Part shown: positions 1 to 64,000 of the stretch, piece by piece
How the letters are laid out: each line of letters opens with the position of its first letter
Numbering within the stretch: the first letter of the stretch is position 1
Assembly (NCBI GenBank): GCA_951406725.2
Contig: OX597840.1
Span: forward strand, 17,546,001 to 17,610,000
Length of the DNA: 64,000 bases
Direction: 5' to 3'
From: Octopus vulgaris
Lineage: Eukaryota
Position numbers and translations under genes: made by a program
Notes under the pieces: model-generated
What the model saw: only the letters and a program-made list of their open reading frames with translations
What the model was told of the DNA's origin: nothing
The model's database searches: none

Positions 1-550
1 ATATGCCAAATATGCTCTTTTGTCACTTCCATTATAGCTTTGAAAAAATAACTGTTAAAATCGAACTGCACTCTTCAAGACTTGTACTAAGAATAAGGAC
101 AAGGTAAAATTACTACCTGCTTTTATAGCAAGTTGATGCAGGGAGTTTATCCCATTCCTCTCTGACTTTTAGTTCATGCAACTGAAAAAACCACATTATT
201 TATGGGATGATCCACTACAACAATTTATGTGTGTGCTTCTATGCATGCGTGTGTGGTCGTATGTATGTGTGTGTGTGGTTGTATGTCTGTGTGTAGATGA
301 ATAGTATATGTAGATAAATTCGCTGGATATGTATGTATGCAAAGGTACATGAAGCCCAGTTACAACTACAGCTGGCTATTGCTGGTAAAGGTTTTAGCTG
401 CCAATTCTGTACAAGACATTGCAGATCTTTAGCTGGGCGAAAAAATTATGTTCAATTAACAGTTAAGCCTCGTGCAATGACCATACTCAATAACGAGGGG
501 GCAGCTCTCATGTATGTATGTATGTATGTATGTATGTATGTATGTATACT

Positions 551-1003
551 CTTTACTCCTTTACTTGTTTCAGACATTTGACTGCGGCCATGCTGGAGCA
601 CTGCCTTTAGTCGAGCAAATCAACCCCAGGACTTATTCCTTGTAAGCCTAGTACTTATTCTATTGGTCTGTTTTGCCGAACTGCTAAGTTACGGGGACAT
701 AAACCCACCAGCACTGCTTGTCAAGCGATGTTGCGACTGATACATACATACAGGTGCAGGAGTGGCTGTATGGTATGTATATTTGTGTGTGTTTGTGCGT
801 CTGTGTTTCTCTTCTCAACATCACTTGACAACCGATGCTGGTGTGTTTACGTCCCCGTAACTTAGCGGTTCGGCAAAAGAGGCCGATAGAATAAGTGCTA
901 GGCCTACAAAGAATAAGTCCTGGGGTCGATATGCTTGACTTAAGGCAGTGCTCCAGCATGGCCGCAGTCAAATGACTGAAACAAGTAAAAGAGTAAAAAG
1001 AGA
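551..1003. mobile_element. Two SINE A fragments in inverted orientation
   Basis: 551-727 minus, 753-1003 plus; the 3' halves are complementary. Confidence 0.85.
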
Positions 1004-1124
1004 GAGGGTTGTAGCCTTTGCATGTGTGGGACTTTCAATCAGACGATGTCAATACTTGAACATGGGTTTGCAGTCATCATCATGTATGTATGTTTGTATG
1101 GATGCATGTATGTAGTTGTGGGAG

Positions 1125-1164
<40 letters not shown>

Positions 1165-1222
1165 GTGTCATTTAAACAAGACCTATTTATCTTATAAAAC
1201 AAGGTTTGTTTCTTAACTCTAG

Positions 1223-1279
1223 AGTCTCCAACCAAGAGATTCTCAAGATACAAGGATCGAACAGCATTACCTCAACGAG
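1223..1279 (+). CDS. DLEC1: Probable coding exon of DLEC1/CFAP81-like gene (first in window)
   Basis: ttcttaactctAG acceptor, G|GTAAGT donor; phase 1-1, reads (x)SPTKRFSRYKDRTALPQR and splices in frame to 7045; sequence similarity alone is weak. Confidence 0.55.
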
Positions 1280-2490
1280 GTAAGTATATATTATATATTT
1301 ACATTCTTATAATGCTATACATTCTTACACAAACCAGTATATATAATATTTTCCATTATATCATTATACACTCTTACACAAACCTGGTTTACATAATAAA
1401 TTTTTAGTTCTTCATTATGTTCAACACACACAAACCACATACAGTAATGCTTCAATATAGAAGTTAATCTCTTCCTGATGATCACTCATAAAGCGAAAAC
1501 TTGTAAAGCAGAAATGACATTTTATGCCGTCACTTTGCTCTCTCTCTGTGTAGATATGTCAGAACCAGTGTTGCCACATGTTGTGATGTTGTCACACACA
1601 TAAAATGGCTGTTTAACCTTTTTAGATTTATTATAAAATAAAACTTGTAAACCCAGGGTCTTGTAAAGTGGCTCTTTGTAAAGTGAGGGGTTACTGTATA
1701 TAAATTAATTGTGGCATTATTTTTATAATTCATTGAAACAAAATCAGTAAATTTCAACAGAAATATGATAACAAAAGGTTTAGTCTTTCAGAGACAGATC
1801 TTATAAATTATTCACCTGTGTCAGTGTCACAAAAAATGCACCCAGAGCATAAAGTGTTTGGCATTAGAAAGGGCATTTGGCCATAGAAATTATGCCAAAG
1901 CAGACAGCTGGTGTCTCCACAGCTCCCCAGCCGTCAAGCCGTCCAACCCATGCCAACATAGAAAACAGACATTAAATGAGGATGATAATGATGACAGTCT
2001 TTTTATAATTCTATTTATTTTGGGAAGGCAGGGAGCTAGCAGAAATCTTAACTTGCTGGCAAAATGCTTAGCGGTATTTCATCTGCCTTTATGTTCTGAG
2101 TGCAAATTCCGCTGAGGTCGACTTTGCCTTTCATCCTTTTGGGGTCGATAAATAAAGTACCAGTTGAACACTGGGGTTGATGTAATTGACTAGCCTCCTC
2201 CCCCAAAATTTCAGGCCTTGTGCCTAGGAATGAAAAGAATTCTGTTTATTTTGGGGCAAAATCCTATTATTTTGTATCTTTTCTCTTTTTAGACTGGGGC
2301 CATGAATTTTTAGTGAAATGAATTGACCCCAGAACTTATTTTTTAAGCCTGGTACTTATTCACTTATTCTATGTTTTTTTTGCTGAACTGCAAAGTTAGG
2401 GGTGTGCAAACACACTAACACCAGTTGTCAAGTGGTGATGGGGGGGACAAATGCAGACACACCCATAGACATATATATATATATATATAT

Positions 2491-2760
2491 ACTAGCAGTA
2501 TCGCCCAGCGTTGTGGTTTGTTTAGACCCTTTAGAATTGGAATTTTTGAAAAGTAAAAATTTGGCAGTGTGTAGCTTGTTATTCTCTTTAAGTGAAATAC
2601 ACCGAAAAATGGCGACACAGCAGGCAAAAGTTCGTAAAAAATAGGGATTTTCATAGAAAAAAGGCACCTTTTTGATGTAAATAATTTTTGGTGTTAACAA
2701 GGTCCGATTTGAATTTTTTCTTCTACGGAAGGAAGAGTTAGCGTTCTTCTATCATACTCT
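2491..2760 (-). mobile_element. Helitron-like repeat (second copy 11365-11740)
   Basis: Two homologous copies; minus-strand end ..CAACGCTGGGCGATACTGCTAG with a subterminal hairpin; TCTCTATTTATA 5' end in the second copy. Confidence 0.6.
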
Positions 2761-2774
2761 CATATATATATGTA

Positions 2775-2836
<62 letters not shown>

Positions 2837-2839
<3 letters not shown>

Positions 2840-4331
2840 ATAAAACGGTAAGATAACAAAAGAATGAAAGAGACCTCAATATTATGTAAATAGAGGAAAT
2901 TTATCTATACAATATGTTACATTACTCGGTAGTCAAGATAAAACTCTGAGTTTCAGATGCCGAAGTGGAAATCCACAACACCATCTCTTCGGTTATCTGG
3001 CTATTTGAAAACGTTATGAAAAAATACCGTTAAAAATGAAGGAAATTACTCTGTTATAACTCTGCTTTGCCTGCGTACTTATACATCGCTCGCATTTTTC
3101 GTCATAAAAATTATATAAAAATACATAAAAATATATAAAAATATATAAAAATATATAAAATCTTCTTGGGACATAACACAGAAAGCATGTTCTATCCGTT
3201 TTCTTTAGGGGACCAAAAACGTAACAGAAATTTAGTCACATGTGGGCATGATCCGAAAAGCTCTGTCCTTGTATTTAGACATGTGGTAGGGTCTAAGCTG
3301 CTTTTCCAGATAAGCCATCTCTCCATGTCGCATAAACCACACCTTCCGCTGCCGTTAGTGTAGGGCTTACATCTGGCCAAAATCTTCCATTGTATGTTAT
3401 AATCGACACCTTTATCTCTTAAAGACCAAATATGATTGGATAATTGTGTCGCTTTTCTTTTGTTCCAGTGCCTAAAGCTCAAAGTGTGGTTATTGAACCT
3501 GGCCTTGAAATTACCCTCTGTCAGGCCCACGTATTTCTTCGTCGAAACGGTGTCTTTAGTGGTTATAGAGTTTACGGTAGCTTCATATATGATGGTCTTG
3601 GACATGCAAGCTCCATTTAGCGGGCACAATTCTTTATTCCTGCATGAACAGCTGTTTTCTTCTTGTGTTTTTTGTATGTTATGATTGATTATGTTTTTAA
3701 AATTGGTAGTTGAACTAAAACTAATTTTTAAATTGTGTCTATTGAAGAGTTTCCTATAAGCATGGTTAACTGGAAAATGTCTATCTATCAGTGCTAGGAA
3801 ATATTTACCTATATTGAAGGCCACCTCAGGTGAGTAAGGGGGCGTAAACCAGATGACCTTCCTATTTCTATTATTCCTTTTCCTTACTGTTGGGCTGGTG
3901 ATAGGTGTATATTTTATATACTAACGGCAGCGGAAGGTGCGGTTTATGCGACATGGAGAGATGGCTTATCTGGAAAAGCAGCTTAGACCCTACCACATGT
4001 CTAAATACAAGGACAGAGCTTTTCGGATCATGCCCACATGTGACTAAATTTCTGTTACGTTTTTGGTCCCCTAAAGAAAACGGATAGAACATGCTTTCTG
4101 TGTTATGTCCCAAGAAGATTTTATATATTTTTATATATTTTTATATATTTTTATGTATTTTTATATAATTTTTATGACGAAAAATGCGAGCGATGTATAA
4201 GTACGCAGGCAAAGCAGAGTTATAACAGAGTAATTTCCCTTCATTTTTAACGGTATTTTTTCATAACGTTTTCAAATAGCCAGATAACCGAAGAGATGGT
4301 GTTGTGGATTTCCACTTCGGCATCTGAAACT

Positions 4332-4334
<3 letters not shown>
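2837..4334 (-). mobile_element. 5'-truncated Penelope-like element with inverted duplication of its 3' end, inserted in (TA)n
   Basis: GIY-YIG C-terminus 3920->3192 (WFTPPY, CSC-x5-CPL, IY..KYVG, CGLC, LNTRTE..CPH); ~2950-3358 is repeated inverted at ~3920-4330. Confidence 0.9.
2936..2998 (-). ncRNA. Hammerhead-like ribozyme (CCGAAGA core variant) in PLE 3' region
   Basis: AGATAA-CCGAAGA-GATG..GTGGA tt TCCAC..CATC-T-GAAA-CTC A GAG-TT-TTATCT; stem I AGATAA/TTATCT. Confidence 0.6.
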
Positions 4335-4388
<54 letters not shown>

Positions 4389-4399
4389 ATGACGATATA

Positions 4400-4703
4400 T
4401 ATATATATATTAATACGAAAAAACCCTCCAGGCTACATCCTGAAAATTAATTTCTTTGATGAATTTCTACAATGTTTACGGCGATTCGTGTTTTTATATC
4501 TTAATTTTTTATTTTTCATACAATTTACGCATGCTTGCACGCATGGTGAACACAGTTCACGTCAAACAGCTGACTATTCAATGCATGGGATAAGGCCTAA
4601 ACAAACACGAGATGAATTTCGAAACAGAAATAGCGCAGTTCAATTTTCATTCGCCTAAACTCTAAGTGACCCACTTTTGGTGGGTCTACGATTTGTTGGC
4701 TAG
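4400..4703 (+). mobile_element. Non-autonomous Helitron
   Basis: 3' hairpin GACCCAC-TTTTG-GTGGGTC followed 13 nt later by CTAG; 5' end merges into (TA)n. Confidence 0.6.
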
Positions 4704-4729
4704 GAGGAGATGTGCCAGGAAGTTAAACA

Positions 4730-5300
4730 CACAGACACACACACAGATACAGACACAGACACACAAGTTGAGTTTTATATATATAGATATCTGATAGGCT
4801 TCTTTCAGTTTCCATCTCGCAAACCCACTCACAAAGCTTTGGTAGGCCCAAGGATATAGTAAAAGACACTTGCCCACGGTGCCATGCAGTGGAACTGAAC
4901 CTGGAACCATGTGGTTAGGAAGCAAGCTTCTTACCACACAACCATATAAATTCTTTTATTCTTTCAGTCATTTGACAGTGGTCATGCTGGAGCACTGCCT
5001 TAAAGGGTTTTAGTCAAAGAAATCAAACTCAGGACTTATTCTTCATAAGCCTAGTACTTATTCTATCGGTCTCTTTTGCAAGTTACAGGGACATAAACGC
5101 ATCAACATCAGTTGTCAAGCTATAGGAGGTGGACAAACACAGACATACATAAATATATATACATATATATATACGATAGGCTTCTTTCAATTTCCGTCTA
5201 CAAAATCCACTCACAAGGCTTACCCAAAGTGCTACGCAGTGGGACTGAACCTGGAACCATGTGGTTGGTAAGCAAGCTTCTTACCACACAGCCATGCCTG
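4730..5300 (-). mobile_element. Two tandem SINE A copies
   Basis: Reverse complement of the SINE A head and body, twice. Confidence 0.8.
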
Positions 5301-5986
5301 TGTCTTTGTCATATCTTTAACAAAAATCCACTGATTCTGTGCTCAATCAATCAACCTTTAATATGGCTGAGCAACCAATCCCAATCAGCCGGGAATCACA
5401 ATATGGTTTGTGCTGTTCATCATTTTGACCACTGAGTTCAAAATCAAGTCAAATCAGACCGGAACCTGGTACAGCTCTGCAGCTAACCAGTGGCAGTCAA
5501 AGTGTCTGTCCAATGCCAGCATGGAAAACAGATGCTAAATGATGATGATGATGATGATGGTACTGCTGGTGGTGGTGATGGTGGTGGTATGGTGGTGGTG
5601 ATGATGATGATGGTGATGGTTGTGAGACCTGTGTTCAGGTTAGTTTCCTGAGCAACCCTCTCACCCTTGTATGCCAATCAGTCGCAAGCTTACCCATTTT
5701 CAGCTGAGTGAACTGAAGCAATGAAGGCACATGGCTAGAGGTTAGGGCATTCATCTCACAACCGTAAGGTCATGAGTTCAATTCCCGGCAATGCATTGTA
5801 TCCTTGAGCAAGGTACTTTATTTCACATTGTTCCAGTCCATTCGGCTGGCAAAAATGTGTTGTACCTGTATTTCAAAGGGTCAGATTTGTCACACTCTGT
5901 GTCACACTGAACCTCCCTGAGAACTACATTAAGAGTACACATGTCTGTGGAGTGCTCAGCCACTTGCATGTTAACTTCATGAGCAG

Positions 5987-6516
5987 GCAGGAGTGGCTGT
6001 GTGGTAAGAAGCTTGCTTATGAACCACATGGTTCTAGGTTCAGTCCCACTGCATCTTGGGCAAGTGTTTTCTACCATAGCCTCGGGTCGACCAAAGCCTT
6101 GTGAGTGGATTTGGTAGACAGAAACTGAAAGAAGCCTATCGTATATATGTATATATATATTTATATATATATATATATCACGTGATCACATGACCGACCA
6201 GACCGTCAGATGTTACACATCGCTGGTCACAATGCGTTCGTATTGTTTTAGCCTTCGAATGACGCCACCCCGCTGGCTAAGCGAGCAGGCCAACAGAAGA
6301 AAGAGTGGGAGAAAGAGTGGTGAAAGAGTACAGCAGGGATCACCACCCCCTGCCGGAGCCTCATGGAGCTTTTAGGTGTTTTCGCTCAATAAACACTCAC
6401 AACACCCGGTCTGGGAATCGAAACCACGATCCTGCGACCGCGAGTCCGCTGCCCTAACCACTAGGCCATTGCGCCTCCACACACACACATACTCACATAC
6501 AAATATATATACATAC

Positions 6517-6570
<54 letters not shown>

Positions 6571-6765
6571 ATATGTTTGTGTGTCTGTGTTTGCCCCCCA
6601 TCATTGCTTGACAACTGATGCTGGTGTGTTTACGTCCCCGTAAAAAGAAATCGATAGAATAAGTACTAGGCTTACAAAGAATAAGTCCTGAGGTTGACTA
6701 AAGGCAGTGTTCCAGCATGGCCACAGTAAACTGACTGAAACAAGTAAAAGAGTAAAAGAGTAAAA
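5987..6765 (+). mobile_element. SINE A split by a nested tRNA-derived SINE
   Basis: SINE A head 5987-6145 and tail 6570-6765; insertion lies in its internal (TA)n. Confidence 0.85.
6178..6480 (-). mobile_element. tRNA-derived SINE family C
   Basis: Minus strand GGAGGCGCAATGGCCTAGTGGTTAGGGC..GGTTTCGATTCCC (A/B boxes) followed by a non-tRNA body. Confidence 0.8.
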
Positions 6766-7044
6766 GGCTGTTCCATTGATCAGATCAACTGGAACCCTCG
6801 TAATCAGAACAGACAGAAACACGAAACAAAGTGTTTTACTCAAGACCTCAACACAAAACCAGTCTGGAAATCGAAACCATGATCCCACAATTGTGAGCGC
6901 AACAGCCTGACGACTAGGCCACTTGCTAGGGGTCTACAGCACCAAAATATTCCCCTCCTTTTTAGTCACTCTTAAACTCCAGACAGACATGACCACAACA
7001 CCAACAACACTCTGCTGATCCCATTTTCTCTCAATTCTTTTCAG

Positions 7045-7235
7045 TCAGAAATGACCCAAGTTATCTGCAAACAACCGCATCATGGCTCCACCATAATTAT
7101 GAGAAATCAAGGGTATATTCAGATGCATTAGCAAAGAAACTCTTTTCATCAAGTCTTGATAAATTGAATCTCTCAACTCCGGATTTCTCTCTACCAGCTG
7201 CAAGGAAAAGTATAACCATCGTTGAAAAACCAGAT
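7045..7235 (+). CDS. DLEC1: DLEC1-like exon
   Basis: Polypyrimidine tract + cAG, donor GTAATA; open frame RNDPSYLQTTASWLHH...TIVEKPD; phase 1 start, phase 0 end fits neighbours. Confidence 0.7.
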
Positions 7236-7707
7236 GTAATATGTTTTTTTTCACAGGCTTTATCTCTTGTTGTTGTTATCCTATCCATCTTTCTTCTCCA
7301 CCCACTATTCTTGGGAGTGGGGATCATTGTGGGGTCGGGTCCTAGGGTACCTCTTCTATATCTGGTACTATCAGAATCAACCAGCTGGATCCCCAATTGT
7401 GGCTGTTAACTATGACTGTCTTTCATCTTTTTATCTTTTACTTGTTTCAGTCATTGGACTGCAGCCATGCTGGGGCACCATCTCGGAGAATTTTTAGCCA
7501 AATGAATTAATCCCACTACTTAGTTATTTTTTATTAAAGCATGGCACTTATTTTTTTGGTCTCTTTTGCCAAACCATTAAGTTACGGGAATGTAAACACG
7601 TCAGCACCAGTTGCCAGGCAACAGTAAGGGACAAACACAGGCACAAAGAAATACATACATGCATGCATACATACACACACACACATACACATACATACAT
7701 ACATACA

Positions 7708-7741
<34 letters not shown>

Positions 7742-7791
7742 CATACATACATACATACATACATACATACATACATACATACATACATACA

Positions 7792-9051
7792 TCAGGTTGA
7801 ATAAAAGCTAAGCAACGTTTTGAATCATGAAGAATTGTGTACTGGATTTTTGCAGAGTTTTGAATTTTTTTAAACAGTTTTTTGCAATTGTTTCATAATA
7901 CAGACATAGACTTGCCCAGCGGCATCAATAAATTAACATTGATATTTTTTGCACCGTTGTTACAATCATCTGAAATGGAACTGTCAAAGTACGATATTCG
8001 AGCAATTTTGCTATTCAACTTCAAAAAAGGACATAAAGCAGTTGAAACTGCTCCCAATATCAATGAAATGTTTGGTGAGGAAATGACCAGTGAGGGGTCA
8101 GCTTGAAAATGGTTTAAACGATTTCGCAGTGGATACCTGAGCCTTGAAGATTGTGAGCATAGTGGACACGCATCTGTCATTGACAACAATCAATTAAAGA
8201 CCGTCATCAAGAAAGATCCACGTAAAACCACTCGAGAACTGGCAAAAGAACTTCTAGTTAGCCAGAAAACTGCCTGCAACCATTTGCATGCAATCAGAAA
8301 ATCAAATAAGCTTGACAAATGGGTACCGCATGATTTGAATCAAAATCAGAAAATGCGCAGATATGAAATTTGTTCGTTGCTTCTTCTCCGTAACCAGACC
8401 GATCCATTTCAAGACTGTATTGTAACTTGCAGTGAAAAGTAGATTCTGTATAATAATAAAAAATGTTCTTCACAGTGGCCGGACCAAAATGAAGCGCCAA
8501 AAACCTTCCCTAAACCCGAGCTCTTCAAAAAGAAGGTTATGGTGACTGTTTGGTGGTGTACTGCTGGACTCATCCACTATAACTTCTTAAAACCCAGAAA
8601 AACCATTACTGTAAAAACATACAGCCATGAAATTGCCAAAATGAATGAAAAAACTGCTACTCCTCCATCCCAGACTGGTCAACAGAAGAGGACTAATCAT
8701 TCTTCATGACAATGCTTGACCACACATTTCCCTAATGACGCTCCAGAAGTTGAGGGAACTTGGTTACAAAGTTCTTCCCCACCCAGCTTATTCCTCACAC
8801 CTTTCTCCTACCGACTACCACTTTTTCAAGCACCTTGATGGTTTCCTGTGAGAGGAGGAGTTAAAAAATCAAACCGATGCTGAAAGTGTGTTCAAACAGT
8901 TCCAGATTTTTATGTTACCAGAATAAACAAACTTGCAACTCATTGGCAAAAATGTGTTGATTGTAATGGCACTTACTTTAATGATTAAAATCTCCGCATT
9001 GTTGGAATATATTGTGATGAATTTCATGCTTCAAAACGTTACTCAGCCTGA
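7792..9051 (+). mobile_element. Decayed full-length mariner (DD34D, Hsmar1/cecropia-like)
   Basis: TIRs TCAGGTTGA..AACGTTTTGAATCATGAA / TTCATGCTTCAAAACGTTAC-TCAGCCTGA; transposase from ATG 7975 with WVPHDL, KKVMVTVWW, HDNA, HPAYS..LSPTDY; several stops and frameshifts. Confidence 0.93.
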
Positions 9052-9754
9052 TAAATTATTAAGGTGGCCATATGCAATTTACAACCGAAAGGCAACAGGT
9101 ATAGTGGTCACTAAAGTAACTGAGGCTGCTAGTAAGCACTCGCATTGCTAGAAATAAGAGTCAAAACAACTCTCAGCCATGTGAGAGCACTTTTCTACTT
9201 TTCTAATGACTGACAAGGGAGACAGGCACCCTCCTTAAAAGCGAGATGGAGTCATATCAGCGCTGATTTCAGATTTGTTTCATCTTCATCCATAACCCAT
9301 TACTCCATCGCCGAGGGTTAAAGAACTTAACTCACCCAGTCAGCCTTATACAGAATACCATAGGAAACATTGACTGATTCTAAAAATGGTGAAGTGAGAA
9401 TTATAAATTATTAAGATTGCTATTTGCAATTTACAACCGAAAGCCAACAACTATGGTTGTCACTAAGGTAGAGGCAATTATGATGTGGATAAACAAATTA
9501 GATTTATTAAATGTAACAGTTTGTGTATGAAATGCAAAATATGTATATATGTATATATATGTATCCATGGAAAATAAGAGAAAGCAAATGGGGGAAACTT
9601 TGAGACAATGAATATTTATGTATAAATATATAGATATTCATATTAATATTGGCACAAGGCACTTAGTCTATCAGTCTCTTTTGCTGAACCACTAAGTTAC
9701 AGGGATGTAAACACACCAACATTGGTTGTCAAGTGATAGTGGGGTACAAACACA

Positions 9755-9807
<53 letters not shown>

Positions 9808-10020
9808 TATATACACTTTTATTCTCTTTTACTTGTTTCAGTCATTTAACTGCGGCCATGCTGGAGTACCGCCTTTAATTGAGCAAATCGACCCCAGGAC
9901 TTATTCTTTGTAAGCCTAGTACTTATTCTATCGGTCTCTTTTGCTGAACCGCTAAGTTACGGGGACATAAACACACCAGCATCGGTTGTCAAGCGATGTT
10001 GGAGGGACAAACACACACAC

Positions 10021-10059
<39 letters not shown>

Positions 10060-10709
10060 ATTAGATAGTAGACAGTAGTTCCACAATGTATCTTTTCAGT
10101 TCTTGTAAAGAAAAGCAGCAAATTAAAAGATAAAGCTTCATTTATATATCAATAATAGATCAATAATAAAATAACAGATACAAAAAAAGAAACATGCAAT
10201 ATATATATATATATCGTTGCTATTATGTTAACCTGTTGTATGTCCAAATTTTCAATATTTATTTTCGATTGCAATAGCTGGTCAAACTCTCATATCTCCA
10301 GTTGCTTCAGATGCCAAGGTATCCTTTTCTACTCTAGGCACAAGGCCTGAAATTTTGGGAGAGAGGTCAATCGATTAGATCGACCCTAGTATGCAACTGA
10401 TACTTAATTTATCGACTCCAAAAGGATGAAAGGCCAAGTCGACCTTGGCAGAATTTGAACTCAAAACGTAAAGACAGATGAAATACAGCTATGCATTTTG
10501 CCCAGCGTGCTAATGTTTCTGCCAGCTTACTGTCTTTTGGTTATTTTGGTCAAACTATCGTATCTCCAGCTACTTTAGATGCCAAGATATCAAAAATTGT
10601 CAAAGTGTAGTACAACGGTTTTGCCGTCGAATGGTGGAACTACTTTTTCGTTTTCTGGAAAAAGCAATGTTTTGGACTTATGACATTTTTGCATAATAGC
10701 AACAATATA

Positions 10710-10764
<55 letters not shown>

Positions 10765-10783
10765 ACATATATATATGTATGTA

Positions 10784-10833
<50 letters not shown>

Positions 10834-13356
10834 TTATGAGAGGTAATGGTGAATGGTGTCATTGAGACTCAAAGATGTCAGGTAATGCTGAATAAGTGCT
10901 ATAGATGGACCATAGTTAAGTTCCAGGTTTGGTGATTATGTGAATAAGGGGTTCAACGTTGGTCATATGTCATCGTGTGTATATAAAAATTTTTTTTTCG
11001 TAATGAGATAAAAAACCAAGGCTGTGCAGATTTTAGAACATTTATAGATAGAAGGTTTTACAGCTGTTTCCAGGATATTTATTATATCCCTTCGTCATAG
11101 ATGGTGTGAGAGGATGGTTTAGTAATAGTTAATTTAGATAAGATACAAAATAGAGAGTGAGGTGGAGGAAAGAAAATAGATGTGATGTATGTAGAGATAT
11201 TGTATTTGTAGATCCATTTTTTTTTTTGGCAGAATGTATATATATAATATTCCAATACCTCATGAGTAAAATCCAATAGTATTTAAAATTGGTCATTCCA
11301 AGTTTAGAGTTTATAGACAGTGTTATTGAATCAAGGGTTTTATTTAAAGTGACCTTAAATAAAACGTTGCTCGGGTTTGTTTCGACCCGCTGGAATTGGA
11401 ATTTATGAAAAGTAAAAATTTTGCATTATGTAGCTTGTTATTGTGTTCAAGTGAACATTTTTCTGGTTGAAATACACCGAAAAGTGGCGACACAGCAGTG
11501 AAAAAATGGTAAAAAATAGGGATTTTCATAGAAAAAAGCAGCTTTTTGATGTAAATAATTTTTGGTGTTAACATGGTCCAATTTGAATTTTATCTTCTAC
11601 GGAAGGAAGAGCAACCCTTCTTCTATCATACTCTTAATTTTGGTCAACTTGTGCCGCAGGGTCTTGGAGGAGATAGTGTTAGTTGAAGGCTACCAAACCT
11701 GTCGCACACAGACAACTTCAGCTCTCTATATAAATAGAGAGAAATAACACACACACATTAATACACATACATACACACACACACACACACATGTATGTAT
11801 GTATGTACATCTGTCCGCTTCTTGCCATATTTTTATCCTTCACTTCCTACACACACACACTCACACACACAGACACAGACACACACACACACACACGCAC
11901 ACATACACACACACACACCTTCTTAGCTTACAATTTCTTTCTTTCAACAACTGACAACTGAAGTACGCTCGCCAATTAATACTACCAAAATTTAACGACA
12001 GAAAGTAAATTAAAAACCAATTTACCTTTTCTGTTGAGTTATGGCAATTCGACTGTCGGTGTGTGTTTGCAAATGTGTTCGAATGAGAAAGTGAATTGTG
12101 TTTGGCGCCTTTTTTACTAATAACAGACACACACGTGTGTGTGTGTGTGTTTGAGTGTTTGTATGTAGTTGTTTGAAACGTTTGTGTTTGTCACTGTCAT
12201 ATATGTATATGTTTGCGTGTGTGTGTGTGTGTGAGGAATGACAAACCAGATAGATAGAGTGCGAAGTTCTTTTGAAGTTCGCGCTCCGTTTGTGTGTGTG
12301 TGTGCATGCTTTAGGTGTACGTAGGTATGTGTTTTTGTGTGTGTGTCACTGAAGCCATACATACATATATACATACATAACCTCTCTCTCTCTTTTCTCT
12401 CTCAGTCACTCACTACAAAAAGTGAATAAAAAAAGTTCAGTTATCTCTGTCTTTCACACATACACACACAGCACAACATTACTCTCTCTGTCTCTTTACA
12501 CACAGTAACAAAAGCACTTCACTTACACACCACACCTTCTGTGTCGCACACCCCATCAAACACACACACACACTCACGCATGCACACATGTACATCAATG
12601 CTTCCGATGCACACCAACTTCAAAAGAACTTCCCGAAATAAATGCATGTGTATCTGTTTCCCCGCTTGCAAAGAGAAAGTAGGAGAAAGTATGGTAATAG
12701 ATGGAGGAAAGCATTTGAAATGAGAGAGGCAATCGTATATGTATATGTTTGCATGTCTATGTGTGTCTACACTTGCAAAGAGAAAGTAGGAGAAAGTGTG
12801 GTGGTAATAGCAGGAGTAAACCACTTGAAATGAGAGAGGCAAATCGTAAAATATTGAGTTTTCTTGAATTTTTGCTTAATTGGGGGTGAAATTGAAAAAA
12901 ACCTTACATGCCATGACCCAATCGAATCTATTTGGAAAAATCATAGGTAAATTCCAATTGAAGAAATTCTATATTGTAGAATTGTATTAAAAAGAAACAT
13001 GGGAACAGACAGAGAAAATATCCCTTTTATCATAAAAGATATATAAATAAGAGGAATAGCCATCAAGTTGGATTTCTAGTATGCTAGAAGAAGATGCCAA
13101 ATTGCCTTACCACAAAGAATATGTTCTCAAAAATTTTAGCAAACAAAATAAAGCAACTAACTTCATACCTTAAGATTTTGCTATTATTGATTATCATCGT
13201 AATCATCTGTAGCTCGTCAGTGAAGCTGTCGCTATTCCTCTTATTTATATATATAATTCATAGTCCTTAGACATTTTTTAAGTATGCTATTTAAATTAAT
13301 ATTATTTAAATTAATATTATTTAATAATATTAATTTCTACTCTCATATTTATATAT

Positions 13357-13780
13357 AGGCGCAGGAGTGGCTGTGTGGTAAGTAGCTTGCTAACCAACCA
13401 CATGGTTCCGGGTTCAGTCCCACTGCGTGACACCTTGGGCAAGTGTCTTCTGCTATAGCCTCGGGCTGACCAAAAGCCTTGTGAGTGGATTTGGTAGACG
13501 GAAACTGAAAGAAGCCCGTCGTATATATGTATATATATCTATATGTATGTATGTGTGTGTGTGTGTGTTTTTATGTGTCTGTGTTTGTCCCCCTAGCATT
13601 GCTTAACAACCAATGCTGGTGTGTTTACGTCCCCGTCACTTAGCGGTTCGGCAAAACAGACCGATAGAATAAGTACTGGGCTTACAAAAGAATAAGTCCC
13701 GGGGTCGATTTGCTCGACTAAAGGCGGTGCTCCAGCATGGCCGCAGTCAAATGACTGAAACAAGTAAAAGAAAAGAAAAG
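13357..13780 (+). mobile_element. tRNA-headed SINE family A, full-length copy
   Basis: GCAGGAGTGGCTGTGTGG (A box)..GGTTCAGTCCC (B box), internal (TA)n(TG)n, 3' end ATGACTGAAACAAGTAAAAGA; about 20 full or partial copies in the window. Confidence 0.9.
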
Positions 13781-13888
13781 AATATATATATATATATATA
13801 TATGTAGGTCCTGGGTTGAGTCGGGGTTAACCACAGTAAATAAGGTACTCAATACATAGCAGAGTAAATTAATTTATTTTATAGAAGG

Positions 13889-13939
13889 AGCTTCTACAGG
13901 ACTAGAACTGTTTCATTCAAATGAAATCATCAGGAAGCT
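13889..13939 (-). ncRNA. Minimal type I hammerhead ribozyme in 3' pseudo-LTR
   Basis: Minus strand: AGCTTC-CTGATGA-tttcatttgaat-GAAA-CAG ttctagtc CTG-TA-GAAGCT; stem I AGCTTC/GAAGCT, GUA cleavage triplet. Confidence 0.8.
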
Positions 13940-14131
13940 TGGTGTCAAGAATAGTTTTGGCATTTATACATTTAGGCAGATTTAAAGGGGTGGTGGTGGG
14001 GGACTTTTTGGGGTAGGCAGGGCGCAAACTGTCTTTCTTAGGGGAGTGGTCAAAAGAATCAGTGATAAAGTAGGTAAATGAATAAATAGGATAATAGAAT
14101 AGAGTTTTAGGTAAATAAGAAGACTATCACT

Positions 14132-17016
<2,885 letters not shown>

Positions 17017-17096
17017 GTGAATAGTCTTAGGAAAGAAGGTAATTGGGGGTGCTGAAGGAACGGTGGGTGTGGGGGGTTTTTGTGGGTGGGGTGTCG

Positions 17097-19237
17097 TCAA
17101 TCGGGTTGCCTGGTGGGTCTGTAGTTTTTGTAGTTTGCATAAATTTTGTGCATACAGTTTGGGGAGTGTTCCAAGATCTTGTTGAGGAGAGGGCCTTTGG
17201 CGAACAAGATCTCCAGGCTCTCAGAAATGCAAAGGTCACAGCAGGTATGGCCTCCTGTGTACGAACGCGCCCTCTGTAGTAGTCTCCACTTGATCTTGAA
17301 GGGGATGGAGTTCCTTTTAAGGTACCAGATGTGGGCGGCGAGAGTGGTCTGGTTAGATTTGTCAGGTCGCCGGAACGAGTGTGTGTGGGCGTACCAGCGA
17401 GTCCTAAAGCTATTTGATGTCATTCCGATGTACGATTTTCTTTTATCATCGGGGCCTGATCGTACCTCGCTTATGTAGACGAGGTCCTTCTGTAGGCAGT
17501 TGTTGTTGAGGGGGCAAGTGGTTTTATCAGGGAAGTTGCAATTGCTTTCGGATGTTGGATGGGCTTCGGAAAAAGTAAATTTATTAAGTTTTTTTACGTT
17601 ATTGTTGGCTAGGTTCCTGGCTAGATTGGGTGTGGTGGAGTAGGAGAGTCTAATGGTGTTCTTATTAAGGATTGTATAGTACTTATGTTGGGTGGGGAAG
17701 TGTTTTTGTAGGAGAGTGAAGAAAATTTTAGCTACAGGTGTTGCGACTTCACGGTTGAAGGGGGGGTTGTACCAGCTAATGTGTCTTCGCCTATTTTTCC
17801 TGGGTTGGCGTGGGGCTATGCTAATGTAGGTGATCTTATCTTTAAAGCCACTGTGGGCCAGGGCCTCGTTGTAATAGGGGGCTGCGGCATTAAAGATATC
17901 TTCGGTAGCGGACAGGCTAGATATTCTAATGGAGACACTTTTCATTAGGTTGTCTAATATATTTTTGGGGTGGTTAGAATTAATGTCTATATATCTAAGG
18001 GATTCATTTGGTTTATGGTACGGGTAATAAAGGGAAGTTTTTAAGTCGAGGGTAACGTCAAGGAAGTTAGCTTTGGTTAAGTTCGAATCTAAGGTAATCC
18101 TAAGACCTAAGTTTTTAAAAAAGTGTAATGGTTTTTCTGGAACCCATCCGTGGTCCTGGGGTTTATTTTGTGGAGGGCAAAAAGGCCATCATCGTGGTAG
18201 AGACCACCGGAGAGGCCTGTGAATAGGGTCTTCAGCCTATGGAGGATGAAAAGGCCCACAAGGTCACTTATTTCAGCCGAGTCGCTAGCACCCATGCTGA
18301 CGTCGAAGGGGGTCATGGATTTTTTGTTGATCCAGTGGGATCCGTCGTGGTAAAGAAAGGTCTTATGTGCATGGAGGATCACATCTTGCTCGGCTTCGGT
18401 GATGGTGGAGAACATCCTAGCGAAGTTAATCGCGTCAATCAGCAGGCTCTCCGATATGGAGGCGTAGTAATCCTCGATATCTACTTGTAGGAATCGGGTG
18501 TTGCTCTTGTCAGGTAAATCCCGGAACCATGTTATTGCATCGGAGGTCCTATTCCAGAGTGGAAGGGGTGAAGCTTCACGTATTTTAGGTAAAATCCTGT
18601 CCAGGATTTTCTTGCTGACGGATCCGATGTCAGACTTGGTTGGGTTAATCAGTCGGACCGATGGTTTATTTTCGAAATTGTCTTTGTGGTCTTTCAGGGT
18701 GAAGTGTGGGGACTTCACCCTCAGAGGTTCAGTTTGGTCATCGAGTTTAAGGGAAGTGGCTATCTCCTTCCCGGCTAAGTTAGTTTCAGTTAAAGATGTG
18801 TCATCAACTTTTTTGTACTTAGCTGTGATGGCGTTATCAGCTAGTCTGTTGTAGGTATCAGGAGTCACCGCGTAAATACTTTTTGTCTTGTCTGAAGGGA
18901 CATGGAGGTGCGGGGAGCTTTTCATTTTCGAGAGTTTCTCATTAAGTTCCGTTTGGAAAGGTAGGTTGACTTTCCTGAATTTGATATTTTTTATCATAAG
19001 GAAGAGGTCTTCTTCAAACGGTTCGAGTAGGCTGTTGGTAGGAGGGGCCTTATTTGATTTGAAGCCGTACTTATCATTATTGGTAGATGCTACATCAGGG
19101 TGGTCGAAGAAGAACGATCTCCATCTAATTCTTTTGATGAACTCATCAGTCCGTCTAATGAGCGCTTTTTGGTACTGTTTCCTTGGTGGGATAGTAATGT
19201 TCTTCAAGGAAGTGTTGAGGTCGATTCTTGTCAGCAT
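17097..19237 (-). pseudogene. Penelope-like RT + GIY-YIG endonuclease ORF with one frameshift near 18130
   Basis: SDKT, RLINP, DIEDYY, MGASD, GLYHDDGL (RT), FLDVTLD, SNHP, WYNPPF, CPLNNNC, VY...YIG (GIY-YIG), CDLC..E; reading continues in a second frame from FFKNLGLRIT. Confidence 0.93.
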
Positions 19238-19368
19238 TTTTTCTTGGTGATGGTTATAAGGGCACTGGGGTGTGCTAGGATATGTAGGTCCTGGGTTGAG
19301 TCGGGGTTAACCACAGTAAATAAGGTACTCAATACATAGCAGAGTAAATTAATTTATTTTATAGAAGG

Positions 19369-19419
19369 AGCTTCTACAGGACTAGAACTGTTTCATTCAA
19401 ATGAAATCATCAGGAAGCT
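19369..19419 (-). ncRNA. Minimal type I hammerhead ribozyme in 5' pseudo-LTR
   Basis: Identical to the 13889-13939 motif. Confidence 0.8.
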
Positions 19420-19956
19420 TGGTGTCAAGAATATATATATAAGCACTGACTGGCATTGGATGTGGAAACGGTTGTAAGAAATGTTACGTCATGTTTTGTA
19501 TTAAAAAATATTCTACAGATGTGGTCCAGTTTGTTTGTTGATCAAATGTTTTCTCCATTTTTTTATTATTTAAACTTATATAATTAAGAGAAAATGACCT
19601 CTATTAAGTCGTTCACTTGATAGTGAAAGATATTATCTATATTAAATCATATAGAAAAAATCTAAATATATTATAATAAATATTATTCTAAAAATCACTA
19701 AATTAAATAAACATTAAATTGACTACGTCTTTATATTTTTGATTTTAATATTATCTTTAAATCAATAATAATAAAATCAATAATATATGTGTGTGTGTGT
19801 GCGTAATCAGGAGAGAATGCGCACAGTGTTAGGACCCGATCGACCCTTGATTGCCCTCCCTCTGTTTGGTGCCCACCTCCCTTAGGCTCCATTATATCTC
19901 AACCATGTATCATCCTATTCTAGTTTTCGTTAATTCTCTCTGTTTCAATTTAAAAG

Positions 19957-20165
19957 ATTCCAAGAAAGAGAGAGAGTAACCCCTTAACCAATGCCCTCCA
20001 ATGTGAGAAGGACTTTGCAGAGCAGATGTTAGCTCCAGTGAATTTTCTGGTGAACCCTCGAAACCGTAAACTGAGTGACAAGCTCAAGCCTAGATTACTG
20101 ACAGAGATTTCTGGAAACAAAAGTTGCCCAAGTTCTGTCACTTCTGCAGAGGAACAAGTCAAAGA
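19957..20165 (+). CDS. DLEC1: DLEC1-like exon
   Basis: IPRKRES...PVNFLVNPRNRK... resembles the DLEC1 NHFLKNPRF motif as recalled; aAG acceptor, GTAAG donor, phase 0-2. Confidence 0.85.
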
Positions 20166-20274
20166 GTAAGAATTGTTATTTGTCCTCTTGGAAATTATTT
20201 TTCCACTGAGCAAACTTTGGTAAAATATTATGACTTTCAATACATTTTCTAGAGATGAGTATGTGTGGCCTTCT

Positions 20275-20946
20275 GTATCATCAGCATCGTTATCATCATC
20301 GTCATCGTCGTCGTCATCATCATAATCATCATCGTTATCATCGTCGTTGTCATCATCATCATCATGATTGTCGTCATCGTCATCATCATTATTGTCATCA
20401 TCATCATCATCCTTATCATCATCATTATCATCATCTTTATCATCATCGTCATCATCATCATTGTCTTCATCATTGTCATCATCATCATCATCATCATCAT
20501 CACCTTCATCATCATTACCATCATTATCACCATCAACATCATCATCATCAACGACATCATTCTTTAACGTCCATTTTTCATGCTGGTATGGGTTAGATGG
20601 TTTAACCAGAGCTGGCAAGCCAGAGAGCTGCTCCAGGTTCCTATCCGGTTTGGCTTGGTTCCTATGGTTGGATGCCCTTCCTAATGCCAACCACTCCCTC
20701 CGAGAATGTAATGCGTGCTTTTTACGTGCCACCAGCAATGGCCACAAGTATGATTCCACTTGGCTTGATGAGTCTTCTCAAGCACAACATATCGCCAAGG
20801 GTCTCGGTTATTTGTCATTGCCCCCATGAAGCCCATCATTTGAAAATCATGCTTCACCACCTTGTCCCATGTCTTCTTGGCTCTACCTCTTCCACAGATT
20901 CGCTCCACAGTTAAAGACTGGCACTTTTTTGCAAAATTGTTCTCGT

Positions 20947-20950
<4 letters not shown>
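20275..20950 (-). mobile_element. RTE LINE 3' end with expanded (GAT)n tail
   Basis: [17 protein letters not shown] remnant, same 3' UTR, ~290 bp degenerate (CAT)n. Confidence 0.8.
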
Positions 20951-21000
<50 letters not shown>

Positions 21001-21094
21001 ATGTATGTATGTATGTATGTATGTATGTATGTATGTATGTATATATATTATGTATAAATATATATATATGTATATATATATGTATGTATATATA

Positions 21095-21160
<66 letters not shown>

Positions 21161-21190
21161 GTATATATATATGTATGTCTATATATGTAT

Positions 21191-21224
<34 letters not shown>

Positions 21225-21514
21225 GTATATATGTATATATATATATATGTTGAAGGTTGAAAAGGAACACACGAGTTGATATATATATATATAATACAAA
21301 GTAAGATAGGGGTTATGGGTGTAACCCACTATGGGATAGCATTTATCCAATATACTGTTGGTACAGTACTTAGATCCTTAATACATAAATTTTTTTAATT
21401 ACAATGCAATTAACTCATTTATTGTATTAAACGGGTGAAGGTAAAGAAATATTTTTGCCGTAAATTTATAATACAAATAAGAAAATGGAGAAACAAGTTT
21501 AGTTTGTTCATCAA

Positions 21515-22094
21515 CTTTTGGATAATATAATGTTGGATTATTTATTCATTTAACAAAATGAGAACCTTAATAGCATACATATATATCTTATAATTCAATA
21601 TATATAAGATAAGAATACAAGTTATAAAAGTCATAATATAAATTAATGAAATCATTAAAATCACTTTTTACAGCTGTTTCAGCCTATGGCTAAAAGTAGA
21701 TCATTTTATTTTCATTGCCTATCGGTGTCAACATACTGAGGTTATAGGCATTTAAAAATAGGGTACTTATATAAATAACCATAGGCCTCATCAAAGGTTA
21801 TAAGGAACTTTAAAAATATTGATAATAATACATTAAACATGATACATGTATTATTTAATATATATAAAAAAATAAACAAATATCCATATAGCCATATACA
21901 TATACATATATACACACATATACATATATAAGCAAAGTGTATATACTATTTACATGTGTAAAATAAATAAATACAATTAAACAATAGGTTCAAGTGAACC
22001 TATATGTATTGAATTATAAGATATATTTGTATGCTATTGAAGTTCTCATTTTGTTAAATGAATAAATAATTCAACATTATAATATCTGAAAGTT
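21515..22094. repeat. Fold-back element (~90-bp arms) enclosing a hammerhead-like motif
   Basis: 21515-21605 inverted at 22001-22094; minus strand TTGATGA-GGCCTATGG...CCATAGGCT-GAAA-CAGCTG-TA at 21669-21794. Confidence 0.75.
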
Positions 22095-22475
22095 ACTCTT
22101 TTACTTGTTTCAGTCATTTGACTGCGGCCATGCTGGAGCACCGCCTTTAGTCAAGCAAATCGACCCTGGGACTTATTCTTTGTAAGCCCAGTACTTATTC
22201 TATCGGTCTCTTTTGCCGAACCGCTAAGTGACGGGTACGTAAACACACCAGCATCGGTTGTCAAGCAATGCTAGGAGGACAAACACAGACACACAGACAT
22301 ACACTCACACACACATATATATATATACGACAGGCTTCTTTCAGTTTCCGTCTACCAAATCCACTCACAAGGCATTGGTTGGCCCGGGGCTATAGCAGAA
22401 TACACTTGCCCAAGATGCCACGCAGTGGGACTGAACCCGGAACCATGTGGTTGGTAAGCAAGCTACTTACCACAC
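22095..22475 (-). mobile_element. SINE A
   Basis: Near-complete match to the 13357-13780 copy. Confidence 0.9.
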
Positions 22476-22768
22476 TAAATTTGTTTCTCCATTTTATTAT
22501 TTGTATAATATATATATATGGAAAGGGTTAAAATATATGATGGTGGATAAATGTATTATTGAAAGAAGCTTTGATGTTTCGAGGGGAAAGAGAGGCAGGG
22601 CAATAAATGACATACCTGTTATATTTTGAGGTTAACTTAACTTCTCTCTAACTCACAACTAAAGAAATTTATTAATTTTTTCCAAAAGTGTAGCAAGGAA
22701 TCGTGGGGTGGGGACAGTTTCCTGTGTAAATGAATGATGTCTTCTTTGATCACTTTCTTCTTCCTCAG

Positions 22769-22838
22769 GTCTCCTCTCTTCCTGCCGACCCCTCGGAAAA
22801 TTCTCTTTACAGATTACAGAAGCGGTGAGATATACGAG
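22769..22838 (+). CDS. DLEC1: DLEC1-like exon
   Basis: SPLFLPTPRKILFTDYRSGEIYE (cf. human [22 protein letters not shown] from memory); ttcctcAG / GTAAG. Confidence 0.92.
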
Positions 22839-22878
22839 GTAAGGTCTGTCTTTGATTTGTACCTTGATTTCAGAGGGG

Positions 22879-22909
<31 letters not shown>

Positions 22910-23779
22910 TGAGTGAGAAGGGGGAGACTAGGAGAGAGAGACTATCCTTGGTGTTTCATAATGCATCTATCCTTGTTTATCACTGATTCTTCTTGATTTC
23001 AGAGGGAAGAGAGTATGAGAAAGAGAGAGAGAGAGAGAGAAAGAAAGGGAGGGTGAGAGGGGAGAGAGTATGAGAAAGAGAGAGAGAGAGAAAGAAAGGG
23101 AGGGAGAGAGGGGAGAGAGTATGAGAAAGAGAGAGAGAGAGAAAGAAAGGGGGGAGAGAGTATGAGAAAGAGAGAGAGAGAGAAAGAAAGGGAGGGAGAG
23201 AAGAAGAGAGAATTAGCAAAAGAAACTATCCTTGGTTCTTGATTATGCATCTATTCCTGTTTACTGCTGACTCAGTCATCACTGATAAGGGATAACATGG
23301 TACACTTGATTGTGATTGATGTTAGGCTTGTCATAGATTGATCTGTGATGACAAAAATTAGTGTTCAGGGATTCTGCTTGGACCCCAAAAGCATGCCCAG
23401 TGACCTTCTGCAATGCTCAGGACAACTTGGGGCCTCAGGATGAAACCTATTTTGCCCGTATGTTCTATTATGCATTTATCACTGTTACACTTAAATGTGA
23501 TTTATGCTATGGTTGAGTGCACCATGGTTGCCCTTTCTAACATCAAACACATTACAATATAAACTGAGAGTTTGTTTTTAATGCCACTAGTACTGGTTGT
23601 CCAGCGGCTGCTGTGAGGCTAATTAAATCAACCCTAGTACACAGCTGGTACTTATTTTATCGACCCCCTAAAAAGGCATGAAAGTTTCTTGTAATGATAG
23701 TGACACCTACCACCATTTCCCCTCTCCAAATATTTATAGGCTAAGGTCAAAGGTTCTGGCCCAGAGTAAACAAACGGGT

Positions 23780-24155
23780 GCTGGGTGTTGAAAAGTTCCT
23801 GGCTTTAGGGGTATCGTGAAAGGCCTGGTTGAAGGCCCAACCTTCCAAGTTCTTTCACAGGGATTAGAAAACTGAAGGACTGCTGCAATAAGTGTATGAA
23901 TCAGAGAGGGGAATATGTTGAATAAAATCATAATTAACAGATCTTCCTGTATTTTCTTTTACTCAAAGCCAGGAACTTTTCAGCACTCCTTTGTGTGTGT
24001 GTGTGTGTGTGTGTGTGTATGAGTGTGTGCTGAAAACTTTCTGGCTTTAAAAGTGTTGCAAAAGGCCTGGTAAGAGGCCAAACCTTCCGAGTTTTTTTAC
24101 AGGGCTTAGAAAAACTGAAGAGCTACAGCAAAAGTGTGTGAATCTGAGAGGGGGA
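23780..24155 (+). mobile_element. Mariner-derived short repeats (two tandem copies; third at 62846-63525)
   Basis: GAAAAGTTCCTGGCTTT ... AAAGCCAGGAACTTTTCA TIRs; internal mariner-like 3' end ..KC(V/M)N(L/Q)RGEYVE. Confidence 0.65.
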
Positions 24156-24481
24156 AAAAGTTTTCCATTAAGATTTGTGATTTTAGTAAGGTTAATATTC
24201 ATAATGAATTTGCCATTTTTGAAAGGTGTGCATTGCATACCTAGCATACCCAGAATATACGCCCCCTAGCATTAACTCTGTTATAGGTCACGGGGTCAAG
24301 GTAGGCCTTTGGCTAAAATAAAAAACAAAAACAAAACAAAAGAATGACACATTGGATGATATGGTCCTAGATACACTATGACTAAATATAAAATAAGATG
24401 GAATGTCTTTGATCAGAAGTCTGCTCAAGCAGGGCTGAACTTGGAATAATAAAAACTACAAGAAGGGATGTCACATTAGAT

Positions 24482-26310
<1,829 letters not shown>

Positions 26311-26478
26311 TATTAGATGAGGTAGCCCTAGGTACACTGTGCCTGAATAAGACAAAGCTAGCCTAGGTACAATTTGACCAATTTCGATCAGAGGTCTGCT
26401 CCTTCGGGGCTGAACTTGGGCCAATAATAACGGCAACAACAGTAATTGCAGTCTGGTGTTCTTTGTGTCTTTCAACAG

Positions 26479-26566
26479 GCCAGACTGGAACTGAAGAACG
26501 TATCGTCTGTACTTCGGCCGTGTCGAGTGATTCCACCAGCAACCAAATACTTTTTAGTTGGACTTG
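26479..26566 (+). CDS. DLEC1: DLEC1-like exon
   Basis: ARLELKNVSSVLRPCRVIPPATKYFLVGL; cAG / GTGAG; phase 0-1. Confidence 0.92.
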
Positions 26567-27559
26567 GTGAGTTGCAGAAACAGTTCCGACCCGGTTTTAT
26601 TTCTTCTTTCACCAGCTTCAATTTCTGTGTGTGTCTGCATGTGTGTGTGTGTGTGTTGTGTGTTTGTATGTACTTGTGTGCGTGTGCGTGTGTGTGTGTG
26701 TTGAGTGTTTGTGTGTACTTGTGTGCTTGTGTGTGTGTATGTGTGTATGTACTTGTATGTCTGGTTGTGTGTGTGCATGGGCTTCTGTGTGTGTGTGTTT
26801 GTGTACAAGTGCTTATTTATGTGTGTGTGTGCTTGTGTGTGTGTCTATGTGCATGCATGTGTGCATATGTGTGTGTGTGTGTGCATATGTGGGTTGTTAC
26901 TTAAGCCTCCTTATCAAACTCGATTAAGTAAATGCACGAGTCATTCCAGCCATGACCATCACCATCTATTCATAATTATCAGAACCGTTACATCATCTTA
27001 TGCGTCCCTTTCCTTCATTATCTTAAGGAGATTTGGCTGCCATTTCCTACTGACAATGTATCCACACAGTGGTGGGCGAATCCCAGTCCAGATTCATAAA
27101 GGATGATATTGACAATAGCAGCTATCATCACCCTCATTATTTAACATCCATGTTCCATGCTGGCATGATTTGGATGGTTTAACATGATCCGGTGGGCCCA
27201 AGGACTATGCTGTGCTCCAGTGTCGACTTTGCCATGGCTTCTATGGTTGGATGCTCCTTCCTAATGCTGTGCGGTGAGCTGGCAGAATCGTTAGCACGCC
27301 GGGCGAAATGCTTAGCGGTATTTCGTCAGCCACTACGTTCTGAGTTCAAATTCCTCTGAGGTCAACTTTGCCTTTCATCCTTTCAGAGATTGATTAAATA
27401 AGTACCAGTTATGCACTGGGGTCGATATAATTGACTTAATCCGTTTGTCTGTCCTTGTTTGTCCCCTCTATGTTTAACCCCTTGTGGACAGTAAAGCAAT
27501 AAATGCTGCTCGGTGATGTTGGTAATGATTGTGGAAGGAATGAGGGTGGGGACGGTGGT

Positions 27560-27998
27560 GGCAGGGTGATGCTGATGATGTCATTATTGTGGTGATGATG
27601 ATGATGATGATGCTGCTACCACTAGCCGTTGTGGTTTTGATGGTGATGGTTGTGATGATGGTGACGGTGGTGGTGGGGATTGTGATTTTGGGGGTAAATA
27701 TGACAACAATGACGATGACGATGATGATTGTGATGATGATTGTGATGGTGGTGGTGGTGGTGGTTGAGTAATTGATAACAGCGGTAATCAAGTTGCTGCT
27801 GCTGCTGTGGCTAAATGTTGGTTAAAATGTTCATGGCAGTGAGGATGGTGATGATGATGGTTGTAGTCTTCATGAGACTGATGATGATGACGACGACAAC
27901 ATCAACGATGATGATAGTGATGGTGATGATGGCGATGGAGATGGTGGTGGTGGTGATGATGGTGGTGATGATGGTGGTGGTGATGGTGATGATGAAGG

Positions 27999-28044
<46 letters not shown>

Positions 28045-28052
28045 GGTGATGG

Positions 28053-28110
<58 letters not shown>

Positions 28111-28259
28111 TGTGGTGGTGATAATGGTGATAGTGACAATGATGATGGCGATGGTGATGATGACGATGATGATGATTAAAATGTTCATGACAGTGATGAT
28201 GATGGTGATGATGATGATGATGATGTTGATAAGTGGTGGTGATGATGATGGTAATGGTC

Positions 28260-28290
<31 letters not shown>
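27560..28290. repeat. (GAT/GGT)n trinucleotide tract
   Basis: Direct inspection. Confidence 0.95.
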
Positions 28291-28292
<2 letters not shown>

Positions 28293-28301
28293 CTGTTTCA
28301 G

Positions 28302-28475
28302 GCCAATTCCCCAACGAACAGGGTCTGGTGGCGCCAGGGATGAGCTGTATCTACACAATACGTTTTGCCCCCGACACCCTCGGCTCCTTCAAAGACGAAC
28401 TGCAAGTGGTGACACAATCTTCAACAAACATCATAGTACCACTCCTGGCCAAGAGACCACACCCCATTTTAACTC
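28302..28475 (+). CDS. DLEC1: DLEC1-like exon (ASH/PapD-like domain)
   Basis: GQFPNEQGLVAPGMSCIYTIRFAPDTLGSFKDELQVVTQS...LLAKRPHPILT; the VAPGMxC motif is typical of DLEC1; cAG / GTTAGT. Confidence 0.95.
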
Positions 28476-29481
28476 GTTAGTAACAATTAATTGTTTTTTT
28501 TCCATCTTCTTAATTGTTTGTTTTAGAATTATTGTTTTTGTTGTTATATTCTGTGTAGTCCAGTGGTTACTATGGAAACTTCCATTTTTGAAGGGATAAC
28601 GGACACAAGTATGTGTGACATATGTGACACACCCTAAATTCAGAAGGGCATATTCAAGGAAAAAGGGGGTAGACAAAATGGAATAAGCAGAACAAGAGGA
28701 GACACTTGGGATAGAGAGTTACAGAAGAGGCCACAGGAGGTGTGATGAAAGAAATTTGATACAGAAAGTAAAATAATAATAATAATAATAATAATCCTTT
28801 CTTTCTTTCATTTGTTTCAGTCATTCGACTGTGGCCATGCTGGAGCATGGTTTGACTAGTACTAATTTTGTTGACCCTAAATTTCTGGCCTTATGCTTAG
28901 AGTAGAAAGGATTATTATTATTATTAAGGTGGTGAGCCGGCAGAATCATTAGCACGCTGGGCAAAATGCTTCATGGCATCTCATACATCTTTACGATCTG
29001 AGATCAAATTCTTCCCAGGGGTAAACTTTGCCTTTCATCCTTTTGGGGGTTGATAAATTAAGTACCGGTGAAATACTGGGGTTAATGTAATCAACTTAAA
29101 CCCTCCACCGAAATTTCAGGTTTTGTGCCTATAGTAGAAAGGATTATTATTATTATTATTATGGAGTCACACTAGGTAGAACTATAGTATCTGGATTAAA
29201 GCTGGCCTTTAGTACTGAGCATCAGGCACAAAATTAGTTTATGGGTGGCTTAACTTCATATATAGGACCCAGGGTGATTTTTTACCTATTTTTTGTGAAA
29301 CATTCTCTCAAACCATATTTCTATTCCATAAATTTCATTAACAAAAATCTCTAAAATGATTACAAGTCCCTGGGTCAATACTATTGAATAAACTTAAAGA
29401 TGGTGCTCCAGCATGGCCAGGATTTGATAACCGAAACCAGTCAAAATGGTTGTGTGTATTTGATGATTTCTTTATTTTCAG

Positions 29482-29615
29482 TTCCGTCTGTACTGGACAT
29501 TGGTTTCTGTCTTATCGGCTGCAAACTGGTCACCCACGTGGTTATAAAGAATATCGGGGGAAGTGGATGCTTTTGTATGATGCCAGCTGATTTGTGGAAT
29601 ACAACTGCATACAAG
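29482..29615 (+). CDS. DLEC1: DLEC1-like exon
   Basis: PSVLDIGFCLIGCKLVTHVVIKNIGGSGCFCMMPADLWNTTAYK; cAG / GTGAG. Confidence 0.95.
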
Positions 29616-29861
29616 GTGAGCTACGTTTTGTTTTAACTGTATATCTATTCCATTCCTTGACTCTTCTATTCTTATTTGCATATCCAGCAACCCTGGTCAC
29701 CTACTGTGAAATATAAAATGAACTTTTTTCTGTTTATATAATATGAAAATCTCCATAACCTTCCATCTCAATAAAACATTATTGTCCTTGAAAGTTGTTT
29801 TTTTGTATTAACTTCAGATTGCTTGAAGCTAACTTTCTTCCTACACTTCGATCCGTGGCTG

Positions 29862-29900
<39 letters not shown>

Positions 29901-30363
29901 GGTGCATAGCTTAGTGGTTAGGGTGTTGCACTCATGATCTAGCAAGCAAGAGCAGGTGGTGTGTTGTGTTCTTGAGCAAAAACACTTCATCTCCTGATAC
30001 TCTGTGATTGCTTTAACACCTGACATGTAGTACACTGTACACCTGTTCAGGTAACATTCATTTGATGGCGTGAGTGAGCTAATGTACAGCACGGACATAG
30101 GATTACTATAAACAAATCATTTGTGCAAGATTTTCGGAAAAAGCTGATCGCTCATTTGTCATCTTTAACAGATAAGTCCATTATATATATAATTCAATTA
30201 ACGGCATGGATGACACGATCCCTTCATGAAGAAATGGTGTCATCCAATGAAATACTGGTTCAATACCTAATATTCTGGTGGTTGGGGGGAATTGATATTC
30301 TTAAAATAGTAGGTCTGCTGCAATGAATCTACAAACATACAAAACATTTAAGGGTGTATTTTT

Positions 30364-30446
30364 TCCCTCTGATGAGATTATGCTCAGAAATATGAATTTA
30401 ATATCTAATTAATTTCACTGTCTATAATTGAAACAGCTGTAAGGGA
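30364..30446 (+). ncRNA. Type I hammerhead ribozyme with intact core
   Basis: TCCCT-CTGATGA-GATTATG...TATAATT-GAAA-CAGCTG-TA-AGGGA; perfect stem I, palindromic stem III. Confidence 0.75.
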
Positions 30447-30508
30447 TAATGATCAATTTGTTGCTGATAATAAACTCTTATTAACTTCAATATCTCCATT
30501 TTCTTCTT

Positions 30509-30575
<67 letters not shown>

Positions 30576-30576
<1 letters not shown>

Positions 30577-30968
30577 CTCTTTACTTGTTTCAGTCATTTG
30601 ACTGCGGCCATGCTGGAGCACCGCCTTTAATCGAGCAACTCGACCCCAGGACTTATTCTTTGTAAGCCCAGTACTTATTCTATCGGTCTCTTTTGCCGAA
30701 CCGCTAAGTGACGGGGACGTAAACACACCAGCATCGGTTGTCAAGCAATGCTAGGGGGACAAACACAGACACACAAACACACACACATATATATACATAT
30801 ATACGACAGGCTTCTTTCAGTTTCCGTCTACCAAATCCACTCACAAGGCATTGGTCGGCCCGGGGCTATAGCAGAAGACACTTGCCCAAGATACCATGCA
30901 GTGGGACTGAACCCGGAACCATGTGGTTGGTTAGCAAGCTACTTACCACACAGCCACTCCTGCGCCTA
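30576..30968 (-). mobile_element. SINE A (young subfamily)
   Basis: Nearly identical to 54920-55335. Confidence 0.9.
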
Positions 30969-31019
30969 TATGTATATATATATATATATAGGTATGTTGG
31001 TGTGAACATGCAAAATAGA

Positions 31020-31840
31020 ACTCAAAATATGAGTATGTATATGACTGCTGAGAACATGTGAAGGCTTGAAAGAAATGAAGCTAGTGTGATCCACTGGATG
31101 TGTAATGTCAGTGTGCATACAGGATAGAGTGTGCACACTGCACTGGTATGGTCATGTGTTACATATGGATAAGGACAGCTGTGTGAAGTAGTGTCATACC
31201 CTAACAGTGGAAGGAACATAGGAAGAGGGGGATCCAGGAAGACATGGGATGAGGTGGCGAAGCATGACCTTTGAACGCTGGGCCTCACAGAGGCAATGAC
31301 AAGAGACTAAGACCTCTGGAGATATTCTGCGATTGAGAAGACCCGGAAAGTAAAGTGAGATTGCAGCCATGGCCAATACCAGTGATGCATGACTGGGCCA
31401 TTGGAAAGTAACCTTGAAGTGTTGGGCAATGTGATGTGCTTGAGAAGATCTGTTGAGTCAAGTGAAATCGAAATTGTAGTCGTGGCCAGTGCCACCCGAC
31501 TGGCACCCATGCTAGTGGCATGTAATAAGCACCATTTGAGCATGCTAGTACCGCCTGATTGGCTCCCCATACTGGTGGCACATAAAAAGCATCATCCGGA
31601 TGTGGTTGATGCCAGTGTCCCCTGACTGGCTGGTGGCACATAAAAAGTACGTACCACTACACTCACCGAATGGTTGGCATTAGGAAGGGCATCCAGCTGT
31701 AGAAACTCTGCCAGATCAGATTGGAGCCTGGTGCAGCCCACTGGCTTGCCAGACCTCAGTCAAACTGTCCAACCTCTGCCAGCATGGAAAGCGGATGTTA
31801 CACGATGTTGATGAGGATGATGTTGATGATGATGATGTAT
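31020..31840 (+). mobile_element. RTE LINE 3' end with (GAT)n tail
   Basis: RGGSRKTWDEVAKHDL coding remnant, then 3' UTR ending ..CCAGCATGGAAAGCGGATGTTA..(GAT)n. Confidence 0.85.
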
Positions 31841-32229
31841 GCATTGACTGAGCATACCTGCGCATAGTTTGCTCCCTCTATGTGTATAAGTCATGGACTG
31901 CCGATATGATTCACCTCCAATCGTGTCCAGGTACATGATGTTATAAGTCACAAAAGTGGTGAAACACCAATGTCCCTCACTCCTGGATGGGACTGGAGGT
32001 GAGTTATCTCACCTGTTCATGACTTATCAAGTGTTTTAACACCTGGTACTTTGAGGGAGTTTTCTCCACCATACCAAATCGTAGCCTCCTGACAAATTCA
32101 AAAGGCAAAGACATTAAGTGTATGTAGTTGATGATGTTTATTACACTAGCCCTGCTGCTATCTTATATTTCAAACAATCTACATGAATTAAGGTATCAAG
32201 GCAGAAAATATACAATGAATTATATATTC

Positions 32230-32468
32230 TAAGGCAGCGAGCTGGCAGAACCGTTAGCACGCCGGGCGAAATGCTTAGCAGTATTTTGTCTGCCTCTATG
32301 TTCTGAGTTCAAATTCCAACAAGGTCAACTTTGCCTTTCATCCTTTTGGGGTCAATTAAATAAGTACTAGTTACACACTGAGGTCCATATACTCGACTTA
32401 ATCCATTTGTCTGTCCTTGTTTGTCCCCTCTGTGTGTAGCCCCTTGTGGGCAGTAAAGAAATAAGAAA
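32230..32468 (+). mobile_element. SINE family B (other copies ~2025-2240, 10325-10535, 27270-27500, 28925-29150, 53330-53535, 61855-62065)
   Basis: AAGGCGGCGAGCTGGCAGAA..GAGTTCAAATTCC..GCCTTTCATCCTTT-GGGGTCGAT-AAATAAGTAC consensus repeated. Confidence 0.85.
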
Positions 32469-32961
32469 GTATACAATGAATTATAGATTTTGCTGCTCAG
32501 GTGAGAAACTAGCATATCTTATTCTGTTGTGTCTAGGGAGAATCATTTTCTTTTTGTGCCTTATAATTTAACACACTCACCTGTAAAATTTTTACTTATT
32601 TCTTATTTTTATTTTTAAGTAAATTAGAACTGAAAGAAAAAGACCCTCCCCAGACACAACAGAATATGCTTCAACACACAAACTCACATAAAGAATCTTG
32701 CAAACCAAATCTAAAAACGAAATAGCATATCTTATATAAGTGAAAACAATTTCTAGTCTAAAATCTCAAAATATAATCTTGTATTAACATATACCCTTCT
32801 GAAATTTTTGTTCCATATTTATGTTAAAATACTCTTCTTTTTCAATCAATTTTTAAGATAATGAAAAATAATAAAGTGACTCGATTTTGCATCCACATAC
32901 ATGAAAATAAAGTTAAGGCAAGTCTTTTAAACAGCCTGTTTTCTCCTTCTGTTAATGGCAG

Positions 32962-33145
32962 GCGTATGCCCAGCAAGAGACTATTGGCATGCCTCCCTTT
33001 TGTGTTGGACCTGCTACATTTGGGATGAGGAAAAATTTGGTTGGAGTAATAGAAGTGAGGTTTGAACCTCAAATGGTTGGCAGATATAGCTGTAAACTGG
33101 CCATTGTCTGTGATAATTGTGAGGTGAAATACTTCACCATCATAG
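32962..33145 (+). CDS. DLEC1: DLEC1-like exon
   Basis: AYAQQETIGMPPFCVGPATF...IVCDNCEVKYFTII; the CDNC motif is conserved in DLEC1; cAG / GTAAG. Confidence 0.95.
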
Positions 33146-33289
33146 GTAAGTGAAGCTGTTGCCTGTTTTTTGCTGTCTTTATGTGTCCTCGTTTCTATTT
33201 ACCTGTGTGCTATCCACATGTTTCTCTTGTCCAGTTCATGTTGTTCACATGAAGGGTTCATGTCTACTTGCTACTCTTGTAAACTCTTT

Positions 33290-34240
33290 TTCTCTTGTGG
33301 CCATGCTGGAGCACCGCCTTTTGTTGAGCAAATTGACCACAGGCTTTATTCTTTGCAAGCCTAGTACTTATTCTATCGGACACTTTTGCCGAACTGCTAA
33401 GTTATGGGGGCGTAAACACACCAGCATCGGCTGTCAAACGATGTTGGGGGGACAAACACACACACACAAACATATATACACACATACATATATATACATA
33501 TACATATATACGACGGGCTTCTTTCAGTTTCCGTCTACCAAATCCACTCACATGGCTTTGGTCGGCCCGAGGCTATAGTAGAAGACACTTGCCTAAGGTG
33601 CCATGCAGTGGGACTGGACCTGGAACCATGAGGTTGGTAAGCAAGCTACTAACCACACAGCCACTCCTGCACCTATAACTGTCTGTGTGTAATGTTTTTT
33701 TCTGTGTGCACTGATTTATAAGATCACTAGGTTTTGAGTTCAGTCCCTCTGAGTGACACCTTGAGCAAGTATCCTATGAAAACCCTGGACTGACGAAAGC
33801 CTTGTGCTTAAATTCTGCATTATCTTGAAGGAATTTTCACATTTTGCATTAATGCAGACATGTAAGTAATTTATCTATTATTAGGAGTGGCTGTGTGGTA
33901 AGTAGCTTGCTTACCAACCACATGGTTCTGGGTTCAGTCCCACTGCGTGGCACCTTGGGCAAGTGTCTTCTACTATAGCCTCGGGCCGACCATAGCCTTG
34001 TGAGTGGATTTGGTAGACAGAAACTGAAAGAAGCTTGTCGTATATATGTATATATATATATATATGTTTGTGTGTTTGTGTTTGTCTCCCCATAACTTAG
34101 CAGTTCGGCAAAAGAGACCGATAGAATAAGTACTAAGGCTTACAAAGAATAAGTCCTGGGGTTGATTTGCTCAACTAAAGGCAGTGCTCCAGCATGGCCA
34201 CAGTCAAATGACTGAAACAAGTAAAAGAGTAACGAGTAAA
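33290..34240. mobile_element. Inverted SINE A pair (33290-33675 minus, 33882-34240 plus)
   Basis: Two near-full copies head to head, ~200 bp apart. Confidence 0.88.
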
Positions 34241-34851
34241 GAATATAAATTATTTATATGCTTTTAAGTTACAAAACAATTTGTTGTGATATTAGAATTA
34301 TCTTACTGTCGAATAAAATTTCATCCTATTAGTTCTCTATCATGGCTCAATGGTTAGAGCATCGAGCTTACGATCGTGAGGTTGTGAGTTCAATTCCTGG
34401 ACCGGGCTGCATATTGTGTTCTTGAACAAGACACTTTATTTCACGTTGCTCCAGTTCACTCAGCTGTAGAAATGAGTTGTGACATCACTGGTGCCAAGCT
34501 ATATTGGCCCCTTTGCTTTTCCCTGCTGGATGAATTTGGATGAAACTTTCAGGGATGTTTGGTCTTGTGACTGGCACGAACTGATTAGATTTTGGGATCG
34601 ATCTGGTAATGGACAAGGATTCTTGATTATGTTCCCTGTTTTATTATTTAATTTCTGAGAGCGGTTGGGTTCATTTTTAGTATTCTCATTTGTGAGAGCA
34701 GTTGAGTTTATTTCAGATATTCTCATTTTAAAAATCATCTCCTGCTAACCATTGAGAGGACGTTGGTGTTGCTTTAGTGGAAATTTGCACTCTCCGAGTG
34801 CTCTTGTTGTTGTTGTTGTTGTTGTTGTTATTATTATTATTATCATTATAG

Positions 34852-35014
34852 GCCATTGTCAGAAAGCCAAAGTAATGTTAGCGGAGCATGAAGGTCTCTG
34901 TTCTAGGCCACTACCAAATGAAAGCTATGATAGTTTGGCCCATCATCTTATCAGGTTCAAAGACACAAATGTTTACTCATATGAGCAGAAAACAATTACA
35001 ATAAGGAACTGCAC
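34852..35014 (+). CDS. DLEC1: DLEC1-like exon
   Basis: GHCQKAKV...DSLAHHLIRFKDTNVYSYEQKTITIRNCT; tAG / GTGAGT; phase 1-2. Confidence 0.92.
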
Positions 35015-35299
35015 GTGAGTATTGTACAACTAACCCATAGATCATGAGATTTGTTGGTACAAATCGAAACTTATCTTTCTTAATTAATTTCTTTTTCTTT
35101 TTTCATTATTTGTGACAAAAGCTGTATTAGTTCAAAATAGCATTCTGTATAACATACTTGATGCAGATATAATGTTAAAACTGCAGTTTTCAGGATTTTA
35201 CTTGGCACACTGCTTCATGAAGGTCACTGCTAGGTCTCACTAAGCATGCAACCATGTGTTGCTATCAGTTGGCACACTACAGAACTAGGCAAGGGACAT

Positions 35300-35443
35300 T
35301 ATTTACATTTGACAGATATTTGTCCCCATCTTGTTTGTTGTTAACTCAATGTTTTGGCTGATATACCCTCCAGCCTTCATCAGGTGTCTTGGGGAAATTT
35401 CGAACCTGGGTTCTCATTCCTATGGTATTTTTCAAAGTTTTTG

Positions 35444-35481
<38 letters not shown>

Positions 35482-35718
35482 GTTATTATCATTATTATTA
35501 TTATTATTCAGGTCACTGAATAATAATAATAACATTGAAAAATACCTTAGGAATGAGAACCTAGGTTTGAAATTTCCCCAAGACACCTGATGAAGGCTGG
35601 AAGGTATATCAGCCGAAACATTGAGTTAGCAACAAACAAGATGGGGATAAATATCTATCAAATGTAAATAATATAAATAATGTACATAATTCCTCATCTC
35701 TTAAATATAGAGCTGTAG
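35300..35718. mobile_element. Fold-back element with a hammerhead motif in each arm and a (TTA)n/(TAA)n centre
   Basis: Arms ~35300-35435 and ~35535-35670 are inverted; GACAC-CTGATGA-AGGCTGG..TCAGCC-GAAA; second copy at 62916-63381. Confidence 0.8.
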
Positions 35719-35811
35719 TCCAGGCACTTTACCAAACCACCTTGTGTGTATATATATATATACACACATATATATATATATATATACACACACATACATA
35801 TATATATATAT

Positions 35812-35857
<46 letters not shown>

Positions 35858-35983
35858 CATAATATTAATAATATATATATATATACATATAATAATATAA
35901 ATAATATATATATATTATTTGTATTATTATATGTATATATATAGACACACATATATAATAATATAAATAATATATATTATAAT

Positions 35984-36540
35984 ACTAGCTTAAGATGACC
36001 CACTCTACGCGAGGGTAAGAGTGTGGTTGTTACTTTCTGTTGCTTCCTTTCTGTTTTTCATTACCACATTCTCCCTCTTTGTTTCTCTCCCCTTTCTCTC
36101 TTACTTTCCCACTCTCTTACTCTTCCTTTCTCATGGACTTTCCCTCGCTTTCTCTTACTCTCTATCTTTCTCTATCTATCTCTCTCCCATTTATAAACAA
36201 AAAATCTTGAATTTGTTGAGAAAGAAAAGTATTTTGAAAGATCAATCATAAATATCAGGCAGTGACAACGGAAAGGTCTGCTTCAAGGCAGACAGCAAAA
36301 CACTAACATTTAGCTAAATTCTATATTTTTATGCAGCTGAAGATTGCTCTACATTTTAAAATTGATGTAATTTTTGCATTGTTCAATTAAATGGAGTCGC
36401 GTGAAACAATCGTACTGCATTACCTCTTGATATCCTTGTTGCTTATTTTGATTGAAATCACCCCATTTTGAATTATATGGATAATACCACGCTAAATTCT
36501 TGTGCCTTTAACTTAAGTACCATATTCAAGTGAATCTAAA
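35984..36540 (-). mobile_element. Helitron-like fragment
   Basis: Minus-strand 3' end CCCTCGCGTAGAGTGGG..AAGCTAG; the other boundary is uncertain. Confidence 0.45.
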
Positions 36541-36652
36541 TTTTACTGAACTTATATATATATATACACTTATATATATATATATTTACATATACATGCA
36601 TATATATATATATGTATGTATATATATATATGTATGTGTGTGTGTATTTATG

Positions 36653-36695
<43 letters not shown>

Positions 36696-36828
36696 GTGTG
36701 TGTGTGTGTATATATACATACATACATATATATATATATATATGATATATATGATATATGATGATGATATATATATGTATATGTATATATACATACATAT
36801 ATATATATATACATACATATATATATAT

Positions 36829-36885
<57 letters not shown>

Positions 36886-36917
36886 CATAAATACACACAC
36901 ACACACACACATACATA

Positions 36918-37307
36918 CAGTAGAACCTCGCAGTATTGAGTGCACCACTGTGCAAGTAATTTGCTGTGTGAACCAAGACTTGTGTGGATTTTTGTCTTGA
37001 AATACAAGTGAAAATCTGCAGCATGAGAACACAAATCGTCCTATTCTTTAAGGTAATCCAGATAATAAAAACCAGTTTACGGATTTCTTTTGCATCCTCT
37101 TTTTCATAATTGTCATTTTACGTGTAACTACGTCTTTTCTGTTTTAAAACCCATAAAAAAATTATTTTTGAGTAGTTTTAGCCGGCTGGAACAGATTAAT
37201 TATATTTTAGTTAATTTCAATGGGGGAAAATTGATTTGCAAAACAAGTAAATCGTAAGATAAACTTGGTCTTGGAACGAATTAAACTTGTGCTGCGAGGT
37301 ATCACTG
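36918..37307. mobile_element. Tigger/pogo-like MITE
   Basis: TA|CAGTAGAACCTCGCA ... TGCGAGGTATCACTG imperfect TIRs. Confidence 0.65.
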
Positions 37308-37308
37308 A

Positions 37309-37344
<36 letters not shown>

Positions 37345-37465
37345 CACACACGAACACACACTTGACAGGCTGCTTTCAGTTTCTATCAACCAAATTCATT
37401 CCCACGGCTTGAAACTTTCTTACTACTTTTGTCATGTCTTTTTCCTCTCTGAACCTCTTCTACAG

Positions 37466-37640
37466 GAGCATAGACTTTCCATTTTTCTGGTTCCCAGTGA
37501 AACCAGATTTTCAAAGAGGTAACGATTTGAAACCAAACAAAATTGCAGAGAAGAACAGCGCTTTCCGTGTCTTCCCAAACTGTGGTCGTTTAAAGGCCAA
37601 CGCTAAAAAGCAATTTCAGATAATGTTTGCACCTGAAAAG
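37466..37640 (+). CDS. DLEC1: DLEC1-like exon
   Basis: SIDFPFFWFPVKP...SAFRVFPNCGRLKANAKKQFQIMFAPEK; cAG / GTAAGT. Confidence 0.92.
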
Positions 37641-37930
37641 GTAAGTCTTTCATGTTATGTGCAGCTTGTTGCACCAGTGTGCATTTTTATAATGTTTGTT
37701 ACTTAACCCCAGGTCTGCTCTGATGGCATGGACATTCAAATAGAAAACATATTTCTGACCTTTTGGGATGGTTTTTTTTTATTCAGATATAGCAGGGGGT
37801 TTGTTTGCAGTCTAAATTGTCCAATATATTTGTTGCATTATTTAAAATGGGAAGGGTTTGATTTGAGGAAGATTTGACAGCTATTTCTAGCATGACTAGC
37901 GAACATATAACAAAAGACTTTTGTCAACTC

Positions 37931-37967
<37 letters not shown>

Positions 37968-37987
37968 TCACAGAGTTGAGCCAACAA

Positions 37988-38385
37988 ATATCATCATCAT
38001 CTCCATCATCACCATTGCCACCATCATCATTGCCATTATCATCATCACCGTCATTGTCATCACCATCATCATCATTACCGTCACCATCATCACCACCACC
38101 ACCACCATCACCATCATCACCACCACCATCACCACCACCACCACCACCACCACCATCATCACCACCATCACCATCATCACCACCACCACCACCACCACCA
38201 TCACCACCACCACCACCACCACCACCACCACCACCACCACCACCACCATCATCACCACCATCACCATCATCACCACCACCACCACCATCACCATCATCAC
38301 CACCACCACCACCACCATCACCACCAACACCACCACCATCACCATCATCACCACCACCACCACCATCACCATCATCACCACCACC

Positions 38386-38443
<58 letters not shown>

Positions 38444-38450
38444 CCATCAT
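37988..38450. repeat. (CAT/CAC)n trinucleotide tract, adjoining an RTE 3' end
   Basis: Direct inspection. Confidence 0.95.
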
Positions 38451-38569
38451 TTAATGTCCCCTTCCCATGCTGGAATGGGTTAGATGGTTTGATGTGAACA
38501 GACAAGCCAGAGGGCTGTGCCAATCTTCATATTTACAAGAAATATGTATATTTCTATTATATAGACACT

Positions 38570-38644
<75 letters not shown>

Positions 38645-38829
38645 TTGCATACACACACACACACATATATATATATACACACAGGAGTGGGTGTGTGGTA
38701 AGTAGCTTCTTTCAGTTTCCGTCTCTACCAAATCCACTCACAAGGCTTTGGTTGGCCGAGGCTATAGTAGAAGACACTTGCACAAGGTACCACACAGTGG
38801 GACTGAACCTGGAACCACCACCATCATGT

Positions 38830-40830
38830 TTTTCATATGCCAGTAAGACGACACTGGTAACGATCATGCTCGAATGGTGCTTTTTACGTGCCACTGCCAT
38901 GGGAGCCAGTCAACTCTTAATGTTCCACTAGCATGGATGCCACTCAGGCGGTGCTGTCATCAGCCACGTCAGCGAATTTGATTTCAATTTCACTTGCCTC
39001 AACAGGTCTTCGCAAGCAGAGTTTAGTGTCCAATGAAAGTTAGGTATGCATAAATGGGCTGGTTACACCACTGGCATAGGCCAATGGTTATGGTCTCTCT
39101 TGTCTTGCCAGGTCTTCTCAAGCACAGCATATTTCCAAAGGTCCCAGTCACTAGTCATTGCCTCAGTGAGGCCTAATGTTCAATGGTCGTGCTTCACCAC
39201 CTCATCCCAGGTCTTCCTGGGTCTACCTTTTACTCTGATTGAGAGGCCCTTTGTCACCAGCAGAGGTAGGAGCTCTGTGAACTTTGCTGCGGCTATTCTT
39301 ATTCTAGCTGCTACACTTTCAGAGCATCTACCCCGGCTACTGACTTGGTCACCTAGATAACGGAAGCTATCAACTAATTCTAGTTTTTCCCCCTGGAAAG
39401 TGACGGAAGTTGTTTTCTGCAGATTTTCAGTGTTTATTGCTCTTGAGCATCTGCCACATACAAAAACTATCTTCCCAGTTAGCCTTCCTTTGATATTGCT
39501 GCACCTCTTATGTGTCCATAGCTTACACTGGGTACATCTTATAGAATTTCTACCTACACCTTTTCTACAGATCGAGCAGGGCCATCTACCTGAAGGCATT
39601 TGTGGTTTGCCTACCTTCCTACTGATTACGACTTTGGTTTTAGCTAGGTTGACTCTGAGGCCCTTCAATTCTTATCTTTGCTTCCACACCTGAAACTTCT
39701 CCTCTAGTTCTGATAGTGACTCAGCAATTAGAGCAAGGTCATCAGCATATAGGAGCTCCCAGGGGTATCCTGTCTTGAATTCCTCTGTTATTGCCTGGAG
39801 GACTATGATAAATAACAGGGGGCTAAGGACTGAACCTTGGTGGACCCCTACCTCTACCCGGAATTCTTCACTGTAATCATTGCCAACTCTCACCTTACTG
39901 ACAGCATCCCTGTACATGGCTTGCACAGCTCTCACTAACCATTCATTTATCCCTAGTCTCCTCATTGACCACCAGATAAGGGATCGGGGGACCCTGTCGA
40001 AAGCTTTCTCCATATCAACGAAAGCCAGGTACAGGGGTTTGTCTTTGGCCAGGTATTTCTCCTGCAGCTGTCTTACCAGAAATATAGCATCACTGGTGCT
40101 TTTCCCTGGCACAAACTCAAACTGCATCTCATCTAAGCTAACTCTCTCTCTAATTAGTTGGGCTATGACCCTCTCCGTAACTTTCATTACCTAATCCAGC
40201 AGCTTGATACCTCTATAATTATTTGTATATAAAGCGTCACCTTTACCTTTGTAGCAGTTGACTATGGTGCTGCTACACCAGTCATTGGGTATGACTCCTT
40301 TGTGTATCACCTGGTTGACTATACGGGTGACTAGGCTATAGCCAACACTGCCAGATATTTTGAGCATCTCTGCAGTGATTCCTGATGGGCCAGGGGCTTT
40401 CCCTGTCTTTATACTCTTAATTGCTTTATCTACCAAGGTAGATAGCTGGTCCCTCTGTTAGGTCGACAATCGGCAGACTCTCTTTCTCTCATTCGTTTTC
40501 TTTATTGAGCAACCTTTCATAGTGGTGTCTCTATACCTCTCTCTTTGCAGCCTTGTTTAATGCAAGTGAACCATCATCCATGCGGACACATTTCTCTCCT
40601 ACAACATCACAATTCTCTCTCACACACTGTCTTGCAACGTGAAATACCTCAAGTCTTTGGTCCTCACGGTGCAAAACATTGGCAAATTTTTTCTTATCTG
40701 CTTCTCCTCTGGCTAAATAAACCTGTCTCCTAGCTTCCGTTCTGGCAGTCTGGTACCATTCCTTGCTACCACCATTTTTCCAGTCCTTCCAAGCCTGTTT
40801 CTTTTCCCTAATGGCCGTGTCATCAACAAC
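38830..40830 (-). mobile_element. 5'-truncated RTE-clade LINE (RT, Cys/His finger, 3' UTR)
   Basis: GKAPGPSG, NYRGIKLL, AFVDMEKAFDRV, GVHQGSVLSPLLF, LLYADDL, FRYLG, GRPRKTW; stops and internal deletion. Confidence 0.92.
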
Positions 40831-42185
40831 ATTCTACCTCAGGTCAAGAGGGGACTTTGCATATATATATATATATATTCATTTAGAGGTTAAAATAGCC
40901 TCATAAAAGGATAGTAATATCCAATGAATTACTGGTTCATTACCTAATATTTGTGAATAACATTCATAAAATAATAGGTCTAAATATATATCCTGGTTTA
41001 TAAATATTCAAAAAAAAAAAAAAATTAAGAAAATGGAGATATACTATTAATATAATTTATTACTTGCAAAAATCTTGCAACTGTTTCAATTATGCCGAGA
41101 AGATTAAATAGCAATAATTACATTTCAATATTAGGCAAAATCTCATCAGAGAGGTAGAAAAGATATACCATTAGGTTATTAGGTGTTGTGTTTTCAAATC
41201 ATCTCAGCAGACTATATATATATAAACTGGCAAATGACCATTCCGAAATATAACAATATATATATATATATATATATATAAGAGGGATGACTACTAAGTG
41301 GACATCCATTATGCTAGCAGTAGATCTGATATGGTCTTACCACTAAGAAAGGAATGTTCTCAAGAAAATTTAGCAAACGCTAAAACGTTAGGGAGCAAGA
41401 CAAATGAAAACATACAAAATATACAGATTAATCACAAACCCAGTTTCGTTGTCACCACTTACATAATCACCTACGTAGAATGTCTGCAACTAGTGGTAAG
41501 ACCATAGAGGCTCGACTTCTGCAATAATGAATGGGCATCCCTCTTATATGTATGCAATATAATTCTTCTGATTCTTCAGATTTTTCTATATGCTGGACCA
41601 CTGGTTTTCAATTGACATTAATCATATTAATATTCAAATTTCACCCTTATTATTTAAAATTTATACATATATATATATATTCACTTCCTTTCCTTGCTGT
41701 ACTTGATCCTGATGGTGGTTCCAATGACATATTTGTTTCTGATTTGCTGTAAGAAGCTGCTACCCCCTTGCTCAAACCTTCTCCTTCTCTCCCTCTCTCT
41801 TCCCATCTCCCTTTCCACCTCTCTCTCTTCCTCTCCCACCCACGCCCTCTCTGAATTGTTCACATAGCACTGTGAATGTACGATGAGGGCCCTGTTTGCA
41901 ATGTCCCTTTCTGCTAAGAAATTGATGTTCTTTGGGTTAGGTATGAGCAAACTATTCTCATTTAGCATGTCAGAAGGACAAAAAAAAAAAAAACATGTAA
42001 AGAAACTATCAAAGACAGCAGAGGTGGGCACACATTTTAAGCTGTCTAGTACCAGTTAAAACAAAAAAACAGAAGTAAAGAAGTTAATTATAACTTAACT
42101 GTTATTTTTTCATGCAGATGGTGTCTCTGAATAATTTCTGTGAGCAAGCAAGCACTCTATTCCTTTGAATTATGTTTATTGACAG

Positions 42186-42330
42186 GTTGGTTCCTTCGAC
42201 TGTGTCTGGCACATGATACTTGAAGAGCCACCAAGTCACAAAGATTTTATGAGTGAGAGCGTTATTTTTTCTGATCGCCGACATTCTCTTCAGCTCCTGA
42301 AAAACATTGAGAAAGAACTCCAGAAACGAA
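42186..42330 (+). CDS. DLEC1: DLEC1-like exon
   Basis: VGSFDCVWHMILEEPP...ELQKR; cAG / GTATGT; phase 0-1. Confidence 0.88.
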
Positions 42331-43339
42331 GTATGTTCCTTTGGTTTATTCCTTTGTTTATCTTTTTTTGTTTGCAGTCTGTTTTTTTTTTTATGTTAGC
42401 ATGGGTCAGATGAATACTATATTTTCTAGCATACAAGTTAGACATATCATATAGTGTAGAGATGCTTTCTGTTTATACACCCAGGAGTGTGAGAGGTTAA
42501 GGGAGTAAACCCTTATAGAACATCTGGAGATGGTAGGGGCCTAAGGCTGTTGGTGGGGAGGACTGAGTCAAACCATCTTCTGGCAGCCCCTGGTGAAAGC
42601 TTCCATCTACTGTGTACCCAGGTGGCAGATAGGAAAAAAGGCCTTCAGGTATGAAGGTCACCTATGAATATAAAAATAAACAGCCCTGGACAAAGCTTAC
42701 CTTGAATAATAAACTTCAACGATAAAAAATTCCAGCCTTGAATTGTGGGATGTTGGTATGAAGTGGATGCAAGCTTCAACAGATTCATTGGGTCCAGGCA
42801 ATTTCTACTTCACCATAGGAGATCCTGTCTCTGCTAATGAGGAAATAAAATCATCAGGAGGAGTATGCGACCCCTAACAGTATTAATCTATTGAAATGCC
42901 AAAATGACATGGTTTACTAATGGCACTAGGGTTCAAGCCCCTAATCTACCACCTGTTGTCAATGCTTGCCAGGATCTCTCTGGCACTTCTGATTTCGAAT
43001 CTTGAAACCCTGATGGAAGAGATGTGGCTGATGGCAAAGATCAACATATTATCACACATCAACAACTTGATTGCAGACTCTGGCCTGGAGTGTATCCATG
43101 ACCTCAATGCAGTGATGTTGAACTGAGAGTCATAGCAAGTAGAATTTGTTGCTGCAGCCCAGAGTTGAAACCCAGCTTTAAGAAGATGTAGTGTACACAT
43201 TCAAATTTCATTTACTATCTTTCGAGATTCTTATGCATTACACATTGGATGTTTGGTCCTTCAAAGACACTTTGGTGTATATAAGTTGACCTACTTTTTA
43301 TTATTATAAAGTTTACTCTGAAAAATTCACCTTGTACTA

Positions 43340-43917
43340 AGATCGGCTGAAGAGTTCCTATACTGACTGCGAAGGAGTAATGCTAGAGCTGTGAAATATT
43401 GCATTGCATAAATTTCAGCTCTTCTTATTAATAACTCCATTGTTTCTTTCCAGGTAAACTGACTTCTGACTGTTCAAAGAAGACTTCAAAAGTAACTAGT
43501 TTCCACTTCTCTTGAAAATGGACAAAATTTGGCATTGTGGTTTTATCAAGTCCCTGCAGAAAAAGGGTTTAGCCCTCAAAGGCATTTATGTTGACATGGT
43601 TGCTCCATTAAGGGATTACACTCCAACTTTATCAACAGTGCAAAAGTGGGCAGTTGAGGGAGAGTCTTGAAGATGACCCAAGGTCTGGACATCCTGCATC
43701 ACTGAGGAAAACAGTTATTATGTTCACCACATGGTGATGGATGACCAGTGATTGACTATAAATCAAAGAACCAATGCTGTTAGCATATCCTGTGAGAAAG
43801 TCGAGAATATTCTGCACAATGAAAGTGGCACAATGAAGGTTTCCGTTTGGTGGGTGCCACATCTGACACCTGAGGAAAAATGCACCCAGCTGATCACTTC
43901 ATGGGAAAATCTGACAA
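43340..43917 (+). mobile_element. 5' fragment of a mariner (irritans/Himar1-like) transposase
   Basis: MDKIWHCGFIKSLQKKGL..STVQKWA..SLEDDPRSG..WVPHL. Confidence 0.75.
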
Positions 43918-44356
43918 AAAAAATTGTGCAGGGGTTAACAGTTCAACATGATGAAATGACTAGAAGAAAGAGACTGAGTAAAGGGGAGATAATAACAGTG
44001 ACCCAGCTGAACTAGGGTGTGCAGGCACTTGTGTATATGGAAGAATGGTGTGTGTGTGTGTGTGTGTGCTTGCGTTCGTGCATGCATAATATTTGAATTT
44101 TCGGTTTTCTGCAGTCTTATTCGCATTTTATTCATTCCCTAACTAGATGGGCATAGAACAACATGGCAGCCAACCCTCAAGATTTTTAGTGAGACACAAC
44201 ATTATCTATTAATGTACCTGATAAGAGCCAGACTGCAAAATCGATGCAACACAACATGTTGAACAGAGTCCAACTCATAAAGGTCAATAGCAGGTCGAAA
44301 CAGACATTGTACAGAATGAAGTTTAATACCAAATGCATTTTCTCATTACTTAATTA

Positions 44357-44399
<43 letters not shown>

Positions 44400-44978
44400 A
44401 AATAAGCAGAAAATGTAGAAAACTTTTGGTCAACAAGCAAGCAAATTGACCAGCATTGGTTAATTATTTTTTAATACAAAACATAACAGTTGCTTACAGC
44501 TGTTTCGGCTATGAATGTCAGTTGATGCCTACAAAGAAAATTCCGAAAATAATATTCATAATCTTCATAGTACATTCGATCTTGTTCATGGAGCTTCATA
44601 AGAGTGAACACAAACGCATAAAATAAAGGAAGGCAAGAGGAAAGAACAGGGCCTTGAGATGAAACAAGAAGGCTCCAATTAAATTAGAATCATATCATTT
44701 TGCAATGTGAAGCTTGAAGTTGATGGGCAAAAGAGTAAACTAGCAAATGAGCTAGAGAAATAATAACTCTTGTTTATTTTGTTATTACCTGTACTCTATA
44801 AGCTAGCATGCTTGCATTTCTATGCCCAGGGTTAACATAGGTAAATGATACTGGTAGTAAGAATGGATATTCTTATTCCTTAAACTCTACTTACCTATAT
44901 ACATACATATATGTAATAAAAGAGTAAAATTAATTAATTAATTAATAATTAATAATTTTACCAAGTAGTTTGGTATGT

Positions 44979-45324
44979 TATAATTATAATCAGGAGTCAT
45001 CTAATTGTTTTGCCACTTACCAAATTCAGAAATAGGAGTTAAATTCCTTTTCTACTACCATAAAGATCTCCCAAACAGTAATACACTTTTTTAGATAGGC
45101 AAAAAGAAAATATAACGAATCCACACGACTCAGATTAGCTACATATGCGTTACAAGATTAAAGTATGTAGTTAATCCGTGTGGATTCGTTATTGCTTCTT
45201 TTTGCCTACGTAAAAAGTGTGTTACTGTCTGAGAGATCTTTATGGTAGTAGAAAAGGCATTTAACTCCTATTTCTGAATTTGGTGCATGGTGAAGCAATT
45301 AGCTGACCCCTGATTATAATTATA
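44979..45324. repeat. Long imperfect hairpin (~165-bp arms)
   Basis: TATAATTATAATCAGG...GAATCCACACG / CGTGTGGATTC...CCTGATTATAATTATA. Confidence 0.9.
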
Positions 45325-45333
45325 GAATATTTG

Positions 45334-45378
<45 letters not shown>

Positions 45379-45379
45379 T

Positions 45380-45577
45380 ATATTGTTGTATTTGGGGATG
45401 GTCATGTTGCCAGTTTAACCAATGAAAACACACGCACTGTATATTTGGTGTTCACTTGCTTCAGCTTTATTTTATATTAATATGAAATAAAGTTGAAGCA
45501 AGTGAACACCAAATATACAGTGCGTGTGTTTTCATTGGCTAAACTGGCAACATGACCATCCCCAAATACATCAATAT
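45380..45577. repeat. Near-perfect ~200-bp palindrome without spacer
   Basis: ATATTGTTGTATTTGGGGATGGTCATG... / ...CATGACCATCCCCAAATACATCAATAT. Confidence 0.92.
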
Positions 45578-45628
45578 CTGTTTCAACACATGAGTTCACA
45601 TCAAGAATCTTGCAAATGAATACATAAC

Positions 45629-45664
<36 letters not shown>

Positions 45665-45667
<3 letters not shown>

Positions 45668-46482
45668 GTATACTTTGGGTTAAGTCATTTCGATTTAAGT
45701 CATTCTCAATAATCGGTCAATTTTCAAAAATAATATATGGAAAAGTTAAAATCAAGTTAAGTCATTTTACTCGACTTTATATCTGTCTGCCACAAATATT
45801 GCAATCATAAAATCACTAGAAAACCATTAAAAGCACATAAAATCAGGTTACTGTACAATAAATAAGAATAAAAGCATATAAAATCATATTAAAATATGTA
45901 CAGTAAATGTTAAGATACACACCATAAAGCAGTGTAGCTTAGGGAACAAAATCATGAAATCCCCAAATTGTATGTATGTATTGGTAAATTTTAAATAATT
46001 AAGTTTTTTTCACTATTGTGAAATAATAATAATGACTGAATTTGTTCTTTTAAGTTTAAAAAAGACTTGTTTTACCATGTCTTATTGCAAACCACTTTCA
46101 TAAATAAAACCTCTGTGATGTGTGGTAAACACTGCCTAATTATATTCATAAATTTAGATTACTTTTTTTTTCCGTACTGTATTAAAAAATAAAAATTATT
46201 TGTTTCTAAGCTTAAAATAGTTTTATATTAACCATATTAACAGCGGTGGTGCCCCAGCATGGCCGTGGCCTTTGGGCTAAAACATTTTTAAGGATATATT
46301 ATTGAAAATGCATTCTGAATCGTCAGATTTTAATATGCTAGACTACTGGTTTTAAATTGATATTAATCAAATTAATATTCAGAACTGGAAATGGCTATTA
46401 TCAGTTTAGCCGAGAGACAAGTCAATTTGGCTTAAGTCATGTCTCCTGGAACCAATTAACGATGTAAGTTGAGGTGTCCCTG
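45665..46482. mobile_element. Tigger/pogo-like MITE in (TA)n
   Basis: TA|CAGGTATACTTTGGGTTA ... TAAGTTGAGGTGTCCCTG|TA degenerate TIRs. Confidence 0.55.
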
Positions 46483-46499
46483 TATATATATATATATAT

Positions 46500-47270
46500 T
46501 TAAAATGATAAGGGGTGAAAAATTGAATATTAATTTAATTAATATCTATTTAAAACCAGTGGTCTAGCATATTAAACTCTGAAGATTTAGAAAAATTATA
46601 TTAAATACATATAAGAGGAATGACCACTATGTGGACATCCATTATGCTAGAAGTAGATCTGCTATGGTCTTACCACTAAGAAAGGAATGTTCTCAAGAAA
46701 TTTAGCAAATGCCAGAATGAGATTACACATGTATACAGTTCTACCAATTACAATTTTTCTGAATCTTCAGATCTTAATATGCTAGAACAAAGGTTTTAAA
46801 TTTATATTAATCAAATTAATATTCAATTTTTTCACCCTTATTTAAATAACTATGTTCTCTAACTGGCAAAATTCACTGCAGAGAATTATTTCCTGTAGAA
46901 TTATTTTCGGTATTTTAACACACCAAAATGAAGTCTTTTGAAAGATAATTCCAAGTGTAATTGGTAGAACTGTATACATGTTCAATCTCATGCTAATGTC
47001 TCGTGTATATTTCTGCAAATTATATTTGCAAAGACGATCATACTGATGAGCTACAGACAATTACATAAGTAATTACATAAGTGATAATACTGAAACTGGT
47101 TTGTGATTAATCTATATTTTGTTTCTTTTCATTTGTCTTGCTCGCTTACATTCTGGCATTTGCTAAATTTTCTTGAGAACAATCTTTTCATAGTGGTAAG
47201 ACCATAGTGGATCTACTTCTAGCATAATGGATGTCCACATAGTGGTCATCCCTCTTATATGCATGTAATA
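46500..47270. repeat. Nested inverted-repeat element (related pieces 13040-13335, 41280-41660, 46310-46390)
   Basis: 46507-46597 vs 46753-46843; 46610-46718 vs 47150-47260; 46718-46752 vs 46956-46991 are each inverted pairs. Confidence 0.85.
47036..47108 (+). ncRNA. Hammerhead-like motif inside a nested fold-back element
   Basis: GATCATA-CTGATGA-(42 nt)-GAAA-CTGG-TT-TGTGATT; 7-bp stem I including G-U pairs; stem II weak. Confidence 0.55.
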
Positions 47271-47437
47271 TATATATATATATATATATAATCAAAATAA
47301 GCAACAAGGATAGCCAAGGTAGTGTAGTACAATCGTTTCATGCTACTTCATTTTATTCATTTTATTAAAATATAGATATATTTAATGCCTCAGATTACCT
47401 CTAGATGACAGTAACTCTCTTTGGTATATTCTTCCAG

Positions 47438-47583
47438 TGTCATCAACTTTACTTGGAGAAGCAGCAGATTTAATGATTGCAATGAAAGGGAGATGTGTAC
47501 CTTTTGCTGTGCTCATCCAACCGTATGCCCTCTTCATCCATGAACCCATTCTGATTGGGTCAACTGAACATAGGCAAATTCAG
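47438..47583 (+). CDS. DLEC1: DLEC1-like exon
   Basis: ...IAMKGRCVPFAVLIQPYALFIHEPILIGSTEHRQIQ; cAG / GTCAGT. Confidence 0.92.
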
Positions 47584-47709
47584 GTCAGTTGGAATATCTC
47601 TCTCTCTCTCTCTCTTGCTCTTTGTTTTCTCTCCTACCTCTCTCCTTTTCACTCTCTCTTGCACTTCTCTCTACTTTCCCTCCTTTTCTTCCCCCTCTCT
47701 CTCTGTATA

Positions 47710-48889
47710 CAGGGTGCGTAAGGTATTTGAGGACATTCATTTTTTTGGGTCATTGCTGCATTTTTTGCTAACTTTGTATAATCTTTGTTTCAGAAAATAA
47801 TAATATATATATATATATATTGTGGTTATTGTGGTTGTAAAGGCTGAGCATAGCGAATTAGAAATATCTCGATTTTTAAAATTGCCAGATCTTTTGTTTA
47901 CAAAATTTATAAGGCGATAGAGACTGAAGATGGAAACTTATCACCAGTGTCAAAACATAAAAAGCATTCTAAACGCTCTGAAATCCTCAGAACAACTGAA
48001 TTTATCCAGCAAGTTCAACAGATCATTGATTACAATCTCAGAAAGTCCATGAGGTCAACTGCAAAAGATCTCCATGTGTCAGAAGGAACAGTCAGAAATG
48101 TTGTCCACGAAGACGACAAATATAAGTCTTATATGATGAGGAAAGGTCATTTTGTCGGAAAAAGCAAAAGAAAATTACTACATCAGATCTAAAAGGCTCT
48201 TAAACAAGCAGAATAATAACAGAAGAAATGACAGATGGCTATGTGCAGATCCTTCTGAAGTTCTAAATGTTATGCATACAAAATTTCCTGCAACTGTAAT
48301 GGTTTTAGGGGTTGTCAGCAATAAAGGACATGTGATGCCTCCTTACTTCTTTCCACAAGACCTTAGAGTTAACTCTGCCGCCTTCACTGAGGTCCTGAAA
48401 ATAACTGTTGAGCCCTGGATAGACAGCATATGCAATGGAAGGCCATATTTGTTTCAGTAAGACTCTGCACTATCACACATGGCTCTAATAACACAGGAAT
48501 GGATGGCTGAAAATTTTCCTGACCATATAACCCCTAACATTTGGCCTCCTAATTCCCCAGATCTCAATCCATTGGACTATTACATATGGAGTGTGGTTTA
48601 GAGAGTGGTCAATGGACACGCCCATAACACCAAAGATTTTTTGAAAGCTGCCATAGTCAGAGTAATGTCCAAAATTAATGAGGACCACTTTATTCGAACA
48701 TGTAGAGGATTTAGATCTCATATAGAAACAGTTGTTGAAGCTGAAGGTGGCTTTATTGAATAACATTGTAGAAAAGAAGGTTTATTTTTATCTTCATATA
48801 ATTTTTTGATAAATAAAGTTATTATCTCTTATCATATATCTGTTTTTTTTATAAACATAAATCTGTCCTCAAATATCTTACGCAAATTG
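47710..48889 (+). mobile_element. Decayed maT-type (DD37D) Tc1/mariner transposon
   Basis: TA-flanked TIRs CAGGGTGCGTAAGGTATTTGAGGACA / TGTCCTCAAATATCTTACGCAAATTG; KFPATVMVLGVVS, DSA...WPPNSPDLNPLDY with 37 residues between the last two Asp; internal deletion and stops. Confidence 0.9.
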
Positions 48890-49317
48890 TATATGGTAGA
48901 AAACACTTGCACAAGTGCATTCTACTATAACCTTAGGCCAGCCAAAGCCTTGTGAGTGGATTTAGTAAATGGAAACTGAAAGAAGCATGCAGTGTGTATG
49001 TATTTGTATGTGTGTGAGTGTGTGTATGTAAGTATATGTGTGTATGTGTATATATGTGTGTATGTGTATGTATGTGCCTGTATGTATACGTCTTTGTGTC
49101 TGCGTTTGTCCCCTATCACTTCTTGACAACTGGTGTTGGTGTGTTTACATCCCCATACCTAGTGGCTCAGCAAAAGAGACTGACGGAGTAAGTACCAGAC
49201 TTTAAAAAGCTTTAAAAAAAGAAAAAGTATTGGGGTCAATTCATTTGACTAAAATTTTTCAAGATGATACTCCAGCATGGCCACAGTCAAATGACTGAAA
49301 CAAGTAAAAGATAAAAA

Positions 49318-49645
49318 GCATCATCATCATCATCATCGTTTAACGTCCGCTTTCCATGCTAGCATGGGTTGGATGGTTCGAATGGAGACTGGTAAGCCAG
49401 GAGGCCACGCCAGGAGGCCACGCCAGGAGGCCACGCCAGGAGGCCACGCCAGGAGGCCACGCCAGGAGGCCACGCCAGGCTCCAGCCTGATCTGGCAGAG
49501 TTTCTACAGCTGGATGCCCTTCCTAATGCCAACCACTCTGAGAGTGTAGTGGGTGCTTTTTACGTGCCACCAGCTCGGGAGCCAGTCAAGTGGCACTGGC
49601 ATTGGCCATGTTTAGATGGCGCTTTGTACATGCCACTGGCACAGG
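49318..49645 (-). mobile_element. RTE 3' end containing a 13-bp tandem array
   Basis: RTE 3' UTR with about 6 copies of CCAGGAGGCCACG at ~49398-49478. Confidence 0.8.
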
Positions 49646-50051
49646 AGCCAGTCGGGGCACAGTGGGGGTAGGGAGATGGCATATATATATATATATATGT
49701 ATGTGTGTGTATATGTTTGTGTGTGTGTGTTTGTCCCCACAATATCGTTTGCCAACCAATGCTGGTGTGTTTACATCCCTGTAATTTAACGGTTCAACAA
49801 AAGAGACCAATAGAATAAGTACTAGGCTTACAAAGAATAAGTCCTGGGGTCGGTTTGCTTGACTAAAGGCGGTGCTCCAACATGGCTGCAGTCAAAGACT
49901 GAAACAAGTTTTCGAATATATATATCCTCACCTCTCCCAGGAATTCTGGGTGGAGAAGATGGAAGGATGGATGGATTGTTGTTGGTAATTTTCTTTTAGA
50001 CAATATGTAGGATATTATTTTAATATTTCTATGTTTTTCTCATAATTCCAG

Positions 50052-50148
50052 GTCACCAACAACAGTTGCAATGAAATTAGCTTTCATTGGCAATGTGAAC
50101 ACTCTGATTTATTTATCATCAAAATGGAGCCAACAGAAGGAGTAGTTG
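50052..50148 (+). CDS. DLEC1: DLEC1-like exon
   Basis: VTNNSCNEISFHWQCEHSDLFIIKMEPTEGVV; cAG / GTAAAT. Confidence 0.9.
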
Positions 50149-50556
50149 GTAAATTCAATCCTTGCTTTAAAATATCATCATCATCATGCTCATTGTCATT
50201 TTACATCTGCTTTTAATGCTGGCATGGGCTGGATGAATAGTCACAGTCTGTGTAATTTTGTTTTTATTGGGAGCTGATTCCTTTATTTCAATTACTTCTG
50301 AAAAGAATGAATAATTTAGTAAAATAACTATCATTATTATGCTGGCATTTGGAATATAAATTAACATGAAATTCTGATAGACGTTTTAATTTAGGACACT
50401 TTAAACCTTGAAGTTTGTATCATAGAATGAGAGCAGACTCAGGCAGGTTGGTATGTAAATGGCCGACCGTTTTGTTAGCATATTTTAGTTCAAACACTCT
50501 GCCATTGTTTCATTTAATTTTGAAAAACAATAAATAATTTAGTAAAAACAACTTTA

Positions 50557-50846
50557 AAAACAGTTGCAGCATGGAAGGTGTTTAGAAGCCATTTAAAAAC
50601 GCACAAAATCTGTTAGATTCATTGCAACATTTAAATATAATTTGTCAAAATATTTTCATCGCTTTGAAACTGCGACCTGTTCGCTGATAAAATTCCATGC
50701 TGCATACGGAGGGGAGGGGAACAGGTAATGGTTAGAAAGTGATGAAAATATTTTGACAAATTGAATTTGAATGTTGAAGTAAATCGAACGGCTTTTGTAT
50801 GTTTCTTCAATGGCTTATAAACCACCATCCACAGTGCAATTGTTTT
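50557..50846. repeat. Fold-back element (~105-bp diverged arms)
   Basis: ..TTTGTCAAAATATTTTCATCGCTTT / AAAGTGATGAAAATATTTTGACAAA.. Confidence 0.8.
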
Positions 50847-51096
50847 TGTTTCAAGCACACGATCTCAGATCAAGTCACTTGCTATGCAAGTGCATCTCCG
50901 TAAAATAACTTTGTCCTTATTAAACTAGGATTTGAACTATAAATCTACATGAAGTTCTGTTGGAAGGTATTAATTTAGGCCATTTTAAAATAGGGAGTTT
51001 GTATCGCAGGACGAAGGGTGGTGCCAGATGGGCTGGTATCGAATGGTTAATATGTTATGTTTTTGTGTATTTTACCTCTTTTTCTCTCTTTTGTAG

Positions 51097-51227
51097 AAAC
51101 TGGAAAAACTGCAGACTGTCAACTGTGCCTTACTGGCTTAAAACCTGGGGAGATCAACATGCACTTAAAATGTTACCTTGAATACCAAGAGGAACCGATT
51201 TGCTACCATCTCCAGGCATCTTTCAAG
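51097..51227 (+). CDS. DLEC1: DLEC1-like exon
   Basis: TGKTADCQLCLTGLKPGEINMHLKCYLEYQEEPICYHLQASFK; tAG / GTAAAT. Confidence 0.9.
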
Positions 51228-51804
51228 GTAAATATCTCTCATCCACCCTCTCTTTCTCTCTCTCTGTCTGTCTCTCTTTCTCTCTCTTTCCCTCTCCCTC
51301 TCTATCTGTATCTCTTTCTCTTCCTCTCCCTCCTCTTTCTCTCTTTTTCTCTCCCTTTCTCCCTCTCTGTCTGTGTGTATCTTTTTCTTTTTTTCTTTCC
51401 CTTCCTCTTTCTTGCCCTCTCCCATTCCTCTATGCTTCTCTCTCTCCTGCTCTCCCCTCTTTCCCTTCTCTCTCTCTTCCCTGTCTCTCTCCTTCCCTCT
51501 GTCCCTCCCTCTCTCCCATCTCCCCTTCTCCCTTCCCCTTTATCCTCTCTCCTCCACTGAGAAATGTGGTGGGTGGACTTTGTTGCTGTGGCTTGGGCTG
51601 GAACTTGGTCCTACCTTAGAATAAGGGGATGCAGGACTTGAAACCCTTGACGAGCCCTTCCCCACCCTTTCTAAGTATTATTGTACTATTTAGAATTTAA
51701 TCTACTCTGGGGAAACTTCCTTGTTGATGACAGTTAATTCTAGCTTATAATAAGATATAGGGGCAGCCCCAAAAGGTAATTGTTGATGCGTCTTCTATTG
51801 ACAG

Positions 51805-51948
51805 GGTCCTAAAGTTGTCGTTGAAAATTCCAGCATCGACTTTGGTCTTGTCTGTCTTGGAGACTGTGTATTAAAAGAGTTGTGTCTTCAAAACAAGTCA
51901 CCGGTGCCAGCTGAATTCCACATTGCAGAAATCCCAGAACCAGATACG
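51805..51948 (+). CDS. DLEC1: DLEC1-like exon
   Basis: GPKVVVENSSIDFGLVCLGDCVLKELCLQNKSPVPAEFHIAE...; cAG / GTGAGG. Confidence 0.92.
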
Positions 51949-52973
51949 GTGAGGCTGCTTTTCCTGTTCTTAACTATTTCTGTCTGTCAGCCTGTCTGTG
52001 TGTGTTTGCCTGCATGTCTGTCTGCTGGTCTGTCTGCATGTCTGTTTGGCCTGTCTGTTGGTCTGTCTGTGTCTCTGTTTGTGTGTGTCCCATGTGCATG
52101 TATGTGTCTGTCTGTCTGTCCGTGTGTCCGTTTGCCAATCCAGTCATCTGACTCTCCTTCAGTTCATCTGTCTTTGCATTATCCACTTCAATCCCTTCAT
52201 GACTTTCTATCCTCAAGCAAGTGTGTTCTACTGTAGCCCTAGGAAGTAAGAAGCTTGCTTCCCAACCACATGGTTCCAGGTTCATTCCCACAGCAAAGCA
52301 CCTTGGGCAGGTGTCTTTTATGATAGCCTTGGGCTGACCAAAGTCTTGTGAGTAGATTTGGTAGGTGGAAACTGAAAGAAGCCAGTCGTCTCTCCTTGTT
52401 TTTTCTGTGTACCTTTCTGTAGAAGAGCATATGCTCGAAACGTAAAAGACTTTTTCTATTCCTGAGCGTTATACTAATACATCTGTTTGTTTTGTACACC
52501 ACCTGTCTTCATCTTTTGTTTTTTTCGTAAACTCTCCCTATGTATATATATATATATATATATATGTATGAATGTATGTATGTATGTATGTATGTATGTA
52601 TGTATGTATGTATGTATGTATGTATGTATGTATGTGTGTGTGCCTTTGTGTCTGTATTTGTCCCCCCATCACCACATGACAACCGGTGTTGGTGTGTTTG
52701 TGTCCTTGTAACTTAGTGGTCTAGCAAAAGAGACTGGTAGAATAAGTACCTGGCTTTAAAAAAAAATTAGTTCTGGAGTGGATTCATTCAGCTAAAAATT
52801 CAAGGTGCTGCCCCAGCATGGCCACAGTTTAATGACTGAAACAAGTAAATAATAAAAGAATAAAACTACTAACCAAAGCCTTGTGTGTGAATTTGAGAGG
52901 TGGAAACTGAAAGAAACCTTTTGTATGTATGTATTTGAGTGTGTCTCTGTGTGTTTGTGTGTGTGTGCATAAT

Positions 52974-53020
<47 letters not shown>

Positions 53021-53248
53021 TAATGATTTCAAATTTTGGTACAAGGCCAGCAATTTCAGGGGAGGGATGAGTCGATTACATCAACCCCAGTGTTCAACTG
53101 GTACTCATTTTATTGACTCCAAAAAGATGACAGGCAAAGTTGACCTCAGTGGAGTTGAGGTCAACCTTGCCTTTTGCCCTTTTGAGGTCAATAAAATGAG
53201 TACCAGTCGGACACTGGGGTTGATGTAATCGACTCATCCCTCCTCTGA

Positions 53249-53325
<77 letters not shown>

Positions 53326-53574
53326 TAATCCTTTCTACTATAGACACAAGGCCTGAAATTTGTGGGGAGGAGGCTAGTTGATTAGTTTGATCCCAGTATT
53401 TCACTGGTACTTAATTTATCAACTGCAAAAGGACGAAAGGCAAAGTCGACCTCGGTGGAATTGGAACTCAGAACATAGCAGCAGATGAAATACTCCTAAG
53501 CATTTTGCCTGGCATGCTAACGAATCTGCCAGCTCACTACTTTAATGATAATAATAATAATGAACTTATTGTAT

Positions 53575-55335
53575 ACAGGCGTAGGAGTGGCTGTGTGGTA
53601 AGTAGCTTGCTTACCAACCACATGGTTCCGGGTTCAGTTCTACTGTGTGGCACCTTTGGCAAGTGTCTTCTACTACAGCCTCGGGCTGACCAAAGCCTTG
53701 TGAGTGGATTTGGTTGACGGAAACTGAAAAAAGCCTGTCGTATATATGTATGTGTGTGTATATGTTTGTGTGTCTGTGTTTGTCCCCCAACATCGTTTGA
53801 CAACCGATGCTGGTGTGTTTACGTCCCCGTAACTTAGCGGTTCGGCAAAAGAGACCGATAGAATAAGTACTAGGCTTACAAAGAATGAGTCCTGGGGTTG
53901 ATTTTCTTGACTAAAGGCGGTGCTCCAGCATGGCCACAGTCACATGACTGAAAAAAGTAAAAGAGTAAAGAGAGTAAGGAGAGTAAGGAGTGCTCTGGTG
54001 CTCTACAAATCATCAAAAAAAGTTAACAAAACTGCACGAACAGTACGATAATATTCAGAGGAAGTGAACGGTGAATAAGTCTTAAAAGGAGGAGAAGAGC
54101 AAGAGCAAGAAGATGAAACTGGCGTGGTTGGGCATCAGGTGTACTGTTGGGGAGTTTCAGGTAGCCTGGAAGTTTTGAAGGATGTAGGGTCTCAACAGGT
54201 AACAACTGATGCAGCTAGTTTCTTCCATGCTTCAACTATTCTGAGTGCAAAAAACAAACATTTTTGCAATGGAATGTGTTTTGTTTTGTCCCAGGGTCAC
54301 ATGATGGTTGTAACTAAAGGACACACAGGGTCCTTTATTTACAATTCTCCATAAAAACATGTCTGAGTTTGGGAAAATATAACCTTATTTGGAAACCAGT
54401 TAAAGCTGGTGACAAGAAGGACATCTAGTTGTGGAAAATCTCTTGACAAATTCTCTCTGGGCCCATGTAAACATTGAAATGTAGATATTAAAACATTTTG
54501 GTTTCACTCAGCCTGAAGTTAGAGTAGAAGACTTTTGCCCCTGGTACCATGCATCAGGCACGAACCCAAAACAACATGATCAGGAATTGCAGATCTTAAT
54601 CATATATTTGCTATGATAACATCTCAAATTTTGAAATTCTTATATTATAAAAGAAAAACAGATCTCCGTATATCTGTCTGTCTGTCTGTCCTATCAGAGG
54701 GAGGGGAAGAAGGGGGAGAATCAAAATATCTGTATTTTTGGGGGAGGAAAAAAGTTGTTGTTGAGAGATAAATTCAGTGAGAGAGTGTGTGTGTGTGTGT
54801 GTGTAAAAGATAGATAGGTGGTGTTGTCACCATAGTAACTACAAGTTTTGATTAAAATGTTGGAATTTCAAGTGCAAGTCTGTCAACACAACATAGACTT
54901 CAAAAAAAGGCTATATGTATACTCTTTTACTCTTTTACTCTTTTACTTGTTTCAGTCATTTGACTGCGGCCATGCTGGAGCACCGCCTTTAGTCGAGCAA
55001 CTCGACCCCGGGACTTATTCTTTTTGTAAGCCCAGTACTTATTCTATCGGTCTCTTTTTGCCGAACCGCTAAGTGACGGGGACGTAAACACACCAGCATC
55101 GGTTGTCAAGCAATGCTAGGGGGACAAACACAGACACACAAACACACACACATATATCTATACATATATACGACAGGCATCTTTCAGTTTCCGTCTACCA
55201 AATCCACTCACAAGGCATTGGTCGGCCCGGGGCTATAGCAGAAGACACTTGCCCAAGGTGCCACGCAGTGGGACTGAACCCGGAACCATGTGGTTGGTTA
55301 GCAAGCTACTTACCACACAGCCACTCCTGCGCCTA
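53575..55335. mobile_element. Inverted SINE A pair (53575-53985 plus, 54920-55335 minus)
   Basis: Two full copies tail to tail. Confidence 0.88.
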
Positions 55336-56004
55336 TATATATAATATATATAGTTTTTTTTCGTTCTTTGTGTGTGTGTTTTTGTGTCTTTCAATCTATA
55401 AACAACGCAACATAAATTTCAAAAAGAAAAATCTTCCACTTTGAACAATTTATAAAGATACCTGCATGATTAACTATTATTTTTACTGACAGGAAACAAC
55501 CTAGAAATCATAAATTTGAAGAAATTTAGTAAAATAACCAACTTTTTCCAATGATTTAACTCATCATTTTTTAGTATCCATCTTCCATGTTGGCATGGAT
55601 TGGATGATTTGGCAAGATCTGATGAGGATCTGAGGACAGTATCTTGCTCCAGTGTCCACTTGACATGGTTACTACTGTAGGATGCTCTTCCGAATACTAA
55701 ACATTTTACAGAACATACTGGACATTTTTCTGTTATGGCAGAAGCACTAGTGAAATTCCCATACAATTCACAAGACAAAGATTCCCTTTGATTGAGTGGG
55801 GCTGCAGTAGAGAGGGAAAGAGCTTATGGTGTGAGATAAGCAGTTAAAATATGATAAAAGGGGCTGGAACAGAATAGGTCTGTTGCTGCAGAGGAGCTAT
55901 ACCAGAGGTCATATATATGAAAGGTTATATGTATAAGGGGTTAAACTATGGAAGCTGTGGAGGAGCTACATGACAACTCATATTACTGAAAAGATGTGGG
56001 AGTG

Positions 56005-56325
56005 ACTAGTAGGGGCTAAAAAAGTGAAGGCCCTCTTTGGTCACGAATGATAATGGGATTGCACCTACAAAGTTACCCTCCCAGGTACAAGTCTGGGCAC
56101 GGTTGTTTGTGGAAGACCAGCAGTCACCCATGCATACTGGCCTCCCACCTTTCCATGACACCAATGTTATCCTTGAGAAAGGCAAAGGGGCTGATACAGC
56201 TTGGCACCAGTGATGTCGCAACTCATTTCTACAGCTGAGTGAACTGGAGCAACGTGAAATAAAGTGTCTTGCTCAAGAACACAACACACAGCCCGGTCCA
56301 AGAATTGAGCTCACTACCTTATGAG
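56005..56325 (-). mobile_element. tRNA-headed SINE family D (head also at 34342-34520 plus)
   Basis: Shared GAGTTCAATTCCTGGACCGGGCTG..CTTGAGCAAGACACTTTATTTCACGTTGCTCCAGTTCACTCAGCTGTAGAAATGAG. Confidence 0.7.
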
Positions 56326-57086
56326 TCATATATCTTCACTTGTATGGGGCTAGAAAGAGATGAAATAGGGGTGTTGAGGTATCAGGGTGTGTCCTCAAAG
56401 CACAAATTGAATTGGAGGGGGGAGGGCTGGTAAAACAGAGAATGTTGGTAGGTAATGAGGGATAGTTAGAGGTGGGGAATGGGTGAGGGTGAGTATAACA
56501 AATGAAGAACAAGGGTTGAGGGATGATGAATATATATTAAAGAGAATGTAGGGATTTCTTGGATAAAACTATGAAAGGTTCAATCCTGTTCTGTGACGTT
56601 TCGGGCAAGTGTCTTCTAATAAAGCTCTTGACTGACCAATGCCTTGCAACAGAATTTGATTGACGGAAACTGTGTGGAAGCCTGTCAATTGTGAGTGCAT
56701 GTCTATGTGTTTGTTTCCCCCTGCTTCACAACTGGTGTTGGTTTGTTTATGTCTCCATAATAGTTCAGCAAAAGAGACTGACAAAATAATTACCAAACTT
56801 GGGAAGGAAGGAAGCTAAGTTCTGGAATCTGTGTGTTTGACTAAACTCTTCATAGTGGTGCCCCAGCATGGCCACAGTCCAATCACTGAAACAAGAAAAC
56901 AACAACAGATAAAAATCTCTAAAATAGTCAGGTTTGCATTATTGAACAAGGACCATTCCTGCCTCAGTCCCAGGGGGAATGGTTCTGGGTACAAGTCTTC
57001 AGAATATTGAAACGGTTTCCAATGAATTCTAGGTCCTTCTCTCTTATTCTTTCACATCCTTTGTCTCTCTGTTCTCTCATCTACAG

Positions 57087-57229
57087 GACCCAGTAGACTT
57101 AAATGTCTCCATTACTGAAGGAGTCTTGGCACCCTACCAATTTCTTAGCATCAATATGAGTTTTGCTCCAGATTCGGTGTATTCTTTGAAGACTAATTTG
57201 TTGTTGGAGGTGGTTGATGGAAATACCAG
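57087..57229 (+). CDS. DLEC1: DLEC1-like exon
   Basis: [28 protein letters not shown]...[10 protein letters not shown]; cAG / GTGAGG; phase 0-2. Confidence 0.9.
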
Positions 57230-57247
57230 GTGAGGAGGAACTGGTAG

Positions 57248-57248
57248 C

Positions 57249-57329
<81 letters not shown>

Positions 57330-57691
57330 TTTCTTTCTTTCTTTCTTTTTCTTTCTTTCTTTCCTTCTTTCTTTCTTTCCTTCCTTCTTTCTTTCTTTCC
57401 TTCTTTCTTTATTTCCTTCTTTCTTTCTTTCTTTCTTTCCTTCTTTCTTTCCTTCTTTCTTTCTTTCCTTTCTTTCTTTCTTTCTTTCCTTCTTTCTTTC
57501 TTTCCTTCTTTCTTTCTTTCCTTCATTCTTTCTTTCCTTCTTTCTTTCTTTCTTTCCTTTTTCTTTCTTTCCTTCTTTCTTTCTTTCCTTCTTTCTTTCT
57601 TTCCTTCTTTCTTTCCTTCTTTCTTTCCTTCTTTCTTTCTTTCCTTCCTTCTTTCTTTCTTTCTTTCTTTCTTTCTCCTTCTTTCTTTCCT

Positions 57692-57735
<44 letters not shown>

Positions 57736-57799
57736 TCCTTCTTTCTTTCTTTCCTTCTTTCTTTCTTTCTTTCTTTCTTTCTTTCCTTCTTTCTTTCCT

Positions 57800-57851
<52 letters not shown>

Positions 57852-57879
57852 TCCTTCTTTCTTTCTTTCTTTCCTTATT

Positions 57880-57939
<60 letters not shown>

Positions 57940-57974
57940 TCCTCCTTCTTTCTTTCCTTCTTTCTTTCTTTCCT

Positions 57975-58018
<44 letters not shown>

Positions 58019-58293
58019 TCCTTCTTTCTTTCTTTCCTTCTTTCTTTCCTTCTTTCTTTTTCTTTCTTTCTTTCCTTCTTTCTTTCTTTCCTTCCTTCTT
58101 TCTTTCCTTCTTTCTTTCTTTCCTTCCTTCTTTCTTTTTTCTTTCTTTCTTTCTTTCTTTCCTTCTTTCTTTCTTTCTTTCTTTTTTCTTTCCTTCTTTC
58201 TTTCCTTCCTTCCTTCCTTCTTTCCTTCCTTCCTTCTTTCTTTCCTTCTTTCTTACCTTCCTTCCTTCTTTCTTTCTTTCTTTCTTTCTTTCT
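57248..58293. repeat. ~1-kb (CTTT/CCTT)n polypyrimidine tract
   Basis: Direct inspection. Confidence 0.97.
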
Positions 58294-58329
58294 TGTGTGT
58301 GTGTGTGTATGTATATATTCACATACGTT

Positions 58330-58377
<48 letters not shown>

Positions 58378-58601
58378 TACATATTTACATATGTATGTAT
58401 GTATGAATGTGTGTGTGTGTATATATGTATTCTGCATATTCATGTGTTGTGTGTACAGACGTTAAAGATGATGACGACGATGATGATGATAATGATGTGT
58501 GTGTGTGTTTGTGTATTTAGGTTTGTGAATCCACTACTTTCTCATTCCAATAAAGAATGGAACATCTACCATTTATTCTTGTAACTTTCCAATTTTGCCA
58601 G

Positions 58602-58755
58602 TATTGTTGCCGTCCGTGGAGAGGTGGAGGTGCCATATGTTGTCCTGGAATCTTGTCAGTTAGACATGGGTGCCATTTCCTGTGGCATTGAAAACAGGTT
58701 CAGTGTGTCTCTGATTAATAATTCCTATGTAGAAGCACAATATGAATGGCTGAAG
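58602..58755 (+). CDS. DLEC1: DLEC1-like exon
   Basis: IVAVRGEVEVPYVVLESCQL...VSLINNSYVEAQYEWLK; cAG / GTAAG. Confidence 0.9.
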
Positions 58756-58817
58756 GTAAGCAGGAATTCTTTGCGATTGGCAGACACAAAAAAGGGTCCG
58801 ATTTTTCTGCTTTACAG

Positions 58818-60200
58818 TCTTCCTTCCTTCCTGCCTTCCTTCCTTCCTGCCTTCCTTCCTTCCTATTTTCCTTCCTGTTTTCTTTCATTCTTATTTTCCT
58901 TCCTTCATTCCTGTTTTCCCTCTTATTTTACTTCCTTCTTTCCTATTTTCCTTCCTTCCTTCCTTCCTTCCTTCCTATTTTCCATCCTGTTTACCTTCCT
59001 ATTTTCCTTCCTGTTTACCTTCCTTCTTTCCTTCCTTCCTTCTTTCCTTCCTTCCTTCGTTCCTTCATTCGTTCCTTCGTTCTTTCCTTCTTTCCTTCCT
59101 TCCATCCTATATTCCTTACTTCCTACGTCCCTTCCTTCCTATTCTTTCCTTCCATTTTCCTTCCTTCTTTGCTGTTTTCCTTCCTCCTTATTTTCCTTCC
59201 TTCCTTCCTATTTTCCTTCCTTCCTTCCTTCCTTCTTTCCTTCCTTCCTTCTTTCCTTCCTTCCTTCTTTCCTTCCTTACTTCCTACTTCTCTTCCTTCT
59301 TTTATCCTCCCTTCCCTCCTATTTTCCTTCTTTCCTTCTTTCTTTCCTTCCTCCCTTCCTATATTCCTTACTTCCTACTTTCCTTCCTTCCTTTTTCTTC
59401 CTTCCTTTTTCTTCCTTCCTTTTTCCTTCCTCACTTCCGTTTTCCTTCCTCCTTATTTTCCTTCCTTCCTTCCTATATTCCTTACTTCCCTTATCCTTCC
59501 TTCTTTCCTGTTTTCCTTCCTCCTTATTTTACTTCCTTCCTTCCTTCTTTCCTTCATATATTCCTTACTTCTTTTTCCTTCCTTCCTTTCTATTTTCCTT
59601 CCTTCCCTCCTATTTTCCTCCCTTTCTTCCTTCCTTCTTTCCTTCCTCCCTTCCTATATTCCTTACTTCCTACTTCCCTTCCTTCCTTTTGTCCTTCCTT
59701 TCTTCCGTTTTCCTTCCTTCTTTCCTGTTTTCCTTCCTCCCTATTTTACTTCCTTCCTTCCTTCCTTTTGTCCTTCCTTTCTTCTGTTTTCCTTCCTTCT
59801 TTCCTGTTTTCCTTCCTCCCTATTTTACTTCCTTCCTTCCTTCCTTCCTTCCTTCTTTCCTACATATATTCCTTACTTCCTGTTTTCCTTCCTCCTTATT
59901 TTACTTCCTTCCTTCCTTCCTTCCTATATTCCTTACTTCCTTCCTTTCTTTATCCTTCCTTCGTATTTTCCTTCCTTCCCTCCTATTTTCCTCCCTTCCT
60001 TCATTCTTTCCTTTTTCCTTCCTCTCTTCCATTTTCCTTCCTTCTTTCCTTTTTCCTTCCTCTCTTCCATTTTCCTTCCTTCTTTCCTTTTTCCTTCCTC
60101 TCTTCTGTTTTCCTTCCTTCTTTCCTGTTTTCCTTCCTCCTTATTTTCCTTCCTTCCTTCCTTCATCCCTTCCTTCCTATTTGTTCCTTCTTTCTTCTTA
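58818..60200. repeat. ~1.4-kb degenerate (CTTC)n polypyrimidine tract
   Basis: Direct inspection. Confidence 0.95.
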
Positions 60201-61008
60201 TTCTTCTTCATTCTTGTCATCATCTTCCATCATTGTCGTTATTCTCTTCTTCAGCATCTCTGGTGTCACTTTGTGCTTTCTTTTCATCATCATCATTTTC
60301 CTTCTCTTTCTCATTGCTTTCCTTATCATCTTATTCATTGTCATTTTTTTAATCATATTTCCTCTATTTATCATCGTTCTCTTAAACGCTGTCTTTTTCT
60401 CAGCATCTTCTTTTCCATTATTACAATCATTGTCATGGTAACCATTTCCTGTTTCCTTCATCAAATTTTGTCTGACGATCAAAGACATGAAACTCAGAAT
60501 TACAGAGCCTCATTTAGCCTAATATCAGTACATTCCACTCTTAAGTACTCTCTTTCTTTCTCTTTTTTATATTAAAGTAAACACCCCCACCCCCACCCCC
60601 ACACATACACATGCACGCACACACTTTCTCTTTCTCTCCTTCCCTTCATCCCTCTCCCTCCTTCCCTCTTTCCCTCCCTCCCTCTTTCCCCCTCACACAC
60701 GCACGCACACACACTTTCTATCTTGACCCCTTCACACATACATTTTCTCCCTCCCTCTCTCTCCATCACCCACCTCTCTCACACACACACTCTCTCTCCC
60801 CTCCCCTCTCTCCTCCTCTCCTCTCCCTCCCTCCCCTCCACTTCCCTCTCTCACACACACAAATTCACAAACATGTATGTAAAATTTAACCAAACTTTGT
60901 AAACCAATACAGAACTACTCTACCAAAATCCTTTTATTCTTTTAACTGTTTGATGCCTTTGCAATATCCCCTTTTTCTGCTCCTTAAAAAAAATCAATTC
61001 TCTTTCAG

Positions 61009-61119
61009 CCTGTTGGGAGTCAAGCCCACCTGTGTGAAATACAAATCCTTCCGAACAGAGGAATTATCTCTCCATTAAAAACGGAACCTTTTAATCTGAC
61101 TTTTTTCTCCAAGGAACAG
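61009..61119 (+). CDS. DLEC1: DLEC1-like exon
   Basis: PVGSQAHLCEIQILPNRGIISPLKTEPFNLTFFSKEQ; cAG / GTATTT. Confidence 0.9.
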
Positions 61120-61342
61120 GTATTTATGTCTGGGAGTGAGGTGGACCTGTGTTCCTTTTTTTCCTGTTTGGTTGTGGAGGATGTTGGGTTTATTTAATAT
61201 TAGGGAAAAGTCATAGTGGTGAGATGCTCCAGTATGGACACTGTCGAATAGGGCAAGAATAAAAGAACAGAGACCATGTCTTTGGAGAAAATTGATGCTG
61301 TTAACATACATATACACTCATATTTACATAAATGTTCGTGTG

Positions 61343-61630
61343 TCATCATCATCATCATCATCATCATCATTTAATGTCTGTTGTCCATGCTGGCATGGGT
61401 TGGACAGTCTGATCAGGGCTGGTAAGCTGAGGGGCTGCACCAGACTCTAGTCTGATTTCGCATGGTGTCTATGCCTGGATGCTCTTCCTAACACCAACCA
61501 CTCTGAGAGTGCAATGAGTGCTCCTATGTGTCACTGGCACAGGTGTCAGTTTGCATGACACCAATATCTACGATTTACCTTGACTCAATGGTCTTCTTCT
61601 CAAGCACGTCATTTATCACTGCCTCCAAGC
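61343..61630 (-). mobile_element. RTE 3' end fragment (similar pieces at ~1840-1995, 5440-5560, 27130-27270, 55560-55790)
   Basis: (CAT)n TTAATGTC..CCATGCTGGCATGGGTTGGA signature. Confidence 0.75.
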
Positions 61631-62073
61631 GGCCCAGTCTTCTGAAGGTGTTTTTTATGAGTCACGCACCAAAACATTTGGTATTTTGTTCACATTATGT
61701 TATCATTATTAATAGTTTTCATCCACCAAGGTCAATTTTGCCTTTTGTCATTTCGGGGTTGATAAATTAAGTACCAGTCAAGTACTGGGGTCGATGTGAT
61801 TGATTGTCCCCCACCCAACAAAAATCGAGGCCTTATCTCTATAATTATTCTTAAGGAGGCAAGCTGGCAGAGTCATTAGCACACTGGGCAAAATGCTTAG
61901 TGGCATTTCATCCATTTGCACAATCTGAGTTCAAATCCTGCCAAGGTTCACTTTGCCTCTCATCCTTCCAAGGTTGATAAACTAAGTACCAGTGAAATAC
62001 TGGGGTTGATGTAATTGACTATTCCACTTCCCTACAAATTTCAGGCCTTGTGCCTTTAGTAGAAACTATTATA

Positions 62074-62132
<59 letters not shown>

Positions 62133-62915
62133 CATTATTATTGTTATTATTATTATCATCATCATTATCATCATTATTATCATCATCATTATTATTATTC
62201 ATTTTGTTCATCATGTACAAGTACATTTGTATTCCTCGGCGTAAAATAAAAACAAAACTCTTTCGCACCCAAAGTAATATGTGTGACAGAGAGAGGGAGG
62301 GAGAAAGATGAACAATTTAAAATAAATAAATGATTTAAAATAAATATATTGTAATTGTTGTGTGAGAAAGTATATATACTATGATTATAAAATATAGTGT
62401 CTTTCAAAAACATCCTAAATTTGAACACTATATCTCGTATTCAAGAAAAAACAAAACATTTTACATTTTATTTTTTATGAACGTCGTCACTTACTCTCTC
62501 TCTCCCCCTCTCTCTATCTCTCACTTTGTCTTTCCCTTTTTTGTTCAGACGCCATGAAACTCTCTTCCACTTTTCTTTATTTTGTTTTTTTTTTGTTAGA
62601 CGGCATCAAAAAGCTATGGCTGAAAATAGATTTTTATGAACGTCATCACTTACTCTCTCTCTCCCTCTCTTTTTGTCTTTCCTGTGAAAGTTGACAAAAC
62701 CCAAATAGGATGTTGATGAATGTCCTCCTAAAATTTGAGCAACATGCGTGCTAATTTGTGGATGTGCATATATATATATATATGCATAGATATATGTATA
62801 TGTATGTAATATCTACGTATGTATGTATGTATTATGTATGTATATGCAAAAGGCTGCTTTAAGGGTATTGGAAAAGGTCTGGTTGGAGGTCCAAACTTCC
62901 AAGTTCTTTTACAGG

Positions 62916-63381
62916 TATTTACAACTGATGGATATTTATTCTTATCTTGTTTGTTGTTAACATAACATTTCGGTTGATAAACCCTCCAGCTTTCATTAGG
63001 TGTCTTGGCCAAATTTTGAACCTGGGTTCTCATTCCTAAGGTATTTTTCATTGTTATTATTATTATCATTATTATTATTATTATTACTACTATTATTATT
63101 ATTATTACTACTATTATTATTATTATTATTATTATCATTATTATTATTCAGGTCACTGCCTGGAATCAAACTCGGTATCTTGGGCTCTTAACCACTACAC
63201 CATATGCCCATAGGCATGAGAACCCAGGTTCAAAATTTCCCTAAGACACCTGATGAAGGCTGGAGGGTTTTATCAGCCAAAACGTTGTGTTAACAACAAA
63301 AAAGATGAGGACAAATATCCATCAAATGTAAATAATGTAAATAATGTACATAATTCCTCATCTTTTAAATATAGAACTGTA
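62916..63381. mobile_element. Second copy of the hammerhead fold-back element, with 12-bp TSD
   Basis: Flanked by TTCTTTTACAGG (62904-62915) and TTCTTTTGCAGG (63382-63393) inside a mariner-derived repeat. Confidence 0.8.
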
Positions 63382-63598
63382 TTCTTTTGCAGGGCTTAGA
63401 AAAGGTGAAGGACCGCTGCAATAAGTGTGTGAATCTGAGAGGGGGAATTCATTGAATGAAGTCTTAATTAACTGATCTTGTAGTTTCTTTTATCCAAAAC
63501 CAGAGACTTTTCCGTTCCCCTTCGTATTGAAACAAAATCAAAAAGTTACCAAAATTAATCAACTCCTTCAAATCTCATTGTAATTGTTTGTCTTACAG

Positions 63599-63735
63599 AT
63601 GGTGTTTAACGATGTATTTGTTCGATGTAAAGTAATGGAAATGTGCAAGTTTCTCTGTTTGGCCATTACTGCTGATGTGAAGGGATTAATTATACAATAC
63701 CAGGTATCAAAAGACGGTTATTTCAATGATGAAAG
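63599..63735 (+). CDS. DLEC1: DLEC1-like exon (last in window; gene continues)
   Basis: MVFNDVFVRCKVMEMCKFLCLAITADVKGLIIQYQVSKDG...; cAG / GTAAGT. Confidence 0.88.
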
Positions 63736-64000
63736 GTAAGTGGACACTATCACACCTGCTGTTTTTCATTTTCATCATCTTTTATCTTTTTTCAGTCATT
63801 TGACCGTGGCCTTGCTGGAGTACCACCTTGAAGAATCTTAGTTCAATGAATTGACTCCAGTACTTTTTTTTTTCCTTAAGCTTGTTACTTATTCTGTTGA
63901 TATCTTTTGCTGAACTGCTATGTTACAGGGTTGTAATCACGCCAACACCGGTTGCCAAGTAGTGGTGGGGGACAAACACAGACACAAAGACACACACACA

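What the first reader, a model, noticed from the sequence alone, without database searches (positions are those of the whole stretch)
62904..63393. Hammerhead hairpin element inserted as a unit with a 12-bp target-site duplication
A mariner-derived repeat that is uninterrupted at ~23840-23930 (..AAGTTCTTTCACAGGGATTAGAAA..) is split here. TTCTTTT(A/G)CAGG is duplicated on both sides of a 466-bp inverted-repeat element with a hammerhead motif in each arm. This gives exact boundaries, shows the element is younger than its host repeat, and the 12-bp TSD fits endonuclease/RT (TPRT-like) insertion better than TA- or 8-bp-duplicating DNA transposases (inference).
Basis: partly seen in the sequence, partly recalled or inferred. 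Interest (0 to 1): 0.75.

Follow-up and report, generated by a model that had tools for sequence, protein, structure and literature searches.

The report
Penelope retrotransposon with tRNA-type promoter
This is a back-to-back pair of the end repeats of a common Penelope jumping gene, a layout already known; the unusual part is that the repeat begins with a tRNA-derived sequence at which most copies start, so the element is likely read by RNA polymerase III, which is untested.

Summary
In detail: a 466-bp insert (62916-63381) with an 11/12-identical 12-bp duplication splits a mariner-type MITE. It is not a hairpin element of its own. It is a truncated, head-to-head pair of pseudo-LTRs (pLTRs) of a Penelope/Poseidon retrotransposon with roughly 20,000 arms in this genome; a full-length RT + GIY-YIG copy was found. 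Copies show variable duplications (mostly 8-16 bp; 43 of 51 versus 6% in shuffles) and one tailed plus one shorter arm (18 of 20), the published Penelope signature. Both hammerhead cores in this copy are mutated. The new part: the pLTR starts with a tRNA-derived head carrying A and B boxes; 41 of 47 arms that reach the head stop within 14 nt of its start, and the 2.6-kb unit has no shared T4 run (weak evidence, P about 0.03-0.12). Pol III transcription is therefore likely but untested; RNA reads were uninformative. The two arms share subfamily variants and either can be longer, favouring two priming events on one source RNA. The scan reached the same reading earlier on other DNA of this genome (e1-8669850). 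Verdict: new variant of a known kind.

The parts
62845..62903 (+). left part of the host ~200-bp mariner-type MITE (its left end is decayed)
   Evidence: 85% to window 23802-23861; host family with terminal inverted repeats and TA ends
62904..62915 (+). target-site duplication, left copy
   Evidence: sequence; single in host copies
62916..63059 (-). short (tail-less) pLTR arm: ORF start, hammerhead, ends 47 nt before the tail end
   Evidence: aligns to positions 1-147 of the 194-nt reference unit of L008
62960..63003 (-). minimal type I hammerhead, core base G5 changed to A
   Evidence: alignment A1
63053..63148 (-). (AAT)n tract inside the pLTR
   Evidence: sequence; present between head and unit in family copies
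63149..63209 (-). tRNA-derived head (A box 63192-63202, B box 63162-63173 with one change; 14-nt deletion between the boxes in this copy)
   Evidence: family head resembles the genome's tRNA-Arg genes, z 7.5-8.5; alignment to L153
63206..63215 (.). 10-nt palindrome at the centre of the insertion = 5' leader of the head, where family copies start
63216..63381 (+). tailed pLTR arm, starting at the ORF's ATG and coding its first ~55 codons
   Evidence: same frame runs into the ORF in long copies L289-L317
63246..63290 (+). minimal type I hammerhead, core base G12 changed to A
   Evidence: alignment A1
63335..63381 (+). Penelope 'tail': extension present on one arm only; fixed 3' end
63382..63393 (+). 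target-site duplication, right copy
   Evidence: sequence
63394..63528 (+). right part of the host MITE
   Evidence: 81% to window 23850-23981

Best explanation
The insert is a 5'-truncated, head-to-head pair of pLTRs of a Penelope/Poseidon retrotransposon whose pLTR begins with a tRNA-derived head, likely an RNA polymerase III promoter, and it was likely written into the MITE in one event by the element's own reverse transcriptase-endonuclease. Shown: pLTR = head + (AAT)n + ATG + minimal hammerhead + tail; the same pLTR flanks an RT/GIY-YIG ORF; variable duplications; one tailed and one short arm; most arms start at the head. Inferred: the enzyme nicks both target strands about 12 nt apart; each 3' end primes reverse transcription on RNA from one source element, one at the tail end and one 30-47 nt inside; both cDNAs run towards the RNA 5' end; their ends join through the terminal palindrome or a few matching bases and are filled in. 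Here one cDNA reached the RNA start and the other stopped at the ATG. The short RNA start is inferred to be a Pol III start site, so solo pLTRs would behave like a built-in SINE.
For: Linkage: 27 of 30 loci picked by the ORF end carry the head directly downstream (four are near-duplicates on one contig); full-length copy L247; head upstream of the ORF in L292, L297, L312, L316, L317 of 30. Protein: RVT_1 33.1 bits, cut-off 29.6; CxC between the two GIY-YIG half-motifs and no linker zinc finger (criteria from PMC8557442). TSD 43 of 51 vs 5.9%. One tail, one short arm 18 of 20; two read termini 36 nt apart. Arms of one insertion share non-CpG variants 0.54 vs 0.17 between loci, 0 of 5000 permutations (28 pairs); 26 of 31 shared variants recur in other loci. 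Longer arm: tailed 20, short 22, equal 9, which a simple copy of the tailed arm cannot give. Head: A box 34 of 49, B box 33 strict / 42 relaxed of 49. Starts: 41 of 47 arms reaching the head stop in a 14-nt window; 16 of 19 in a second set (after hand correction); genome-wide about 17,000 heads against about 2,400 upstream flanks and 1,700 ORF ends. The anole PAc protein cuts and extends both strands, starts at two sites and is predicted to be a dimer (PMC11167929).
Against: No direct evidence of Pol III: reads from 3 runs of one study lie equally in both directions, follow copy number and show no start peak. ARAGORN and Rfam do not call the head a tRNA. The lack of T4 is weak: P 0.03-0.12 by own-codon shuffle, about 0.05 with other families' codons, and two unrelated RT fragments also have only one T4 each. 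The start pile-up could be a Pol II start or an RT stop at the leader hairpin. Shared variants fit second-strand copying or gene conversion too (5 of 31 are private), and deletions after insertion could make either arm longer. Pfam GIY-YIG did not hit this family's endonuclease. No tree with named Penelope references was built.
Confidence: 0.7

Rival explanations
1. Same Penelope family, but the inverted arm is made by self-priming: one cDNA (or an antisense RNA) folds back at the terminal palindrome and is copied, and later deletions trim either arm (self-priming proposed in PMC3846280).
For: Many junctions are centred on the leader palindrome and carry 10-22 nt of fold-back sequence; arms share variants; palindromes at inverted junctions are published for Adineta elements.
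Against: The tail-less arm reaches further 5' in 22 of 51 pairs, in L166 and L191 by hundreds of bases into the ORF; the target shows a roughly symmetric bias at both nicks.
Confidence: 0.25
2. Same family, but the head is a captured SINE relic without promoter role; copies pile up there because the long Pol II RNA starts there or because the RT stalls at the GC-rich leader hairpin.
For: Drosophila Penelope uses an internal Pol II-type promoter in the pLTR (PMC2377424); RNA data show no Pol III start; T4 depletion is weak.
Against: A and B boxes match the Pol III consensus in the family majority while the cloverleaf is lost; the starts lie 0-8 nt before the tRNA-equivalent first base, where Pol III starts (established knowledge); no T4 site is shared by more than 4 of 23-56 copies along the ORF.
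Confidence: 0.3
3. A separate tRNA SINE that only borrows a Penelope 3' end.
For: Short copies outnumber ORF-linked ones about 7 to 1 and start at the head; schistosome SINE-like elements join a Pol III promoter to a hammerhead (PMC6765202).
Against: The head sits in both pLTRs of the autonomous element; single insertions have one arm starting at the head and the other inside the ORF (L191).
Confidence: 0.07
4. A foldback or MITE-type DNA transposon with long terminal inverted repeats.
For: Long inverted arms.
Against: Variable TSD, unequal ends, variable centre, RT partner.
Confidence: 0.01

Closest known systems
Penelope/Poseidon PLEs: Pen2a_Av and Pen2_Av of Adineta vaga (PMC3846280, passages read) and Poseidon_Ac/PAc of the green anole (PMC11167929, main text read)
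   Same: Single RT + GIY-YIG ORF of about 800 aa; pLTR covering the first codons; inverted shorter pLTR at the 5' side; 30-40-nt tail on one end; 8-10-bp TSD; palindrome at the pLTR 5' end; two RT start sites; hammerhead at the ORF start.
   Different: Their pLTRs are reported with TATA/Inr-like or internal Pol II-type promoters; this pLTR starts with a tRNA-derived A/B-box head followed by (AAT)n, and solo pLTR pairs dominate.
Minimal hammerheads of metazoan PLEs (Cervera and de la Pena 2014, PMC4209133; part 1 of 4 and passages read)
   Same: Short helix I, longer helix II with an unpaired 5' base, palindromic helix III needing a dimer; pairs 100-700 bp apart on opposite strands already reported in Schistosoma mansoni.
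   Different: No tRNA head mentioned there (0 occurrences of 'tRNA').
Schistosome SINE-like Sm-alpha/Sj-alpha elements (as reviewed in PMC6765202, passages read)
   Same: Pol III-type promoter followed by a hammerhead.
   Different: Described as non-coding, mostly tandem; here the head is part of a coding element's pLTR and copies are inverted pairs.
TRIMp3 elements Cassandra, Helenus, Ajax (PMC10886601, passages read)
   Same: Small-RNA-derived Pol III promoter inside a terminal repeat.
   Different: Non-autonomous LTR elements with 4-5-bp TSD; that paper argues autonomous partners must use Pol II, whereas here the autonomous element itself carries the head.
Octopus tRNA-derived retroposons of Ohshima and Okada 1994 (only the title seen, in a reference list; paper not held)
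   Same: Recalled, not checked: two of the three families are tRNA-Arg-related with some tens of thousands of copies, so this family may be one of them.
   Different: Could not be compared; a Penelope link is not recalled from that work.

Membership tests
Penelope/Poseidon EN+ PLE | [quoted passage not shown] | tested here: met
   L247: RVT_1 above cut-off; motif CVYSIPCSCGRLYKG plus later R, H, H, E, N in alignment A2; Atlas look-alikes carry PF26215/PF01541 at 0.94. Pfam GIY-YIG itself gave no hit on this family and only E 0.002-0.02 on 2 of 12 relatives.
Penelope/Poseidon EN+ PLE | No zinc-finger linker between RT and EN (unlike Neptune, Nematis) | tested here: met
   criterion from PMC8557442
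Penelope/Poseidon EN+ PLE | pLTR on both sides, overlapping the ORF start | tested here: met
Penelope/Poseidon EN+ PLE | Inverted 5'-truncated copy and a 30-40-nt tail on one end | tested here: met
   51 of 90 tail-selected copies have an inverted arm ending 22-59 nt short; 18 of 20 pairs one tailed, one short
Penelope/Poseidon EN+ PLE | Minimal hammerhead in the pLTR | tested here: met
   Family motif fits the descriptor; 29 of 117 arms keep core and stems. This copy's two cores are mutated. Cleavage untested.
Penelope/Poseidon EN+ PLE | Variable-length TSD | tested here: met
Penelope/Poseidon EN+ PLE | RT phylogeny within the clade | not tested
   No named reference sequences were available; relatives are unnamed.
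tRNA-derived SINE | tRNA-derived head with A and B boxes | tested here: met
   (27 distinct own-genome tRNA genes of 6 amino acids only, so the donor tRNA is not settled)
tRNA-derived SINE | Non-coding element separate from its partner | tested here: not met
   head is part of the autonomous pLTR
tRNA-derived SINE | Transcription by RNA polymerase III | tested here: inconclusive
   start pile-up and T4 absence are indirect; RNA reads uninformative
DNA transposon / MITE / foldback | Fixed TSD and matching terminal inverted repeats | tested here: not met
Non-LTR retrozyme | Head-to-tail tandem units, each with a hammerhead | tested here: not met
   definition from bioRxiv 10.64898/2026.07.22.740005; tandem units are rare among 90 + 30 copies
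Tc1/mariner MITE (host repeat) | Terminal inverted repeats and TA ends | tested here: met
   20 copies printed
Tc1/mariner MITE (host repeat) | Sequence derived from a mariner transposase | tested here: inconclusive
   One frame reads like a mariner C-terminus; the motif is recalled, and no profile test was run.

The most novel reading that the evidence does not exclude
A protein-coding Penelope retrotransposon is transcribed end to end by RNA polymerase III from a tRNA-derived promoter captured into its pLTR (no T4 terminator in 2.6 kb), and the same promoter turns every solo pLTR into a SINE-like source, which a dimeric RT-endonuclease copies twice from one RNA at a pseudo-palindromic target to make the inverted pairs.
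Probability: 0.3. Interest if true: 0.75.

Novelty: new variant of a known kind. Interest (0 to 1): 0.45.

Why it matters
The insertion layout itself is textbook Penelope. If the tRNA-type promoter is real, this is a case where an autonomous retrotransposon and its SINE are one sequence, and possibly a coding RNA made by Pol III, which is generally taken to make only short non-coding RNAs. The family's thousands of short, fully readable insertions also make an open question testable by counting: how Penelope elements build their inverted ends (shared variants between arms, two start sites, symmetric target bias).

Tried and rejected
Rfam on the window and on two stretches: no hammerhead or tRNA hit. 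ARAGORN on 20 loci and on the head majority: nothing. Pfam GIY-YIG search of the genome led to Neptune-like families; none of 65 loci had this pLTR as its own end, so they are not the partner. PF26215 is not in the Pfam copy. My first reading, a separate SINE, was dropped after L020. A non-AUG start was considered and dropped: an in-frame ATG lies upstream of the hammerhead. No RNA holder on record was listed; the RNA lay gave no strand or start signal; a second lay returned no result, so start sites in reads and in other species remain open. One row (L320) of alignment A1 was given in the wrong orientation and is ignored; the pair count on A1 and a second protein alignment failed on my input errors and were not repeated. 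The window's second copy (35296-35717) shows no clear TSD. Literature searches for a tRNA head in a pLTR found none; Repbase, Dfam and SINEBase could not be searched, and no supplementary files were read.

Full report
Observation. The 12-bp duplication (62904-62915, 63382-63393; 11 of 12 identical) and the 466-bp insert are there. The flanks rejoin into a ~200-bp repeat with terminal inverted repeats and TA ends, whose 20 printed copies carry the 12-mer or a variant once. So the insert is younger than its host. The mariner label for the host rests on TA/TIR structure and a recalled peptide motif, not a profile hit. The arms pair over about 130 nt, but the right arm runs 47 nt further. Both hammerhead cores are mutated in this copy, and Rfam calls nothing.

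Family. The window lies in G000 (2.8 Gb, 227 contigs), an octopus-type genome by inference from its size. Exact 34-mers from the tail and the hammerhead occur 1847 and 2447 times, with 0 for reversed controls. With an exact-match rate of 12 of 118 this gives roughly 24,000 hammerhead arms, a rough figure.

The first 90 tail matches on contig C1 served as a set not chosen for their 5' structure. Of these, 51 have an inverted arm that ends 22-59 nt short of the tail end, and 43 of the 51 have a duplication scoring 7 or more, against 5.9% on average (at most 15.7%) in 200 shuffles. The 39 without such an arm were not scored. A stricter pooled set of 62 sites, which includes similarity-selected loci and this finding, gives lengths of 8-16 bp, mostly 10-13, plus one microsatellite case. 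Among 29 insertions picked by the hammerhead, 20 are head-to-head pairs: 18 have one tailed and one short arm, 2 have two short arms, and none has two tails (my count).

Partner. Locus L020 holds an RT-thumb/endonuclease fragment inside one TSD-bounded insertion. Of 30 loci picked by that fragment, 27 continue straight into head, (AAT)n and hammerhead unit. L247 (G000:C1:7950000-7958000) is a full-length copy broken by stops. In long copies the unit reads in frame into the ORF from an ATG just before the hammerhead, and the head precedes it in 5 of 30 loci picked by the ORF start. The repeat in the finding is therefore the pLTR. The RT passes Pfam RVT_1, and its nearest long relatives are 745-841-aa RT proteins. 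The endonuclease has the CxC-containing motif and no linker zinc finger, which by PMC8557442 (passages) means Penelope/Poseidon. Pfam's GIY-YIG model did not hit it, and no tree was built. No intact ORF was seen among the copies translated, so the family looks inactive.

Known part. Inverted truncated copies, a 30-40-nt tail on one end, 8-10-bp TSDs and a palindrome at the pLTR start are described in PMC8557442 and PMC3846280 (passages). Opposite-strand minimal hammerheads 100-700 bp apart are described in PMC4209133 (part 1 of 4 and passages). Two RT start sites, two-strand cutting and a predicted dimer are reported for anole PAc in PMC11167929 (parts 1-2 of 4). The finding's layout is therefore ordinary for this class.

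Unusual part: the head. The pLTR begins with about 74 nt that resemble the genome's own tRNA genes, best tRNA-Arg (z 7.5-8.5 against shuffles; only 27 distinct genes of 6 amino acids were available). The A box is present in 34 of 49 full heads and the B box in 33 (strict) or 42 (relaxed). ARAGORN and Rfam do not accept it as a tRNA.

Where copies start. Of 141 arms, 57 end in the unit, 11 in the AAT tract, 26 inside the head, 41 in a 14-nt window at the head start, and 6 run on into the ORF side. A few ORF-reaching arms with internal deletions were misfiled by the script, so the last number may be nearer 10. In the hammerhead-selected set 16 of 19 stop there (the script printed 17 of 18, I moved L342 and added L346 by hand). 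Genome-wide 22-mer counts are 2931 (head), 831 (flank just upstream) and 557 (90 nt further up). Corrected by exact-match rates of 17/100, 18/52 and 17/52 these become about 17,000, 2,400 and 1,700: a sevenfold drop across the head start against 1.4-fold over the next 90 nt. The starts lie 0-8 nt before the tRNA-equivalent first base, in a 10-nt palindrome.

Terminators and RNA. L247 has no T4 run in 2622 sense bases; three other PLE families have 3-9 in about 2 kb. Over 90 kb of aligned copies, no T4 site is shared by more than 4 of 23-56 copies. The statistics are weak: P is 0.115 and 0.029 by own-codon shuffle and about 0.05 with other families' codons, and two unrelated RT fragments have only one T4 each. 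RNA reads from three runs of one study lie equally both ways and follow copy number, so they say nothing on the promoter; their loose ends do show two 3' termini 36 nt apart.

Mechanism. Arms of one insertion share non-CpG variants more than arms of different insertions (0.54 against 0.17; 28 pairs; 0 of 5000 permutations). Of 31 shared variants, 26 recur elsewhere and 5 are private, which points to one source element, with some room for conversion. Either arm can reach further 5' (20 tailed, 22 short, 9 equal), which a plain copy of the tailed arm cannot give without later deletions. Targets are biased at both nicks: A before and TT at the start of the duplication (38, 38 and 35 of 62), and TGT 8-12 nt later in 29 of 61 against 3-8 in five other windows. 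Part of this may be primer-template pairing rather than nuclease preference. I infer two target-primed events on RNA from one source, joined at the palindrome or by microhomology. In the finding, one arm reaches the palindrome and the other begins at the ATG; that junction type recurs (3 of 90 unselected; many in a search biased towards it). Fold-back self-priming, proposed in PMC3846280, remains the main rival.

Comparison and novelty. A Pol III promoter plus hammerhead is known from schistosome SINE-like elements (review PMC6765202, passages). Pol III promoters in terminal repeats are known from non-autonomous TRIMs (PMC10886601, passages). Drosophila Penelope has a Pol II-type internal promoter (PMC2377424, passages). 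Seven searches found no tRNA head in an autonomous pLTR. An octopus repeat annotation (PMC13282606, passages) does not mention hammerheads. Repeat databases, supplements and the 1994 octopus retroposon paper were not seen and may already hold this family. An earlier AI note from this scan on other DNA of the genome says the same (e1-8669850). I saw it after reaching this reading; it is not independent support, and it gave me the lead to PMC3846280.

Verdict. Member of Penelope/Poseidon by structure and motifs (about 0.95). Pol III use of the head for short RNAs about 0.6, for the whole coding unit about 0.3; twin priming about 0.6. New variant of a known kind, interest 0.45.

Noticed in passing
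window 13800-19433, minus strand: A different, apparently young PLE-like element: 154-bp direct repeats 100% identical (13800-13953, 19280-19433) around an ORF in two frames (19306-18110, 18188-17100) with an endonuclease-like C-terminus and its own hammerhead-like core; 20% identity to a Neptune-like ORF, no Pfam hit.
   Followed up: partly
window 35296-35717: Second copy of the same family: short arm, (AAT)n, tailed arm, head almost wholly missing, no clear TSD.
   Followed up: partly
window 23785-23986 and 24024-24156: Two adjacent copies of the host mariner-type MITE.
   Followed up: partly
L091-L102 (e.g. G000:C16:20834000-20842000): Young Neptune-like PLE family, copies 93-98% identical to L091, with many open 781-aa RT/GIY-YIG frames and, in three copies, an overlapping upstream 479-aa frame.
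   Followed up: partly
L240 (G000:C1:112937500-112941500), L002, L347: Nested and tail-to-tail arrangements; in L240 the TSD is itself pLTR sequence, so the element inserted into an older copy.
   Followed up: no
L206 and L214, just 5' of the head: Runs of 6-11 A directly before the family start site, possibly untemplated additions.
   Followed up: no
window 63216-63218 and L031-L050: The recurrent arm-to-arm junction falls on the ORF's start codon; microhomology may explain it, but a ribosome- or protein-bound block is not excluded.
   Followed up: partly
L011, L036, L040, L133, L171: The stretch between head and hammerhead unit is often lengthened by 500-800 bp, apparently by other repeats landing in the (AAT)n tract.
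   Followed up: no
   Followed up: no
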